NCBI GenBank assembly: GCA_964454015.1
Contig: CAYVQF010000001.1
Coordinates: 192,053-256,052, forward strand
Length of the DNA: 64,000 nucleotides
Origin: an uncultured Myxococcales bacterium
Lineage (GTDB): Bacteria; Myxococcota_A; Bradymonadia; UBA4248
Direction of reading: 5' to 3'
Shown in pieces: positions 1-64,000 of this stretch (within the stretch, counting starts at the first letter, position 1; each line of letters opens with the position of its first letter). The notes beneath the pieces are model-generated. The model worked only from the letters and a program-made list of their open reading frames with translations. It did no database searches and was not told the DNA's origin. The translations under genes were made by a program, and so were the position numbers.

Positions 1-10
1 AGGCGTAAAG

Positions 11-772
11 ATGTGGAAGGTGGTCTACGAGCGGTTGCGGCAGGGACACAGGACGCACGCCTACCCGCGGCTGGCACCGACGCTGCCGGCGCGATTTCGC
101 GGTCGTCCTGAGCTCAGGGCGGAGGCATGCGCCGACTGTGCTGGTTCTTGCGCGGCGGCGTGCCCGGTGCAGGCGCTGCAGTGTGGCGCCGTACCGGTGA
201 TGGATCTTGGGCGCTGTCTCTTTTGCGGAGCCTGCGCGCGGGCATGCCCGGCGCAGGCCATCACCTTTGGCCCGGACTTTCGTCTGGCGGCCTCTGCACG
301 GGCCGATCTGCAGGTGTCGTCCGGGCAGCCACCCCATGCTCTGCAGCCTCTGGACGCCGTACGTCGCCGCCTCTATGGGCGATCCTTCAAGCTGCGCCAG
401 GTCAGCGCCGGTGGCTGCAACGCTTGTGAAGCCGATGCCAACGTGCTGAGCACCTTGGCCTTTGACATGGGGCGTTTTGGGATTTCTTTCGTGGCCTCGC
501 CGCGGCATGCGGATGCGCTCCTGGTGACCGGGCCCGTGACCAGGAACATGCGCGAGGCGCTCCTCAAGACCTATGACGCCCTGGCCGAGCCCAAGGTGGT
601 CATTGCTTCGGGTGCGTGCGCCATCGACGGTGGACCCTATCACGGCGGTGAAGAGGTGGAGGCGGGTGGCGTGGCGGCGTTGATACCTGTGGATCTCTTC
701 GTGCCCGGTTGCCCACCCCATCCATGGACCCTCTTGGATGGGATGCTGCGCTTATTGGGTGTCGTGGGTTAA
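11..772 (+). CDS. NuoB/HycG-family small subunit (complex I / group-4 [NiFe] hydrogenase type) with N-terminal 2x[4Fe-4S] ferredoxin-like domain
   Basis: N-terminus has ferredoxin Cys motifs (CADCAGSCAAACP; CLFCGACARACP). The C-terminal part matches the NuoB/HycG pattern (GGCNACE...SPRHADALLVTGPVT...VIASGACAIDGGPY...VPGCPPHP). Confidence 0.8.
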   Translation: MWKVVYERLRQGHRTHAYPRLAPTLPARFRGRPELRAEACADCAGSCAAACPVQALQCGAVPVMDLGRCLFCGACARACPAQAITFGPDFRLAASARADLQVSSGQPPHALQPLDAVRRRLYGRSFKLRQVSAGGCNACEADANVLSTLAFDMGRFGISFVASPRHADALLVTGPVTRNMREALLKTYDALAEPKVVIASGACAIDGGPYHGGEEVEAGGVAALIPVDLFVPGCPPHPWTLLDGMLRLLGVVG

Positions 773-1734
773 GGGGAGAGCCCCTCGAAGCGCAGGCTGA
801 TCCCGTGGTGTAGCACGTCCAGATGGTGCCAAATCCAGGAGATGCGGCGATCCAAGGCCATTGGTGTAGGTGGTGGGAAGTGGTGGGTCATGGCGGCGCG
901 GAGATGGGCCAGGTAGGCTTCCCAGTGCTGGTTGATGAGCCACCAGAAGGCCTGGGCAAGGGGATAGTAGCTCCAATGCCATCGCTCTTCGACGACGACG
1001 ATGCAGCTCCCGTGCTTGACCTGGCAGGCTTCTCGCCAAGCCCAAGGCAGGTCGTCGAGGCCTTTGAAGGGGCGGAAGAAGCCGCGCCGCCAGGCGCTCT
1101 CCTGGAGGTAGCGGAAGTGTAGGTGGAGTGGCCCCGATGGGGCGAAGGCCTGGTTGTCGATGCGCCCGATGTCGAACTCCGTTGCCCAGCCGTGGCGGGA
1201 CATGCCTGGGGCGGCGATGCCGTGATCGGGGTGGGAGAGGATGTGGCGTTGCCAATGCTCCCAATCGGCTGGTGCAGGCGGCGGGAACTTGCGGGCCCAC
1301 TTGCTGGCCTGGATGTCGATTGGGCGATAGGCGCTGTGGGGACCGCAGATGCGGGTGCCGAGATCGGCCTCGCCGGCGGCTGCTTCAGGCGTTGCTTGCC
1401 AACGCGCGCGCAGGTCCTTTCGGAGCGCGTCGAAGTGCTCCTTGGCTTCGAGCATGCCGGCGAGCAAAAGCGCCGTGACCGCAGCGCCGCTGGTGTAAGG
1501 CAGGTCGGGTGGGCTCGCGAGCCACTCTGCGGTGGCTTCCTGCAAGCGCAGGGAGGTGTCCTCTTCCTGTTCGCGCGTGAGCCAGAGCAGGTGGTGGAGT
1601 GGGGCGGGCTGTTGTCCCGTGAGCCAATCGAGGATGGGCAGGGGATCGTGGCCCCATGCCTGTGACAAGCGCTCGCACCACCGCTGATGCGCGGCGCTGA
1701 TCTCTTGCATTGAGGTGAAGGCGGCAAGGGACAT
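769..1734 (-). CDS. hypothetical Trp/His-rich protein, no family recognised
   Basis: 321-aa ORF with a normal amino-acid mix, unlike the overlapping Pro/Ser/Arg-rich alternative frames. It lies directly downstream of the LuxR-type regulator on the same strand. Confidence 0.5.
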   Translation of the reverse strand: MSLAAFTSMQEISAAHQRWCERLSQAWGHDPLPILDWLTGQQPAPLHHLLWLTREQEEDTSLRLQEATAEWLASPPDLPYTSGAAVTALLLAGMLEAKEHFDALRKDLRARWQATPEAAAGEADLGTRICGPHSAYRPIDIQASKWARKFPPPAPADWEHWQRHILSHPDHGIAAPGMSRHGWATEFDIGRIDNQAFAPSGPLHLHFRYLQESAWRRGFFRPFKGLDDLPWAWREACQVKHGSCIVVVEERWHWSYYPLAQAFWWLINQHWEAYLAHLRAAMTHHFPPPTPMALDRRISWIWHHLDVLHHGISLRFEGLSP

Positions 1735-1741
1735 GCGTGTC

Positions 1742-2317
1742 TTAGCCCAGGACCCAGCGCACCAAGCTCACCCGGGTGTGGGTGCCGGTCTTGCGCATGA
1801 TGGTGCGCAGGTGGGTGCGCACGGTGCTGATTTGGATGCCCAAGTCTGCCGCGATCTCTGCGGTGCGGCAGCCTTCAGCGATCAGGAGCGCGATCTGACG
1901 CTCGCGCTGGCTCAGGCAGGAGAGGTGTCCCAGGCGATGGGTCTCAGGATGGCGCAGGGCCAGGACCTCGGCCAGAGGCTGGATGAAAACCCGCACGGCT
2001 CTCTTTCCTTGCCACAGGATGGGTTCAGCCGTCCCCAAGATCGAGAAGGTCTCGCCGCGGTGATCGAGGATATCGAAGTGAAAGGCGCACACCGTCTCGT
2101 TGGCTTCGATGACGGCCGCGTGGACTTGCGCCGCCTTGGGGATGAAGGCGCTGGGGATGAAGTCGTGGATGGGGCGACCGACGAGGCTCTCTGCCTCTCC
2201 GAGGTGGCCTGCGTTGCGTGCCATCTGGTGGCCCGCGTGGTTGGCGTACACCATGATACCATCTAGGTGAACGACCACGGGGAGTGGTGCATCATCGTAG
2301 TGGTCCATCGCGGTCAT
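1742..2317 (-). CDS. LuxR-family transcriptional regulator with PAS-like N-terminal sensor
   Basis: C-terminal LuxR/GerE HTH (LSQRERQIALLIAEGCRTAEIAADLGIQISTVRTHLRTIMRKTG). The N-terminal ~110 aa are PAS-like. I chose the start at MTAMDHYDD (ATG 2317) because the longer ORF extension to 2671 is Arg/Ala-rich, as in off-target sequence. Confidence 0.75.
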   Translation of the reverse strand: MTAMDHYDDAPLPVVVHLDGIMVYANHAGHQMARNAGHLGEAESLVGRPIHDFIPSAFIPKAAQVHAAVIEANETVCAFHFDILDHRGETFSILGTAEPILWQGKRAVRVFIQPLAEVLALRHPETHRLGHLSCLSQRERQIALLIAEGCRTAEIAADLGIQISTVRTHLRTIMRKTGTHTRVSLVRWVLG

Positions 2318-2697
2318 CTCTCGCGCTGAGGGTGAGGCAAGGTGTGTGGTGGCGTGCAGTTGCGTGGGCGCCGCTTCGGCGAGGGTTCTGGTGGCATGGC
2401 GGTCACGGAGGCGCGCGCCTTGGCGGGCAGTGGGTTCGCGGGGAAGCCCAAGGTGACGGCCGCGGGCCAGCGCAGACGCAATCATGAACGAGGTTGACCG
2501 GTTATGTCCAGAGACCTGGTGCAGCGCAGTGCTGCGCTCACGCCGGCCGAGGCGCATTCCGTGTTGCATTTTTAAGCACGACGCGGTGCGCGCACCCGAT
2601 AAGGCAATCCAGAGGCCACGGGCGCATGGTCGCCCGCGACGTCGAACGTGGGGTGTGTGGCCTGGCAACACGGAGCGCGACGCAGGAGGAGTTGGAT

Positions 2698-3177
2698 ATG
2701 CGACAGGGATGGCGATGGAGTGGGCGGTGGAAGTGGCCGCGGCTGCTGTTTTGGGGGTCTTGGGTGGTGGCCTTGGTGGCCTGTGGCGAGGATGAAGCGC
2801 CCCTCGAGCGCTGTTGGCCGCGGGATCGCCCCGCGGTGGAGAGCGCCGCGTGGGTGGGGATGTGGCAGGGAGAAGGTTCTGTCCAGGGATTCATGTTGGG
2901 CTTGGCTGCAAACGGCGACTGGGGAGAGTGGCGTCAGGCGCATGGTCTTTGGCGGTGGCGCGAGGGCGGTGCCTACCTCGTGATGGGGGATGAGCTGTTG
3001 CTGATCACCCATGATGCCTATATGCAGGAGCGCTTCAGGGTCGAGGCGAACGTGATGGCCATCGAGCGTTCGAGTGGCATGGAGGCAGCGCTGCGTTGGA
3101 CGCGGGTAGAGTGCGCCGGGCTGGCATTGTCGGCGTTTTATACTGAAGAAGGTGACAGGCGCGGCGCCATGCAATAG
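2698..3177 (+). CDS. putative lipoprotein, function unknown
   Basis: Start at MRQGWRW..., hydrophobic signal ending in lipobox LVAC. No recognisable domain. Confidence 0.5.
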   Translation: MRQGWRWSGRWKWPRLLFWGSWVVALVACGEDEAPLERCWPRDRPAVESAAWVGMWQGEGSVQGFMLGLAANGDWGEWRQAHGLWRWREGGAYLVMGDELLLITHDAYMQERFRVEANVMAIERSSGMEAALRWTRVECAGLALSAFYTEEGDRRGAMQ

Positions 3178-3263
3178 TAGTAGGGCCCGAGCGCCGTGGC
3201 TGGGGACCTGCAGAGCTGGGGTTCGTTGGTTTGGTACGGCGGCATGCATAGAGGGCTTGGCTT

Positions 3264-4763
3264 ATGTACGACGTCGCCATCATCGGTGGGGGTGTGGTTG
3301 GGTGTGCCATCGCACGGCAGCTTGCCCACTACCGTGTGCGTACGGTGTTGTTGGAGAAACAGGCGGAGGTTGCTTTTGGCACGACCAAGACCAACTCTGG
3401 GATCATCCACGCGGGTCACCACAGCACGCCCGATACTCTGAAGGGGTCGCTGGTGGTCAGCGGGGGCGACGCCTTTGACCGTTTGTGCGAGGATCTTCAT
3501 TTTGGCTTTCGCCGCATCGGTGAGCTCGTGGTGGCGCAGTCTGCGGAGGAAATTCCGGTCATCGAGGAGCTCTTTTCCCGTGGTCGGAGCAAAGGGATCC
3601 ACGATCTCGAGATGTGGGACGCGCAGCGTCTGCGCCGAGAAGAGCCGAACCTCTCCCATCATTTGTGTGCAGCCCTCTTTGCCCCCCGGGCAGGCGTCGT
3701 CAATCCTTACGAGTTTGCCTTTGCGCTGATCGAGAACGCCGTCGCCAATGGGGTCGAACTGCGGGTGGATAGTCCGGTCGTGGCGATCAGTGACGGCGAG
3801 GACGGGGGGCTGTGCCTGCATCTGGGCGATGGCGGAGCGGGTGGGCCCATGGGGGGCCGAGTCGAAGCGCGCTTCGTGCTGAACTGCGCAGGGGTCTATG
3901 CCGATCGCATTGCTGCCTTGGCCGGGGTACAGGACTTCGAGATTCTGCCGCGCAAAGGCGAAGAGTACATGTTGGACAAGCGCCTCAAGGGCTTGGTGCG
4001 CCGGCTGGTCTTTCCCGTGCCGACGCCAGCTTCGAAGGGCATCCTCATCATTCCCACCTTCGATGGCACCCTCATGGTTGGGCCGACGGCTTTTGACACG
4101 GACGACCGGGAAGATCTGGCGACCACCGACCTCGGGGCGGATACGGTCTTCGATTTCGTGTCCCAACTGTGCCCTTCGATCACGCGCCGGGACACGATTG
4201 CCGAGTTTGCCGGCCTGCGCGCGGTGAGCTCGAGCAACGATTTCATCATCGGCCCTACCTCGCGGCGGGGCTTCATCAATGTGGCAGGCATCCAGTCACC
4301 TGGGCTTACGGCTTCCCCGGCCATCGCGACGCTCGTGTGTGAGATATTGCGCAGTGAGGGGCTGGTGCTGGAAGAGCGAGGGGATTTTACCCCTCGCGTG
4401 ACGGGTCCGGTGCGTTTTGCCAGCCTCGATGTCAAAGAGCAGCAGCGGCTGGCGGCGGAAGATCTGCGCTTTGGCCGGGTGGTGTGCCGTTGTGAGATGG
4501 TGACCGAGGGCGAGATTCATCATGCCATCGATCACGGGGCGCGCACCTTGGATGGGGTTAAGTTTAGGACGCGGGCTGGCATGGGGCGTTGCCAAGGGGG
4601 GTTCTGTACGGTGCGCTGTATGGACATCCTGGCCCAGAGGCTTGGCCTGCGCCTCGAAGAGGTGACGAAGCGAGGCTCCTCTTCGTGGATTGTCGTGCCG
4701 CGACGCTCGCCAGCAGCGGTCACTCACCCGTCATCGTCGCCGCAGACGCTTGCTGAGGATTGA
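3264..4763 (+). CDS. FAD-dependent oxidoreductase (GlpA / L-2-hydroxyglutarate oxidase-like) with BFD-like [2Fe-2S] domain
   Basis: N-terminal dinucleotide fold YDVAIIGGGVVGCAIARQL. C-terminal BFD-like Cys motif (VCRCEMVTEGEI...GRCQGGFC). Confidence 0.85.
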   Translation: MYDVAIIGGGVVGCAIARQLAHYRVRTVLLEKQAEVAFGTTKTNSGIIHAGHHSTPDTLKGSLVVSGGDAFDRLCEDLHFGFRRIGELVVAQSAEEIPVIEELFSRGRSKGIHDLEMWDAQRLRREEPNLSHHLCAALFAPRAGVVNPYEFAFALIENAVANGVELRVDSPVVAISDGEDGGLCLHLGDGGAGGPMGGRVEARFVLNCAGVYADRIAALAGVQDFEILPRKGEEYMLDKRLKGLVRRLVFPVPTPASKGILIIPTFDGTLMVGPTAFDTDDREDLATTDLGADTVFDFVSQLCPSITRRDTIAEFAGLRAVSSSNDFIIGPTSRRGFINVAGIQSPGLTASPAIATLVCEILRSEGLVLEERGDFTPRVTGPVRFASLDVKEQQRLAAEDLRFGRVVCRCEMVTEGEIHHAIDHGARTLDGVKFRTRAGMGRCQGGFCTVRCMDILAQRLGLRLEEVTKRGSSSWIVVPRRSPAAVTHPSSSPQTLAED

Positions 4764-4766
4764 AAC

Positions 4767-6047
4767 GTGTTTGGACGAATCGAAGGACCCTACGATGTCG
4801 TGGTCGTTGGCGGCGGCCCAGCCGGTTTGGCGGCGGCCCTTGGTGCGCGTGAATCCGGGGCCGAGCGCTGCCTCATCCTCGATCGCGAGCCTGAGCCTGG
4901 AGGCATCCTCAATCAGTGCATCCACGCGGGCTTTGGGCTGCACTACTTCCGCGAGGAGCTCACGGGACCCGAGTATGCAGAGCGCTTCATCACCAAGGTC
5001 ATCGATGGTGAGATCGATCTCGCGCCCGACACTTATGTCAGCGGCGTCAGCGTCGATTCGGATGGCACGAAGTGGGTGCGTGTTCTGTCCGAGCGTTTTG
5101 GTCTCAAGCACGTGCGGACCAAGGCGGTGGTGCTGGCCATGGGGTGTAGAGAGCGCACCCGAGGTGCGATTCGCATTCCCGGCTTTCGCCCGGCTGGGGT
5201 GCTGACGGCGGGTTTAGCGCAGAAAATGGTGAACATGCGCGGCTACTTGCCCGGTCGGCGGGTGGCGATCCTCGGCTCGGGGGACATTGGCCTGATCATG
5301 GCGCGGCGCTTGACTCTCGAGGGCTGTGAGGTGGTTGGGGTTTTCGAGCTCATGCCCTACTCCAACGGCCTGACGCGCAATGTGGTGCAGTGTCTCGACG
5401 ACTTCGGCATCCCGCTGCACTTGTCGACGACGGTGGCTTGCATCCACGGCAGAGAGCGGGTGGAGGGGGTGACCGTGGCGCCTGTAGACGGCCATTTCCG
5501 AGCGCAGATGGCGCAGGCGCGCACCTTGGCCTGCGATACGCTGCTATTGTCCATTGGTTTGATTCCCGAGAATGAGCTCTCCCAGAGCCTCGGTCTGCGC
5601 CTCGATGTGGTGACCGGCGGTCCCTTGGTGTCGTCGACGCTCGAGACCAGCATGCCCGGGCTTTTTGCGTGCGGCAATGTCTTGCACGTGCATGACTTGG
5701 TGGATTTCGTCACGGCCGAGTCGCTGTTGGCGGGACGGTTCGCGGGTGAGTGGGCGCAGGGGGTGCGGCGTCCTGCGGACAACATCAGCCTGGTACCTGG
5801 TGACAATGTGCGCTATTGCGTGCCCCACACGCTCAGCCCGGAGCGGGAGCACACCATTTATCTGCGCTGCAAAGAGGCGATGAAGCCCTGTCGGATCCGG
5901 GTGGGTGACCTCATGGAGAAGCGGCTGCGTTTCGTGGTGCCCGCGGAGATGATCATGGTCAAGATCAAGCCCGATCTTTTGGCGCGTTTTCATGGCGATA
6001 CTTTGCGCGTCGACCTGGTTCCCGATGCGGGGGCGGTGGAGGATTAG
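4767..6047 (+). CDS. FAD/NAD(P)-binding pyridine nucleotide-disulfide oxidoreductase family protein
   Basis: [16 protein letters not shown] Rossmann motif plus a second GSGDIGL motif. GTG start 4 nt after the upstream stop. Confidence 0.85.
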
Positions 6048-6425
6048 ATGGCAGAACAGAGTCACTTCGTTTGTATTGGCTGCCCCATCGGCTGTCCCTT
6101 GCAGTTGACCCATGAGGGGAAAGAGATCATCGAGGTCTCTGGCCAGGAGTGTAACCGCGGTGCGAAGTATGCGGCACAGGAGTTCACTGACCCACGCCGG
6201 GTTTTGACGACGACCGTGGCCGTCGAAGGGGGGCGCTGGGAGCGCCTCCCCGTCAAGGTCTCGGCGCCCCTGCTCAAGACGCAGCTCTTTGCGGCCCTCG
6301 CGGTCATTCACGAAGTGGTGGTGACAGCGCCCGTGGAACAAGGACAGGTTCTGGTGCGGGACATTTTGGGAGAAGCGGGCTTGCACGTCGTCGCGACGCG
6401 ATCCATGCCGCAGCAGGGGAAGTGA
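6048..6425 (+). CDS. DUF1667 domain protein
   Basis: Small protein with CIGCPIGCPL...ECNRG motifs typical of DUF1667. Its ATG immediately follows the upstream stop. Confidence 0.8.
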   Translation: MAEQSHFVCIGCPIGCPLQLTHEGKEIIEVSGQECNRGAKYAAQEFTDPRRVLTTTVAVEGGRWERLPVKVSAPLLKTQLFAALAVIHEVVVTAPVEQGQVLVRDILGEAGLHVVATRSMPQQGK

Positions 6426-6468
6426 GGCCGGGCTGAGATAGGTGGGGCGGAGCCGTGAGAGGGGGGAC

Positions 6469-8661
6469 TCAGCTTGCTTCGTCGTCCGAGGAGCCGTCTT
6501 TGGCGGCGGGGAGTGCCGTGGCAGAGGCAGGGGCCTTGTTTTCCTGGAGGAGCTTGACCAAGGGGCTGAGGTCGGCACTGCGAATGTGCACGTCTCTCTG
6601 AGGAAATGGGATTTCGATGTTGGCGGCGCTGAGGGCGTCCCAGATGATGAAGTTCAATTCGCCACGGAGCCGACGCTCGGTGATGGTGCGACAATCGACG
6701 TGGACCAGGAGGGCGAAGTCGACGCTCGAGTCGCCGAAGTTCTCGAGCCACACTTCCGGAGGGGGCTGGGCGATGATCCGCGGGTGGCGTTGGGCGCAGG
6801 CCAGCAGGACCTCTTTGACCTGGTGGGGATCGGCGCCGTAGCTGACGCCCACGGGGACGGTGACGCGAATGATGGGCGAGGACAGGGTCCAGTTGACGAT
6901 AGGGCTGGAGATGATCTCCGATGATGGAACGATGAGCTCGTAGTTGTCGGCGGTGACGATGGTGACCGAGCGGGCGCCGACGCTGTCGATGCGGCCGAAA
7001 GTGCCGGCTGCGGTGACGAAATCCCCTTTTTTTACGGCGCGACCAAAGAGAATGATGAGTCCGCTGATGAGGTTGTTGACGGTGTTCTGGAGACCGAAGC
7101 CGACGCCAACCCCGAGGGCACTGAAGAAGATGGCGATGTTGGAGAGGTCAAGGCCAAAGGACTTCAGGCCAAAGAGCGCGCCGATGATGAGGAAGAAGTA
7201 ATGGACCATGGTGTTGATGGCATAGCCCACCCCCACGGCCACGTCGAAACGCGGATAGAACTTGTCGTTGAGGAGCGCGCGGATGGCGCGGCTGATGAAG
7301 ACGAAGAGCCAGACGACGAAGAGTGCGCGCCCAATGCTGAAGACGCTGATATCGGGACCGCTGGCCGTGCGAAACAGCGGCAGCGAGGTGAGGTCCACCA
7401 AGAGCGGCCACAGGCCGAGGATGCGCAACAGACCCCAGATGAGAATGAGCAGAGCGCCGACGGTGAGGGACGCGTCGAGGGACTTGAGGACTTGGTGGCG
7501 CTCGGTGTCGGTGGGGGCGCCGCTGGGGCTCTCGTGGCGTCGGATGGCCTGCTGAAGCGCCTGGTGAACGCGGCGGTAGAGCCAAAAGCCGAGCAAAGAG
7601 AGGAATATCAAGGCGTAAGAACGCAGGAGGATGAACTTTGCGGCGTCGGCAAAGCCGATGCTCCACAACAAGAGGAAGGTGGCCGAGAAGGCGATGATCC
7701 AGTGAAGCCGTTGAGAGAAGGCGTTGCGGATCGCCGTGTAGGTGGTGTTGTCGGGGAAAGAGGGCAGGAGCTGGTCGAGCTCCTTGCGGAGCCGCAAGAG
7801 ACGTAGGCTGTAGAGGCCGATGAAGAGACGAAAGGCGAAGCCGGCGCCTGCTACCAGTGAGAGAGAGGTGTCGAGGATCTGGAGGGCGCGCCAGATGAAA
7901 AAGAGCATCGCGCCCATGGCGATGGCGCGCTGGAACCATGCGTTGAGGCGGGTGGGGTGACCGCTGAAGAGAAAGCGCTCCCTGAGGAGGACTTCGGCGC
8001 AGGTCGTTGAGAGGAGTTGAACAACCAGGCAGATCCAGAGGGCCAGAATGAGCAGGGAGAGCCAGATCGCGTGGGGATAGAAACCCAACAGGGGGAAATG
8101 GGCCAGGACCAGTAGGGTGGCCGTAGGAAGGGCGCGGGCGATGACGCGGGCCAGGGCACTGAGGGCGCTATTGAGGCTCCCGGGGGGCAGACGGTCGATG
8201 TGTGCCTTGAGGCGCTCGCGCACTCGGCGCACGCGCCGCGTGAGGAGGCCAAAGCCGAAGGCGAACAGGAGCAGGATGAGCAGCGGGAGGAGCATGAGCG
8301 CTTTGGCGCTCCACCGGGCCTGCCAAAAGCGCTGCGCCTCTTCGGTGATCCAAGCAAGCAGGGCCTGGCTCTCGCTGAGGGTGTCGCTGACGATCTCCGT
8401 GCCAAAGCCGAGTGGGCGCGGCGTGAGGTAGCGCTCGAGGGCCGTGGCGTGGCGCAGGGCGAGGTCTTGGGTGTTTGCAGCGAGAGGCTCGGCGTCGTCT
8501 GGGGCAGACGCATCCGGCGTGGGTGCTGCAGGGCGCGCGTCGGCCGGCACAGGTGGCTTGAGATGTGGGAAGCCTGAGCTTTGCGCGTGGGCCAAGGGGG
8601 CAAAGGTTCCAAGGCCCACGATGATGAGGATGGCGCAGAGGTGAGAGAGCTTGGATGGCAT
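6469..8661 (-). CDS. mechanosensitive ion channel, MscS family (large MscK-like form)
   Basis: Signal peptide and multiple TM helices. Conserved MscS pore and beta domain (NLISGLIILFGRAVKKGDFV...GRIDSVGARSVTIVTADNYELIVPSSEIISSPIVNW). Confidence 0.85.
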   Translation of the reverse strand: MPSKLSHLCAILIIVGLGTFAPLAHAQSSGFPHLKPPVPADARPAAPTPDASAPDDAEPLAANTQDLALRHATALERYLTPRPLGFGTEIVSDTLSESQALLAWITEEAQRFWQARWSAKALMLLPLLILLLFAFGFGLLTRRVRRVRERLKAHIDRLPPGSLNSALSALARVIARALPTATLLVLAHFPLLGFYPHAIWLSLLILALWICLVVQLLSTTCAEVLLRERFLFSGHPTRLNAWFQRAIAMGAMLFFIWRALQILDTSLSLVAGAGFAFRLFIGLYSLRLLRLRKELDQLLPSFPDNTTYTAIRNAFSQRLHWIIAFSATFLLLWSIGFADAAKFILLRSYALIFLSLLGFWLYRRVHQALQQAIRRHESPSGAPTDTERHQVLKSLDASLTVGALLILIWGLLRILGLWPLLVDLTSLPLFRTASGPDISVFSIGRALFVVWLFVFISRAIRALLNDKFYPRFDVAVGVGYAINTMVHYFFLIIGALFGLKSFGLDLSNIAIFFSALGVGVGFGLQNTVNNLISGLIILFGRAVKKGDFVTAAGTFGRIDSVGARSVTIVTADNYELIVPSSEIISSPIVNWTLSSPIIRVTVPVGVSYGADPHQVKEVLLACAQRHPRIIAQPPPEVWLENFGDSSVDFALLVHVDCRTITERRLRGELNFIIWDALSAANIEIPFPQRDVHIRSADLSPLVKLLQENKAPASATALPAAKDGSSDDEAS

Positions 8662-8679
8662 AGATGGATGTGGCCAGCG

Positions 8680-10176
8680 CTAGATGGCTTCGTAGGTGCA
8701 GGATTTGTCGTGGTGATCTTGGCCGTCGAAGCTGAAGAGCCGACCTTTGCCATTGTGCATGGTTTCGAGGTTGACCGGTCGCCGCCAGATCTTTTGGAGG
8801 TTGGCCAGCACGTCGCGGGCGTAATCGATCTTGAGCTCGATGCCTTCGAACTTGTGGTGCAGCAGGAGCTCGCCGCGGTTCTGGAAGTTGCCGTCTTTGA
8901 CGTAGATCAGGGGTTGTCCGAAGTTGGTGAGGCTGAAGAGGAGCTGTTCTTTGATGGCTTTGAACTCACGGCTCTGGATTTCGTAGTTTTTGCTTTGGTT
9001 GTTGTAGCCGAAGACGAAGAGCTTGTGGCGGCGGCAGAAGTCCTCGTTGAGAAACTCATCGATGAAGGTGACGTCGTTGTGGAGCTTTCGCACCTCGAAG
9101 ATCTTCTCCTGGCCGAGTCCGAGATCTCGATTCCAGTTGGCCTTCTGTTGCATGTCTTCGCAGGTTTCGTAGTCGGGTCCAAAGCGCCCAGTGTTCCATC
9201 GATGCTCGATGTCACGCCACAACTCGACGCCGAGCTTGTAGGGGTTGAGCTGTCCCTTGGCGGTGGCGACGACCCCGGCGTAGGCGTCGGCGTAGTCGAT
9301 GATTTCTGAGGCATCGAGGACCTTCTCCGTCATGATTCGGGAGTGCCAATAGGTGGCCCAGCCTTCGTTCATGATTTTGGTTTGGCCCTGGGGCGCGTAG
9401 TAGTAGGCCTCCTCGCGAATGGCGGCCAGGATGTCGGCCTCCCAGCGTTCGAGGGGGGCATTCTCGAGGAGGAAGAGCATGACGTCCTTTTCCGGCCTCT
9501 CGGGGAAGGCCTTGGCCTTCTCTTTCTCCGCGGCGACACGCCGGCGCTGTTCCTCCATGTACTCTCGCGGGTTGATGTAGTTCTCCATGTATTCGCGAGA
9601 CGTCGGGAGGCGTGGCAGGGTGAAGTCGCTGTTCGATGCCTCAGGGTCTCGTTCTTGCGCCGGTCTGCGGTTGATGAAGGGAGAGTGGATGTCGATGAGG
9701 TTGTCGATGGAGAGGCAGGTTTCGATGAAGTCTTCGACGAGATCCAGGCCCCAGCGATCGATGTAGCGGCGCACGCGGGTGGCGTGGTTGGCCATCTCAT
9801 CGATCATGCGGCGGTGGGTTTTGGAGAAGTATAGGTTGTTTTTGAAGAAGTCGACGTGGGCGTAGACGTGGGCGATGACCGTTTTCTGGTCGACCAGGTG
9901 GTTTCCTTCCAAGAGGTAGGCGTAGGCCGGGTCATTGTTGATGACCATTTCGTAGATTTTGGTCAGGCCAAACTCATAGCTTTTGGAGAGCTGCTCGTAC
10001 TCCATGCCAAAGCGCCAATGGTTGTAGCGCGTGGGGAAACCACCATAGGCGGCGATTTCGTTGATGCTTTTGTAGTCGACCACCTCAAAGATGGTTTCAA
10101 AGAAGTCGAGCCCAAAGTTGCGGGCGTGTGCTTCGATGATCTCCTTGGTCTGCCACAGGGAGGTTGGGAGGTCCAT
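8680..10176 (-). CDS. SpoVR family protein
   Basis: 498 aa with typical SpoVR sequence ([21 protein letters not shown]..., [13 protein letters not shown]). Third gene of the prkA operon. Confidence 0.9.
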
Positions 10177-10221
10177 GGCCTCGCTCCGTCGAGGTGAGCC
10201 CGGCGCTGGGGGCGTGTTGCG

Positions 10222-11360
10222 TTACATGCCCTTGCCGAGGAAGTCCTTGATGGATTGTAAGATGCCGTCGCGGTTTTTGATTTCGCTGAGGACCAGGCGT
10301 TCTTCAGCGGAGAAGTGCTGACGGAGATCTTTGATGAATTGACCGGAACCGTAGGGGCTCTCGACTTGGCCATAGGCGAACATGTTCGAGGCGGGGATGA
10401 GGGCCTCTTTGAGGATTTTCATGCACACGCCCGTATCATCCACGGACCAGTTGTCGCCATCGGAGAAGTGAAAGGGGTAAATGTTCCACATCTCGGGCGG
10501 ATACTCTTCCTCGATGATCTTCATGCACACTTTGTAGGCGCTGGAAATCATGGTTCCACCCGACTCACGGGTGTGGAAGAAGGTGTCGCGATCGACCTCA
10601 CGGGCGCTGGCGTCGTGGATGATGTAGCGACTCTCCAGGCCCTTGTATTGGCTGCGGAGCCAGGTGTCGATCCAGAAAGACTCCATGCGGACGATCTCTT
10701 TCTGCTCATTTCCCATCGAGCCCGAGACGTCCATCATGTAAATGATGACGGCGTTGGAGTAGGGGACGTTTTTCTCGACCCAGCCGCGATAGCGTTTGTC
10801 GTCGCGAATGGGAACGACCAGCGGGTTCTGCGGATCGTAGATGCCGCTCGAGACCATTCTTTTGAGGGCTTGCTTATAGGTGTGCTTGAAATGGCGCAGG
10901 CTCTCGGGGCCGATGCGGCGGAGGCCCGTATAGCGCTCTTTGACGGTCTCGAGTTTCTCTGTGCCCTTGGGCTCGATGCGGGGCAGGTGGAGCTCTTCCC
11001 CCATGATTTCAGCTAGTTCTTGAAGAGAGACCTCGACGTCGAGCCCGTGATCGCCCGGTTCACTGCCCGCTTTTCCCGCGCCGGGTTGCCCCTGCTCATC
11101 GCCATCTCCACCTAGGGAGTCACCGACTTCGCCTTCGCCTTGGCCGACTCCGCCAGTGTCTTTGGAGCCGAAGCGAAACCTGGGGATGTCGACCCGAGGG
11201 ATGGGGATGGTGACAAGGTCTTTTCCCTTGCGCCCGATGAGCTCACCGTTGCTCATGTAGCGCTTGAGGTTTTCCTTGATCTTGCCACGGATGACCTGCT
11301 TGAAGCGGCTGTGGTCCTGGCGGATACGATTGGCCTTGAGTTGCGACATAGCAAAACCGA

Positions 11361-11364
<4 letters not shown>
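10222..11364 (-). CDS. YeaH/YhbH family protein (DUF444)
   Basis: DUF444-like sequence with a vWA-like MIDAS motif (YMMDVSGSM). Its start overlaps the prkA stop by 4 nt. Confidence 0.9.
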
Positions 11365-13418
<2,054 letters not shown>

Positions 13419-13439
13419 TCTCCTCGATGATGAGGGGTA

Positions 13440-13471
13440 AGCAAACGCCCGTTACCATTGAGGTGCGTTTG
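13440..13471 (-). promoter_or_regulatory. 8-bp stem / 16-nt loop inverted repeat in the prkA 5' leader
   Basis: GCAAACGC (13440-13447) pairs with GCGTTTGC (13464-13471), 22-53 nt upstream of the prkA ATG. Function unknown. Confidence 0.25.
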
Positions 13472-13599
13472 CGTATGCACGGTACGGCCACGCGGCTCAG
13501 CGTATCGCAAAGGCGAAGCGCTGACAATGCCCGGGACCGTCACGAATCCCGTGCCGTGGCTGCAGGTTGAACGCGGAGGCGGGCGAAAGCGCCCCTGTC

Positions 13600-14130
13600 T
13601 CAGCCCGGTGGTCCCATGGGGGCGGGGCATGACGCCTCGATCCAAACCAACAACTGCGCCGTGTCCATGTTGAGCAGCACTGTCCAGGGCAGTCTGGCTG
13701 CGGCGAGGGCGTCGACGACACAAGCGCAGCCCACCACGTCGCCACCGCGGTAACAGGTCTCGAGCAGGGCGTTGCGCAGGTCGTCAGGCCAGCCTCCTTC
13801 CGCCGCGGCGCTCTGTTCGGCGCAAGTGCGGAGCAGGCCCATCAGCTCCTCCCCCGCCAATTGGCGCTCCCACTTTTCCCCCGGCGCTCGCTGTGCTTCG
13901 AGCAGCTCGAGCACACAGGCACACTGAGACTGGGGAGCGAAGTGCCCACAGGCTGCCACAAAGGCGCGCTCGCTTGGCGACGCCGGCGTTTCGGCAAGGG
14001 CGGGCGCGGCGATGGTGCCGCAGCACAGCAGAGCGATGGCCAACGCCACCCAAGCATGGGGCACAGCGAAGCGGCGCTTTTCAGCGGCAGCGGCGTCGTG
14101 TTCGACGTTTTTTGCTTTGGATCCACACAC
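13600..14130 (-). CDS. putative secreted Cys-rich protein, function unknown
   Basis: Signal-like segment AVPHAWVALAIALLCCGTIAAPALA followed by a Cys-containing helical region. The start is uncertain: GTG at 14130 is preferred, and the maximal ORF from ATG 14277 would leave only 15 bp to thyA. Confidence 0.4.
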   Translation of the reverse strand: MCGSKAKNVEHDAAAAEKRRFAVPHAWVALAIALLCCGTIAAPALAETPASPSERAFVAACGHFAPQSQCACVLELLEAQRAPGEKWERQLAGEELMGLLRTCAEQSAAAEGGWPDDLRNALLETCYRGGDVVGCACVVDALAAARLPWTVLLNMDTAQLLVWIEASCPAPMGPPG

Positions 14131-14292
14131 GCTGGGCGTTTCGCCTCTCTCGTCGGGGGTACAGCCCCGGTCACCTTGCTCGCTGGGCCCGAGCCGGATA
14201 TGGACATAGCCGGCAACGCGGCCGCCGTCTAGCCTGCGGGTGTGGGTGCGCTGGCGTCGCGACTTTTCGTCACCCACGACGGGCTAGGCCAG

Positions 14293-15072
14293 ATGAAGAC
14301 TTACCTCGATTTGGTTCGCACCGTTCTCGAGCAAGGGGAGAGGCGCCAGGATCGCACTGGGACGGGTACCCTGTCCATTTTCGGGGTGCAGGTGCGCTAT
14401 GATCTGCGCCAGGGCTTCCCTCTGTTGACGACCAAGAAGGTGCTCTTTCCTGCCGTCGTTCACGAGTTGCTGTGGTTTCTTCGCGGTGCGACCAACATCC
14501 ACCAAGGCTTGGCCGAGCACACCCCCATCTGGAATGCATGGGCCGACGAGAGGGGTGAGTTGGGTCCCATCTACGGCTATCAATGGCGCAACTGGGGGGG
14601 GCAAGGCATCGATCAGATCGCGGCGGCCCTGCGACTCATCGAGGAGGAGCCCAGCTCACGGCGCATAGTCGTCAGTGCATGGAATGTGAGTGATTTGCCG
14701 CGCATGCGGCTGCCTCCTTGCCACCTCCTCTTTCAGTTCCATGTGTGCGGGGAGCGCCTCGACTGCCAGGTTTACCAACGCTCAGCCGATTTGGCGCTGG
14801 GCGTTCCCTTCAACATCGCCAGCTATGCATTGCTGCTGTCGCTCATGGCCAAGTGGTCCGGTCTGGTGCCTGGTTTCTTGATCCATACGTTGGGAGACGC
14901 GCACATCTACGTCAACCACCGTGAGGGATTGGAGCGGCAATTGGCCCGTGAGCCCTTTCCCCTGCCGAAGCTGCGCTTGGCCGACGCCGGCCTCGACGCG
15001 CTTGCCTTCGAGCACATCGAGATCGTCGATTACCAACACCATCCCTTCATTCCCTTTGCCGTCGCAGTATGA
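14293..15072 (+). CDS. thyA: thymidylate synthase
   Basis: [31 protein letters not shown]..., with the catalytic PPCH motif. Confidence 0.95.
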
Positions 15073-15614
15073 GCCAGCCGGGCCTCGAGATAGTGGTTGC
15101 TGTGGATTGCAACGGCGGTATTGGCCGTGAGGGGCGACTCCCCTGGCATCTGCCGGCGGACCTGGCCCAGTTCAGGCGGCTGACCACCGCGTGTAGCCTG
15201 CCAGGGCGGCGCAACGCCGTGCTCATGGGGCGCAAGACCTGGCTGTCTCTCCCCGCGGCCTTTCGCCCACTCCCGCGCCGCCTCAACGTCGTGGTGAGTG
15301 CAGGTGGCTTGGAGCTGAGAGCAGAGGAGGCCCTGCTGGCGCGATCCTTGTCGCAGGCGCTCGCGCAGGCCGACGCCTTGCCAGAGATCGAGCGACGTTT
15401 CGTCATTGGCGGCGCGCGACTCTATGCGGCGGCGCTGGCCGAAGCGCGCTGTGGCGTGGTTCACCTCACGCGTATCGATGCCGACTTTGCCTGCGATGTT
15501 TTTTTTCCGCCTCTGCCGCCGGCGTTCCAAGTGACGTGCTGCACTCCCTGGCAAGAGGACGCTGGCTATGCGCTGCGCTTCGAGACCCATCGGCGGATGT
15601 CTGATGGCGTGTAG
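15069..15614 (+). CDS. folA: dihydrofolate reductase
   Basis: [25 protein letters not shown]...MGRKTW motifs. ATGA overlap with the thyA stop. Confidence 0.9.
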
Positions 15615-15733
15615 GGCGGGAACCGGGTCGACCGTGCGTGAGATCCCTTGATTGACAACGGGTCTTGCTGTTGTTAGATGAGACGTCCAGTGAGCCTGTT
15701 CTGGGTGCGTGCAGGATAGCATCGAGGTGAATT

Positions 15734-16456
15734 TTGTCTCTCACGGCCGCCCTTGAAGACTATTTGGAAACGATCTACCTGCTGTCGCGCGACGCGGCCG
15801 AGGTGCGGGTGCGCGATATCGCCAAGGCGCGTGACGTCAAAGCGTCGTCGGTGACACCGGCCCTGAAGCGTTTGGCCGAAGTGGGTCACGTGCGCTATGT
15901 CCAGCGCGAGCATGTGGCCTTGACCGAGCAGGGGGCGGAGGAAGCGCGGCGCATTTTGGCTCGGCATGAATTGTTGGCGCGCTTTTTTACCGAGATCCTT
16001 GGCATGGCGGAGGCGGCGGCGGAGCGTGAGGCCTGTGCCATGGAGCATTCCCTGAGCAACGAGGCGATGGACCGCCTGGTGCGCTTTTTCGAGCACCTGA
16101 CGGTTTGCCCCAAGGTGGCGACGTCGTTTCTCGAGACCTTTCGCGGCTGCTCGCGGGTTCACGCCGAGAAGCCTGCCTGTGAGGTGGCACGGTGTCCGGC
16201 CTCCCGCGATGTGGAGCAACACCTGATCGCGGCCAATCTCTACGAGCTCAAAGCAGGTTTCAAAGGACGCGTGCGCCAGATTCGCGCGCAAGGGGCGGTG
16301 CGGCAGCGCCTCCTCGACATGGGTATCCTCCCCAACACCGAGGTGACCATGGAGCGCAGCGCTCCTGGTGGTGACCCGATCTGGGTCAAGGTGCATGGTA
16401 CCCAACTGGCGCTGCGCAAAAACGAGGCGCTGTCGATCCTCATCGACTTCGTTTAG
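15734..16456 (+). CDS. DtxR/MntR-family metal-dependent transcriptional regulator with C-terminal FeoA-like domain
   Basis: N-terminus LEDYLETIYLLS...VRVRDIAKARDVKASSVTPALKRL (DtxR HTH). C-terminal FeoA/SH3-like segment (GFKGRVRQIRAQGAVRQRLLDMGILPNTEV). TTG start. Confidence 0.85.
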   Translation: MSLTAALEDYLETIYLLSRDAAEVRVRDIAKARDVKASSVTPALKRLAEVGHVRYVQREHVALTEQGAEEARRILARHELLARFFTEILGMAEAAAEREACAMEHSLSNEAMDRLVRFFEHLTVCPKVATSFLETFRGCSRVHAEKPACEVARCPASRDVEQHLIAANLYELKAGFKGRVRQIRAQGAVRQRLLDMGILPNTEVTMERSAPGGDPIWVKVHGTQLALRKNEALSILIDFV

Positions 16457-16465
16457 GCCGCGGCT

Positions 16466-16858
16466 CTATGCCTTGGGGGCTTCTTCGCCGGAGATGCCGA
16501 GCTCGGTCTGCAGAATTTCCTCGAAATAGTGTTGACCGCGGAGACCCACGACGCGCTCCACGACGCGCCCTTTGTCGAAGATGATGACCGTGGGCGTGCC
16601 GCGCACGCCCAGCTTGGCCGCCGATTTGGCGCTCTGGGTCGTGTTGAGGTGGGCGACCTTGACGCGGCCTTCATACTTGCATGCCAAACGTTTGATCGCC
16701 GGCGCGAGCTGGACGCAAGGTTGACAACCGTCGGACCAGAAGTCGACCAAGACGGGCAACTCCGAAGCCATCACCTCGGCGTGGAAGTTTTTGTCATCGA
16801 GGGCCACAGGGTCCTTCTCACAAGGTGCCGTCAAACCTAACCAATTCAATAATCCCAT
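16466..16858 (-). CDS. thioredoxin family protein
   Basis: VLVDFWSDGCQPCVQLAP active-site region (CxxC) and a thioredoxin-fold C-terminus (GVRGTPTVIIFDKG). Confidence 0.85.
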   Translation of the reverse strand: MGLLNWLGLTAPCEKDPVALDDKNFHAEVMASELPVLVDFWSDGCQPCVQLAPAIKRLACKYEGRVKVAHLNTTQSAKSAAKLGVRGTPTVIIFDKGRVVERVVGLRGQHYFEEILQTELGISGEEAPKA

Positions 16859-16906
16859 GTTATCCTCCGGGCGAACGAGACGTTAACGCAGTCCACGGCG
16901 CTGCGA

Positions 16907-17149
16907 TTAGGAACGGAAGGGGCAGGCGCCGGTGGCGCAGCCGCCGCTGCCAGGACACGAAGGCCCGGGGTGGGCTGCGGCCGCGGTCGTGCCGCCGGCG
17001 GCGGCGATGGCAAAAGTGGACAGGCGGCGCTTGGCGTCGCCACCACAGATGGGGCACGCCGCCGATGCCACCTCGTCAGTGCGTGCGCGTAGTTTCTCAA
17101 AGTCACGCTGACACGGTTCACAGTGGTATTCGTACAAGGGCATGGTCAC
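16907..17149 (-). CDS. FmdB-family zinc-ribbon protein
   Basis: MPLYEYHCEPC...CPICGG (CxxC_CxxC_SSSS-type). The start may be 17143. Confidence 0.8.
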   Translation of the reverse strand: MTMPLYEYHCEPCQRDFEKLRARTDEVASAACPICGGDAKRRLSTFAIAAAGGTTAAAAHPGPSCPGSGGCATGACPFRS

Positions 17150-17252
17150 ACTCCTGGTGAGAGGCCCAAGGATTTGCTGTGGGCCTGGCGACGCGAACGA
17201 GACGCAACGTAGTCACGCCAGGCCGACTGTCCAGGGTGAGAGTGGCGGCAGG

Positions 17253-19064
17253 TCACCGTTGTCTCAGCGCTCGCCGTGCCTCACAGCCGCGCTCGAGGCC
17301 GCGGCGGCAGGCCTCGGTGAAATAGAAGAGCGCTTGTTTGGTGTCGGCGGCGACGCCGCGCCCGTCGTAGAGGATCGCGCCCAGGTTGTAACAGCTCATG
17401 GCGTGATCTCTCTCGCAGGCATCTTGGAAGCGGCGGGCTGCGGCCTGAGGATCGTAGTCCACACCCCGGCCTTCGGCTTGGAGGGCGGCGTAGTTGCCGC
17501 AGGCCTCGGCGAGGCCTGCGTCACAGGTGCGCAAGAACAGCGCCGCAGCGCGGCTGTCATCTCGGTGCTCGTCGCGCGCGTTTGCCAACTGCAGCGCCAA
17601 GGCCAAACAGCCATCGGGCGTGCTAGGGTCGCAAGCCTCATCAGGGTTCGTTTCTGCTAGTGCCGTCTCCGCGGCGACGGGGGAAGGCGGCGCCGGAGCT
17701 TCAGCGGCAGGTGTTTCCGGTGTGCCGTCGCCGCCGCGGCTGAGGACGAGGGCGACTATTGCGGCACCGAGGATGAGAAGCAACGCGATCAGAGCGATCT
17801 GGCGTCGCCGTGAAGGCGTCGCCTCGACGGGCCGCGGCAGGGGGGCGACGGGCGGTGGGCGGAGCGCTGGGTTCGGACTTCGCCGTGGGTCGGCCAACTC
17901 CAAGGCAGGAGTTGGGACGTTGGTTTGGGGCCTGGTCGCTTGGCCAGCGCGAGGCGCGGGGGTGGGCGGGGTGCCAGGACCCGCCTGTGGAGAAGCCGAC
18001 GTGATTTCTGCGCCGAGGCTCGCATCGGGTCGTGGGCGTTCGACCTGCTGGACCGAGCTGAGCACGGGCGGCGCCGCGTCGGGCTCAACGGCAGCCACTT
18101 GCTCCCAAAACGCGGAGAGGGCAGCGTCATCGGCGCCAATGGCCAGCTCTGGTGTCTGGGGCGGGACGGCCGCCTTTGGAGCGGCAGGGGCCGCTACGAA
18201 ATCGATGGCGGACAGGGCTTGGTGGAAGGTCTCGGCCGAGTCAGGTCGCTGGCTTGGCTTGTCGTCCAAGGCTTGCACTAAGAGGCGATGCAGGGGAGGG
18301 TTGGCGAGAATGGCTGGTGGAAAGTCAATGGGGTGGGCGAAACGATGCGCCAAGATCTCCATGGTGTTGACGCCGGTGAAGGGCGAGCGCCCACACATGA
18401 GCTCGTAGGCCAAGAGGCCAACGGCGTAGATATCTGTGGCGGGTCCAGGGGATTCATTGAAGATCTGCTCGGGCGCCATGTAGCGCGGTGTTCCATGCGA
18501 GACATTGGTGCTCTGTGCCTGGGTGAGGTCCTGCAGAGCTGGGTCTTCCTCGGCGTTGATGGCTTTGCCGATGCCAAAATCGAGGACCTTGACATGGCAG
18601 GTGTCGGCCCCTGCCACGGTCAGCATGAGGTTCGCTGGTTTGAGATCGCGGTGGATGATGCCTTTTTGATGCGCAGAGATCAGGGCCGAGAGCACCTGCA
18701 GGATGATGTGCTTGACCATAGGCGGTGGGAGGGGACCACGCTCGGCGATGACCTGCGCTAAGCTCTGGCCGCGAACCAGCTCCATGGCCATCCACAACAG
18801 CCGCTCTCCTTCGACGCCAAAATCATAGAGGCGAACGATGTTGGGGTCTTCCAAGCGACGGATGAGGTCGACCTCGCGGAGGAAGCGCTGGCTGCTCAGA
18901 GGGTCGTTTTCCCGGGCCATGATGCACTTGATGGCGACCTCACGCTGGAGTTTCCCATGTTGAGCGCGATAGACCCTGCCGTAGCCCCCCTCCCCGATGA
19001 TAGCGAGAAGCTGATAATCACCGAGCCATTGTCCCACTTCTGGTGTGGGTTTGGGTGTGTGCAT
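17253..19064 (-). CDS. Ser/Thr protein kinase with TM segment and C-terminal Sel1-like repeats
   Basis: Hanks kinase motifs (GEGGYGRVY, VAIK, HRDLKPANL, DFG, TPRYMAPE). Pro-rich linker, TM (IALIALLLILGAAIVALVL), then Cys-flanked Sel1-like repeats. Confidence 0.9.
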   Translation of the reverse strand: MHTPKPTPEVGQWLGDYQLLAIIGEGGYGRVYRAQHGKLQREVAIKCIMARENDPLSSQRFLREVDLIRRLEDPNIVRLYDFGVEGERLLWMAMELVRGQSLAQVIAERGPLPPPMVKHIILQVLSALISAHQKGIIHRDLKPANLMLTVAGADTCHVKVLDFGIGKAINAEEDPALQDLTQAQSTNVSHGTPRYMAPEQIFNESPGPATDIYAVGLLAYELMCGRSPFTGVNTMEILAHRFAHPIDFPPAILANPPLHRLLVQALDDKPSQRPDSAETFHQALSAIDFVAAPAAPKAAVPPQTPELAIGADDAALSAFWEQVAAVEPDAAPPVLSSVQQVERPRPDASLGAEITSASPQAGPGTPPTPAPRAGQATRPQTNVPTPALELADPRRSPNPALRPPPVAPLPRPVEATPSRRRQIALIALLLILGAAIVALVLSRGGDGTPETPAAEAPAPPSPVAAETALAETNPDEACDPSTPDGCLALALQLANARDEHRDDSRAAALFLRTCDAGLAEACGNYAALQAEGRGVDYDPQAAARRFQDACERDHAMSCYNLGAILYDGRGVAADTKQALFYFTEACRRGLERGCEARRALRQR

Positions 19065-19305
19065 AGGTGACCCAACAAGCGCCGCTCGAGCGGGCCTTGC
19101 ATCAACGAAACGGCACCGATCGCGTCACTGTAGTGGCTCGAGTGCGGTGCGGCAAGCGCGATGCGCGACAGCGGTACTAAGGAAAAAGGCAGCATCGGAT
19201 TTGCAAAAGTGCACCGGAAGTGCTCCAATTCTGGGGCGGGATGGAAACACCTGAGTGTGGAGAGGGCACCTTCGCCCTGAGACAGTGAGCAATACGGAGG
19301 GTCCA

Positions 19306-20850
19306 ATGCAGTCTACTGACGTGAATGAAGCTCGTCCCCTTTTCCCCATGGCGCATCAACTGCACACCTGCATTTGGGAGCTGACCCTCGCCTGTAACCT
19401 TCAGTGCCGCCACTGTGGCTCCCGCGCGGGCAAGGCGCGACCTGCTGAGATGAGCTTGGAGAAGTGCATCGAGGTCGCGCGAGAGTTGGCGTCCCTCGGT
19501 TGTGCGCGAGTCACTTTGTCGGGCGGCGAGCCCACCCTCAAGCAGGGCTGGGAGGAGATCGCCGCGGCGCTGAGCCAGGGTGGGGTCTACGTCAACATGA
19601 TCACCAACGCGGCCTATGGCAGTCGCGCCGCGGCGATCGAGGTGGGGCGCAAGGCGTTGGCGGCGGGCATGGGCAACATCGGCGTCAGCCTGGACGGGAC
19701 GGAGGCCCTGCACGACGAGCTGCGTGGCGCAGGCGTTTTTGCCCAGACCCTGGAGAGCCTGGAGGCTTTCGCGACGGTGGGGCTCAAGACCGCGGTTTTG
19801 ACGACCATCACGGAGAAGAATTTTGAGGCGCTGCCGGAGATACGGCGCATCGCCATGGAAGCAGGGGCGCGGATTTGGCGTTTGCAGTTGGCTTTGCCCA
19901 TGGGCGTTTTGGAGGAGCAGCGCGCCTGGGTGATTCACCCGCGCCGCTTGGTGGAGTTGATGCCGCTATTGGCTGATTTGTCCCAGCAGAAAGGGATCAA
20001 GACCATGCTCTCTGACTCGGTGGGCTATTATGGTCCCTTCGATAGGGTTCTGCGTGGTGGCAAGCTGCTGTCACGACGCAGCACGTGGCGAGGTTGCCAG
20101 GCTGGTCTGAGGGTGATTGGCATCGAAGCCGACGGCGGGGTGAAGGGTTGCCTGTCGATGCAGGCGCCACGACCGCGAGGCGCGGACACAGCATCGGATT
20201 CATTCCGAGAAGGTAACCTGCACACGCAGTCACTGGCGGAGATCTGGGGCAACCCAGAGGCCTTCGCTTACAACCGGCGCTTCCAACTCAGCGCCTTGAA
20301 GGGGACCTGTGCGAAGTGTCGTTTTGCGGCGGTGTGCCGGGGAGGAGCCCGTTGTGTTGCGGCTGCCACAGGGAACACGTTGGCTGAGAACGCCTACTGC
20401 TATGCGGCTCAGACGGGTCTCTGGTACAAGCCGCCGACGGCTTTGCGCAACATGGCCGTGGGGGCCGCCGCGGCCATGCTGTTGTCTGGCGGTGCGATGC
20501 TGGGGTGTGACGATGAGGTGCGGCCTGCGCCATCAGACGTGCAGGATGGTGGCGCAGACCAGGATGTCATCGGTGTGGACGTGCTCTACGGACTGCCGGA
20601 AGATATGACGGATGTCCAGCCTCCCTATGGTCTGCCTGAAGATATCCAGCCTCCCTATGGTTTGCCCGATGATGTCGACGTGCTCTACGGCGTCCCCGAC
20701 GATCTGGACGATGGCATGGTCGATGTAGACGAGGTGGATATGCACCCGCTCTACGGAGTGGATGCCGAGGAAGGCGACGTGGAGCCGCCCTATGGTTTGC
20801 CCGAGGATATGGCGCCGGCCTATGGCCTACCCGACGATGTTGTCGATTGA
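19306..20850 (+). CDS. radical SAM/SPASM domain protein with C-terminal hydrophobic segment and acidic YG(L/V)P repeat tail
   Basis: CNLQCRHC rSAM motif and GGEPTL. SPASM Cys cluster CAKCRFAAVCRGGARC. GGAGG lies 7 nt upstream of ATG 19306. The tail is described under findings. Confidence 0.9.
   Translation: MQSTDVNEARPLFPMAHQLHTCIWELTLACNLQCRHCGSRAGKARPAEMSLEKCIEVARELASLGCARVTLSGGEPTLKQGWEEIAAALSQGGVYVNMITNAAYGSRAAAIEVGRKALAAGMGNIGVSLDGTEALHDELRGAGVFAQTLESLEAFATVGLKTAVLTTITEKNFEALPEIRRIAMEAGARIWRLQLALPMGVLEEQRAWVIHPRRLVELMPLLADLSQQKGIKTMLSDSVGYYGPFDRVLRGGKLLSRRSTWRGCQAGLRVIGIEADGGVKGCLSMQAPRPRGADTASDSFREGNLHTQSLAEIWGNPEAFAYNRRFQLSALKGTCAKCRFAAVCRGGARCVAAATGNTLAENAYCYAAQTGLWYKPPTALRNMAVGAAAAMLLSGGAMLGCDDEVRPAPSDVQDGGADQDVIGVDVLYGLPEDMTDVQPPYGLPEDIQPPYGLPDDVDVLYGVPDDLDDGMVDVDEVDMHPLYGVDAEEGDVEPPYGLPEDMAPAYGLPDDVVD
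20575..20847 (+). repeat. degenerate in-frame tandem repeat encoding seven [L/P/A]YG[L/V][P/D][E/D][D/E] units
   Basis: Recurring DNA unit of the form ccctatggtYtgccYgaRgat. Peptide units: LYGLPED, PYGLPED, PYGLPDD, LYGVPDD, LYGVDAE, PYGLPED, AYGLPDD. Confidence 0.85.
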
Positions 20851-20882
20851 GGTGACGCGGGCCACCTGAGGGGTGTGAATTC

Positions 20883-21032
20883 ATGATACAGCCGGGGATG
20901 AGCCTGGGGTCTATGCACTGCCAATGGGGCTGTGTTTGGGAAGGCGCTGTGCCTGCGACGCGCCTCGTGGATGGCTGCGAGGCTGGCGTTGCCGATGGTT
21001 GTGGTATGAGGGGAGCTTGGCACGGTCTTTGA
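20883..21032 (+). CDS. speculative 49-aa Cys/Trp/Gly-rich small ORF (possible peptide precursor)
   Basis: MIQPGMSLGSMHCQWGCVWEGAVPATRLVDGCEAGVADGCGMRGAWHGL. Begins 33 nt after the rSAM stop, with GAGGGG about 10 nt upstream. No homology evidence is available. Confidence 0.2.
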   Translation: MIQPGMSLGSMHCQWGCVWEGAVPATRLVDGCEAGVADGCGMRGAWHGL

Positions 21033-21033
21033 T
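21018..21033 (+). promoter_or_regulatory. possible sigma-54 (-24/-12) promoter upstream of the beta-propeller lipoprotein gene
   Basis: TGGCACGGTCTTTGAT against consensus TGGCACG-N4-TTGCW. Spacing is correct, but the conserved -12 GC is GA. About 80 nt upstream of ATG 21112. Confidence 0.2.
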
Positions 21034-21111
21034 GAGTCAGGTTGAGCAGTGCGTCGTTACCAAGCTGCGTATCCCATGCGCGGTGCTTTTGTTGCCGAGG
21101 AGGTGAAGGTC

Positions 21112-23151
21112 ATGAAAAAGAACAGCAGACGGCTGATGATGGTTTTGGCAGGTGTGGCGGTCGCTGCGAGCGGTTGCTTGCCTTTGGATGAGCTTGGCTT
21201 CGACGCTTCACGGCCAGAGATGGTGGCTTTTCAGACCTGCGGCGAGCTCGAGAGCTTTCTCAAAGCACAAGCGCTGACCAAAGCCAGTTGGCAGCAGACA
21301 GCCTTCAGCACGGGGACTCTCTTCAATGCGCAGGGTTTTGCGACGTCGTCACCGACTTCGACCTCGCCCGAGCCGGGTAGTCCCGCCGTGACCGCCTCGT
21401 TGAGTTACTCTGAGACCAACCTCCAGGAGCAAGGGGTCGACGAGGCTGATTTTTTCAAGGTCGATGGCACCCACGCTTTTGCCATTCACGGGACCAAGAT
21501 GGTCATCATCGAGGCCTTTGGCGAGCGCGACCCGGTGAGTGGCGGGATCCTGCAGATCGACGGGGGCGCGGTGGTTTCGGAGACATTGGTCCCCGGGATG
21601 CCCTTCGAGATGTTCTTGCGGGACGATCACGCCGTGGTGTTGTCCCGCAACGTGCATCGCAATGTGGCGCTGCAGGTCGAGGGTGCGCCTGAGCGCCCCA
21701 GCGGTACCTCTCTGGTGTCGGTCTTGGTTTACGATGTGAGCAATCGCAAGGCGCCCCAGTTGGTGCGCGAGGCGGCCATCGAAGGCGAGTATCTCTCGTC
21801 GCGCCGGGTGGGTGATAACGTCTTCATCGTGGCCCGCTCGCCCTTCAACGGGCCCCAGCCGACTGAGTCGTTGCTCGGGGATGTGGGTTTCCTCTTCACC
21901 CAGAGAAACAACATTCAACGCGCTCGCCTCGATGCCTGGATGCCCTACGTGTACGACATCTCTCGCACTGATGCCACGGGGAGCAAGGTCGAGCAGGCAG
22001 ACTGCACCAAGACCTACGCGTCGCGGGCGACCAACGGCGACCAAGCCATCTCGATCCTGAGTGTCAACTTGGGTGACCTGGCGGCTCCGGCCAAGACCAC
22101 GACGATCCTGGGCGACGGCGCCGTGCTCTATGGCTCGAAGGAGAGCCTGATCGTTGCCCTGACCAACTATGCCGAGCTGACCTACGGTGGCACTTCCAGT
22201 AGTGGCAGTTCGAGCAGTGGATTCTTCGATTGGTGGGACGATGGCGGGGAATGGGTGGATGACACGCCGACCAGCATCAGTGGCCGGGAGCTGACCTATC
22301 TGCATCGCTTCACTTTCGACAACAGTGGGCTGGTCCGTTATCACGCGACGGGGAAGGTCAAGGGCTGGATTCTGAATCAGTTCTCCATTTCGGAGCACCG
22401 CGGCTACGTTCGGGTGGCGACCATGGTTGGGCGGGACGAGTGGGACTCTGAGTCGATGGTTCATGTTCTGCAACCACGTGACAAGACAGGCTTGCTGCAG
22501 GCGCCCATCGGCGATGCCACGGAGTTCCTCGATGTGATTGCAACGGTGGGTGGTATTGGTCGCGACCAGGATCTTTATGCGACGCGCTTCCAAGGCGACC
22601 TGGGTTATCTGGTGACTTTCCGCGAGGTGGATCCGCTGTGGATCGTGGACCTGACGACGCCTTCTGCGCCGCGCCTCCGGGGCATGTTGGAGATTCCTGG
22701 CTACTCGACCTATCTCCACCCCATCGCCAACGACAAGATCCTGGCGGTCGGTCGCGGCGGAACGAACAGCGGCATCAAGATCTCCCTCTTCGACGTCTCC
22801 AACCTCGATCGACCGACAGCGGTGCGGGAGCGCACCGAGGGTTCCGGATCGGCCGAGTCCGAGGCGCTCACGGAACACCGCGCCTTCCGTTACTTGCCCG
22901 AGAGTCAGTTGCTCTTCATTCCCATCGATCAGCTCTCGGGTAAGCGTCTGCACGCCTATCGGATCAACAACGGGATCGAGCCTGCGGGCACTTTTGAGCA
23001 CCGGACCATGGCTGGCTCAGGTGACGAGAGGATCCGCCGCACCTACAGGATAGGCGATTACCTGTATGCCTATTCGCGGGTTGGGGTCTCCATCATCGAT
23101 TTGCCGGCGTTGCGCACGGTGGCCGAGATTGACCTGAGCGATGTCCCCTAA
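21112..23151 (+). CDS. beta-propeller domain lipoprotein (COG4880 / Beta_propel family)
   Basis: Signal plus lipobox MKKNSRRLMMVLAGVAVAASGC. Family-typical YSETNLQEQGVDEADFFKVDG near the N-terminus and DPLWIVDL...GYSTYLHP in the C-terminal propeller. Confidence 0.85.
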   Translation: MKKNSRRLMMVLAGVAVAASGCLPLDELGFDASRPEMVAFQTCGELESFLKAQALTKASWQQTAFSTGTLFNAQGFATSSPTSTSPEPGSPAVTASLSYSETNLQEQGVDEADFFKVDGTHAFAIHGTKMVIIEAFGERDPVSGGILQIDGGAVVSETLVPGMPFEMFLRDDHAVVLSRNVHRNVALQVEGAPERPSGTSLVSVLVYDVSNRKAPQLVREAAIEGEYLSSRRVGDNVFIVARSPFNGPQPTESLLGDVGFLFTQRNNIQRARLDAWMPYVYDISRTDATGSKVEQADCTKTYASRATNGDQAISILSVNLGDLAAPAKTTTILGDGAVLYGSKESLIVALTNYAELTYGGTSSSGSSSSGFFDWWDDGGEWVDDTPTSISGRELTYLHRFTFDNSGLVRYHATGKVKGWILNQFSISEHRGYVRVATMVGRDEWDSESMVHVLQPRDKTGLLQAPIGDATEFLDVIATVGGIGRDQDLYATRFQGDLGYLVTFREVDPLWIVDLTTPSAPRLRGMLEIPGYSTYLHPIANDKILAVGRGGTNSGIKISLFDVSNLDRPTAVRERTEGSGSAESEALTEHRAFRYLPESQLLFIPIDQLSGKRLHAYRINNGIEPAGTFEHRTMAGSGDERIRRTYRIGDYLYAYSRVGVSIIDLPALRTVAEIDLSDVP

Positions 23152-23211
23152 AATTGCCACCCTGCGAGATATGGGTTATATGCCTACATGTAACCCAAGC
23201 AGGGGGATGAC

Positions 23212-23709
23212 ATGGAAAGTCTAGAGCACAGGGTCGTTGAAGTAGCCAGCCAGGGCGCCAAAATCATTGCTTTTCCCACCAAATCGTGGCGCAAGGCAGA
23301 GGCCCTGGCGCCGGCCCCGACGGCCGCAGCAGAAGCGGATCTTGGGCCAATGGTGGATGCCTTGCTTGCGTTGTTGACGACGACGCAGAAGCAGCGCAAT
23401 GGCGCGCGGATGCAAGCGAAGGTCTTGCAGAGTCGTTTGGCGCAGGTGCTGGCGGAGCGCAGCCGAGTGATCGAGGTGATGCAGGGCTGGGAGCGTCACT
23501 GTATGCGGCTGCGTGCGTGGACTGAAGCGACTGCTGCTGAAGCCGAAGCAGAGAAAGCGGAGCTGCAGCGGCAGCTTGGGATCGCTCAGGAGCGCAACCG
23601 AGTGTTGGTGGCGCTGATGGAGGAAGTGCTGGAGACGACGGTCATCACGCCCAGCCGGCGTCGGCGCTGGCGTGGCGCTGCCGCTGCTGCTGCGTCGCCG
23701 CGGCGATAG
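23212..23709 (+). CDS. hypothetical coiled-coil protein
   Basis: 165 aa, Ala/Glu/Arg/Leu-rich heptad-like middle region. GGGGGA lies upstream of the ATG. No family recognised. Confidence 0.45.
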   Translation: MESLEHRVVEVASQGAKIIAFPTKSWRKAEALAPAPTAAAEADLGPMVDALLALLTTTQKQRNGARMQAKVLQSRLAQVLAERSRVIEVMQGWERHCMRLRAWTEATAAEAEAEKAELQRQLGIAQERNRVLVALMEEVLETTVITPSRRRRWRGAAAAAASPRR

Positions 23710-23713
23710 TCTC

Positions 23714-26700
23714 CTAGAGGGAGAAGGCGGGATCGACGAGGGCGGCTCCGACGAAGGCGCGCGCAGCGGCGTCGACCTGGTCGGGCACTTGAATGACCTG
23801 GAGGATTTCTTGGACGAAGGGGCCCACCAAGAGGTCAGCTTGCGGGTTTTGTTGGGCCAAGGCAGCCAAGGCTTCGAGGCGCTGGGTGATCTCTTCTGCG
23901 GCGGTGGTTTGGCCGCGGATGATCTGCAAGGACAGTCGGGTAGCGTTGAGGACTGCCGCGTTGGGGTGCTCAGGTGCCAAGGTGAGCCAGACTCTGAGGA
24001 CGCGGTCGACTTCATCGGCGAGGGCCGCGAGTTCCCTTTTTTGGGCCAATAGGGAGAGCATGGTCTGACGCAGAGTCATTTCATCGACGAGGGGGATGCG
24101 CCCCTCTCGGATGGCCAAGCTCCAGGACATGCTGGCAAAGAGTTGTTGGTGGTCGTGGAGTTGCATGAGCAGCGGCAAGATGAGGGTTATGAAGTCTGCG
24201 TAGGCGAGGGGGCCGAGGTCGGCGTCGATGTGGTCGGCGATGGCGCTGGTGAGGGCCATGGCGGCTGCCGTGTCTTGATCGGCGAAGGCGATGTGCAGCA
24301 GATAGTGGACGAAGATGAGGGCGCTGATGGCATCGTTGTTTTGCGCCAGCTCGCGGATGATTTCCGTGAGTTCCGGGGCGCTGCGTCGCTCTTGGCTGTG
24401 TTCGAGGAATGTGATCCAGCTCTGGATGCGCGTGCGCACGACAGGGTCGAGGACAGGTAAGCGGATTTTTCTCAGGGTGTCGCGGGCAGCGAGGTGTTGT
24501 TGGTTGGCTTGGAGGCGAGCCGATAACACGATGCCAGCCTTCCATTGGTGATCTTTGGCGAGGCTCGCCTCCAGGCGTTGGTGCGCGCTGGCGAGCTGTT
24601 GTTCGTTGGCGTCACGCGTGTCGAGCAAAAAGGTGAGGATGGCTTTCTGGTTGGCCGTGGCCATGCCATCGAGGATGCGCGGTGGGTTGTCGAGGTCGAT
24701 GCCCGTGGGAGTTGGGAGCGATTGGAGGAAAAGAAGGAGTTGGTTCGCGGTCCAGACGTGGCCGTGGTCGTAGGCGTCGGCCAAGACCCAATACGCGAGA
24801 TCGCTTTCGAGGTTTTGTTGTGAGGTCGCTAAGCCAATGGCCTTGGGGCCGAGGATGGCCGTAGAGGCGAAGACGAGGAGGCGCATGCGCTCGATGGCGT
24901 CGAGGAGGGTGAGCTCGGCGAGGCGCTGATCCCCAAGGCGCATGGCGACAGTGGCGTTGGACAAGAAGGCGTAGAGTTGCTTGTCGTAGCGGGTGATGTT
25001 GGTGGTGGGGCTCTGACAGTCAATGCGCTCATCGTTGGTGCTGTGGGTGCCCAGGCCCAGTCCGAGTTGGAAGTTACCGCTGGGGGGACCCGCTGAGTGG
25101 AAGTGGTCGAGGTCGTATTGGATCTTTAAGACGAGATTGAGGGGGCCGCGCTGGGCATTGAGTTGGCATTGGAGTTGGGTGTTGCCCGAGAGCAGCTCGA
25201 AAGCGACCAAGGCGCGATAGAGCTCGATGGCTTCGCGGACCATTGCCGCGTCGCCGCGCTGCAAGTAGGCCTTGGCCATGTAAGGGAGCAGGCTGTAGAG
25301 GATGTGTCCCCGTTGTTGATCGAGTTGAGGTCGGGCAAAATCGGTGATGAGGGATTCGGCGACGGCAAGGGCAAAAGGCTGGCGTTGTGCATCATCGGCG
25401 AGGACGCCGACGAAGAGGAGGCGGGGCACATAGGTGAGGTGGCTCATCTCGCTGTTGGCGATGGCGCGCTCTGCGGCCGCGACGAATTGCTGCGCCCTGG
25501 GCGGATCACGACGGGCGAGTAACAAGGCGGCGGCGAGATCAGCGAAAAGAGAGAGATTTTCGGGGGCGTCGTCGAAGGCGGCCTCCAGGGCATTGACGAA
25601 TCGCACCTGTACCTGCTGGCTTTGCGCGGTGTCGGAGGTGGTCTCTAGGTCTTGATTGTCGTCGAACCATGCCTCCACGCCGACATCTGCCATGGCACGG
25701 GCGAAGCGGAGGATGAAGTGATGCACCGGGATCTCTTCTTGCGCCGCAGGCGCAACGCTGAGGCTCTGGGCGATCTGCTGGATGGCGGCGTTGAAGCTGG
25801 GCGCTTCTTGCTGGAGTCTAGCCGTGATGTCGATGTCGAGGGCCGCGCTTTGGAGCACGGCGCGCTGTAAGGGAAGGACCAATGCGGTGAGATCCCACAG
25901 GGAGTGTTCGAGGTCCCACTGTTCCAGGGCGCTGCGGCGGAGGCGATCGAGGATGCGATCGGCTTCACGGAGGCTGAGCTCGGCGTGCTCCGCTTCGCGG
26001 GCGGCGATGAGGGTGTAGGCGAGGTAGTCTGCGATGACCAGGCGGGTCAGGTCCAGGACGATGGCAGGCGCTCCGCTTTCGTTTTCACTGGGCTGGAGCT
26101 TCTGATGGATGGTGCTTTGCACACTGTGCCAGTCTGGGGTCTGGGATGGGTCGAAGCTGCGCAGCTCCGCGAGGAGGTCAAGACACCTGGTGAAGCTTGC
26201 TTCGTGTTCTTCCCAGCGGAAATTTTTCAGCAATTTGGGGAGATCCAGGTTGGCTTGGCGTTGGAGGGTGGCAAAGGCGGCTCCGTTCGTGGTGTCTCCG
26301 TCGGGGCTGGATTGTAGGCTCTGGGCGATGACCAGAGCGAGGCGTAGTCCTGGTGCTAGTCGGACGAGGAGTGGGGCTTCGGGATCGGCGTCAGCATTGG
26401 CCACGGGAGTCAAAAGATCGAGGGCTTGTCCGAGGGTTGTTTCGAGGGGGACGCCGGCGACGATCCAGGCGACGAGGCCAGTGACGACATCAATGCCGGC
26501 GCGGACGACCTGATCATCAGGGGTGTCGCTGAGGCGGGCGCGGAGGCGTTGGAGTCCGCCAGCGAGCTCTGCGATCAGGCGCTCCGTGTCGGTGTCCGAT
26601 TGGTTGAAGCTGGCGGACCAGCCTTGGAGGAGGAGCTCGCCGAGCATCTGGACGGAAGCCAGGGAGGGATCAGGATCATGGCGGGCTCTCTCCATGGCGA

Positions 26701-28270
26701 GGTCAATGAGGATGGGGATGCGCTCGGGGTTGCGACAGATCTTGGTGTAGTCGATGGCGGTGAAGATGCGGGTGGCGTTGCGGCTGAGGTAAGCCTCCAT
26801 GTGATCGTTGGCCATGTCATGCTCGAGGCCCTGGCCGAGGTGCAGGCAGAGTGGGTCGATGGCGCGAGGATCGGCTTGGAGCCAGGGGGCATAGCGGAGG
26901 GTGCCGAGGGCGACCGTCGTGGGTCGCAGGTGCAGCCAGCGGTTTTCCTCTTGTTGGCTCCAGGTCATCCATTGGCGGATGGCCACGCGATCTGGGTCAC
27001 CCTGGGGGGTGACCAGGCGGTTGGCTTGGCTCCAGAGGTGGAGATCGGGCCTCCCGAGGCGGGCGAGCTTCTGGTCGAAGTCAAAGAGAGCACTCAGGAA
27101 TTCTGGGCTGTCGAGGATGTCGAAGGTGCGATCGACTGGCCAGCTCTCGAGGTGGTCGCTGAAGCTGCTGAAGCGCGCCGTGAGGGTGTTGAGCAGGACG
27201 GCAGGTCGGGCGTCGAGTCGTTGGGCGAGCGCGTCGTTGTCGGCAGCGTAGGCGCGCCGCTTGGCGGCGGTGCTCCAATGACGTGGACGGGTGGATGGAT
27301 CGCTGAGGCCGTTGCCGTTGCGGGTGAGGGTGAGGACTTGGGTGAAGTAGGCGGTGAGGTTGGCGTCGTCTGGGTGGGTGCAGGCGGCGTCGAGTTGCTG
27401 GGCAAGGTTTGCCTGTTGATCCCCGCCGATGAGTTGATCGAGGACCGTGAGGGCGAAGAGGATGGGTGCGCGGGTGTGGCAGAGGCTCGGGTCATTGGGG
27501 AGCAGGAGCAGGGCTTGGTTGAGCTGTTGCCATGCTGCGAAGACTTCGCCTTGGCGCCAGTGGCGGTCGCCCTTGGCGACGGCGACGGCGAAGTCCCAGG
27601 CGCCAGCGGTGGGGGCGACGGGGATTCCGGCGAGGCGCTCGATGAGTGGTGCTGCGGGTTGGACGTACCATTGTCCATCGGCACCTTGGAAGGTGAGGGC
27701 CAGGTTGCCACTGGCGGCGACGAGGGCCGCAGTGCTGATGGGCAGGTCGAGGGTGGCGTTGAGGTCGAGGGTGACGGGCAACACAGGGACGTCACCCTTT
27801 AGGGCTGAGCGGAGAGGGGTGAGATCGAGCTTCGTGGCGCCGATGGCCAAGATGGCATCTCTTCCCAGCGGTGCTGGCTGGGGGAGGGTCATGTCGGTGA
27901 CGAAGGCATAGTCGGGGGCTCTATCTCGAGGGAGCCAGGGTTTGCCGTCGAACCACACGGCGAGCCGCGCCCAGTGCGGCTGTTGTTGGGGCGTCTGACG
28001 AGGCGTGGCAGCCCAGAGCAGTTGGCCGACGGCGACGGCGTCTTGGCGGAAGATGGCGTCTGCCAGTTGGGCTTCGCAGAAGAGGAGGTCGTGGGAGGGG
28101 TCTTCGAGGCAGGCCAAGACGCCCTCAGGCAGCCCGGGCGGTGGTTCGAGCACGGGGCTGAAGGTGGGGGCGCTGGAGCACGCGGCGAGAAGTGATGCGA
28201 GGACGAGGAGGGAGGCGCGCAGGGTTGCGCTTGCTTTGGAGCTGGATGGCGGTGGGTTGCGGACAAACAT
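23714..28270 (-). CDS. very large (1518 aa) predicted lipoprotein, all-helical repeat-like, function unknown
   Basis: Start at MFVRNPPP..., signal plus lipobox LLVLASLLAACSS. The rest is Leu/Ala/Gln/Asp-rich with no catalytic motif recognised. It is the only long ORF on this stretch with normal amino-acid composition. Confidence 0.8.
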   Translation of the reverse strand: MFVRNPPPSSSKASATLRASLLVLASLLAACSSAPTFSPVLEPPPGLPEGVLACLEDPSHDLLFCEAQLADAIFRQDAVAVGQLLWAATPRQTPQQQPHWARLAVWFDGKPWLPRDRAPDYAFVTDMTLPQPAPLGRDAILAIGATKLDLTPLRSALKGDVPVLPVTLDLNATLDLPISTAALVAASGNLALTFQGADGQWYVQPAAPLIERLAGIPVAPTAGAWDFAVAVAKGDRHWRQGEVFAAWQQLNQALLLLPNDPSLCHTRAPILFALTVLDQLIGGDQQANLAQQLDAACTHPDDANLTAYFTQVLTLTRNGNGLSDPSTRPRHWSTAAKRRAYAADNDALAQRLDARPAVLLNTLTARFSSFSDHLESWPVDRTFDILDSPEFLSALFDFDQKLARLGRPDLHLWSQANRLVTPQGDPDRVAIRQWMTWSQQEENRWLHLRPTTVALGTLRYAPWLQADPRAIDPLCLHLGQGLEHDMANDHMEAYLSRNATRIFTAIDYTKICRNPERIPILIDLAMERARHDPDPSLASVQMLGELLLQGWSASFNQSDTDTERLIAELAGGLQRLRARLSDTPDDQVVRAGIDVVTGLVAWIVAGVPLETTLGQALDLLTPVANADADPEAPLLVRLAPGLRLALVIAQSLQSSPDGDTTNGAAFATLQRQANLDLPKLLKNFRWEEHEASFTRCLDLLAELRSFDPSQTPDWHSVQSTIHQKLQPSENESGAPAIVLDLTRLVIADYLAYTLIAAREAEHAELSLREADRILDRLRRSALEQWDLEHSLWDLTALVLPLQRAVLQSAALDIDITARLQQEAPSFNAAIQQIAQSLSVAPAAQEEIPVHHFILRFARAMADVGVEAWFDDNQDLETTSDTAQSQQVQVRFVNALEAAFDDAPENLSLFADLAAALLLARRDPPRAQQFVAAAERAIANSEMSHLTYVPRLLFVGVLADDAQRQPFALAVAESLITDFARPQLDQQRGHILYSLLPYMAKAYLQRGDAAMVREAIELYRALVAFELLSGNTQLQCQLNAQRGPLNLVLKIQYDLDHFHSAGPPSGNFQLGLGLGTHSTNDERIDCQSPTTNITRYDKQLYAFLSNATVAMRLGDQRLAELTLLDAIERMRLLVFASTAILGPKAIGLATSQQNLESDLAYWVLADAYDHGHVWTANQLLLFLQSLPTPTGIDLDNPPRILDGMATANQKAILTFLLDTRDANEQQLASAHQRLEASLAKDHQWKAGIVLSARLQANQQHLAARDTLRKIRLPVLDPVVRTRIQSWITFLEHSQERRSAPELTEIIRELAQNNDAISALIFVHYLLHIAFADQDTAAAMALTSAIADHIDADLGPLAYADFITLILPLLMQLHDHQQLFASMSWSLAIREGRIPLVDEMTLRQTMLSLLAQKRELAALADEVDRVLRVWLTLAPEHPNAAVLNATRLSLQIIRGQTTAAEEITQRLEALAALAQQNPQADLLVGPFVQEILQVIQVPDQVDAAARAFVGAALVDPAFSL

Positions 28271-28390
28271 GATACTCTCGCAAGTGAAGCGGTGTGACAC
28301 GCGTGGTGCGTGATCAGGGGTCCTTTCTGGACTATGCTTCCTTTTCGAATTTTCGTCAGCAGATCGCGCGCTGACAGTCAGGTGGCACCC

Positions 28391-29686
28391 ATGGGCAAGG
28401 AGGGGCGGATGGCAGGGTTGGCGGACGAAGTGGGCTTGGTGCTGACCGGGGGTGGGGCGCGCGGTGCCTATGAGTCAGGTGTGCTCACTTATCTCCATGA
28501 GCGGGTTGCGCCGGCGGTGGGGGTAGAGCGTCTCTTCGACTTGTATGCCGGGACGAGCGCAGGGGCGCTGAACGCTTGTGCCATGGCGGCGGGGGCTGAC
28601 GCGCCGGCGGAGATGGCGCGGCATCTTCAGGCCTATTGGCGCTCGATCCATCTGGGTCGCATTTTCAATTTTGGCATGCGCGAGGTGGCCCAGCTCCCGG
28701 AGTTGTTCTTTGGCCGCGGTCGCCGGATGGCGCGTCGATGGTTGGATATGGGTCCGCCGCTGCGGCATGCGCCCCATCCTCCGGTGGCCGGAGTTTTCGA
28801 CACCCAACCGCTGGCGCAGGACATGGCGCGTTTGGTGCCATGGGAGGCCTTACAGGGGCATTTACAAGGCGGATTGGTCAAGGGGGTGGCCCTCTGTGTG
28901 ACCGAGCTGTGCACGTCGAAGTCGGTGGTTTTCCATCAGATGGCACCGGGTCATGCTTTCGCGGGCTATGCCAACCAAGGGCGTGAGGCGCGAGCGGTGC
29001 GCTTGGGGGCGGCGCACGCCCTGGCATCCTCGGCGATTCCCTTTCTGTTTCCAGCGGTTCAGGTCGATGGCATTTGTTATGTCGACGGCGCGTTGCGGCA
29101 GAACACGCCGCTGAACCCCGTGTTGCGGATGGGGGCGCGCAAGGTCGTGATCGTGGGTTTGTCGCGAGATGCGGCGTCGCGACATCGGTCGGCACGGATG
29201 GGATGCAGGCTCAACCCCATGCCGGGATCGTTGTTTTTATTGGGCAGGACGGTGAACGCCTTGAGTGAGGGGACGCTGGACTACGAGCTGAGCCGGCTCG
29301 AGATGATCAACAGCCTGTTGCGCAGTGGCTGCGCTCGCTATGGCGATGAATTTTCTGAGCTGTTCAATCGCGCCGCCTCGCCGTTCCGGGCGGCCTCTTT
29401 TCGCGAAGTGCAGACGCTGACTTTGCGACCCTCAGTGAGCCTGGATCGCTTGGCCTTCGAGGCGGTTCAGGAGGCGCCAGGAGAGGTACGCATGCCCGGT
29501 GCTCCGGGGCGGCTCGTGGGGGCGATGCTGCGCTCAGAGGCGGTCCTCGACTCGGGCTTGGCGAGCTTTTTGTTGTTCACACCTACTTTCGTCGACAAGT
29601 GCATGGACCTGGGCTACCAAGATGCGCAGCGCCAGCACCACGCGTTGGTGGCCTTTTTTCAGGCTCCAGCGGCGGGCCAGGGCTGA
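28391..29686 (+). CDS. patatin-like phospholipase
   Basis: GGGARG oxyanion motif, GTSAG nucleophile elbow and DGA catalytic Asp motif (YVDGALRQNTP) are all intact. The start could also be 28409. Confidence 0.9.
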   Translation: MGKEGRMAGLADEVGLVLTGGGARGAYESGVLTYLHERVAPAVGVERLFDLYAGTSAGALNACAMAAGADAPAEMARHLQAYWRSIHLGRIFNFGMREVAQLPELFFGRGRRMARRWLDMGPPLRHAPHPPVAGVFDTQPLAQDMARLVPWEALQGHLQGGLVKGVALCVTELCTSKSVVFHQMAPGHAFAGYANQGREARAVRLGAAHALASSAIPFLFPAVQVDGICYVDGALRQNTPLNPVLRMGARKVVIVGLSRDAASRHRSARMGCRLNPMPGSLFLLGRTVNALSEGTLDYELSRLEMINSLLRSGCARYGDEFSELFNRAASPFRAASFREVQTLTLRPSVSLDRLAFEAVQEAPGEVRMPGAPGRLVGAMLRSEAVLDSGLASFLLFTPTFVDKCMDLGYQDAQRQHHALVAFFQAPAAGQG

Positions 29687-30572
29687 GGGTGGCTGCGTCA
29701 GCAGGTGGCGTTTCGGCCACGGGCAGAGGGCCGAAGTGGCAGAGGGGGGAGGCGGCTGGAGCGGTGCGGTGCCAGGCAGCGACGAGGGCTAGGATGATCG
29801 CCGAATCCTCGATGAAGCCTTCTTCTTGGTCGCGGGTCACGTGCAGGAGGATGGGTTGAGCCGCGCTGTAGGCGCTGTGCGGGTGCAGCGGCGCCAGGGG
29901 GGAGTAGGCTTCTAGGGGCGCGAAGAGCGTGTCCATGTCTGCTTGTGCCAAGACACCGTGGGTCGCTTGGTAGGCCGGGGTGAGGCGCCGGTCATCGATG
30001 GCACAGCGCCAGCGTCCGCGGGTCGAGACATCGAGCCGTCGTTCACCGTGCGCATCGAGGAGGCGCAACTGCAGGGTCTGCCATCCGCCTCGCTGTGGGG
30101 GTCCGGGTAGTGGGGGTTGGTTGAAGTTTTCCACGGTGCGGATGAGGTCGGTGACCAGGTCGTCTTCGCTCTGATTGCGGGCGAGGTGACGCCAGCTTTT
30201 CCCGTTGGCATCGCGCCAGGTGAGGGTGCTCCAGAAAGGGAGGCTGGGCTTTGTTGCCGGGGCGAGGTTGGGTTCAGGAGGGCCGAAGAGGGGCTGGGTG
30301 GCGGCGAAGTGTTGGAGCCAGCGGGCGAAGGCTTCTTTGGGCAGGCACCCGTCGATGCGGGCGTTGTGGCCCTGCATCCGGTAGCATCCAGTGGCATCGA
30401 TGTCGATGTCGATGGCTTCCACGGTGGGATCGGCGAAAGCGGTGTGGATGCGGAGGGTGTCGCTCGGGTTGAGACTGAAGCTGGGTGCGCCGTGGCAGGC
30501 TGCGGTGCAGAGGGCGAGGGCGGTCGCGGCGAAGAGGCAGATGGGTGAGGTCGTGGGGAGCGACTTGGGCAT
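29583..30572 (-). CDS. putative lipoprotein, function unknown
   Basis: MPKSLPTTSPICLFAATALALCTAAC signal/lipobox. The last ~35 codons overlap the patatin 3' end and look low-complexity, so the true stop is uncertain. Confidence 0.55.
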   Translation of the reverse strand: MPKSLPTTSPICLFAATALALCTAACHGAPSFSLNPSDTLRIHTAFADPTVEAIDIDIDATGCYRMQGHNARIDGCLPKEAFARWLQHFAATQPLFGPPEPNLAPATKPSLPFWSTLTWRDANGKSWRHLARNQSEDDLVTDLIRTVENFNQPPLPGPPQRGGWQTLQLRLLDAHGERRLDVSTRGRWRCAIDDRRLTPAYQATHGVLAQADMDTLFAPLEAYSPLAPLHPHSAYSAAQPILLHVTRDQEEGFIEDSAIILALVAAWHRTAPAASPLCHFGPLPVAETPPADAATLSPGPPLEPEKRPPTRGAGAAHLGSPGPCTCRRK

Positions 30573-30773
30573 GGCTGGATCACCTCGGGGGTGCAAGTTC
30601 TGCAGAGATCAACGCGGCAGGTGGGCAGGACTTGCACGTCAGTGGGGCAAAAACGAGGTGGGGTGATGGCGTATGGTCGTGGTTGCGGCGAAGCCGCAGG
30701 GCGCCTCTGCGGAGTGTGGAAAGCAGAGAAGCCAAGTCTGGATTGGGCCGAGTTTGGGCGGGATTGGGCAGTG

Positions 30774-31793
30774 CTAGTCGTTTTGGTAGAGCTTGGCGGC
30801 GTCGCGCAGGGCGTGGGCCACCTGGTCGCGGAGGCGGGTTGGGGCGATGACTTCGACGTGTTTGCCCCATGACATGAGCCACGATTCGAGCTCGGGGTTG
30901 GGTGCGAGCTTGAGGTGGAGGATTTCGCGGCCGTCTTTGTGGCGCTGCCAGCCGACGAAGCCAGGCCAGGCGCGCTCTTTGACGGTGTTGACGACCTGAT
31001 TGGAGAAGGCGAGGTAGATGTCTTCAGGGGCGGCGCGGGACTTCCAGAGCCCGAGGTTGCCTTCGAAGTAGCGTTCCGGGTCGTAGGAGCGGGGTATTTT
31101 GAAGGTGCTGTTCTTGTCGATTTGGATGGCGTGGAAGCGTTCGAGGGCGAAGAGGGTGATGTGGCTGCGGCTGGTTTTGCCGAGGACGTAGAAGCCGTCG
31201 CGGTACATGACGAGGGTGTAGGGGTGGAGGGTGTGTTCGCGGGTGGCGAGAGAGCCGCTGCGTTGGTATTGGAAGGTGATGGGGCGTTTGAAGATGGTGG
31301 CGGTGACGACGGCGTCGAGGACATCGGCGCGTGAGGCGCTGCGCCCGGGTTCGCATTGATCCGTGGCGACTTTGGGTCCGAAGGGTACGTAGTGAAAAGC
31401 TTTTTGGATGCGTTCTTCGAGGGCTTCGAGGGGTGGCTTGATGCCGCCCAGGGTGTCGACGGCGAATTTGCCGACGACGTTGGCGTCGACGGCGAGGACG
31501 TGGCGCAGCGCGCAGTAGACAGCGGCGTAGCGGTAGATGTCGCCGCTGTTGACTTGGTCTTTGGCGACGACGTAGGGGACACCGCGGCGCCTGACGAGCT
31601 TGAGCACGGGTTCGCCGTTTTCAAGTAGGCGGGCTTCGAGGTGTTGGACGTAGCGTTTGACCGTGCGCGGGTTACAGGCGAGTTGCTCTGCGAGCTGGGC
31701 GACGGAGATGCCTTGCGGGCAGTTTTTTTCGACGTAGCGCAACATCTCAGCGAGTCGCAGGGCAGTGTTGTAGGTGGGCTCCCCAAAAGTCAT
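30774..31793 (-). CDS. HTH-WYL-WCX domain transcriptional regulator
   Basis: N-terminal wHTH (ISVAQLAEQLACNPRTVKRYVQHLE). Central WYL-like segment (HTLHPYTLVMYRDGFYVLG). C-terminal WCX-like region (HVEVIAPTRLRDQV). Confidence 0.85.
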   Translation of the reverse strand: MTFGEPTYNTALRLAEMLRYVEKNCPQGISVAQLAEQLACNPRTVKRYVQHLEARLLENGEPVLKLVRRRGVPYVVAKDQVNSGDIYRYAAVYCALRHVLAVDANVVGKFAVDTLGGIKPPLEALEERIQKAFHYVPFGPKVATDQCEPGRSASRADVLDAVVTATIFKRPITFQYQRSGSLATREHTLHPYTLVMYRDGFYVLGKTSRSHITLFALERFHAIQIDKNSTFKIPRSYDPERYFEGNLGLWKSRAAPEDIYLAFSNQVVNTVKERAWPGFVGWQRHKDGREILHLKLAPNPELESWLMSWGKHVEVIAPTRLRDQVAHALRDAAKLYQND

Positions 31794-32034
31794 GGCGTGC
31801 GTTCCTCAATGGCGACCGACAGGCGTGGCGGAGTGATTGTGGCCACAAAGTAGAAGCAAATAGCGATGAGAGGTGATAATTCTCTCAATGCCGATAGGCA
31901 TGGTATTCAAAAGGCGCATGGTCGTCGAGGGGGGAATGTTTCTGGAACACGCATTTTCGCCAAGAAAGGCGAATTGGCGTGCGGGTTGCTTTGGTGGAAA
32001 CCCGCGGAGGGGTGCCAGATATTTCGAATTCCTT

Positions 32035-32051
32035 CGCGCTCAATGAGCGCG
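32035..32051. promoter_or_regulatory. perfect 8-1-8 palindrome CGCGCTCA-A-TGAGCGCG in a long intergenic region (candidate operator)
   Basis: Seen directly in the sequence. It lies between the divergent WYL regulator and the PHP-like gene. Confidence 0.2.
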
Positions 32052-32432
32052 CCATGAAATCCCAATTTCTGAGTGGTGGTTGCACTTTATGCGGGGCAGA
32101 GTGAGGTGGTGCCATTGGTGTTGGGGGGGGCGTTGCGTGGCGGCGGTGGCTGGCGTGGGTGGGTCGTTGGATGGGGTTGCTGGTGGTTCTGTCAGCGAGC
32201 GATTTGCTGTTGGCTGATGGCGGCGAGTGGGGCATTGGGGGGACATTTTGGTGCTGTCGCTGCGTATTCCATGATGTCTGTGAGTGGCATTTGGGTCGGG
32301 TATCGCTTTTGGCGAGGGCAACCTGGCTTGCCAGTGGCGCGCGCATGGCGTAGGAGTAGGCTGTAGCGGGAGGTGTGCGTGCTGCGGTGGCGCGCCTCTC
32401 GGGAGGATTGGAGCAGTGCCCCGTTGGGAGGA

Positions 32433-33338
32433 ATGGCGCAAATGTTGGTTGATTTCTTTACTTACACCGACGCGACGGAAGGCGGCGTCCTTTCGATAGA
32501 CGAGATATTGGCTGCGGCGAAGGCGCAGGGATTGGATGGTGTGTGTGTGGTGGATCGTGAGCACAGCCGGCATGCGCAGACGTTGGTGGAGGCGGGGCAG
32601 GCGCATGGTCTTTTCGTAGCGGTAGGGGTGGAGATTGCTACGGAGGATGGTTTGGCGGTGGCCTTTGCGCCGCAGATCGACCAGGTGTTGTTGCACGAAG
32701 AGTGGCGGCGTCTGACGACTTGTGGTCGTCCGTCGCTGCAGGAAGTGGTGGACTATTTCGTGGGCTTGGGGGGAGCGGTGGTGGCGCGCGAGGTTTATAG
32801 CGAGGTGCAGCCATCGTTGGGTGACAAGGTGTTCATGGTTCGGGGTTTGGCTGGGGTCGATGCGTTGTCGATGCGGCGGCGTCGGATTGAGAACGAGCTT
32901 GCCCTGGAGGCGGTGCATGCGCTGGGCGTTGCGGGCGTGGCTGGTTCGGGTGCCTTTCGCAGTGTCGAGGGGATCGGGACGGTGGCGACGGTGTGTGGCA
33001 TTGGGTTGTCATCTCAGGAGGATGTGGTGCGGGCTCTCGATGGTCGAGAGTTGTGGCCGGTGGCCTTGCGCCCCATGGGATCGGCGTTGCCCCTTGGCAG
33101 TGTTCCCGGCGAGCGAAGCTCAGGGAGCCGCGATGGGGCAGGGCCTCAGGGTCCGCGGCGGAGTGAAGGGGGTGAGCGTCGCCGGCCGGAGCGGCGCGAG
33201 GGTCCGGGTGGCCGGGATCATGATCGCCATGGTCGGCCGCCGCGAGGCCATGAGCGCGGCGGTGGTGGTCGGGGTGAAGGGCGTGGTGGTCGTCCTCCGA
33301 TGGGGCGCGGGCGTCCCAGTGGCGGTCGTGGCCGTTGA
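32433..33338 (+). CDS. PHP-domain-like protein with degenerate metal site and Arg/Gly-rich C-terminal tail
   Basis: N-terminus VDFFTYTD...IDEILAAAKAQGLDGVCVVDREHS follows the PHP pattern (DxHxHT...GLdaiaiTDH), but the His residues are replaced. The last ~80 aa are RGG/RG-rich. Confidence 0.6.
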   Translation: MAQMLVDFFTYTDATEGGVLSIDEILAAAKAQGLDGVCVVDREHSRHAQTLVEAGQAHGLFVAVGVEIATEDGLAVAFAPQIDQVLLHEEWRRLTTCGRPSLQEVVDYFVGLGGAVVAREVYSEVQPSLGDKVFMVRGLAGVDALSMRRRRIENELALEAVHALGVAGVAGSGAFRSVEGIGTVATVCGIGLSSQEDVVRALDGRELWPVALRPMGSALPLGSVPGERSSGSRDGAGPQGPRRSEGGERRRPERREGPGGRDHDRHGRPPRGHERGGGGRGEGRGGRPPMGRGRPSGGRGR

Positions 33339-33522
33339 TGGCGGTTGTCGTGGGGGTTATGGTGCTGGCTTGGTGCGCGCGGCCTCGTCTTGACACGTTT
33401 TGAGGGAGCCACTAGCCTCTCCCAGCATTGTTGGGGCTGGGCAGGGGGAGTGGTTGGGTGTGCGCCGATGGCGAAGAGATAGCGTTTTCGTCGTTTGCTT
33501 TGAAGGCGTCGTGGTGAAGCGC

Positions 33523-34026
33523 ATGGAAGTGAGGTTTACAGCGGCACAAGAGGAAGAGATTGGGGCGATCGTTGGCCGCTATAGCGAGCGGAGCGCGGCG
33601 TTGATCCCCGTTCTTTTCGTTGCTCAGGAGGCTTTTGGGACGTTGTCTCCCGAGGTTTTGGCGTTGGTAGCGCAGCGTTTGGAGTTGCCGCTGGTCCAAG
33701 TGCTGAGTGTGGTGCAGTTTTACGAGATGTTCCACAGCCAGCCGGTGGGGCGGCATCATGTCCAGGTTTGTCAATCGATTTCGTGTGCCTTGTTGGGCTC
33801 AGGTCGGTTGGTGGCGCATCTCGAGAAGAAGCTGGGGGTGCGTGTGGGTGAGACGCGGCCGGACGGTGCTTTTTCGTTGAGCCGGGTGGAGTGTTTGGCG
33901 AGTTGTGGCACGGCGCCGGTGATGCGTATCAACGATGTGTACCATGAGAACATGGCTTCCCCCGAGGCCATCGATGCCGTGATTGATCCTCTTATGGAGG
34001 CGGCGGCGGACAGGAAGTCGGAATAA
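33523..34026 (+). CDS. nuoE: NADH-quinone oxidoreductase subunit E
   Basis: Thioredoxin-like [2Fe-2S] motifs (VCQSISCALLG...CLASCGTAPVMRIND). Confidence 0.9.
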   Translation: MEVRFTAAQEEEIGAIVGRYSERSAALIPVLFVAQEAFGTLSPEVLALVAQRLELPLVQVLSVVQFYEMFHSQPVGRHHVQVCQSISCALLGSGRLVAHLEKKLGVRVGETRPDGAFSLSRVECLASCGTAPVMRINDVYHENMASPEAIDAVIDPLMEAAADRKSE

Positions 34027-34054
34027 CGCAGAGGGTGGAGATCAGGAAGGGGCC

Positions 34055-35328
34055 ATGCAGAAGCTCTTTACGCGCTGTCTTGAGTTGGAGCGTCCTTGGG
34101 AGATCTCGACCTATATCGAGAAGCAGTCGGGCTATGTGGCGTTGGGCAAGGCGGTGTCCCAGTCACCAGCGGCGGTGATCGACGAGGTGCGTTTGGCGCA
34201 TTTGCGCGGACGGGGTGGGGCAGGCTTTCCGGCGGGTGGCAAGTGGGGTTTTTTAGCGCCTGCGGGTGGTAAGCCCCGTTATTTGGTGATCAATGCCGAT
34301 GAAGGTGAGCCGGGTACGTTCAAGGATCGGATGATCATGGAGTACGATCCGCATCGCCTGATCGAGGGGATCGCCATAAGCGCCTATGCCTTGCAGGTGA
34401 GTCAGGTGTACATTTTCGTGCGGGGCGAGCTGCGGGTGGCGCAGCGGCGACTAGCTCAGGCGATTGCCGACGCCGAGGCGCAAGCTTTGATCGGTGTTCA
34501 GGCGGGCGCGGGTGGCTACAAGGTGGTCATCACGGTGCACAGTGGGGCTGGGGCCTATATTTGTGGGGAAGAGACGGCGTTGTTGGAGAGTTTGGAAGGG
34601 CGCATGGGCCGTCCGCGGATGAAGCCTCCATTTCCGGCGGTGGCTGGTTTTTTGGGTTGTCCGACCATCGTGAACAATGTGGAGACCATTGCTGCGGTGC
34701 CGACGATCGTCAGCATGGGGGGGCGGCGTTTTCGGGGGCGGGTTGCGAGCGCAACGGCGGGATGAAGCTCTATGGGTTGTCTGGGCATGTGCAACGTCCA
34801 GGCATCTATGAGGCCCCGCACGGTATTCCGTTGCGGACGTTGATCTATGATGAGGATTTTGGTTGTGGCGTGCGGGGTGGTCGGGCTCTCAAGGCAGTGA
34901 TTCCAGGGGGTTCGAGCTGTCCCGTGTTGTTGCCGGAAGAGATCGACGTGAAGATGAGCTTCGACGCGCTCAAGGCGGTGGGATCCTTGTTTGGCACGGG
35001 TGGGGTGGTGGTGATGGAGGAGGGGACGTGCATGGTGCGGGTCGCGCAGAATCTGGCGCACTTCTACCATCACGAGAGCTGTGGGCAGTGCACGCCCTGC
35101 CGTGAGGGCTGTGGGTGGTTGGAGCGCCTGTTGACGAAAATCGAGGACGGTCGGGGACATGCAGGAGACCTGGCGTTGTTGTTGGAGCTTTGCGACCAGA
35201 TTGAGGGGCACACGATTTGTCCCCACGGGGACGCCGCGTCGATGGCGGTGCGTTCCTATGTGACGAAATTTCGTGCTGAATTTGAGGGGCATTTGGAGGG
35301 GAAGGGTTGCCACTTTGCTGAGTGGTAG
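34055..35328 (+). pseudogene. nuoF: NADH-quinone oxidoreductase subunit F, interrupted by a 1-nt frameshift at a G7 run (or a sequencing error)
   Basis: The N-terminal half (GRGGAGFPAGGKWGF, NADEGEPGTFKDR, NNVETIAAVP) stops at 34765. The C-terminal half (KLYGLSGHVQRPG...ESCGQCTPCREG) continues in the frame shifted by one nt. The frames join at GGGGGGG 34717-34723. Confidence 0.85.
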
Positions 35329-35402
35329 CGTGGTGGGCTTCATTGCAGTATGAGCAGAGTGTGAGACCGGTGATGGGGACAGGGTAAGCGGAGTCGGTAC
35401 AG

Positions 35403-36800
35403 ATGAGCTTGGAGCTGTTTGGTTTCGTGACACTATCGGTGGGGCTGCTGACGACGTCGGCGTTGGTGGTGTTGTTGCGCAACCCGCTCTATGGCGCTTT
35501 GTCGATGATCGCCGGTTTTTTCTTTTTGGCTGGTCTTTATCTGCAGCTCAACGCGGCGTTCGTGGCGGTGGTGCAGGTTTTGGTCTATGCCGGTGCGATC
35601 ATGGTGCTGTTTTTATTTGTGATCATGTTGCTCAATCTACGCGAGGGTGAGCTTGGTGCGCGTCGGGGGAATGTGCACAAGGTGTTGGCGGCGGTGGCGG
35701 GCGCCTTTGTTTTTGCACTGTTGGTGTGGGCCATGGTGGGTGCTCAGGTCACCTATTTGGCGTCACCGGCGGTGATGCGGAGCCATTCATTGCAGCGGCT
35801 GCGGCACCAAGGGGAGGCTTATTCCTTTGCGACGCCGGCGCAGGGCGCGGCCTTTTTTGCGGCGGTGGACCGGCTGGAGGTGTTGGCGTCGGCCCAGTTG
35901 GTTTTGGCGCACGGTCGCGATGGCTATTTGCGGGTTGATGCCTGCAGGCAGGTGGCGGCGTTGGCCCACGACCGCATCGATGGTGCGCGGTGTTCGCTTT
36001 TTGAGGTGCAAGGGGAGGCGTTGTCCATCGCGGCGGCCGAGACGGTGGCTTTTGATGCCCAGTTGGCAGAGCTGGAGTCGATGGTGAGTGGGTCGGCGTT
36101 GCCGCATCAATGGCGCGGCGAAGGGGCGCAGCGTCATGTGGCGTCGGCCCCGACGCGCGAAGAGGTAGGGGCGTTGTGGTTGCTGGAGCTGGGCTTTGCG
36201 GGTCAGTTGGAGATGCTGATCGAGCGCGAGGGGATGGGCTTGTTGGCGGAGGGCGATCAGGAGGTGCTGCGAGGCTGGCATTTGCTGGTCGATGCGCGCG
36301 TCCCTTCGGGGGTTGAGAGGGAGCGTCAGCACCCGATCCCGGCACGGGGTGAGCGTTGGTCACATGCGATGGCGCGGGCTGATTTCGTTGCGGGGAAGGT
36401 GGTGGGCGACGGGCGCCAATTCGTGGAGCGTCGGGCTCGCTTGGAGGCTGCCTATGATGTAGCTCAGCGCGAGGTGTTGGTGTTGATGCGTCGTGGGGAG
36501 CGCCAGCAAGTTGCGGCGTTGTTGCAGGGGGTGGTGGGTCCGGTGCTGGGGCAGATGGGCTACGCCGAGCGGGCGTTGGTGCAGCGTTCGTTGCAGGGGC
36601 TGCATACACCTCTGCGGCGATCGGCGGTGTTGTTGCGCGATCCTGTGATTCATGATGCCGCAGACTTTGGGCGCGCTGAGGGTGTGGGCCGGCTGCTGTT
36701 TACGCGTTTCCTGTTGCCTTTTGAGGTGACGGGGGTGTTGTTGTTGGTGGGGATGGTGGGTGCGGTGGTGTTGGCGCGTCGAGGGAAACGCAAGTTTTAG
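35403..36800 (+). CDS. nuoJ: NADH-quinone oxidoreductase subunit J with ~300-aa inserted soluble domain
   Basis: N-terminus matches NuoJ (NPLYGALSMIAGFFFLAG...VLVYAGAIMVLFLFVIMLLN). The C-terminus matches the last NuoJ TM (LLPFEVTGVLLLVGMVGAVVL). Total length is 465 aa. Confidence 0.85.
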   Translation: MSLELFGFVTLSVGLLTTSALVVLLRNPLYGALSMIAGFFFLAGLYLQLNAAFVAVVQVLVYAGAIMVLFLFVIMLLNLREGELGARRGNVHKVLAAVAGAFVFALLVWAMVGAQVTYLASPAVMRSHSLQRLRHQGEAYSFATPAQGAAFFAAVDRLEVLASAQLVLAHGRDGYLRVDACRQVAALAHDRIDGARCSLFEVQGEALSIAAAETVAFDAQLAELESMVSGSALPHQWRGEGAQRHVASAPTREEVGALWLLELGFAGQLEMLIEREGMGLLAEGDQEVLRGWHLLVDARVPSGVERERQHPIPARGERWSHAMARADFVAGKVVGDGRQFVERRARLEAAYDVAQREVLVLMRRGERQQVAALLQGVVGPVLGQMGYAERALVQRSLQGLHTPLRRSAVLLRDPVIHDAADFGRAEGVGRLLFTRFLLPFEVTGVLLLVGMVGAVVLARRGKRKF

Positions 36801-36812
36801 GAGCCAAGGGGC

Positions 36813-37124
36813 ATGGTGAGCGAGATTCCCCTCAATTACTATCTCATCGTAGCGGCAGCGTTGTTCGTCATGGGGATGATGGCGGTGCTGATGCGGCGCA
36901 ATGCGATCGTGATGTTCATGGGCATCGAGTTGATGCTCAACGCGGTGAACTTGACCTTCGTTGCGTTTGCGCGTTACCGCCTGGACATGGATGGTCATGT
37001 GGTCGCGCTGATAGTGATAGCGGTGGCGGCGGCTGAGGCGGCGGTTGGTTTGGCGATTGTCTTGAACCTTTTTAGGCATCGTCGTTCGGTAATGGTTGAC
37101 GAGGCAGATGGCTTGCAGCACTGA
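36813..37124 (+). CDS. nuoK: NADH-quinone oxidoreductase subunit K
   Basis: 103 aa with three TM helices. [16 protein letters not shown] and [12 protein letters not shown] motifs. Confidence 0.95.
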
Positions 37125-37197
37125 AGGTGCGCGAGTTCTGGGTATTGTTGGTCGGTCTTTGGGCTCGAGAGGGTCCCGCAAGGTATAGATAAAAGCC

Positions 37198-39471
37198 ATG
37201 GATAGCCTGGCAACCCATCACTTTTATTATCTTGGCTTGATCGTGCTGTTCCCGTTGTTGGGAGCGCTGATCACGGGTACCCTTGGCCATTTTTTGTCCA
37301 AGCGGTGGGTGTGGACGATAGCCTGTAGTGCTGTGGGCTTGTCGTTTCTGTTTGCGTTGTCAGCGGTGATGGCGATGTGGACGGGGCGCTTGGTGCCGGG
37401 TGGTGTGGATGGGACGCAGGAGGTTTTGGAGTCGCCCCGTTTGGAGTGGACTGCCTTCGAGTGGATCAGCAGCGGTGGGTGGGCTGACGGGGAAGATGGC
37501 TATGTGCCAGTGGAGCAGTTTCAGGTCTTTGGCCCGGTGCTTTATGAGCGCTGCTGCCGGTTGGCAGGGAGCGCGCCAGCGTGGGCGCAAGGCTGTGCGG
37601 TGACGCCGGCGGGTTGTTGGGCCCAGGTCTATACGCCGACCCATCCACCAGATGCGGTCCTCCAGCCTGGCATTGGCGGCATTCGGGCGCGTTTGACGCA
37701 AGGGGGGCATCGTTTTCAAGGGGTGAATATCTCGCTGAAGTTGGTGATGGATGCGCTGAGTGCGGTCATGGTCCTCATCATTACGGGGGTGGGTTTTTTA
37801 ATCCACATCTACGCCGTGGGTTATATGCGTCATGATCGGAGCAAGGCGCGATTCTTTGCGTATATGAACCTCTTTGTGGCGGCCATGTTGTTGCTGGTTT
37901 TGGGTGGCAACCTGGTGGTGATGTTCATCGGCTGGGAGGGGGTCGGCCTGTGTTCGTATCTCCTCATTGGCTATTACTATGAACAGAAAGAGAACTGTGA
38001 TGCAGGCAAGAAGGCATTCATCGTCAACAGGGTGGGGGATTTTGCCTTCGTGCTGGGGGTGCTGACGCTCTTCTTCGCGTTTGGGACCTTCGATTTTGCA
38101 GCGTTGGAAGCGGCCGTGCGTGTGGGTGAGGGGGCGATGCTGAGCCGTGAGACGGTCCTCTTGGTGGGGGTGGGCTGTGTGCTGCTATTCATCGGGTGTA
38201 CGGGCAAGAGCGCCCAGATTCCCCTCTTTGTGTGGTTGCCCGATGCGATGGCGGGCCCGACGCCAGTGTCAGCGTTGATACACGCTGCGACGATGGTGAC
38301 GGCGGGAGTTTATTTGGTGGCGCGGCTGCATTTTCTTTTCGTGCTCTCTCCGGCGGCGATGATGTTGATCGCGCTGGTGGGTGGGGCGACGGCGCTGCTG
38401 GCGGCGAGCATTGCGGTGGTGCAGACGGATATCAAGCGCGTTTTGGCCTACTCGACGGTTTCCCAGTTGGGTTTCATGTTTTTGGCGTTGGGTTTTGGCG
38501 CGTGGTGGGTGGCGATATTCCATCTCATGACCCATGCCTTTTTCAAGGCCTTGTTGTTTTTGGGGGCTGGCTCGGTGATCGATGCGCTGCACCACGAACA
38601 GGATGTGCGCAAGATGGGTGCTTTGCGTCAGAAGCTTCCGGTTACGGCGGTGACCTTTTTGGTCGGTGCTTTGGCCATTGCCGGTGTCCCTTTGCTGTCG
38701 GGCTTTTTCTCCAAGGACCAGATCCTGTGGTTCGTGTGGTACCACCGTCTGCCTTTGGCGTGGGGACCGTTGTTGTCTTGGTCGCTGTGGAGCGTGGCGA
38801 CGGTGACGGCAGCGTTGACGGCCTTTTACATGTTTCGCCTGTATTTTCTTACCTTCGAAGGGAAGAGTCGCGTGGAGCCGTCGTTGTTGGCGGAGGTGGG
38901 TGAGAGCCCGACGACCATGTTGGTGCCGCTGGCGGTTTTGGCGCTGCTTTCGGTGGTGGGGGGATACTGGGGTTTGCCGCACGTGTTGAGTGGAGGGGTG
39001 GCCGAGCTGGAGACCCTGCGGTTGTGGTTGGAGGGGGTTTTGTATTCGCCGATGCCCCATGCGGCGCTGACGAGCGCCGGTGTGGTGGTGGCGGAGTGGT
39101 TGCTGATGGGGGTGAGCGTCTTGGTGGCGGGTGTGGGGATAGGGCTAGCCTATTGGTTGTATGTGCGTCGGCCGGAGCAGGCGGCGCGGTTGGCGGGGCG
39201 TTTGGGTGTTCTTTACCGATTGTTGTCGCGGAAGTACTACGTGGATGAGCTGTATCGTTTGGCTGTGGTCAATCCGGTGCTCGTGTTGGGGCGGTTTTTC
39301 CATCGGGTCATCGACGTGATTGTGATCGATTTCTTCGTCGTGCGCGGTGCGGCGTGGTGTTATGAGGCGGGTGGTTCGATCCTGCGGCGTTTTCAGAATG
39401 GTGACGTGCAGCGATATGCGGCGTATGTGCTGTTCGGTATAGCGGCGATTCTCTATTGGGTGGTCTTTTAG
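37198..39471 (+). CDS. nuoL: NADH-quinone oxidoreductase subunit L (expanded, 757 aa)
   Basis: LDALSAVMVLIITGVGFLIHIYAVGYM, GWEGVGLCSYLLIGYYY and SALIHAATMVTAGVYL motifs, plus a C-terminal lateral helix region. Confidence 0.95.
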   Translation: MDSLATHHFYYLGLIVLFPLLGALITGTLGHFLSKRWVWTIACSAVGLSFLFALSAVMAMWTGRLVPGGVDGTQEVLESPRLEWTAFEWISSGGWADGEDGYVPVEQFQVFGPVLYERCCRLAGSAPAWAQGCAVTPAGCWAQVYTPTHPPDAVLQPGIGGIRARLTQGGHRFQGVNISLKLVMDALSAVMVLIITGVGFLIHIYAVGYMRHDRSKARFFAYMNLFVAAMLLLVLGGNLVVMFIGWEGVGLCSYLLIGYYYEQKENCDAGKKAFIVNRVGDFAFVLGVLTLFFAFGTFDFAALEAAVRVGEGAMLSRETVLLVGVGCVLLFIGCTGKSAQIPLFVWLPDAMAGPTPVSALIHAATMVTAGVYLVARLHFLFVLSPAAMMLIALVGGATALLAASIAVVQTDIKRVLAYSTVSQLGFMFLALGFGAWWVAIFHLMTHAFFKALLFLGAGSVIDALHHEQDVRKMGALRQKLPVTAVTFLVGALAIAGVPLLSGFFSKDQILWFVWYHRLPLAWGPLLSWSLWSVATVTAALTAFYMFRLYFLTFEGKSRVEPSLLAEVGESPTTMLVPLAVLALLSVVGGYWGLPHVLSGGVAELETLRLWLEGVLYSPMPHAALTSAGVVVAEWLLMGVSVLVAGVGIGLAYWLYVRRPEQAARLAGRLGVLYRLLSRKYYVDELYRLAVVNPVLVLGRFFHRVIDVIVIDFFVVRGAAWCYEAGGSILRRFQNGDVQRYAAYVLFGIAAILYWVVF

Positions 39472-39505
39472 CCGGCGTCTTTGCGGGCGCTGACGGAAGC
39501 GAAGG

Positions 39506-41392
39506 TTGACGATGCAGACGCTAGAATTCGCAGCACAGATCGGCTTGGATGTCGGTGTGCCGTGGCTGTCCTTGGTGGTGTGGTTGCCGCTGTTGGGAGC
39601 CCTGTGGCTTTTGTTGCTGCCAGCGGCACAGAAGCCGTTGATTCGGGGCACGGCGTTGGTGGTGACGCTGTTGGAGTTGGCGCTGTGCGGTGTGCTCTTC
39701 ATCGGCTTTCAGGCTGATTACCGGGCCTTTCAGTATGTGGAGACCCTGGCGTGGATTCCCCAGCTTGGGGCGACCTATACCATAGGCTTGGATGGGGTTT
39801 CGTTGTGGCTGGTGTTATTGACGGCATTGTTGGCGCCGATCATGGTGCTGAGCAGTCGTCGTTCCGTGGTGCAGGGTGAGAAGGGCTTTTACGTCTGTTT
39901 GTTGGCCTTACAGACGGGCATCATTGGGGCTTTGGCGGCGCTGGATGTGCTGTTGTTCTACTTTTTCTGGGAGATCATGCTGATCCCGATGGTGTTGTTG
40001 ATCGGCCTGTGGGGTGGCGAGCGGAGAGTCTATGCGTCGGTGAAGTTCTTTTTGTTCACCATGGTGGGTTCGCTGTTGATGCTGGTGGCGATTCTCTACC
40101 TCTATTTTCAGACGGCGGGTGTGACCTTGGACGGGGGCTATTCTTTTAGCCTGACAGCGTTTTTGGCGGTGCCGCTGACGGGTACGGAGCAGGCCTGGCT
40201 CTATGGTGCGTTCTTTGTGGCGTTTGCCATCAAGATCCCTCTCTTTCCCCTACACACCTGGTTGCCCGATGCGCACACCGAGGCGCCGACGGCTGGCTCG
40301 GTGGTGCTGGCGGCGGTGCTGCTGAAGCTCGGGGCCTATGGCCTCTTCCGTTTCGCGATGCCCTTGTTTCCTTTGGCGGTGTTGCGTTTTGCCGGTTTGG
40401 TCGGGGCGCTGGCGGTGATCGGCATCATCTATGGTGGTTTGGTGGCGATGGTGCAGAAGGACATCAAGCGGCTGATTGCTTACTCTTCGGTGAGTCACCT
40501 TGGTTTCGTGGTGTTGGGTTTGATGGCGCTGACGCCGCAGGGGGTGGAGGGTGCGCTTTTTCAGATGTTGGCCCATGGGATCTCGACGGGGGCGTTGTTT
40601 TTGTGCATCGGCATTCTCTACGAGCGACGCCACACGCGTTTGATCAGCGACTTTGGCGGTCTCGCTCGGCAGACGCCTGTGTTTGCAGCGGTCTTTTTGA
40701 TCATGGTTTTGGCGAGCGCTGCGTTACCGGGCTTGAATGGCTTTCCGGGCGAGTTTTTGGTGTTGTTGGGTACCTTTAGCAGCGGGGTCTTTGGTGCTGG
40801 TTGGGCGCAGGCGTTGGCTGCCTTGGCAGCGACGGGCATGATTTTGTCGGCGGTGTATCTCTTGTGGTCCTACCAGCGGGTGATGCTGGGGCCGTTGAGT
40901 AACCCCAAGAATCGGCAGTTGCGCGACATGAATCTGCGGGAGTGGATCTACATGGGTCCGCTGGTGGTATTGGTTTTCGTGATGGGGGTTTTCCCCAACT
41001 TGATTTTGGACGATTTGCGGCCGGCCAGTCACGAGTTTTTCCGTCTTTTCAATGCGAAGCTGGCGCGCAGCGGTGTGATCGCGGCGCCGGAGATGCCTGA
41101 GTTGAGCGCTGCCGATTTGTCCTATTATCCGGGGGTGGAGGCGTTGGCGCTGAGGGCGGTGCCCGCGGCGGTCGAGCGCAGGGGTGATGGGGATGTAGCG
41201 GGGTGCTACAAGTTGCGCGCCGATGTGGTCCTGCAGGCTCTGGGGGCGGCGCAGGGAGTGGCCGGCATCGGTCGAGTGGAGGGGAGTCCGCGGACGGCGA
41301 TGTTGGTAGCGCCATTTATTGGCAGCGTCTCTGAAGGTTCGGGGCTTGGGCAGGTGCGGGCTTTGGGTGGCAATGGCGAGGTAGGTCGATGA
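39506..41392 (+). CDS. nuoM: NADH-quinone oxidoreductase subunit M (with C-terminal extension)
   Basis: GLDGVSLWLVLLTALL, FFWEIMLIPM, PLHTWLPDAHTEAPTAGSVVLA and SSVSHLGFV motifs. The start could be 39512. Confidence 0.95.
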   Translation: MTMQTLEFAAQIGLDVGVPWLSLVVWLPLLGALWLLLLPAAQKPLIRGTALVVTLLELALCGVLFIGFQADYRAFQYVETLAWIPQLGATYTIGLDGVSLWLVLLTALLAPIMVLSSRRSVVQGEKGFYVCLLALQTGIIGALAALDVLLFYFFWEIMLIPMVLLIGLWGGERRVYASVKFFLFTMVGSLLMLVAILYLYFQTAGVTLDGGYSFSLTAFLAVPLTGTEQAWLYGAFFVAFAIKIPLFPLHTWLPDAHTEAPTAGSVVLAAVLLKLGAYGLFRFAMPLFPLAVLRFAGLVGALAVIGIIYGGLVAMVQKDIKRLIAYSSVSHLGFVVLGLMALTPQGVEGALFQMLAHGISTGALFLCIGILYERRHTRLISDFGGLARQTPVFAAVFLIMVLASAALPGLNGFPGEFLVLLGTFSSGVFGAGWAQALAALAATGMILSAVYLLWSYQRVMLGPLSNPKNRQLRDMNLREWIYMGPLVVLVFVMGVFPNLILDDLRPASHEFFRLFNAKLARSGVIAAPEMPELSAADLSYYPGVEALALRAVPAAVERRGDGDVAGCYKLRADVVLQALGAAQGVAGIGRVEGSPRTAMLVAPFIGSVSEGSGLGQVRALGGNGEVGR

Positions 41393-43095
41393 TTGTGAAA
41401 AGTGCAGATGTGCTGACCTTGCTGCCCTTTCTTGCGGTGCTAGGTGTGGCCGTTCTGGTGTTGGTGATGGATCTTTTCCACCGGACGGCGCAGCAGCGGG
41501 GCTACCTGGCGCACGTATCGGCGGTGGGTCTGGTGGTGGCTTTTGGCGCGGTGTTCTACGTCAGCAAGCAGGTGGTGCCGGGTGATGCTTTTGGCGGGAT
41601 GCTGTACCACGATGGCTTTACTCTTTTTTTGGATGGGATATTTCTCCTGGCGGCGTTGGTGACGGTGTTGCTATCACCGCGGTATTTGCAGGCGCACGGT
41701 GTGGAGTCGGGGGAGTATTACGTTCTGGTTTTGATGGCGACGGCGGGGATGATGCTCATGGCTGCGGCTGGGCATTTGTTGATGCTCTTCGTGGCGCTGG
41801 AGATGATGTCCTTGGCGGTCTATGTGTTGGTGGGATATTTCCGCCAGGACGGCCGCAGTGCCGAGGCGGCGATGAAGTATTTCTTCCTCGGGGCCTTTGC
41901 GAGCGCGTTGTTTTTGTATGGCAGCGCGCTGGTGTATGGGGTGTGTGGTTCCCTCCATTTTGAATCCATCGCCGTGGCGATTGGTTCTTCCATGCAGGCG
42001 GGGGACGGCGCTCTGGTGTTGCGCGAGGGGATGGGGTCGGCGACGCTGGATCCCTTGTTGTACATTGGCGTTTTGCTGTTGCTGGTGGGGATGGCGTTCA
42101 AGGTTGCCTTGGTGCCATTCCACATGTGGGCTCCCGATGCTTATAGCGGCGCCCCGATGACGGTGGTGGGCTTCATGGCGACAGGGGTCAAGGCAGCGGC
42201 CTTTGGTGCTTTGATACGGTTTTTGTTCATCGCCTTGGGGCCAGAGGTGACGCGCCTGGATGGGCAGGGGTGGGTGCAGCTCTTTTTCTACTTGTCATTG
42301 CTGACGATGATCCTGGGGAACCTGGTGGCGCTGGTTCAGGACGAGATCAAACGTATGCTGGCCTACGCCTCGATAGCGCATGCTGGTTATGGGATGGTCG
42401 GTTTGGTGGCAGCGGGCTATTTTGGTGCCGTGGGCGATGGCGCGCCGGTGCTGGGCTATGCGGGTAGCAGTTCGGTATTGTTTTATTTGTTTACCTACGC
42501 TGTGGCGACCTTGGGTGTCTTTGGGGTGCTGTCCTATTTGGGTTACAGCGGCCGCGACGTGCGTCGGATTACGGATTTGTCGGGTCTGGCGCGGTCTCAC
42601 CCGGGCTTGGCGGCAATGATGGGCTTTTTCCTGTTGTCCAGCGCAGGCATTCCCATGACGGCGGGCTTCATGGGGAAGTTCTATGTGTTCAAGATGGCCG
42701 TGGTTGCCGGGACGGTGAATCAGGATCCGGCCTTTTTTGTTTTGGTGGTGGTAGCGGTGTTGGCGAGTATGGGGGGCGCCTATTACTATCTTCGGGTGAT
42801 CGTCTGCATGTATATGAAGGAGGCGACGGTGGCGTTGGAAGTACGCCGCAGTCAGCCGGCGATGGTGGTGCTGGCGTTATTGGCGGGGCTGGTTTTGTGG
42901 GTGGGGGTGATGCCGAAGACGCTTTTCGAGTGGACGAGCGAAGGGATGAGGGATTTTCAGGGTGCCGTCGCCTACCCGGATCGGCGTTTCGTTCCAGAAG
43001 CGTATGTGCCTCAGGGTTTGAATCCGTTGGTGGAGGAGGGCGCTGTGCCCTTGCAGGTGGTTCCCAAGGGCGGATCTGGAGGCGTTGTTGAGTGA
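41389..43095 (+). CDS. nuoN: NADH-quinone oxidoreductase subunit N
   Basis: ALEMMSLAVYVLVG, KYFFLGAFASALFLYG, VPFHMWAPDAYSGAP and KRMLAYASIAHAGY motifs. ATGA overlap with nuoM. Confidence 0.95.
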   Translation: MIVKSADVLTLLPFLAVLGVAVLVLVMDLFHRTAQQRGYLAHVSAVGLVVAFGAVFYVSKQVVPGDAFGGMLYHDGFTLFLDGIFLLAALVTVLLSPRYLQAHGVESGEYYVLVLMATAGMMLMAAAGHLLMLFVALEMMSLAVYVLVGYFRQDGRSAEAAMKYFFLGAFASALFLYGSALVYGVCGSLHFESIAVAIGSSMQAGDGALVLREGMGSATLDPLLYIGVLLLLVGMAFKVALVPFHMWAPDAYSGAPMTVVGFMATGVKAAAFGALIRFLFIALGPEVTRLDGQGWVQLFFYLSLLTMILGNLVALVQDEIKRMLAYASIAHAGYGMVGLVAAGYFGAVGDGAPVLGYAGSSSVLFYLFTYAVATLGVFGVLSYLGYSGRDVRRITDLSGLARSHPGLAAMMGFFLLSSAGIPMTAGFMGKFYVFKMAVVAGTVNQDPAFFVLVVVAVLASMGGAYYYLRVIVCMYMKEATVALEVRRSQPAMVVLALLAGLVLWVGVMPKTLFEWTSEGMRDFQGAVAYPDRRFVPEAYVPQGLNPLVEEGAVPLQVVPKGGSGGVVE

Positions 43096-43338
43096 GTGCC
43101 ACGAAGAGAGAGAGCTTATGTCGGTGAGAGAAGGGCGCGGTCGATGGCAGTGGGCGGAGGAAGACCCGACGGTCTTGATCGTTCTGACCTTTCTATTGGT
43201 GTTGATGCTGAGTCTTCCGTGGCCAGCGTGTGGTCCGGCGCGGGCTCGCGGGGGCAGTGTTTCGTTGGTGAGTTGGGTGGGTGAGCATTTGGCGGTGTCT
43301 GGGGGGGAGCAGGATTGAGCGCAGTTGACGGTGAAGCG

Positions 43339-43755
43339 ATGGCTCGGATGCGACGGCGGGTGTTTTTTCGCGAGGGTTTGCGTTTCAGTTGTCAGCGATG
43401 TGGGGCGTGTTGCACGGGGGCGCCGGGCACGGTCTATTTCACTTTGGGTGAGGTGGAGGCATTGGCTGGTGCTCAGGGTCGTTCGGTGGAGGCTTTGTTG
43501 GGGGAGAAGTTCTATCCCTACCGCGATGGCTATAGTGCGCGGGAGTATGAGGATGGTCGCTGCGTGTTTTTTGCCGCGGGTTGTACGATTTATGAGCAGC
43601 GGCCGGCGCAGTGCCGTACTTTTCCGTTTTGGTTGAAGATATTGCGTTCGGAGGAGCGCTGGCGGGCGCTGGCGGAGCAATGTCCGGGGGTGGATCAAGG
43701 CGAGGTTCATGATTACGAAGCGATCTTGCGCATCGTGGGAGAGAGTCCGCTGTAG
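43339..43755 (+). CDS. YkgJ-family (UPF0153) cysteine-cluster protein
   Basis: CQRCGACC motif plus a later C...C...RPAQCRTFPF pattern. The start could be TTG 43315. Confidence 0.8.
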   Translation: MARMRRRVFFREGLRFSCQRCGACCTGAPGTVYFTLGEVEALAGAQGRSVEALLGEKFYPYRDGYSAREYEDGRCVFFAAGCTIYEQRPAQCRTFPFWLKILRSEERWRALAEQCPGVDQGEVHDYEAILRIVGESPL

Positions 43756-43870
43756 CAGCAGTGGCTGGCGGGAAATGTGGGTTGACGTGCGGGCGTGAGA
43801 GCCCTTAAGATTTTGCTAGGATTGCGTTGGTGCGGGCGCTCTGGGAGGGGGTGGCTGTTGCTGCGCGTGG

Positions 43871-45166
43871 TTGGGAGGAAGTGAGGACTTGCAGAGCCCA
43901 GACAATCTTTTTGAATGCGTCCGTGCCATTGCCCTCGCGGCCAAGGCTGCTGCACCTGGTTTGGCTGGTGCGGATCTCGGCACTCGAAACGGGGCATTGT
44001 TGGCGGCTGCGGACTTTCTTTTGCGCGACCTGGATAAGGTGTTGGCGGCCAATGGTGAGGATTTGGCCCAGGCGCGCTCTGCTGGGATGAGTGAAGCCAT
44101 GTTGGACCGCTTGCGCCTCGACGCGCCGCGGGTGGAGGGGATGGCTGCGGCGTTGCGCTCCCTGGTCGGGTTGCCGGACCCGTTGGGCGGGGTGGACGAG
44201 ATGTGGACGCGCCCGAACCAGCTTCGCGTGGGGCGGCGGCGTATTCCTTTGGGGGTGATCGGCATCATCTACGAGGCGCGCCCCAATGTTTCGAGTGACG
44301 CGGCGGGCCTGTGTATCAAGAGTGGCAACGCGGTGATTCTCAAGGGGGGGCGCGAGGCGCTGCAGAGCAATCGTGCGATCGTGGCGGTCATGCAAGAGGG
44401 ATTGCGTCACGTTGGTCTCGATCCGGCGGCGGTCTCTTATGTGCCGTATGTGGAGCGGGAGGCGGTGGCCCATCTGCTGACGCTCGAAGAGGCGATCGAT
44501 CTGGTGATTCCGCGTGGTGGCGAGGGATTGATCCGCTTCGTGACTGAGCACGCGACGATGCCCGTCATCAAGCATTACAAGGGGGTGTGTCACATTTACG
44601 TGCATGAGACGGCGGAAGTAGGGATGGTGACGCCCATCGTGTTGAACGCCAAGGTACAGCGGCCGAGTGTGTGCAACGCCGTGGAGACCTTATTGGTGGA
44701 TGCCCGTTGGCCGGTGGCGCACCTGCGCGCGGTGGCAGAGGCGTTGTGGAATGCCGGCGTGACGCTGCATGTTTGTGCAGAGAGTCACGTGGTGTTGGGT
44801 GACCATGCGCAGTGTGTTTTGGCGACGGACGAGGATTGGGGCCGAGAGTATCTGAGCTTGGATTTGGCCGTGCGGATTGTGAGAGACCAAGAGGCGGCGG
44901 TGGCGCATATTCGGCGCTATGGTTCGCTGCACACGGAGGCCATTTTGACGTCGTCCTATGCCGCGGCGGAGCGTTTTTTGGCGGAGGTAGACTCTTCAAC
45001 GGTGATGGTGAATGCGTCGACGCGGTTTGCTGACGGCGGTGAGCTTGGGCTGGGGGCTGAGATTGGGATAAGCACGACGAAGCTACACGCGTTTGGCCCC
45101 ATGGGCTTGCGTGAGTTGACCACGACGAAGTTCGTCGTATATGGCCAGGGTCAGGTTCGGGTTTGA
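43871..45166 (+). CDS. proA: glutamate-5-semialdehyde dehydrogenase
   Basis: SEAMLDRLRL, RRIPLGVIGIIYEARPNV, CIKSGNAVILKGG and VCNAVETLLV motifs. There is no upstream ATG: the start is TTG 43871 or TTG 43889, the latter preceded by GGAGGAAG. Confidence 0.9.
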   Translation: MGGSEDLQSPDNLFECVRAIALAAKAAAPGLAGADLGTRNGALLAAADFLLRDLDKVLAANGEDLAQARSAGMSEAMLDRLRLDAPRVEGMAAALRSLVGLPDPLGGVDEMWTRPNQLRVGRRRIPLGVIGIIYEARPNVSSDAAGLCIKSGNAVILKGGREALQSNRAIVAVMQEGLRHVGLDPAAVSYVPYVEREAVAHLLTLEEAIDLVIPRGGEGLIRFVTEHATMPVIKHYKGVCHIYVHETAEVGMVTPIVLNAKVQRPSVCNAVETLLVDARWPVAHLRAVAEALWNAGVTLHVCAESHVVLGDHAQCVLATDEDWGREYLSLDLAVRIVRDQEAAVAHIRRYGSLHTEAILTSSYAAAERFLAEVDSSTVMVNASTRFADGGELGLGAEIGISTTKLHAFGPMGLRELTTTKFVVYGQGQVRV

Positions 45167-45216
45167 GTGGCGGAGTCGCTCTGGGGGATGTCTCTCGAGC
45201 ACAACATGGAGAAAGA

Positions 45217-45672
45217 ATGCATCAGAATCTAGCGAGACTGCAGAGTTCCAGGCCAGGCAAAGAGGTGCTGGACGAGATCGATGAAGGGAGCGAATTGGCT
45301 TATGCCATTGCTGAGGCAGCGATGGCGAAGAAAGCGCTGGACCCGGTGATCATCGATGTGCGTGAGTTAGCGACTTATGCGGAGTATTTGGTGATTTGTA
45401 CGGGTCGTAACGATAGGCACGTGCACGCCATCGCGGTGGGGATCGATGGGGAGATTGGGCCGCACCGGTTGCTGGTGGGGCGCGAGGGGCTTGGCGATGG
45501 GCAGTGGGTGTTGTTGGACTACGGCGACGTGATTGTGCACGTGTTCTGTGGGCCTGCGCGGCGGCATTTCGACCTGGAGGCGTTGTGGAGCGATGTGCCG
45601 CGCCTGCCGGTGGAAGTCCCTGAGGAGCTGCAGGGTGAGCCTGGGCTCTATGCGGGATACAGTTCTGAGTGA
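45217..45672 (+). CDS. rsfS: ribosome silencing factor
   Basis: KKALDPVIIDVRELATYAEYLVICTGRNDRHVHAIA...WVLLDYGDVIVHVF pattern. Confidence 0.9.
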   Translation: MHQNLARLQSSRPGKEVLDEIDEGSELAYAIAEAAMAKKALDPVIIDVRELATYAEYLVICTGRNDRHVHAIAVGIDGEIGPHRLLVGREGLGDGQWVLLDYGDVIVHVFCGPARRHFDLEALWSDVPRLPVEVPEELQGEPGLYAGYSSE

Positions 45673-45696
45673 AGTCAATGGTCTGATGGATGGGCC

Positions 45697-46158
45697 GTGC
45701 CGTTTTTGGTCATCACTATCGATAAGCTGCGTTTTGCGCCGTACCGCGCGGCGTCCGATCTCTATCTGCAGCGTCTGCGTCATTATCAAGTGACGCAAGA
45801 GCGCGAGTTGAAACCGGCGCGTGGCAAGCACAGCGATGAGCAGGTGCGGCAGTTGGAGTCCGATGCGATTTTGGCTGCCCATGTGGGGCCGGGTCCGCTG
45901 GTGGTTTTGGATGAACGCGGAGATGGTGTGGGGAGCCTAGCGCTGGCCCAGCGTCTCGACCAGTGGTGTCAACGCGGTCAGGCCGTTTCTTTTGCGGTTG
46001 GAGGGGCTTTGGGCCATGCCGGGTCGTTGCGGGAGCGGGCTGATTGGCTGTGGTCGCTGTCGCCGCTGACCTTGCCTCATGAGCTGGCGCGGGTGCTTTT
46101 GTATGAGCAGCTCTATCGCGCCATGACGATTCTACGGGGTGAGCCTTACCACAAGTGA
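45697..46158 (+). CDS. rlmH: 23S rRNA (pseudouridine1915-N3)-methyltransferase
   Basis: SPOUT fold with a C-terminal LPHELARVLLYEQLYRAMTILRGEPYHK signature. Follows rsfS as in many bacteria. GTG start. Confidence 0.9.
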   Translation: MPFLVITIDKLRFAPYRAASDLYLQRLRHYQVTQERELKPARGKHSDEQVRQLESDAILAAHVGPGPLVVLDERGDGVGSLALAQRLDQWCQRGQAVSFAVGGALGHAGSLRERADWLWSLSPLTLPHELARVLLYEQLYRAMTILRGEPYHK

Positions 46159-46167
46159 GGTGGGCGA

Positions 46168-46857
46168 ATGGGGGCAGGTGGCGCAATGATGCGGCGCGTT
46201 CTCGAGCATTTGGCGGCGATGGTTTGGCCGCAGCGCTGTCCAGGCTGTGATGTTTTGGTCGAGGAAGAGGGCGCGTACTTTTGTAGTGCCTGTAGGGAGA
46301 CGCTGCGTTTGTGTGGCGCGATTTCGGCGCCTCTTGGCTACGAGGCCGCCAGCGCTTTGTATCTCTACGAGGGGTCCGTACAGACGGCGCTCTGCCGCTG
46401 GAAGTACGGCCAGCGGGAGAGCGCTGGGGCGTCGTTGTTAGGTCAGAGTCGCGCGGCTTTGGCGGCGCACTTGCCGCCCATGCCTGCCGGGACGTTGGTT
46501 GTGCCGGTGCCGCCCCACCCTTCCAAGGTTCGGGAGCGGGGTTTCGATCCGGCCTGGACGATAGGGCGTCTGGTGGCCGACCTGTTAATGGCGCGTGGGG
46601 ATGGGGCGCCAGGGGTGCGCTTTTCGGATCGCGCCTTGTGGCGTCAGCGGGCGACGCTGGCGCAAGCGTCGTTGGCGCTCGAGGCCCGGGCGGCGAATGT
46701 GGCGGGTGCTTTTGCGGCGTCGGACATGGGGGGCAAGGTGGTGGTGGTGGTAGACGACGTGCATACTACGGGGGCGACGGCTTCGGCTTGCGCGACGGCG
46801 TGCATGAGCGCGGGGGCAGGAGGGCTCTATTTTTTTGCGCTGGCAGCGACGCCATGA
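46168..46857 (+). CDS. ComF-family phosphoribosyltransferase-domain protein
   Basis: N-terminal zinc-finger-like CPGC...CSAC and a C-terminal PRTase motif VVVVDDVHTTGAT. Confidence 0.8.
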   Translation: MGAGGAMMRRVLEHLAAMVWPQRCPGCDVLVEEEGAYFCSACRETLRLCGAISAPLGYEAASALYLYEGSVQTALCRWKYGQRESAGASLLGQSRAALAAHLPPMPAGTLVVPVPPHPSKVRERGFDPAWTIGRLVADLLMARGDGAPGVRFSDRALWRQRATLAQASLALEARAANVAGAFAASDMGGKVVVVVDDVHTTGATASACATACMSAGAGGLYFFALAATP

Positions 46858-47004
46858 GGCTAAGCCTCTGAGTGGCTCGTGAAGCGAGGTCTGACTTGCG
46901 TGCAGTGCCGGGCGCTGGTAGAGGAAGGTTAGGGGGCAAGTCTAGGTGGGTGAGTGAGATGCGGTGATGCACCGCGGTGCGTCGCGGTCATGGGAGAGTG
47001 AAGG

Positions 47005-49209
47005 ATGCAACTACCTGATATCGGGGAGGTCGTCGCAGGTCGCTATCAGGTGCAACGTGAGATTGGCCGGGGCGGCTTCAGCGCCGTTTTCGCGGCGACG
47101 CAGTTGGCGATGGATCGGTTGGTTGCGTTGAAGGTGCTCTTGCCGCAGTCGGCGGCGGTGGAGACGGTGTGCGAGCGTTTTAGGCGGGAGGCGCATCTCG
47201 CCAAGAAGCTGTCGCATCCGAACACGATTCAGCTCTTTGACTTTGGGGTGAGCGAGGGTGGGTGCCCGTTCATCGCCATGGAGTATCTCGAAGGTGAGAC
47301 GCTGGAGACGGTGCTGGTGCGAGATGGCGCTTTGGGAGCGGTGCGAGCGGTGAGGATCGCCGTTCAGGTGCTCAAGAGTCTGTCGGAAGCGCATGGCCAT
47401 GGGGTTGTCCACCGCGATCTCAAGCCGGCGAACATTTTTCTGCGGGACTTGGATGGGGAGCGGGACTTCGTCAAGGTTCTGGACTTTGGGATCGCCAAAG
47501 TGGTGAGCGAGAGTGCGTTGACCCAGCAGGGGGTAGCTTTTGGGACCCCGAGCTACATGGCGCCAGAGCAGATACGTGGTTTGGAGTTGGGGCCGGCTGC
47601 AGACCTCTATTCGCTTTCGCTGATCATCCTGAAGATGTTGACGGGGAGGACAGCGGTAGACGGTGGTACGCCTATCGAGACGGCGGCGCTGCACTTGCTG
47701 CCAGACCCCGTGGCGATTCCGGCGTGGGTCGAGGGCTGCGCGCTGGGACCGATCATCAGGCGTGGTTTGGAGAAGGAGGCCCATAAGCGTTATGGCCGGG
47801 CGCTGGAGATGTTAGACGCCTTGCAGAGCGCCTCATTGACTTCTTTGGTGGTTGCGGCAGGAGACGATGACGACGATGCGAGGAGTGAGAGGCGTCCGCC
47901 CGCCTTGCAGGAAGACGACGATCATTTTTTCAAGTCTGAGCGTCCCTACAGGCGGCCGCTTTCCGGGGGCTTTGCCGCTGCTGCGGAGGCGGTGGAGGTG
48001 GTGGCGTCGCGGGCGGATTCGTCGGGGGATGATGCCAGCTTTGGTGTGCGTTTGTGTGCGGGCTCTGGCCAGGGAGTGGTGGATCAGATCGTCGCCATTG
48101 CAGGGCAGTTGTTGGTTCCGATAGAGATGCCCTGTGAGGTGGCGGCTGATGGCAGCGCGTGGTTGGCCCGCGGGTTGTCGCGGCGCAGCGCGCAGTCTCT
48201 GCGCCGGCAGCTCACGGGGTATGGGCTGCAGGTCGAGATGGTCGCGGGTGTGGTGCAGACGCAGCCGCTTCGTGGGGCGCGTGCTGTTGGGGGCCGCGAT
48301 GCGGCGGCAGCGGATGTGCCGTCGCAGCCGCAGCCAGTGAGCGGAGGTGATCCTCGGCTCGATTGGTTTGGCAGTGGCAGTGCTGATGCAGCGGCGCCCC
48401 CAAGCCAAAGTGAGGTGAGCGCTGCCCCCGCGGCAACGCGGGCCGGTTCAGCGGAAGGGAAGGGTGTGCCGTTGCCGGCCAGTGGGAGAGATCTGCCGGT
48501 GGTGGCAGCGACGCCTGCGCTTGGTGTTGGGTCGGAGCCGCCGCCGTTGCGGGCGAGCAGTGGCAGTGTTCGCCGCGTCCAAGCACCGCGGCCATTGGAC
48601 CAAGACGACGTGCATCCTTGGTTGCGCCTGGCCTTGATCGCCGGTGGTACGGTCGTGGCGATGTTGTTATTGTTGTGGTTGGTGCGCTCTTGGATGGGCT
48701 CGGGCGTTCCAGAACCTGCGGCGAGGGTGAATGATGGGAGTGCAAGCCGTGAGGCGCCGCGCGACGAGGCGGCTCCGGAAGATGATGACGAATGGTTTGA
48801 CGATGAGGATGACGAGGAGGGGTTGGGTCCGGCCGCGGAGGGCGCGCCGGTGATTTTTGGGGCGGGCGGCGACAGTGCCGCGGCTCAGGAGCTTTATAGT
48901 GAGGCGCTGATCAAGTGCCTGCGGGATGAGCATTTGGAGTGCCAGACCCTGATGGAGGCGGTCACGCTTCTGGATCCCAGCTTTCAGGATGCCTATAGCT
49001 GGGCTTTGCGAGCGCGTACGGCCTTGGATGGTCCGGCGGAGGATGCAGGCGAGGGGCCGGAGGCCGTGGGGGAAGAGGATGGTGACGCCGTCGAGCAGCG
49101 CGGCGCCGAGGCCGACGGCGAAGCGTCGCTGCAGGAGGGAGGCGCCGCTCCGGAGTCGCGAGTTGCGGGTAGCGCCGAGGAGGGGATTGGAGTAGAGGGG
49201 ATAGAATGA
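47005..49209 (+). CDS. Ser/Thr protein kinase, membrane-anchored with acidic C-terminal region
   Basis: GRGGFSAVF, VALK, HRDLKPANIF, DFG and TPSYMAPE motifs. Later a TM segment (LALIAGGTVVAMLLLLWLV) and an Asp/Glu-rich tail. Confidence 0.9.
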   Translation: MQLPDIGEVVAGRYQVQREIGRGGFSAVFAATQLAMDRLVALKVLLPQSAAVETVCERFRREAHLAKKLSHPNTIQLFDFGVSEGGCPFIAMEYLEGETLETVLVRDGALGAVRAVRIAVQVLKSLSEAHGHGVVHRDLKPANIFLRDLDGERDFVKVLDFGIAKVVSESALTQQGVAFGTPSYMAPEQIRGLELGPAADLYSLSLIILKMLTGRTAVDGGTPIETAALHLLPDPVAIPAWVEGCALGPIIRRGLEKEAHKRYGRALEMLDALQSASLTSLVVAAGDDDDDARSERRPPALQEDDDHFFKSERPYRRPLSGGFAAAAEAVEVVASRADSSGDDASFGVRLCAGSGQGVVDQIVAIAGQLLVPIEMPCEVAADGSAWLARGLSRRSAQSLRRQLTGYGLQVEMVAGVVQTQPLRGARAVGGRDAAAADVPSQPQPVSGGDPRLDWFGSGSADAAAPPSQSEVSAAPAATRAGSAEGKGVPLPASGRDLPVVAATPALGVGSEPPPLRASSGSVRRVQAPRPLDQDDVHPWLRLALIAGGTVVAMLLLLWLVRSWMGSGVPEPAARVNDGSASREAPRDEAAPEDDDEWFDDEDDEEGLGPAAEGAPVIFGAGGDSAAAQELYSEALIKCLRDEHLECQTLMEAVTLLDPSFQDAYSWALRARTALDGPAEDAGEGPEAVGEEDGDAVEQRGAEADGEASLQEGGAAPESRVAGSAEEGIGVEGIE

Positions 49210-49351
49210 GCGGAGAGGCGCGGGTCTGCGGGGTGGGGTGTCGGTGGCCCTTGCGTCTTGGCTTGATTGTGGTAAGAGCGGCGGGTGTTTTGCTGGGAGC
49301 GTAGCAGAGGGGGGCGCGAAATTTGTGGATAGTCAGTGGGTTGGCGCGGCC

Positions 49352-50995
49352 ATGATCATAGAACTCTCGCTACAGGTCGATGCACATCCAGCCAAGGAGT
49401 ACGAGTTTCACAGCCAAGAGATTGTGATCGGTGAGAACCCTTTCAACGATCTGGTGTTACAGAACTATGGTCTGGCGGCCAAGCACGGCTGTTTTCGCGT
49501 GGCGTCTACGGGGTTGGAGTATGAGGATCTGGGGGGGCGTTTGGCGTCCGTGGTGGTGTCGAACTCTCAACGACAGATCGTCAGCGGGCGTCGTGCGCGC
49601 GTGGTTGTAGGCGATAGCGTGGTTCTGGGCGAGCACGGCAACGTTCGTCTGACAGTGTTGGGATGGCGAAGGTTGAGCCAAGAGTCGGGCGAAGCGATCC
49701 ATTTTCTTGAAGATGTGTCTCCGCATGAACTGTTGGCGCTGTTGCCCGTTGCCTTGCAGCGGGACGGGGTCGACTTTCTTGCGACGCTTGCGCAGGCGCC
49801 GACCTTGCAGGATTTGAGCACGGGTCTGCAGCGTCTGGTGGCCATGCTTCTGCCTGACGCGACGGTCTTTTTGGTGCTGCCACAGGGCGACGAATCGTTC
49901 CACGACAAGATTTTCGTATGCAACGCGAGTGATTGTGCATGTGAGTCTCTACCGCCCGACGCGGCTGAGTTCTTGGCGCCGTTACAGACAGGGAAGGGCT
50001 TCATCTTTGCGACAACCCTTGGTGGGAGTGAGCTTCGTCTGCCCTTCTATGTGCGGCCGACAGGGGAGGCAGCAGGGGCGTTGTTGGCCTATGTGCGCGT
50101 CGTGACGGGGACGATGCCCGATGCGGAACAACTGCGTGGGATTACGGTGCTCATGCAGTGGTTGCAGCCGGCGGTGCTTTCCTACTTGAAAACGGAAGCG
50201 CTGCGGTCGGATTACGCCCAGTTGATGGCGGAGAATCGTTACTTTCGTTCCAAGGCTCGCCGCCACTATTTGCTCAAGGAGCTGGTCGCGGTGTCGCCAG
50301 CGATGCAGGCGCTGCACCGAACGATTGGCGCCTATAAGGATCGGACGGATCCCTTGCTCATTCTCGGGGAGGCGGGTTGCGGGAAGATGTTGGTGGCGCG
50401 GGCTATCCATCATCTTGGCGATCGTTCGGAGGGGCTTTTCGTGACCCTCCACTGTGCTGAGTTGCCCGAGGCAGATCTCGACGTGGAGATTTTTGGGGTG
50501 GCCCGCGAGTTCTCCTATCGCGGTGCTTTTGAGATAGCTTGTGGTGGCACGCTTTGTTTGGACGAGATCGACCGACTTCCTCTGTCATTGCAGGCGAAGC
50601 TGGCGCGCGCCTTGCGGGAGTTGGAGGTGCGTCGGGTTGGTGAGGAGGTGGGGCGTCCGGTGGATGTGCGGGTGATTGCGGCGACGCACCGAGATCTGGC
50701 GGAGTTGGTGCGTGAGGGGCGTTTTAGGCGGGATCTGCTCTCGCTGTTGCTGCCCGTGTTGGTCCCGCCATTGCGGGAGAGACGTGAAGATTTGCTTCCC
50801 ATGGGTGAGCATTTCATTCACAAGTACAATCGGCGATATGGGCTCGAGGTGAGTGGTCTCACGGATGGCGCGCGGCAGCGTTTGTTGTCGCACGGATGGC
50901 GGGGGAACGTGCGCGAGTTTCAGATTGTGGTGGAGACTGCGGTGTTGAAGGCGCAGCAGGGGCTCATTGAGGCGTACCATTTGGATTTGGCTTGA
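49352..50995 (+). CDS. FHA domain / GAF-like / sigma-54-type AAA+ protein lacking GAFTGA loop and DNA-binding HTH
   Basis: N-terminal FHA-like ~100 aa. AAA+ core with Walker A GEAGCGK, Walker B LCLDEID and RVIAATHRDL...GRFRRDL. The position of GAFTGA reads EIFGVAREFSYRGAFE. The protein ends right after the AAA+ lid. Confidence 0.85.
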   Translation: MIIELSLQVDAHPAKEYEFHSQEIVIGENPFNDLVLQNYGLAAKHGCFRVASTGLEYEDLGGRLASVVVSNSQRQIVSGRRARVVVGDSVVLGEHGNVRLTVLGWRRLSQESGEAIHFLEDVSPHELLALLPVALQRDGVDFLATLAQAPTLQDLSTGLQRLVAMLLPDATVFLVLPQGDESFHDKIFVCNASDCACESLPPDAAEFLAPLQTGKGFIFATTLGGSELRLPFYVRPTGEAAGALLAYVRVVTGTMPDAEQLRGITVLMQWLQPAVLSYLKTEALRSDYAQLMAENRYFRSKARRHYLLKELVAVSPAMQALHRTIGAYKDRTDPLLILGEAGCGKMLVARAIHHLGDRSEGLFVTLHCAELPEADLDVEIFGVAREFSYRGAFEIACGGTLCLDEIDRLPLSLQAKLARALRELEVRRVGEEVGRPVDVRVIAATHRDLAELVREGRFRRDLLSLLLPVLVPPLRERREDLLPMGEHFIHKYNRRYGLEVSGLTDGARQRLLSHGWRGNVREFQIVVETAVLKAQQGLIEAYHLDLA

Positions 50996-51003
50996 GTTAT
51001 TTT

Positions 51004-51933
51004 ATGCAGCAGTGCCCCCGTGACCATCTTCCTCTGGAGCGAATTGCCCTCGATCACGTTTTGGTGCCCCATCGTCCGGTGTGGCAGTGTGCGGGTTGTG
51101 GCGGTGCGTTTCTGGAGCGCCTGATTCAAGTGGAGCTTCTCGGTGCGAATTTTCGAGTGGACTCGCTCGGGACTACGCCATTGCGTTGTCCGCAATGTGG
51201 GGAAGGCTTGCTCTTGAGCAAGAGAGACGCCATGCACCTGCATGCGTGTCAGCGATGTGAGGGTTTGTGGTTTGACAGCCACCAGCTCGGCTTTGCTTTG
51301 GCGAAGGCTCCGCAACACTTCTGCTGCAGTGACTGCGGGGAGCTGGCGGAGCTTGCCAGTGCCCAGGAGGGGGAGCTTGGGCCCCTGTGTACCAAGTGCG
51401 CCGCGCCGCACGGCTTCGACAAGATACAGAATGAGCTGGCGTTGACCTATCGCGGCAGCGCGGTCAAGGTGGAGCATCGCATGGTGGGGACCTACTTGGG
51501 GCGCGTGGTAGCGACGCCGCCCCTGCCCGGTCCCATGGAGGTGAGCTTCTTCACCCTGAAATGGTGGCAGCGTTTGTTGCGCTTTGGGCGGCGGCGCTAC
51601 AAGCTGGGTAAGCCCCTTCAGCGTCGTGTGGACGTGCGTCTGGAGGAGCGCCATGAGGCGCAGTTGGAGCGCTTCATGTGTCAGCGTGGGGCGCGTGCCT
51701 TGTTGTCGTCGCTGCTTTCTCTGGGGCGATTCAGCTTGCGTCTCGAGGCGCATTCCTTCGCGCTGGAGCTGCGTTCTTCAGAGACGACGGGGCAACAGCG
51801 GTTGCTTTTCGAGCAATCAGCGCGCCGCCTTCTTGCCGTCTACCATCGCTTTTTGGAGGTGGATGCCATTGTGCGGCGTCAGCAGGTCTTGGCGTTGGCG
51901 AGCGCTGAGCAGGAGCAGCGGCAAGCCTCATAG
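51004..51933 (+). CDS. zinc-ribbon (zf-TFIIB-like) domain protein, function unknown
   Basis: Repeated CxxC pairs (CPRDH...CAGCGG; CPQCGEG...CQRCEGLWFD; CSDCG...CTKC). The start could be TTG 50992, overlapping the upstream stop. Confidence 0.55.
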   Translation: MQQCPRDHLPLERIALDHVLVPHRPVWQCAGCGGAFLERLIQVELLGANFRVDSLGTTPLRCPQCGEGLLLSKRDAMHLHACQRCEGLWFDSHQLGFALAKAPQHFCCSDCGELAELASAQEGELGPLCTKCAAPHGFDKIQNELALTYRGSAVKVEHRMVGTYLGRVVATPPLPGPMEVSFFTLKWWQRLLRFGRRRYKLGKPLQRRVDVRLEERHEAQLERFMCQRGARALLSSLLSLGRFSLRLEAHSFALELRSSETTGQQRLLFEQSARRLLAVYHRFLEVDAIVRRQQVLALASAEQEQRQAS

Positions 51934-52665
51934 GCTTTCTTGAGTCGGGAGGCGGTCGAAGAGGTGATCGTCGAGGGCGGCGATCGGGGCGATCGCCTCA
52001 TGGATACGTCCCGCATGGATGAGCGCGAAGTGGGTGCAGGCCGCGCGGGCGAAGGTCAGGCTATGGGTGGCCATGATCATGGTCGCGGGGCACTTGCTCA
52101 AGATGGCGGCGAGTTTTTGTCGTCCTGGCGGATCGAGGCCACCCGATGGCTCGTCGAGCAGGAGCAGCCGGGGTTGGGTGGCGAGGATGGCGGCCAGAGC
52201 CACTCGGGTGCGCTGGCCGTGGGAGAGGTGGTAAGGGTTGTGTTCTGCCAAGGCCTGGACACCGAGCGCCTCAAGGCTGGCTAGGGCGGCCGTCTGGGCG
52301 GCGCTTCGTTCCCATCCCTGTTGCCTGAGGCCATAGGTGACGTCGTCAATGACCTTGGGGAAGAGCAGTTGATTTTCTGGGACGGCAAAGAGAAAGCCCG
52401 TGCGTTGCCGAATGGTGCGGAGATGAGCTGGGCCCAGGGCGAGGTCGTCGACCCAGACCTCCCCTTGGTATTTGACGAGGCCGACGGGCACCTGGAGGAG
52501 GGTGGTTTTTCCAGAGCCGTTGAGACCCAGGAGAGCCAAGCGGGTACCGGCAGGGATGCTGAGATCGACGTCGTCGAGCGCAGGCGGGTGCGCAGTGTCG
52601 TAGCGCACGGTGACACCGCGGAGGGTGAGGGCGGGGTGCTCGTTGTGAGTGGGGTGCGCGGGCAT
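51928..52665 (-). CDS. ECF/CbiO-type ABC transporter ATP-binding protein
   Basis: Walker A GLNGSGKTTL, signature LSHGQRTRV, Walker B LLLLDEPSGGLD. Confidence 0.9.
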   Translation of the reverse strand: MPAHPTHNEHPALTLRGVTVRYDTAHPPALDDVDLSIPAGTRLALLGLNGSGKTTLLQVPVGLVKYQGEVWVDDLALGPAHLRTIRQRTGFLFAVPENQLLFPKVIDDVTYGLRQQGWERSAAQTAALASLEALGVQALAEHNPYHLSHGQRTRVALAAILATQPRLLLLDEPSGGLDPPGRQKLAAILSKCPATMIMATHSLTFARAACTHFALIHAGRIHEAIAPIAALDDHLFDRLPTQESL

Positions 52666-52690
52666 GGGCAGCGGTGGGTACAGGACGGGG

Positions 52691-53455
52691 TTAGAGAAAG
52701 CGCAGCCCGCTGGCGATGAGGAGTGTGGCGCCAGCGGCGGCCAAGAGGAGCTTGTCGCGTCGGTTGAGGTGGGTTGGGGCGTCGTCGAGGAGCTCGCCTT
52801 GGTAGCCGCGCAGGGTCATGGCGAGGGCGACCTGGTCAGCGCGTCGGAGCACGCGGCTGAGCCACAGGGTGGGCCAAGCGCGGAGCAATTGCCAGCGTTG
52901 GGAGAGGCCTCGGCGGCAGGTACGCAGGGCATAGGCCTTGGCCATCGTGCGAGTTTCTCGGTGCAGGGTGCCGGTCCAGCGCAGGCTCTGCTGGGCCATG
53001 AGAATGAAGAGGCGTGGCAGGGGCAAGGTCCTGAGGGCGGCGCTGAGCTCTGCCTCTGTGGTGGTCTGCATCAGCCCCCAGGCCAGCAAGAGGGTGCTGA
53101 TGCCTCGGAAGGCGACGGCATAGGGCGCGTGCCAGGCATCGACGCGAAGGGTGATCCCGAGGTACTGGGTGCTTTCGGTGGCCTGACCCGTCCATGGCAA
53201 GAAGAAAAAAACGGGCAAAAAGAGCAGCAGCCCCAAGAGCAGCGGTTGGCGCAGGTTGGGCCCGCGAAGCTGGGCTCCCCACAGCCACAGCGCCACCAAG
53301 GCGCCACCACCGCCACTGCCCCAGAGCTTGGTGACGGGCAAGACCATGATCGTGATGAGGATGAAGAGCCACAACCACAGGCGCGTCTGGGGCTGCAGGG
53401 ACGCGAAGAAGGGTGTTGGGCCCAGCGCAGGCAGAGAGCGATCAGGGCTCAGCAT
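52691..53455 (-). CDS. ECF transporter transmembrane (T, CbiQ/EcfT-like) component
   Basis: Polytopic membrane protein with C-terminal CbiQ-type motifs (ETRTMAKAYALR...RADQVALAMTLRGYQG). Confidence 0.8.
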   Translation of the reverse strand: MLSPDRSLPALGPTPFFASLQPQTRLWLWLFILITIMVLPVTKLWGSGGGGALVALWLWGAQLRGPNLRQPLLLGLLLFLPVFFFLPWTGQATESTQYLGITLRVDAWHAPYAVAFRGISTLLLAWGLMQTTTEAELSAALRTLPLPRLFILMAQQSLRWTGTLHRETRTMAKAYALRTCRRGLSQRWQLLRAWPTLWLSRVLRRADQVALAMTLRGYQGELLDDAPTHLNRRDKLLLAAAGATLLIASGLRFL

Positions 53456-53468
53456 GGCGCAGCTCGCC

Positions 53469-54077
53469 TCAGGGTGATGGGCCCTTGGATGCTTCGATCC
53501 AGTAGCGCTCGTCGTTGTCGACGAGATCCACGATGTTGAAGCCTGCCTTTTCGAGGCGAGTGGCCAATGTCGTCGCGGCTTCGAGGAGATCTTGGGCGAT
53601 CACGCCGCCGACGCGGGTGTGGACTTGGTTGATGAAGTCGCGCGAGGCGGTGTGCCAGATATAGAGACGGCCTTGGTTCTTCAGGGCCCGCCAGAGGTGG
53701 TGCGCCGCTTGGTCGGGATGAGGGAGGTGGGGCCAAACGGAGTAACAGAAGGCGCGGTCGAAGGAGGCGGGGGCAATGTGCAGGTCCTGGACATCGCCGA
53801 CGCGTGGGCAAAGGCGCGGTTCGTGGGTGAACTTTTGCTGCAGGGCTTCGAGCATGGCTGGCGAGAAGTCGAGGGCAGTGACGCTGCCGTCGGCGCCCAA
53901 CGCATCGAGGAGGACGCTGGTGAGCACGCCTGTGCCGCAACCCACATCGAGTAAGCGCTCGTCGGGGCGGAGGGCGAGCTTGGCGACGGTCTGCTGCAAC
54001 GTCGCGATGACCTTGTCCGGCTGGTGCATGGTGTCCCATGCGGGGGCCTTGGTGTTGAAAAACTCAAGCCGATTCAT
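53469..54077 (-). CDS. class I SAM-dependent methyltransferase
   Basis: Motif I LLDVGCGTGVLT, then ALDFSPAML and a Methyltransf_11-like core. Start MNRLEFF overlaps the upstream S-component stop by 4 nt. Confidence 0.85.
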   Translation of the reverse strand: MNRLEFFNTKAPAWDTMHQPDKVIATLQQTVAKLALRPDERLLDVGCGTGVLTSVLLDALGADGSVTALDFSPAMLEALQQKFTHEPRLCPRVGDVQDLHIAPASFDRAFCYSVWPHLPHPDQAAHHLWRALKNQGRLYIWHTASRDFINQVHTRVGGVIAQDLLEAATTLATRLEKAGFNIVDLVDNDERYWIEASKGPSP

Positions 54078-54688
54078 GGTGATGGCCTCACTTCGTGGGT
54101 GCCCGTGTCGGACATGGGAGTGGTGGTATTGCTGCGCACGACGCGGATGATCGCTGGGATGACGACGAGCATGAGGAGGACGCCCGGCAAGCCCCGCATG
54201 ACAGATGCGAAGGAGAGGAAGGCAGCCGGCAGCTCGAGGACGAGCCCCATGGCATAGCCGAGCCCAACTTGGGCCAGGCGCCCGAAGAGGAGCACAGGTA
54301 ATAGCACAGGGAGGACGCGTCGCGGCCATCTGCGGTAGAGTAGGCCTGCACAAGTCGCCATGAGTCCGAGTTCGATGGCCATGGCGATGGCGATGGGGGG
54401 GAAGAATGGCGGCATCCCTGTCAACAGCGCCGAGAGCAGCGGCAGGGTGCAGGCCAGGCTGGCCGCCACGCGCCAGTGCACCAAGAAGGGGCCGAGCATG
54501 AGCGGCAAGTACATAGGCATGAAGATCGTGCCGAGGTGGAGGAGGTGAAAGAGAAAGGGGAGGGTGAGGGCCGCCGCGCCGAGGAGGCCGCCCAGGGCGT
54601 AGTCTTTGGTGCTGAGTGTCGTGGTTCCCATGACTTGCCGGTTGGGAAGGGTGTCGGTGTGAGGGTCCGCTGCACTGAGAGTGGCCAT
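54074..54688 (-). CDS. ECF transporter substrate-capture (S) component-like membrane protein, specificity unknown
   Basis: Small hydrophobic protein with about 6 TM helices. FMPMYLPLMLGPFLV...LPLLSALLTGMPPF resembles the ECF_trnsprt family pattern. The start is uncertain (54688 or 54631). Confidence 0.65.
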   Translation of the reverse strand: MATLSAADPHTDTLPNRQVMGTTTLSTKDYALGGLLGAAALTLPFLFHLLHLGTIFMPMYLPLMLGPFLVHWRVAASLACTLPLLSALLTGMPPFFPPIAIAMAIELGLMATCAGLLYRRWPRRVLPVLLPVLLFGRLAQVGLGYAMGLVLELPAAFLSFASVMRGLPGVLLMLVVIPAIIRVVRSNTTTPMSDTGTHEVRPSP

Positions 54689-54828
54689 CGCACAAAGGGG
54701 GCGTAGTGTCAACACGAGGTCTGCGCTAGGGTAGCGCGGGCAGCGGCGCTGGACTGCGTGGGTGGCTGCCAGTGCGAGGGCGTGCTCGGCCACGGTGGGA
54801 GGGTTGGGCGCTGTGGCAAGGATGGCGC

Positions 54829-55788
54829 ATGGTTTGGTGTCTGAGTTGTGGGCAGGGGCGGCCGGACGCGGTGCGATGTAGCGACTGCGGCGGGTCGCTG
54901 TTGCTGGCGGGGCGCTACACCTTGTTGGCGCCGTTGAGCGCCGGGAGCAACAGCTACGTGGCGCGCTGTGGCGAAGGCAAGCGTTGGGTTTTGCACCTGT
55001 GGCCTATGGTGGGAGCGGACGCTACGGTTGTGGCGGCTTTGAGCGAGCGGTGTCTTCATCTCGTGCATCCTGGCATTGCGCCGTTTCGCGAGACCTTCGA
55101 GGACGTGGATCAGGGCTGGCGCGGCCTGGTCCAGGTGGATGGGGTGGGCTGGGACTTGGGAGCGTTGCGGCGTCAGCGCCCTTGGCGTGAAGAAGAGGTC
55201 CTGGCGTTGGCGGGCAAGATCTTAGACATCCTCTATTATTTACACACTTTGACGCCTCCCATGGGTGTGGGTGTTTTGGCGCTGGCGCAGATCATCGTGA
55301 ATGAAGCGGGTCAGGTCCAATGGCGCGGCTTGCCCTGTGAAGCGAGGGAGGATGAATCTCAGTCCAGTGAGCCAAGGGAGACCCGCTCTTTGGCGGAGCT
55401 TCTGTTGACGTTGCTCACGCCGCGGGGGCCTGGTGTCGTGGGTGACGCTGCTGAGGAGCTGCCTTCTCGTGATCTCGTGCTGCTGGGCTTGCCACGCGCG
55501 CAGCGTGTGGTCGCCTGGTTGCGTCAGGGGAGGGGATGGTTGGAGCGCGATTCGGCACGGGACTTTGAGTCGATGGCCGGTTGCCCGGGCACCTTGGCGG
55601 CGGTGTGGGCGTTGGCGGCGGCCTCCGAGGGCAGCGTCCCAGCGGCGCAGGTCTCTGCTGGGGAGCTCACCGTTGGTCCGCGCTTGTCGGCGTCGGTCGG
55701 GATGGAGGCGGGGCAACGGCGGCTGGCGGAGCGAGTGTTGTTGGCGGTGATCGTGGTGGTGGTTCTGTATGTATTGCTGTGGTTATGA
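54829..55788 (+). CDS. zinc-ribbon / pseudokinase-like, C-terminally membrane-anchored protein
   Basis: N-terminal CLSCG...CSDCG. A kinase-fold-like middle lacks VAIK, HRD and DFG (LDILYYLHTLTPPMGVGVLALAQIIVNEAG). C-terminal TM VLLAVIVVVVLYVLLWL. Confidence 0.5.
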   Translation: MVWCLSCGQGRPDAVRCSDCGGSLLLAGRYTLLAPLSAGSNSYVARCGEGKRWVLHLWPMVGADATVVAALSERCLHLVHPGIAPFRETFEDVDQGWRGLVQVDGVGWDLGALRRQRPWREEEVLALAGKILDILYYLHTLTPPMGVGVLALAQIIVNEAGQVQWRGLPCEAREDESQSSEPRETRSLAELLLTLLTPRGPGVVGDAAEELPSRDLVLLGLPRAQRVVAWLRQGRGWLERDSARDFESMAGCPGTLAAVWALAAASEGSVPAAQVSAGELTVGPRLSASVGMEAGQRRLAERVLLAVIVVVVLYVLLWL

Positions 55789-57549
55789 GGAGCGGCCATG
55801 GTCGGTGCGCTGGCGCCAGAGCGCGAAGAGGGCGCCGAGCAGGAGGAGCCAAGGCAAAGTTTGGACCGGAAGGGGGGCCTGGCGCTGGAGGCGGCAGCCA
55901 CAAGGCTGGGCTAGGGGTGCATGAGGCTCGACGGGGTGTTCCAGGTCACTCGCCTCGATTTCCTCGGCGGGTTGGCTCGTATCGCCTTCACTGGGCTCGA
56001 GGTCCTCGGCGTCTTCTTCTGTGGTTGAATCTTGGCATCTGCCTTCGGCACAGGGCGCGTGGGCAGGGCAAGGGCGGAAGCATTGGCCACAGTGGAGTGG
56101 GTGTTGCTCGAGGTCGACGCAGGCGCCGTCACAGGCGGTCAGTTCTTCGGTGCAAGTCTCATCACAGAGCCCATTTTGACAGACCTCGGCATCAGCGCAG
56201 GCTTGGTTGCAGGCACCGCAATGGCTGGGATCGCTCAGGGTGTCGACGCAGGTGTGCTCCTCGCACTGGGTCAAGTGGTTAGGGCACTGGCAAGTGCCCT
56301 CCACGCAGAGTTGGGGGGGCTGACAGTGTCCACATTCGCCTCCGCAGCCATCGTCGCCACAGGCGCCATCAGGGCAGCTAGGGGTGCAGCAGGCATCGTT
56401 GGTGCAGACCTGGGCCTCGGCACAGCACGCTTCGCCGCAGGTGGCGAAGGGGCAGCCACATTGTCCTTGGCGACAGACCTTTTCGTCGGGGCAGGTGCCG
56501 CAGCTACCGCCACAGCCGTCGTCACCGCATTCGAGGTCGTGACATGTCGGGGTACAATTGCAGTTATCTCCTGCAGGTGGCCGCTGTAGGCTCCAGTCTT
56601 CGGGGCAGTTGATGCCAAAGGAGCCCGTCGTGGGGTGGTGAACGGGGAGGCCGTTGGCGTCGGCGAAGATGAAATAGTAGCGCACGCATTGAGTGGAGAC
56701 GGTGTTCTCGCGACGGAAGGTGCCGTTGGTGAGGGAGCCGCGATGGAGGGCGAGTGGTTGGCAGGTGCCATCGAGGTTGACCATGGCGGCGCTGGGTCCG
56801 GCGCTGTCCATCCAGTTGACCAAAAACTCCACGTCGGGTCCGTGTTCGGGGTAGTGGGCGCCACCGAGGATTTTTTGATCGCGATTCTGGCTGCCGAAAT
56901 CTTGAACGGTGAAGCCGCCATAGCCGCCGACACCGAGGCGTTTGTAGTTGGGGCTGAGGATAGACCAGCGATGGCCGTTCTGGGTGCTCCATGCGCATTC
57001 CGTGCTGGGACTGTTTTCCCAGAGCCATGCTTGGAACACCGTTTTGGGGTCGCCGAGCCAGGCAATGTTCTCGGCGCGGTATCCACCACTGATGCCAAAA
57101 AGGGCGAAGCGCTCCCAGGTCGTCGAGCCGTCGCTGCAGGAGGCGTTGCCACCTTGGCAGGCGCAGTCGGCGCTGCCATTGCATTCGTCGGGGTAAAGGG
57201 CGGCGATGTTGGCGACGAGCTGGCATGGAGAGTCATGGCGCATGGAGCAACCCGTGAGGGTGAGGTTGGCGGCATGAAAGCGGGCCAGGCGGGCGAGATC
57301 GTAGTCCCATTGGAGTGGTTCGAGGGGGGCGCTGTGGCATGCTTTCTCACCGCAGCGGGTGACATCGCAGTCGGCAAGGGCCGCCACGGGATCGGCGCGG
57401 GCTTCGTTGGTCAAGACGAGGATGATGCGCTCGTACCAGGTTGGGAAGGTGGCCTGGACTTCGCCGTACGCCCAGGCCTGTGCTGGGATGGCGAGCAGCG
57501 TGAGGGCGAGGATGAGAGGCTTGGCGGCGTTGGTGAAGCAGCCCGTCAT
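55783..57549 (-). CDS. secreted CAP/SCP (PR-1-like) domain protein with Cys-rich repeats and MYXO-CTERM-like sorting tail
   Basis: Signal peptide LILALTLLAIPAQAWA. CAP-like motifs (LTNEARADP...LQWDYDLARLARFHAANL...GHRWSILSPNYKRLGVG). Repeated CGDDGCGG.CG.C modules. C-terminal GC...LPWLLLLGALFALWRQR. Confidence 0.8.
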   Translation of the reverse strand: MTGCFTNAAKPLILALTLLAIPAQAWAYGEVQATFPTWYERIILVLTNEARADPVAALADCDVTRCGEKACHSAPLEPLQWDYDLARLARFHAANLTLTGCSMRHDSPCQLVANIAALYPDECNGSADCACQGGNASCSDGSTTWERFALFGISGGYRAENIAWLGDPKTVFQAWLWENSPSTECAWSTQNGHRWSILSPNYKRLGVGGYGGFTVQDFGSQNRDQKILGGAHYPEHGPDVEFLVNWMDSAGPSAAMVNLDGTCQPLALHRGSLTNGTFRRENTVSTQCVRYYFIFADANGLPVHHPTTGSFGINCPEDWSLQRPPAGDNCNCTPTCHDLECGDDGCGGSCGTCPDEKVCRQGQCGCPFATCGEACCAEAQVCTNDACCTPSCPDGACGDDGCGGECGHCQPPQLCVEGTCQCPNHLTQCEEHTCVDTLSDPSHCGACNQACADAEVCQNGLCDETCTEELTACDGACVDLEQHPLHCGQCFRPCPAHAPCAEGRCQDSTTEEDAEDLEPSEGDTSQPAEEIEASDLEHPVEPHAPLAQPCGCRLQRQAPLPVQTLPWLLLLGALFALWRQRTDHGRSS

Positions 57550-57808
57550 GGTGAGCTCCGTGTGGCAGACGTTGTGGGCCAATGGGTTATGTCGTGGCGG
57601 GAGGCAGCGCGGAGAGGTTGGGTACGCTGCACGATTGAGCGTCTTGGAATCGGCGTTGGAAATCAAGGCGCTCCACGTTAAGAGCGGCCTTGCATTTTCG
57701 TTCCTCAGGTCTGATGCTGGCAGCAGAATTTGACGTGGCGTACGCAGAACACAGTGGTGAAGGACCAGGCCTGGTGGCTTGGTGACGAAGTCTGAGGAAG
57801 GTTGGGTC

Positions 57809-59242
57809 ATGCCGGATGAGTCAAGAACGCAGCCGTTGGTGCTGGTGGTTGACGACGATCCATCGATACTGCAGTTGGTGGCGTTTTGGCTGGAGGGGGT
57901 TGGCTATTCGGTTCGTCCTTTTGCATCGGGTGAGGCCTGCTTGGCTGCGCTGGGGACGCTGATGCCCGATGTGGTGTGTTTGGATATCTCTTTGCCTGGC
58001 ATGAGTGGCCTGGATGCGCTGGCTCGGATCCGCGCCAATCATCGCCTGCTGCCGGTGGTCATGATGACGGGAGACACGTCAGTGAACACGGTGGTCGCGG
58101 CGATGAACCTGGGCGCCTACGACTATCTGGCGAAACCGATTCAACAGGCCAAGTTGATCACGACCCTGCGCAACGCGGTGGAACACGCGCGTTTGCAGGT
58201 GCGCTTGACCCATCTGGAGCGGGAGGCCGAGGGCCGTGGCTATCCCAATATCATTGGCAAGTCAGAGGCGATGAAGCGGCTCTTTCGGCAGATGGACCGG
58301 GTGGCAGCGAGCGATATCACCGTCCTGATTCACGGTGAGAGCGGCAGTGGCAAGGAGCTGGTGGCCCAGGCGATCCACGAGACGAGTGGGCGTGCGAAGG
58401 GGCCTTTCGTGGCACTGAATTGTGCGGCGATTCCCGAGACGCTGCAGGAGTCGGAGCTTTTTGGTTATGAGAGAGGGGCGTTTACAGGTGCGGCGGCGCG
58501 GCGCATGGGTCGCTTCGAGCAGGCCCATGGCGGGACCTTCTTCCTCGATGAGGTGGCCGAGTTGAGCCCGGCATTGCAGGCCAAGCTTCTGCGCGTCATC
58601 CAGGAGCGCTCGTTCACCCGGATTGGCGGAAATGAGGAGATACATTCGGACTTTCGTCTTCTTACGGCCAGTCACAAGCGCCTGCACGAGCAAGTCGAGC
58701 GCGGTCTGTTTCGGGAGGATTTTTATTTTCGCGTTGCGGTCTTCGAGTTGGATGTGCCGCCCTTGCGCGCGCGTGGCGATGACGTGGTGCTCTTGGCCCA
58801 TCATTTCATGCACACCTTCGCCCGCGAATTGAAGAGCAATCCGAGTTTGGCGCCAGAGAGCCTGAGCCTTTTCCGGGCTTACGAGTGGCCGGGAAACGTG
58901 CGGGAATTGCAGAACGCGATTCATCGCGCGATGGTGGTGTGTGACGATATCATCAAGCCACAGGATCTGCCCTCCAGGGTGCGGGCGAGTGAATACCAGG
59001 TGGGACAGGCGACGGTGGAGTCGGAGGCGGTGGTGGCGCCTCAAGGGCACTCGAATGCGGCGAGGACGGGCGAAAGCATCGCCACGCACCACCCCAGCGG
59101 AGAGCCCCTGAGTCTAGAGGAGATTGAGGTCGAGGCGATACGTTTGGCCATGGCACGCAATGGCGATGCTGTGGGTAAGGTGGTGAAGGAGTTGGGGATT
59201 GGGCGGACGACGCTATACCGCAAGCTGAAGCGCTTGGGATGA
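57809..59242 (+). CDS. sigma-54-dependent response regulator (NtrC family)
   Basis: Receiver domain (LVVDDDPS...DVVCLDISLPGMSG). AAA+ domain with GESGSGKE, intact GAFTGA and FLDEV. C-terminal Fis-type HTH (LGIGRTTLYRKLKRLG). Confidence 0.95.
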   Translation: MPDESRTQPLVLVVDDDPSILQLVAFWLEGVGYSVRPFASGEACLAALGTLMPDVVCLDISLPGMSGLDALARIRANHRLLPVVMMTGDTSVNTVVAAMNLGAYDYLAKPIQQAKLITTLRNAVEHARLQVRLTHLEREAEGRGYPNIIGKSEAMKRLFRQMDRVAASDITVLIHGESGSGKELVAQAIHETSGRAKGPFVALNCAAIPETLQESELFGYERGAFTGAAARRMGRFEQAHGGTFFLDEVAELSPALQAKLLRVIQERSFTRIGGNEEIHSDFRLLTASHKRLHEQVERGLFREDFYFRVAVFELDVPPLRARGDDVVLLAHHFMHTFARELKSNPSLAPESLSLFRAYEWPGNVRELQNAIHRAMVVCDDIIKPQDLPSRVRASEYQVGQATVESEAVVAPQGHSNAARTGESIATHHPSGEPLSLEEIEVEAIRLAMARNGDAVGKVVKELGIGRTTLYRKLKRLG

Positions 59243-59625
59243 ATGGGGTGTCGGTGATGGTGATGCAGAGCGATGAGGACGCCCGGACGGGTGCCGGTGT
59301 GGATGCGGGGGGCCGCATTCGGGTGGTCGTTGACGATATGCTTCTGGGACTGATCCCGGATTTCTTGGAGATGCGGCGGCAAGACGTGATGCGTTTGCGT
59401 GCTCTGCTGGTGAGTGAGGCTTTCTGCGAGATCGAGCGTTTGGGCCACAACATGAAGGGCAATGGTGCATCCTATGGTTTTGCGCCGATCACGGACATCG
59501 GGCAGCGCTTGGAGGCTGCAGCGCGGTTGCAGCATCGCGTCGAGATCGTGGCTTTGACAGAGGCCTTGGCTTCTTACCTCGCCCGAATCGAGGTGGTGGG
59601 CGAGAGCGGCATCGCGCTGGGCTAG
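59239..59625 (+). CDS. Hpt (histidine phosphotransfer) domain protein
   Basis: HNMKGNGASYGF matches the HxxKG Hpt phospho-His motif. ATGA overlap with the upstream regulator stop. Confidence 0.8.
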   Translation: MNGVSVMVMQSDEDARTGAGVDAGGRIRVVVDDMLLGLIPDFLEMRRQDVMRLRALLVSEAFCEIERLGHNMKGNGASYGFAPITDIGQRLEAAARLQHRVEIVALTEALASYLARIEVVGESGIALG

Positions 59626-59632
59626 GGCGCGT

Positions 59633-62326
59633 TCAGGGTGTTGACTCTGGAGGGAGGCCGGGCGGGAGGTCGAGGGTCAAGCGAAAGCCGATGGCGGCTG
59701 AGCGGCCGACGGAGAGGTTCCACATCCGACTGGCGAGTCGGGCGGCGTCGGCGAACTTGTTCCACGCGCCGCCGCAGGTGCGGCAGGTCTCGGGGATATC
59801 CTCTCCGCGCCAGCTCTCATCACGGCACCACTCTTGGACAGAGCCGGCCAGGTCACAGACGCCGTAGACGCTCATGTCGGTCTGGAAGGTGCCCACGGGC
59901 TCGGGTTGGGCCAAGAAGGGACGGGAGAGACGCATTTTGCAGAAGGTGGCGTCGAAGTGGTTGCCCCAGGGGAAGTAGCGGCCGTCGACCCCGCGGGCAG
60001 CTTTTTCCCATTCATGGGCGGTTGGCAGGCGGTAGGGTCGCTGGTCCATTGCAGAGCGCCAGGCGATGTAGGCCAAGCAGTCCTCGACGTCCACGCTCAT
60101 GACGGGGAGGTTGAGCTCGTGTCCTTGGTGGTGCGGGTAGAGTCGCCTGGCTTCCCCCTCGATGAGGATGTCTTTGGGGAACCATCGCTCGCCTCTCAGC
60201 TCGACGAGCATGCCATCGGCTTCACGGGCCTGTGGGGCGCGCCGCCGCGCCAGTGGTGGGTCGAAGCTTTGGAGGTGGTCGAGGAAGCGCAGGTATTCGC
60301 CGAAGGTGACGGGGAACTTGGCGATGAGAAAGGAAGGGATATGGAGGCGTTCTTGGGGGATGGGGTCGGTGGCGTCGGGATCGCCGCCGATGATGCAGGG
60401 TCCGCCGGGGATGTAGATGAAGCCCGGGGGGGTGGTGCCGAGGGGGCAGAGGCGGACCTGTCCATGCCAACCCCGATGGCGGGCGATGTGCATGGGGTAG
60501 CGGATGCTTTCATAGCCATCGGCTTCGATCGTGGCGAGGTAGGGCCCGATTTCCAAGCCTTCGAGGTGGAGGGGCGCGGGGCCAAGGGGTTGATGGCCCC
60601 AGGTCTGCCAGCGACGCTGGCTCTCTTTGATGCGGGCCAGGCTGATGTTGACGTTGGCGGGGGTGGTGGCCAGGGTGATGGTGCCGCGCCCATCCAAGGC
60701 GGCCTCATAGCGTTTGTGGATGTCGACTTGGCGCAGGAGCGAGGCGAAGTGGATGGTGTCGATGGGGTCGCCGCGACGCTCGGCTTGCTCGAAACGAGAC
60801 CAATAGAGGGTGGCCAAGCCCTCGCGCGCCTCGTCGCAGTTGGGATCGAGGACGAGGCTCTGGGTGAAGGCATAGACGGCATCGCTGAAGGCTTGGGCCA
60901 TGGTGGAGCGTTCGCGCTCGCGGGCATCTTCGGCGCGCCACAGCGGGCTTTTATTTTCGGGGCTTTGCCAGGGAGGGATCTCCTTAGTGAGGCGGCGCAC
61001 CTCCTGCTGGGTGATATTGAGGGCTTCGATGGCATGGAAGTAATCCCGCTGGGCCATCTGGGCGATGTGCAGCTTGCGAGCGGCTTCCCGTTGTTGGTGA
61101 CCGCTGAGGAAGGCTTGGATGTCGTCGTGGAGGGCGAGGGCTGTGGGGTAGCGGTCCTGGCGATTGGGGGCCATGGCGCGGCTGCAGATGGCCTCCACGG
61201 CGTCAGGGATATGGCGGCCTGGGCAGCGTTCCCGAGGTGATTGGAAGCGGGCGAGCGCCGCTTGTTGAAGGATGTCCGTCACATCTTCGCCTTCGTAGGG
61301 AGGGCACAGGGCGAGGATTTCATAGAGGATGGCGCCAAGGCTGAAGATGTCGGCGCGCTCGTCGACCAGGTGGAGGTCGCCGAGGGCTTGTTCCGGAGGC
61401 ATATAGGCTGGCGTACCGAGGGTGCCTGGCTGTTCGCCAGCGAAGGTCTCCGGGGCTTCGTCGAGGTTGCGCGCTAGCCCCCAGTCGGTCACCAAGACCT
61501 CGCCGAAGTCTCCGAGGATGATGTTGTCGGGCTTGAGATCGCGATGCACGCGCCGCTGGGCGTGCGCGTAGCCGACGGCCTGGCAGATGGGCAGCATGAT
61601 GCCCAGGAGGCGCTCCAAAGGAAAAGCGCGCCGGGTGTCGTCGTTTTGCCTGGCGAGTTGCTGGAGCACCTGGCGCAGGGTGTGCTGCCGCAACATCTTC
61701 ATGGTGTAGAAGGGTTGCCCCGTAGCGAGGAAGCCTGCGTCGTAGATGGGAATGATGTTGGGGTGTTCGAGGGCCCCAGTGGCCCGGGCCTCGCGCACGA
61801 AACGCATGGCGCGGTTGTCGTCGTAGCCCTCACGGAGCACCTTCATGGCGACGACTCGACGCATGGCGCGGTCGTAGGCACTGAACACCCGCGCCGATCC
61901 CCCATGTCCGACCTCGGCTTGGATGACATAGCGCGAGGGGGCATCGCGGACCATCTGGCGGATGGCACCGAGCTCGTCCATGTCTCGTCCGTGGTGCGGA
62001 CTAGAGGCCTGGGGCAAGAGGGTGATGTCACTGCTGTGCAGGTGACCGTGCTCAGGGGCCGTTTGCGGACGAGGGTTCTCGCCCGAGTCCAGCGTCTCAG
62101 GCCCGTCGCTGTGGAGGTTGGCCGGGATTTCGGCGAGCAACGTGTCGAGCTCATCGCCGCTCAGCAGGCCTGAGTGTTGCCAGAGGTCGTTGACGCTGGC
62201 TTTGGCATGGCTGAGGCTTTCCAGCAGGCGGCACAGCGTATCAAAGGAGATCCACCCTCGCTCAAGTGCGCGCCGACCCAGCTCGAGATGGAGCAAGCGA
62301 TCATGACTAGTGCTGGCCTGGCGCAT
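59633..62326 (-). CDS. Ser/Thr protein kinase fused to a C-terminal FGE-sulfatase (SUMF1/EgtB/PvdO-like) domain
   Basis: Kinase motifs (GHGGSARVF, VAMK, HRDLKPDNI, DWG in place of DFG, TPAYMPPE). C-terminal FGE-like motifs (FLIAKFPVTFGEY, YRLPTAHEWEKAARG, GVCDLAGSVQEW, GGAW). No TM segment seen. Confidence 0.9.
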   Translation of the reverse strand: MRQASTSHDRLLHLELGRRALERGWISFDTLCRLLESLSHAKASVNDLWQHSGLLSGDELDTLLAEIPANLHSDGPETLDSGENPRPQTAPEHGHLHSSDITLLPQASSPHHGRDMDELGAIRQMVRDAPSRYVIQAEVGHGGSARVFSAYDRAMRRVVAMKVLREGYDDNRAMRFVREARATGALEHPNIIPIYDAGFLATGQPFYTMKMLRQHTLRQVLQQLARQNDDTRRAFPLERLLGIMLPICQAVGYAHAQRRVHRDLKPDNIILGDFGEVLVTDWGLARNLDEAPETFAGEQPGTLGTPAYMPPEQALGDLHLVDERADIFSLGAILYEILALCPPYEGEDVTDILQQAALARFQSPRERCPGRHIPDAVEAICSRAMAPNRQDRYPTALALHDDIQAFLSGHQQREAARKLHIAQMAQRDYFHAIEALNITQQEVRRLTKEIPPWQSPENKSPLWRAEDARERERSTMAQAFSDAVYAFTQSLVLDPNCDEAREGLATLYWSRFEQAERRGDPIDTIHFASLLRQVDIHKRYEAALDGRGTITLATTPANVNISLARIKESQRRWQTWGHQPLGPAPLHLEGLEIGPYLATIEADGYESIRYPMHIARHRGWHGQVRLCPLGTTPPGFIYIPGGPCIIGGDPDATDPIPQERLHIPSFLIAKFPVTFGEYLRFLDHLQSFDPPLARRRAPQAREADGMLVELRGERWFPKDILIEGEARRLYPHHQGHELNLPVMSVDVEDCLAYIAWRSAMDQRPYRLPTAHEWEKAARGVDGRYFPWGNHFDATFCKMRLSRPFLAQPEPVGTFQTDMSVYGVCDLAGSVQEWCRDESWRGEDIPETCRTCGGAWNKFADAARLASRMWNLSVGRSAAIGFRLTLDLPPGLPPESTP

Positions 62327-62537
62327 GCGATGCTTTCCTGTGGCGGCCCCGTGCCCACGCTATCTAGAGCACGCTTGACTGGGGCGCGTCAACCGGGATG
62401 GGACATCGAAGCGTTGGCCCTTGCAGCGCCCAGAAGGCGAGCATATAGTGCCCGCCACGATTGAGCAGAACCGAGGCCCGTAGCGGGGTGCGCTCGGTGC
62501 GCCATTGCCCGTTGACTGCTGTCGCAAGGAGCTTTTT

Positions 62538-64000
62538 ATGCTGCGCAATGTTGGCACCTTTGGGGTTGTAATCGCGGTTTTCGCTTTCGGCCTGGGGGCT
62601 ATGGAGTCGGCCTCGGGGCAAGAGGGTGGCGGCCCCAAGGCGATCTCCCTCACGGTGTACTCGGCACCATCAGGTGGTGGTGGCGCTTACGGCTATGGCT
62701 ACGACCCCTACTACTATGGCTACGATGCGTATTATGGCGGCAGCCCTTTTGGCATGGCCACGGGCTATGCGATCGTCAGGGAGACGCGACGGATCGATCT
62801 GGCCGCTGGCGAGAACGAGATCCGCTTCAGTGATGTTCCCCAGCAAATCGATGCCACGACGGTGTCCTTCAAGTCTCTGCTCGACCCCAAGGGGACCTAT
62901 GTCTTGGAGCAGAACTTCGAGTATGACTTGATCAGCGCCGACAAGGTCTTGGATCGCTACATCGGCAAGGATGTGGCGTTGCACCAGAAGGGTGACACCT
63001 CGCTGACGGGGCAGTTGTTGAGCTTCGATGGCGCTAGCTTCGTGCTGCAGACCCCATCGGCGACGGCGCCGATTCAGATCGTGTCCCGGGGAGAGTTGGT
63101 CGAGCGCATCAGCTTTGCCGAGCTGCCGGGAGGGCTGATCACCAAGCCGACCTTGATGTGGCGCCTCAACGCGAAGAAGGCCGGGACCCATGACGTCGAG
63201 GTGACTTACCAGACCAATGGGATGAGTTGGTCAGCCGACTACAACTTGGTGTTGAACGCCAATGATACGGCGGCGAACCTCTCGGCGTGGGTGACGCTCA
63301 TCAACCAATCGGGTGCCGAGTACCGCGACGCCAACTTGAAGCTGGTCGCTGGCGACGTGCAGCGGGTGACGCCCGTGTTGGGTGGCGCCGGCTATGGTGC
63401 TTTCGACACGCGCATGGCGGGAGACGCGGATGGGCGCTTCTCGGAGAAGGATTTCTTCGAGTACCACCTCTACACTTTGGGCCGCCCGACTTCAGTGGCC
63501 AACAACGCCACGAAGCAGATCGAGCTGTTCACCCCGGCCATGGGGATCGCCGTGAACAAGTCCTACCAATTCCGCGGCAACAGCATGAACTTCTATGATT
63601 ACGGCTATGCCTATACGGATCCCTACTATGGCACGCCCAACAAGAAGGTGGACGTCTTCATCGGGCTGGAGAACAGTAGCCGGGCTGGCTTGGGCTTGCC
63701 GCTGCCTGCGGGGCGGGTGCGGGTCTACAAGACGGATGAAGCCGATGGTGGCGTCGAGTTCGTAGGGGAAGATCGCATCGATCACACGGCACGCAACGAA
63801 TCTTTGCGCGTGAAGGTCGGCTCGGCCTTCGACATCGTGGGCGAGTGGAAGGTGTCGGACTTCAAGGTGGACTACAACGCCAAGTGGATGGAGGAGAGCT
63901 TCGAGGTGGTCCTGCGCAACCACAAGAAAGAAGACATCGTGGTGCAGGTGCGTGAGCCGCTCTATCGCTGGCTGAATTGGACCATTACGGCTTCGTCGCA
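62538..64000 (+). CDS. DUF4139 (mucoidy-inhibitor MuiA-like) domain protein, 3' end beyond window
   Basis: Translated by hand from ATG 62538, and the frame stays open to the window edge. Signal-like MLRNVGTFGVVIAVFAFGLGA, a Gly/Tyr-rich stretch, then DUF4139-like sequence (VTYQTNGMSWSADYNLVL...LKLVAGDV...FEYHLYTL). It is absent from the ORF track because no stop lies inside the window. Confidence 0.85.
   Translation, partial: MLRNVGTFGVVIAVFAFGLGAMESASGQEGGGPKAISLTVYSAPSGGGGAYGYGYDPYYYGYDAYYGGSPFGMATGYAIVRETRRIDLAAGENEIRFSDVPQQIDATTVSFKSLLDPKGTYVLEQNFEYDLISADKVLDRYIGKDVALHQKGDTSLTGQLLSFDGASFVLQTPSATAPIQIVSRGELVERISFAELPGGLITKPTLMWRLNAKKAGTHDVEVTYQTNGMSWSADYNLVLNANDTAANLSAWVTLINQSGAEYRDANLKLVAGDVQRVTPVLGGAGYGAFDTRMAGDADGRFSEKDFFEYHLYTLGRPTSVANNATKQIELFTPAMGIAVNKSYQFRGNSMNFYDYGYAYTDPYYGTPNKKVDVFIGLENSSRAGLGLPLPAGRVRVYKTDEADGGVEFVGEDRIDHTARNESLRVKVGSAFDIVGEWKVSDFKVDYNAKWMEESFEVVLRNHKKEDIVVQVREPLYRWLNWTITASS

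Follow-up and report, generated by a model that had tools for sequence, protein, structure and literature searches.

A single reading frame joins an enzyme, a lipoprotein-like signal and a Tyr-Gly repeat tail

The window, a 64,000-nucleotide stretch of DNA from an uncultured Myxococcales bacterium, contains a reading frame in which a radical SAM/SPASM enzyme is continued by a hydrophobic segment that ends in a lipobox and then by a repeat tail (Table 1). The original prediction had proposed this layout for a peptide-modifying enzyme from the letters alone. Every feature that it described was found in the translation of the 514-residue frame: the cluster motif CNLQCRHC (residues 30-37), the SPASM cysteine cluster (including CAKCRFAAVCRGGARC, residues 335-350), the in-frame ATG at 20452, the lipobox-like end and the tail. 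The start codon at 19306 is preceded by GGAGG, and gene callers returned the identical product on 6 contigs from at least four separate assemblies.

Table 1 Features of the reading frame in the window (aa, residues of the 514-residue product)
Feature	Coordinates	Strand	Basis or remark
Whole ORF, 514 aa and stop: enzyme, lipoprotein signal and XYG-repeat tail in one frame	19306..20850	+	Translation
Radical SAM domain, aa 25-179; CX3CX2C motif CNLQCRHC at 19393-19416	19378..19842	+	PF04055, E 2.8e-19
SPASM span, aa 264-365, seven conserved Cys	20095..20400	+	PF13186, aa 264-338
Lipoprotein-signal-like element, aa 376-401, including in-frame ATG 20452	20431..20508	+	Lipobox pattern, family alignment, AlphaFold2 helix
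Disordered tail, acidic and rich in Pro, aa 402-514; would be the splicease substrate and the mature lipoprotein	20509..20847	+	Composition, pLDDT
XYG unit 1, LYGLPED (Tyr428)	20584..20604	+	
XYG unit 2, PYGLPED (Tyr441)	20623..20643	+	Inside 30-bp x2 DNA repeat 20611-20673
XYG unit 3, PYGLPDD (Tyr451)	20653..20673	+	Inside 30-bp x2 DNA repeat 20611-20673
XYG unit 4, LYGVPDD (Tyr461)	20683..20703	+	
XYG unit 5, LYGVDAE (Tyr483)	20749..20769	+	
XYG unit 6, PYGLPED (Tyr496)	20788..20808	+	Inside 30-bp x2 DNA repeat 20780-20838
XYG unit 7, AYGLPDD (Tyr506)	20818..20838	+	Inside 30-bp x2 DNA repeat 20780-20838

Pfam searches with the product placed a Radical_SAM domain at residues 25-179 (E 2.8e-19) and a SPASM domain at residues 264-338 (E 3.3e-07). 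The cluster cysteines C30, C34 and C37 are kept across the aligned homologues, as is SGGEP, a GGE-type SAM-binding motif at residues 72-76. The SPASM cysteines lie at positions 264, 282, 335, 338, 344, 350 and 365; C338 is nearly invariant and the other six are invariant in the homologue alignment. Judging from their number, these seven would be enough for two auxiliary Fe-S clusters. With its CX3CX2C motif, GGE-type motif and seven-cysteine SPASM region, the protein belongs to the radical SAM/SPASM superfamily. The radical SAM domain begins at about residue 22, and no N-terminal RRE domain was found in the 514-residue protein. The enzyme core was confidently modelled by AlphaFold2, with pLDDT above 90 for the radical SAM domain. 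Its nearest folds in Foldseek are SkfB, PqqE, SuiB and anSME, all of them SPASM enzymes that modify peptides or proteins.

The model contains a helix at residues 378-395, immediately behind the SPASM domain. The surrounding segment has, as far as its sequence indicates, the n-region, h-region and lipobox of a bacterial lipoprotein precursor: a short n-region with Lys374 and Arg381, an Ala/Gly-rich h-region and the lipobox M-L-G-C, whose cysteine, Cys401, ends MAVGAAAAMLLSGGAMLGC. Residues 391-401 (MLLSGGAMLGC) fit a PROSITE-type lipobox pattern, with [LVI][ASTVI][GAS]C as the lipobox criterion. The pattern matched 120 of 157 family tails as opposed to 11 of 157 shuffles. The lipobox cysteine is present in 155 of the 157 tails, with Gly, Ala or Ser at position -1 in 94%. 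The n-regions carry a mean of 3 Lys/Arg, the uncharged run has a median length of 16 residues, and the mature part contains 2.5% Lys plus Arg. A lipoprotein signal is expected at the N-terminus; here the lipobox cysteine is residue 401 of 514. Twin-arginine export was considered and rejected, as an RR pair stands near the h-region in only 40 of the 120 lipobox-matching tails and is absent from the window protein.

The tail that follows is 113 residues long and contains exactly seven x-Y-G-[L/V] units, the number originally counted. It is also almost devoid of basic residues, as had been described, with 34 Asp plus Glu, 1 Arg and no Lys. All seven of its tyrosines precede a glycine, and seven YG pairs were reached in none of 200,000 shuffles of the tail. 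It contains neither a cysteine after the lipobox nor a GDL motif. AlphaFold2 predicts the tail to be disordered (pLDDT below 50 from residue 399), and at this confidence the model shows neither an XYG site docked in the active site nor a contact between tail and enzyme.

The tail and the enzyme-tail fusion lie outside all Pfam and NCBIfam models, in keeping with the initial impression that the fusion belongs to no recognised family. With the tail as phmmer query, 1.8 billion representatives yielded the window's own protein and otherwise nothing but spurious matches to low-complexity repeats, which is uninformative on stand-alone tails. A profile of three repeat units gave no match at E <= 0.001 in a database too large for so short a model. 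An over-permissive scan of contigs with back-translated [DE]YGVEPD gave one multi-match locus among the matches listed, on the contig of the already known family locus L024.

Conservation of the fusion in Myxococcota

Of the best 80 GTDB loci, 54 have the same architecture, and so have almost all of the 120 top-ranking homologues in the databases. The shared design thus extends to no fewer than 54 species genomes in GTDB and some 120 proteins in the databases, with Myxococcota as the source of almost all. Because it recurs in these loci and homologues, the fusion is not an assembly artefact, a concern raised at the outset that is also answered by the identical protein in at least four independent assemblies.

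Repeat conservation, a check that had been proposed together with the prediction, is evident throughout the family: 707 of the 906 tyrosines in family tails stand in YG, against 74 +/- 8 expected. The logo of the 157 tails reads [DE]-Y-G-[VI]-x-P-[DE], the residue before Tyr being Asp or Glu in 92% of sites, with acidic residues also at +5/+6. What is conserved in these otherwise variable tails is the YG motif, and the number of sites, seven in the window protein, rises to 12 in relatives. CC-x-C modules are also present in 129 of the 157 tails. In the tails of some relatives (L033), Ca-binding-like DxDxDGxxDxxD modules are interleaved.

A second proposed check was whether orthologues keep the tail or encode it separately, and both arrangements occur. 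Beside the fused loci there is a tail-less sister clade, in which 11 of 27 loci carry a separate adjacent repeat gene. Each of these genes encodes a leader of roughly 20-40 residues, a lipobox signal and Y[G/A/M]-[AV]-P repeats. By its sequence features, the separate gene appears to be a split form of the fused design and provides Rosetta-stone evidence for the tail as the enzyme's substrate. The sister-clade precursors carry mostly Y-M or Y-A, not Y-G, and the chemistry across the wider group may therefore not be uniform. A rough NJ tree unites the fused proteins in a single clade, except for L077, which joins the tail-less clade.

Neither the window locus nor the related loci contain a conserved neighbouring protease, transporter, RRE protein, precursor or Y protein. 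No stand-alone repeat ORF with at least three strict units was found among 89 sequences examined, nor were DUF1843/GDL-type partners found near the tail-less Myxococcota relatives. Two further genes were considered as conserved partners and rejected. The downstream beta-propeller (PF09826) is missing at all 80 related loci; the upstream kinase is matched at 12 of the 80 at any position and is adjacent in none of four homologue contexts.

Relationship of the enzyme to splicease-associated families

The best NCBIfam matches of the enzyme are TIGR03913 (GDL motif peptide-associated radical SAM/SPASM maturase, 237.4 bits) and TIGR04103 (nif11-class peptide radical SAM maturase 3, 236.6 bits), followed by the next SPASM family at 139 bits. 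Since these scores lie far below the equivalog cut-offs of 591.75 bits for TIGR03913 and 725 bits for TIGR04103, the window enzyme is a relative, not a member, of both families. TIGR03913 is further defined by a partner with a Y-G-V...GDL motif, of which the GDL part is absent from the tail. Weaker matches include MftC (115 bits) and PqqE (74.9 bits), and WgkB and SkfB also score. Over its full length, the enzyme core shares 36% identity with a Nostoc member of TIGR04103; with a Burkholderia pseudomallei member of TIGR03913, the identity is 37%. The rough tree, which contains no characterised splicease, places the fused clade adjoining the TIGR04103-, TIGR03913- and DUF1843-linked enzymes.

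PlpX, the founding splicease, is a SPASM radical SAM enzyme (class IPR026482); its substrates are Nif11 precursors, and it works jointly with PlpY, a small protein encoded downstream (PMC11002830, PMC10849128). We take TIGR04103 as the PlpX splicease class on its literature description and locus layout rather than on a direct comparison with PlpX. The Nostoc locus has just this layout: a Nif11 precursor ending in ...SIALYGLPPELF is followed by the enzyme and then by a 72-residue ORF. Cyanobacterial precursors carry ALYGLPRDL, PVYGLPPNL and ALYGIFPIP. Among the DUF1842/1843 proteins, those of B. pseudomallei carry TPYGVA, AMYGVA and PMYGVG, while Aureibacter DUF1843 proteins carry QPYGAG, LYAAG and MYAAS. 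Enzymes of both TIGR04103 and TIGR03913 thus adjoin substrates with X-Y-G-[L/V] sites.

The validated PlpXY splice tags include GPIRPLYGLPI and AVAAGYGVVFP (PMC10533398, Table 1). To judge from sequence, the seven window units present what marks the substrates of spliceotide systems, namely X-Y-G sites in a core-like context, the natural cores ALYGLPPELF and PVYGLPPNL being further examples for comparison. Back-translated validated tags (Pleurocapsa PlpA/PlpX) gave no match in the searched genome contigs. A point against the parallel is the Asp or Glu before Tyr in 92% of family sites: in one characterised system, the splicease did not modify a DYG site (PMC11626197).

A candidate self-contained spliceotide precursor

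We favour, at slightly better than even odds (a probability of about 0.55), the reading that the gene encodes a self-contained "lipo-spliceotide" precursor, in which an enzyme of the splicease lineage is tethered via a type II signal to its own seven-site substrate tail. A substrate encoded in cis was one of three readings left open by the original prediction, and it is the best supported of them, by motif identity with the substrates of its closest enzyme relatives, by the split versions in the sister clade and by the absence of other partner genes.

In the mechanism that we envisage, the enzyme domain would fold in the cytoplasm, acquire three Fe-S clusters and act on the still-cytoplasmic disordered tail, its own (in cis) or that of a neighbouring copy. 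The Ala-rich segment, weakly hydrophobic and flanked by basic residues on its N-terminal side and by the acidic tail on its C-terminal side, would then insert in an N-in/C-out orientation, and the tail would be exported post-translationally. Lgt would lipidate Cys401 and signal peptidase II would cut before it, freeing a membrane-anchored acidic lipoprotein with up to seven electrophilic ketoamides. In this way, the export machinery would take over from the leader protease and the transporter found in ordinary RiPP clusters, and the enzyme would stand in for the leader peptide. By likeness to known spliceotides, the spliced tail could serve in protease inhibition at the cell envelope.

The original prediction had cautioned that the tail would lie across the membrane from the SAM-dependent domain. 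This holds once the segment has inserted; it would be reconciled with a substrate role by timing, as modification would have to precede export, by analogy with sulfatases matured by anSME. If the tail were translocated co-translationally, it would never meet the enzyme. Further points against this reading are that making one enzyme per substrate molecule looks costly and that cleavage at a lipobox 400 residues into a protein is only a prediction. The repeat has the X-Y-G site at which tyramine-excising spliceases act, so each spliced site should show a mass shift of about -135.07 Da in place of the -2 Da originally suggested.

The enzyme-substrate pair might instead hold with a different chemistry, a cross-link or other modification at the Tyr motif in place of tyramine excision, which we regard as unlikely. 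Candidate products would be a three-residue cyclophane from Tyr to the +2 residue, a PqqE-like C-C bond from Tyr to Asp/Glu, an epimerised hydrophobic residue or, in Cys-rich relatives, thioethers. SPASM enzymes are versatile, and the scores of PqqE, MftC, WgkB and SkfB, the close folds of PqqE and SuiB, the acidic residues around Tyr at -1 and +5/+6, the CC-x-C modules and the departure of the sister-clade Y-M/Y-A from canonical XYG are all points on this side. Yet TIGR03913 and TIGR04103 score about 100 bits above all other families and both pair with X-Y-G-[L/V] substrates, and the window units closely resemble a validated splice tag (PMC10533398). Thioethers cannot be the core function because the window tail has no cysteine after the lipobox. 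The triceptide-type, cyclophane-forming chemistry originally put forward fares poorly: the two splicease-related models reach about 237 bits and all others at most 139, and the 25 best NCBIfam families, each with 50 bits or more, include no cyclophane maturase family (XyeB, GrrM or FxsB).

Quite improbable, in our view, is that the tail is not a substrate at all and that the gene encodes a membrane protein, bitopic or processed, whose cytoplasmic radical SAM domain acts on something else, such as another peptide, a lipid or a cofactor. The tail would then act as a spacer in the periplasm, bind metal or matrix, or mediate interactions, and its fusion would serve co-expression or localisation only. 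Acidic Pro-rich disordered regions are common envelope spacers, the tail lies across the membrane after insertion and makes no contact with the enzyme in the AlphaFold2 model, and the Ca-binding-like modules of some relatives would also fit. Such a role leaves unexplained why the sole conserved element of the tail is the recognition motif of the enzyme's nearest relatives, and why the adjacent repeat lipoprotein of the sister clade has a cytoplasmic leader before its signal peptide; no other conserved substrate gene lies nearby.

Finally, a nested gene, with the acidic lipoprotein translated from ATG 20452 and the full-length fusion minor or non-functional, has very little probability: Met383 does stand 18 codons before the lipobox cysteine, which would give a signal peptide of textbook length, and 36 of 54 tailed loci have an in-frame ATG, GTG or TTG 14-40 codons before the cysteine, but the other 18 have no possible start, SD-like sequences precede 6.6% of candidate codons vs 9.0% of control in-frame enzyme codons, GGAGG stands before the true start while ATG 20452 lacks an SD, the methionine is unconserved among homologues, and independent translation would not explain an open frame across hundreds of genes.

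Comparison with known systems

The preferred reading, a self-contained spliceotide precursor, has its closest counterparts in the spliceases and spliceotides of Pleurocapsa (PlpX/PlpY/PlpA) and Rheinheimera (RhaX/RasX/RcsX) (Morinaka 2018, Richter 2024), which likewise rely on a radical SAM/SPASM enzyme. They share with the window X-Y-G followed by a hydrophobic residue and Pro, near-identical to validated tags (PMC10533398), and both multiple sites per substrate and the modification of proteins rather than short peptides are known for them. The described natural systems consist of two or three components, X and A and sometimes Y (PMC11414181), whereas the window encodes one polypeptide. It has no Nif11/NHLP leader, no RRE and no Y protein of the kind that belongs to type I systems, and a lipoprotein-type signal peptide lies between enzyme and core. 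The enzyme also stands apart by its 36-37% identity to named family members, below both family cut-offs.

Borosins, whose product is released by a prolyl oligopeptidase, have no signal peptide or lipidation, unlike the window design. As in the window, an N-terminal modifying enzyme is fused to its own C-terminal core (OphMA-type), on which it acts autocatalytically; the borosin enzyme is a SAM methyltransferase rather than a radical SAM enzyme, and the founding borosins are fungal (PMC7878506). Split versions occur beside fused ones (bioRxiv 10.1101/2021.12.24.474128), as in the window's family. In an engineered RhaX-leader fusion, a C-terminal helix activates the splicease and makes the substrate leader unnecessary (Richter et al. 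2024, PMC11414181). The predicted helix at residues 378-395 of the window protein would occupy a comparable position after the SPASM domain. That fusion is artificial and contains the leader helix only, with the core in trans, whereas the window fusion is natural and would include the core.

Further parallels come from radical SAM or export-linked systems. Bufferin precursors use Sec signal peptides, and anSME, among the closest folds of the window enzyme, acts as a cytoplasmic SPASM enzyme on a protein that is still unfolded and awaits export. Bufferins and the anSME/sulfatase pairs have N-terminal signal peptides, separate enzyme and substrate, and no lipobox; the window differs in all three. 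TIGR04133 (model name "rSAM_w_lipo"), which we take to belong with TIGR04134 to a radical SAM/SPASM type paired with a lipoprotein gene, scores 139 bits on the window enzyme, much weaker than the splicease-related models.

Implications

We tentatively suggest, as a possibility less likely than not, that the family represents an unrecognised single-gene RiPP-like class widespread in Myxococcota, in which the enzyme would act as the leader, the internal lipoprotein signal as both export tag and leader-cleavage site, and the product would be a lipid-anchored array of ketoamide (beta-amino acid) warheads on display in the cell envelope. The architecture suggests that an internal signal peptide may serve as RiPP leader and cleavage site, after either a leader of about 20-40 residues or a 380-residue enzyme. 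If this is true, the sister clade would hold this class in split form, as a separate gene with leader, lipobox and Y[G/A/M] repeats. A single-component splicease has so far been attempted by artificial fusion (PMC11414181), and a natural multi-site one could help to install beta-amino acid or ketoamide handles.

Knowledge of spliceases comes from heterologous expression, and reviews state that neither a native product nor a biological role is known for spliceotides (PMC9811515, PMC8868522). If true, the window gene would be the first natural splicease-substrate fusion and would give a first clue to the role of spliceotides in their native hosts. The predicted membrane-anchored spliced lipoprotein offers a testable idea of where spliceotides are located and how they function, one possible function being protease inhibition at the envelope of the predatory, protease-secreting Myxococcota.

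A radical SAM/SPASM enzyme with a Tyr-Gly repeat tail

We read the open reading frame (ORF) as encoding a splicease-lineage rSAM/SPASM enzyme fused to an XYG substrate of its own with multiple sites, a lipoprotein signal peptide lying between the two, at a probability of about 0.55; XYG denotes the motif at which spliceases excise tyramine from Tyr. Translation and Pfam searches recovered every element of the original prediction: the ORF, the rSAM motif, the SPASM cysteines, the ATG at 20452, the hydrophobic segment and the tail. Its count of seven acidic Tyr-Gly units with few basic residues also held (LYGLPED, PYGLPED, PYGLPDD, LYGVPDD, LYGVDAE, PYGLPED and AYGLPDD; 34 acidic residues and a single Arg). 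Each of the seven tail tyrosines precedes Gly, a number reached by none of 200,000 tail shuffles. At the DNA level the tail contains only two 30-bp repeats, both short and each in two copies, so its repetition lies mainly in the peptide motif.

The AlphaFold2 model is confident for the core (pLDDT >90 for most of residues 20-380), followed by a helix at 378-395 and a disordered tail (pLDDT <50), with no docking of any XYG site. The enzyme lacks an N-terminal RRE domain. The helix directly after the SPASM domain is reminiscent of the activating helix fused artificially to the RhaX C-terminus by Richter et al. (PMC11414181), and a similar action here would be speculation.

Features of the ORF and its surroundings in the window
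Feature	Position	Strand	Remark
Thymidylat_synt	14242..15072		gene call; housekeeping cluster (14242..17149) upstream of the ORF
DHFR_1	15069..15614		gene call; overlaps Thymidylat_synt by 4 bp; same cluster
DtxR/IdeR-type repressor with FeoA domain	15734..16456		same cluster
Thioredoxin	16466..16858	-	same cluster
Zn-ribbon protein	16907..17149	-	same cluster
Ser/Thr protein kinase, 603 aa	17253..19064	-	transmembrane segment, C-terminal Sel1 repeats; divergent from ORF
ORF, 514 aa	19306-20850	+	translation
Radical SAM motif CNLQCRHC	aa 30-37	+	translation
Radical_SAM domain	aa 25-179		Pfam
SPASM domain	aa 264-338		Pfam
SPASM region, full seven-Cys set	includes CAKCRFAAVCRGGARC (aa 335-350) and Cys365	+	translation
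Palindrome, 11-bp stem, CATGGCCGTGG...CCGCGGCCATG	20451..20478	+	GC-rich
In-frame Met383	20452	+	translation
Hydrophobic stretch MAVGAAAAMLLSGGAMLGC	last residue Cys401	+	translation
Tail, 113 aa	after Cys401	+	translation
Beta-propeller protein PF09826, 700 aa	21049..23151	+	E 1.8e-110; ~200 bp downstream of ORF
1528-aa ORF	23714..28300	-	lipoprotein-like N-terminus LLVLASLLAACSS

Conservation of the fusion and of its tail motif

Gene calls give the identical 514-aa protein on six contigs, which come from at least four independent ENA assemblies. A GTDB scan of one genome per species returned at least 551 relatives, and 54 of the best 80 loci encode enzyme and tail together in a single uninterrupted frame. 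The fusion, which might have been an artefact joining two genes, is therefore real, widespread and well conserved in architecture. A database search found 526 relatives, of which the best 120 (450-710 aa; named sources Myxococcota, Polyangia or "Deltaproteobacteria") nearly all share the order SPASM, basic residues, Ala-rich hydrophobic stretch with terminal Cys, and acidic repeat tail. Multiple copies occur in several genomes. All fused enzymes except that of locus L077 cluster as one clade in a rough neighbour-joining tree; the L077 enzyme falls with the tail-less clade. At another locus (L029:4012-5562), an apparent frameshift stops the enzyme ORF 16 residues past the lipobox Cys and a Cys-rich YG tail resumes at once in another frame, reflecting a pseudogene or a sequencing error.

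Among 157 distinct tails, length, spacers and extra modules vary freely and one Tyr-Gly motif recurs throughout: 707 of 906 tyrosines lie in Y-G, against 74 +/- 8 expected by shuffling. The family logo is [DE]-Y-G-[VI]-x-P-[DE], with a subtype [P/L/A]-Y-G-[L/V]-P-[DE]-D in the window and its nearest relatives (e.g. L001). CC-x-C-[DE]-Y-G modules occur in 129 of the 157 tails and are missing from the window tail, as is the near-invariant Cys-rich module CC-x-C-[DE]-Y-G-x-PPPP-x-CC that ends 105 of them. Some relatives (L033; L071:3155-4669) interleave DxDxDGxxDCxDxDC modules (thrombospondin-type-3-like) between Tyr sites; both module types may serve disulfide or metal binding, or extra cross-links. 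No Pfam or NCBIfam model matches the tails.

A Cys closes the hydrophobic stretch in 155 of the 157, and position -1 is occupied by Gly, Ala or Ser in 94%. Lys/Arg number three on average in the 15 residues that lead into the hydrophobic core; beyond the Cys, Asp+Glu make up 23% of the sequence, Pro 13% and Lys+Arg just 2.5%. A lipobox pattern of the PROSITE type is present in 120 of 157 tails, compared with 11 of the 157 shuffled sequences that served as controls, and falls at residues 391-401 in the window. Ahead of the Cys, the median uncharged run is 16 residues long, the length of a signal peptide and not of a transmembrane helix. These features make lipoprotein processing at the internal lipobox, at Cys401, a likely prediction.

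Split precursors in tail-less relatives

More distant Myxococcota relatives (38-43% identity) end ~30-70 residues past the SPASM domain. The original prediction had asked whether orthologues keep the tail or encode it separately, and both occur: 11 of 27 tail-less loci (L057, L058, L059, L061, L069, L071, L072, L076, L078, L079 and L080) have one to four adjacent repeat genes, at least one lying upstream on the same strand in eight loci; in the other loci these genes are on the opposite strand. The encoded precursors, which match no Pfam or NCBIfam model, have a conserved N-terminal leader of ~20-40 aa (MSE[KR][EQ]IRE.I..VC.DLD or MDP.TLK.YL.SLC.ELD), a hydrophobic stretch with terminal lipobox Cys, and an acidic or Pro-rich tail of repeated x-Y-[G/A/M]-[A/V]-P, sometimes with interleaved Cys/Asp-rich modules; Y-M or Y-A is favoured in this sister clade. 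Fused and split forms thus follow one plan of cytoplasmic part, lipoprotein signal and Tyr-motif repeats, a short leader making up the cytoplasmic part where the genes are split and the entire enzyme where they are fused. Such a pair of forms is classic gene-fusion evidence that enzyme and tail are functionally linked.

At L059:5265-7931, one tail-less rSAM/SPASM gene has upstream of it a tandem run of four precursor genes of the leader-lipobox-Y[G/M/A] type, whose leaders share 77-100% identity, an arrangement resembling the multi-precursor arrays of other RiPP clusters. A tail-less relative (L063, contig CAVXNY010000003.1; 38% identity) whose C-terminus includes KPIYGNDY belongs to a contig that carries the label of a Methanosarcinaceae archaeon MAG, possibly through lateral transfer or a binning error.

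Relationship to spliceases

The top two NCBIfam models, TIGR03913 ("GDL motif peptide-associated radical SAM/SPASM maturase") and TIGR04103 ("nif11-class peptide radical SAM maturase 3"), each scored 237 bits, ~100 bits above all others and far below the curated cut-offs, which makes the window enzyme a relative and not a member. Fused and tail-less relatives score likewise. PDB sequence and fold searches returned SkfB, PqqE, SuiB and anSME, all peptide- or protein-modifying SPASM enzymes.

The annotated members used for comparison are plasmid-borne. In Nostoc sp. C057, a Nif11-leader precursor ending ...GGRGSIALYGLPPELF is followed by a TIGR04103 enzyme (36% identity to the window core) and a 72-aa ORF, a layout like that of PlpA/PlpX/PlpY, the founding splicease system, with PlpX compared by description only. 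PlpX is a SPASM rSAM enzyme of class IPR026482 (PMC11002830, PMC10849128). The Burkholderia pseudomallei TIGR03913 enzyme (37% identity) is encoded after DUF1843 and DUF1842 proteins with TPYGVAIHQAIADGDL, AAMYGVAIQSAAASGDL and MPMYGVGLQEARASGDL, and a related Aureibacter enzyme after three DUF1843 genes with QPYGAG, LYAAG and MYAAS. In other cyanobacteria, homologues of the Nostoc enzyme follow precursors ending ALYGLPRDL, PVYGLPPNL, ALYGIFPIP, ALYGLPAYGLFPY and APYGLAPW. Experimentally tested PlpXY splice tags include GPIRPLYGLPI and AVAAGYGVVFP (PMC10533398, Table 1). The window unit x-[L/P/A]-Y-G-[L/V]-P thus matches the splice-site context of its nearest relatives.

This match and the sister clade's split genes make a substrate in cis the best supported of the readings first proposed, and core and tail are very probably enzyme and substrate. 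As chemistry we predict tyramine excision with moderate confidence. Cyclophane (triceptide) formation, suggested originally, is less likely, as the best 25 NCBIfam hits include no such maturase family. Across the family, Tyr is mostly preceded by Asp or Glu, and a DYG site was passed over by one characterised splicease (PMC11626197). Natural splicease systems are described as two- or three-component (PMC11414181), from which a natural fused form departs; the splicease-type classification of Scott et al. 2022 may list a fused type.

Internal start and gene neighbourhood

A nested lipoprotein gene translated from 20452 had also been put forward. The true start codon, the ATG at 19306, is preceded by GGAGG; no such site precedes the internal ATG. 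Moreover, in 18 of the 54 tailed loci no in-frame ATG, GTG or TTG lies within the stretch 14-40 codons ahead of the lipobox Cys, and Shine-Dalgarno-like sequences precede such codons in 6.6% of cases against 9.0% at control in-frame codons, so a conserved nested gene was rejected. The palindrome spanning the internal ATG, flagged by a terminator scan, encodes the start of the Ala/Gly-rich segment and may affect translation or just mirror codon content.

A conserved operon was likewise rejected, as four homologues on long contigs have wholly different neighbours. No recurring protease, transporter, RRE protein or separate precursor was found near the genes of fused homologues. The PF09826 protein, whose N-terminus is itself lipoprotein-like (...LAGVAVAASGC), occurs in none of the 80 related loci, being confined to the window's own organism, and is thus not a conserved partner; the 1528-aa ORF has no homologue among them, and kinase-like matches occur in 12 of the 80, counted wherever they lie relative to the enzyme gene. 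Each 2-kb window of the 64 kb shows positive GC skew, and the cumulative skew climbs monotonically to 6.5, placing the window on one replichore, without origin or terminus.

Proposed mechanism and possible role

In our model, the enzyme domain would fold and mature in the cytoplasm, and the tethered, disordered tail would be spliced at up to seven sites, each losing 135.07 Da and gaining a Leu-, Pro- or Ala-derived ketoamide. The Ala-rich, weakly hydrophobic segment would then serve as a type II signal peptide, in an N-in/C-out topology predicted from charge distribution; an acidic tail almost free of Lys/Arg would suit translocation. Lgt and LspA would lipidate and cleave at Cys401, parting a lipid-anchored ketoamide array from the enzyme. 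The caveat that the tail would lie across the membrane from the enzyme is valid, but is answered if modification precedes export, as it does in anSME-matured sulfatases. Such signal-peptide processing would also account for the absence of leader protease and exporter genes. In known spliceotides the ketoamide confers inhibition of Ser and Cys proteases (PMC11626197), and by analogy an envelope-anchored array of protease inhibitors would be a reasonable but unproven role for the fused protein.
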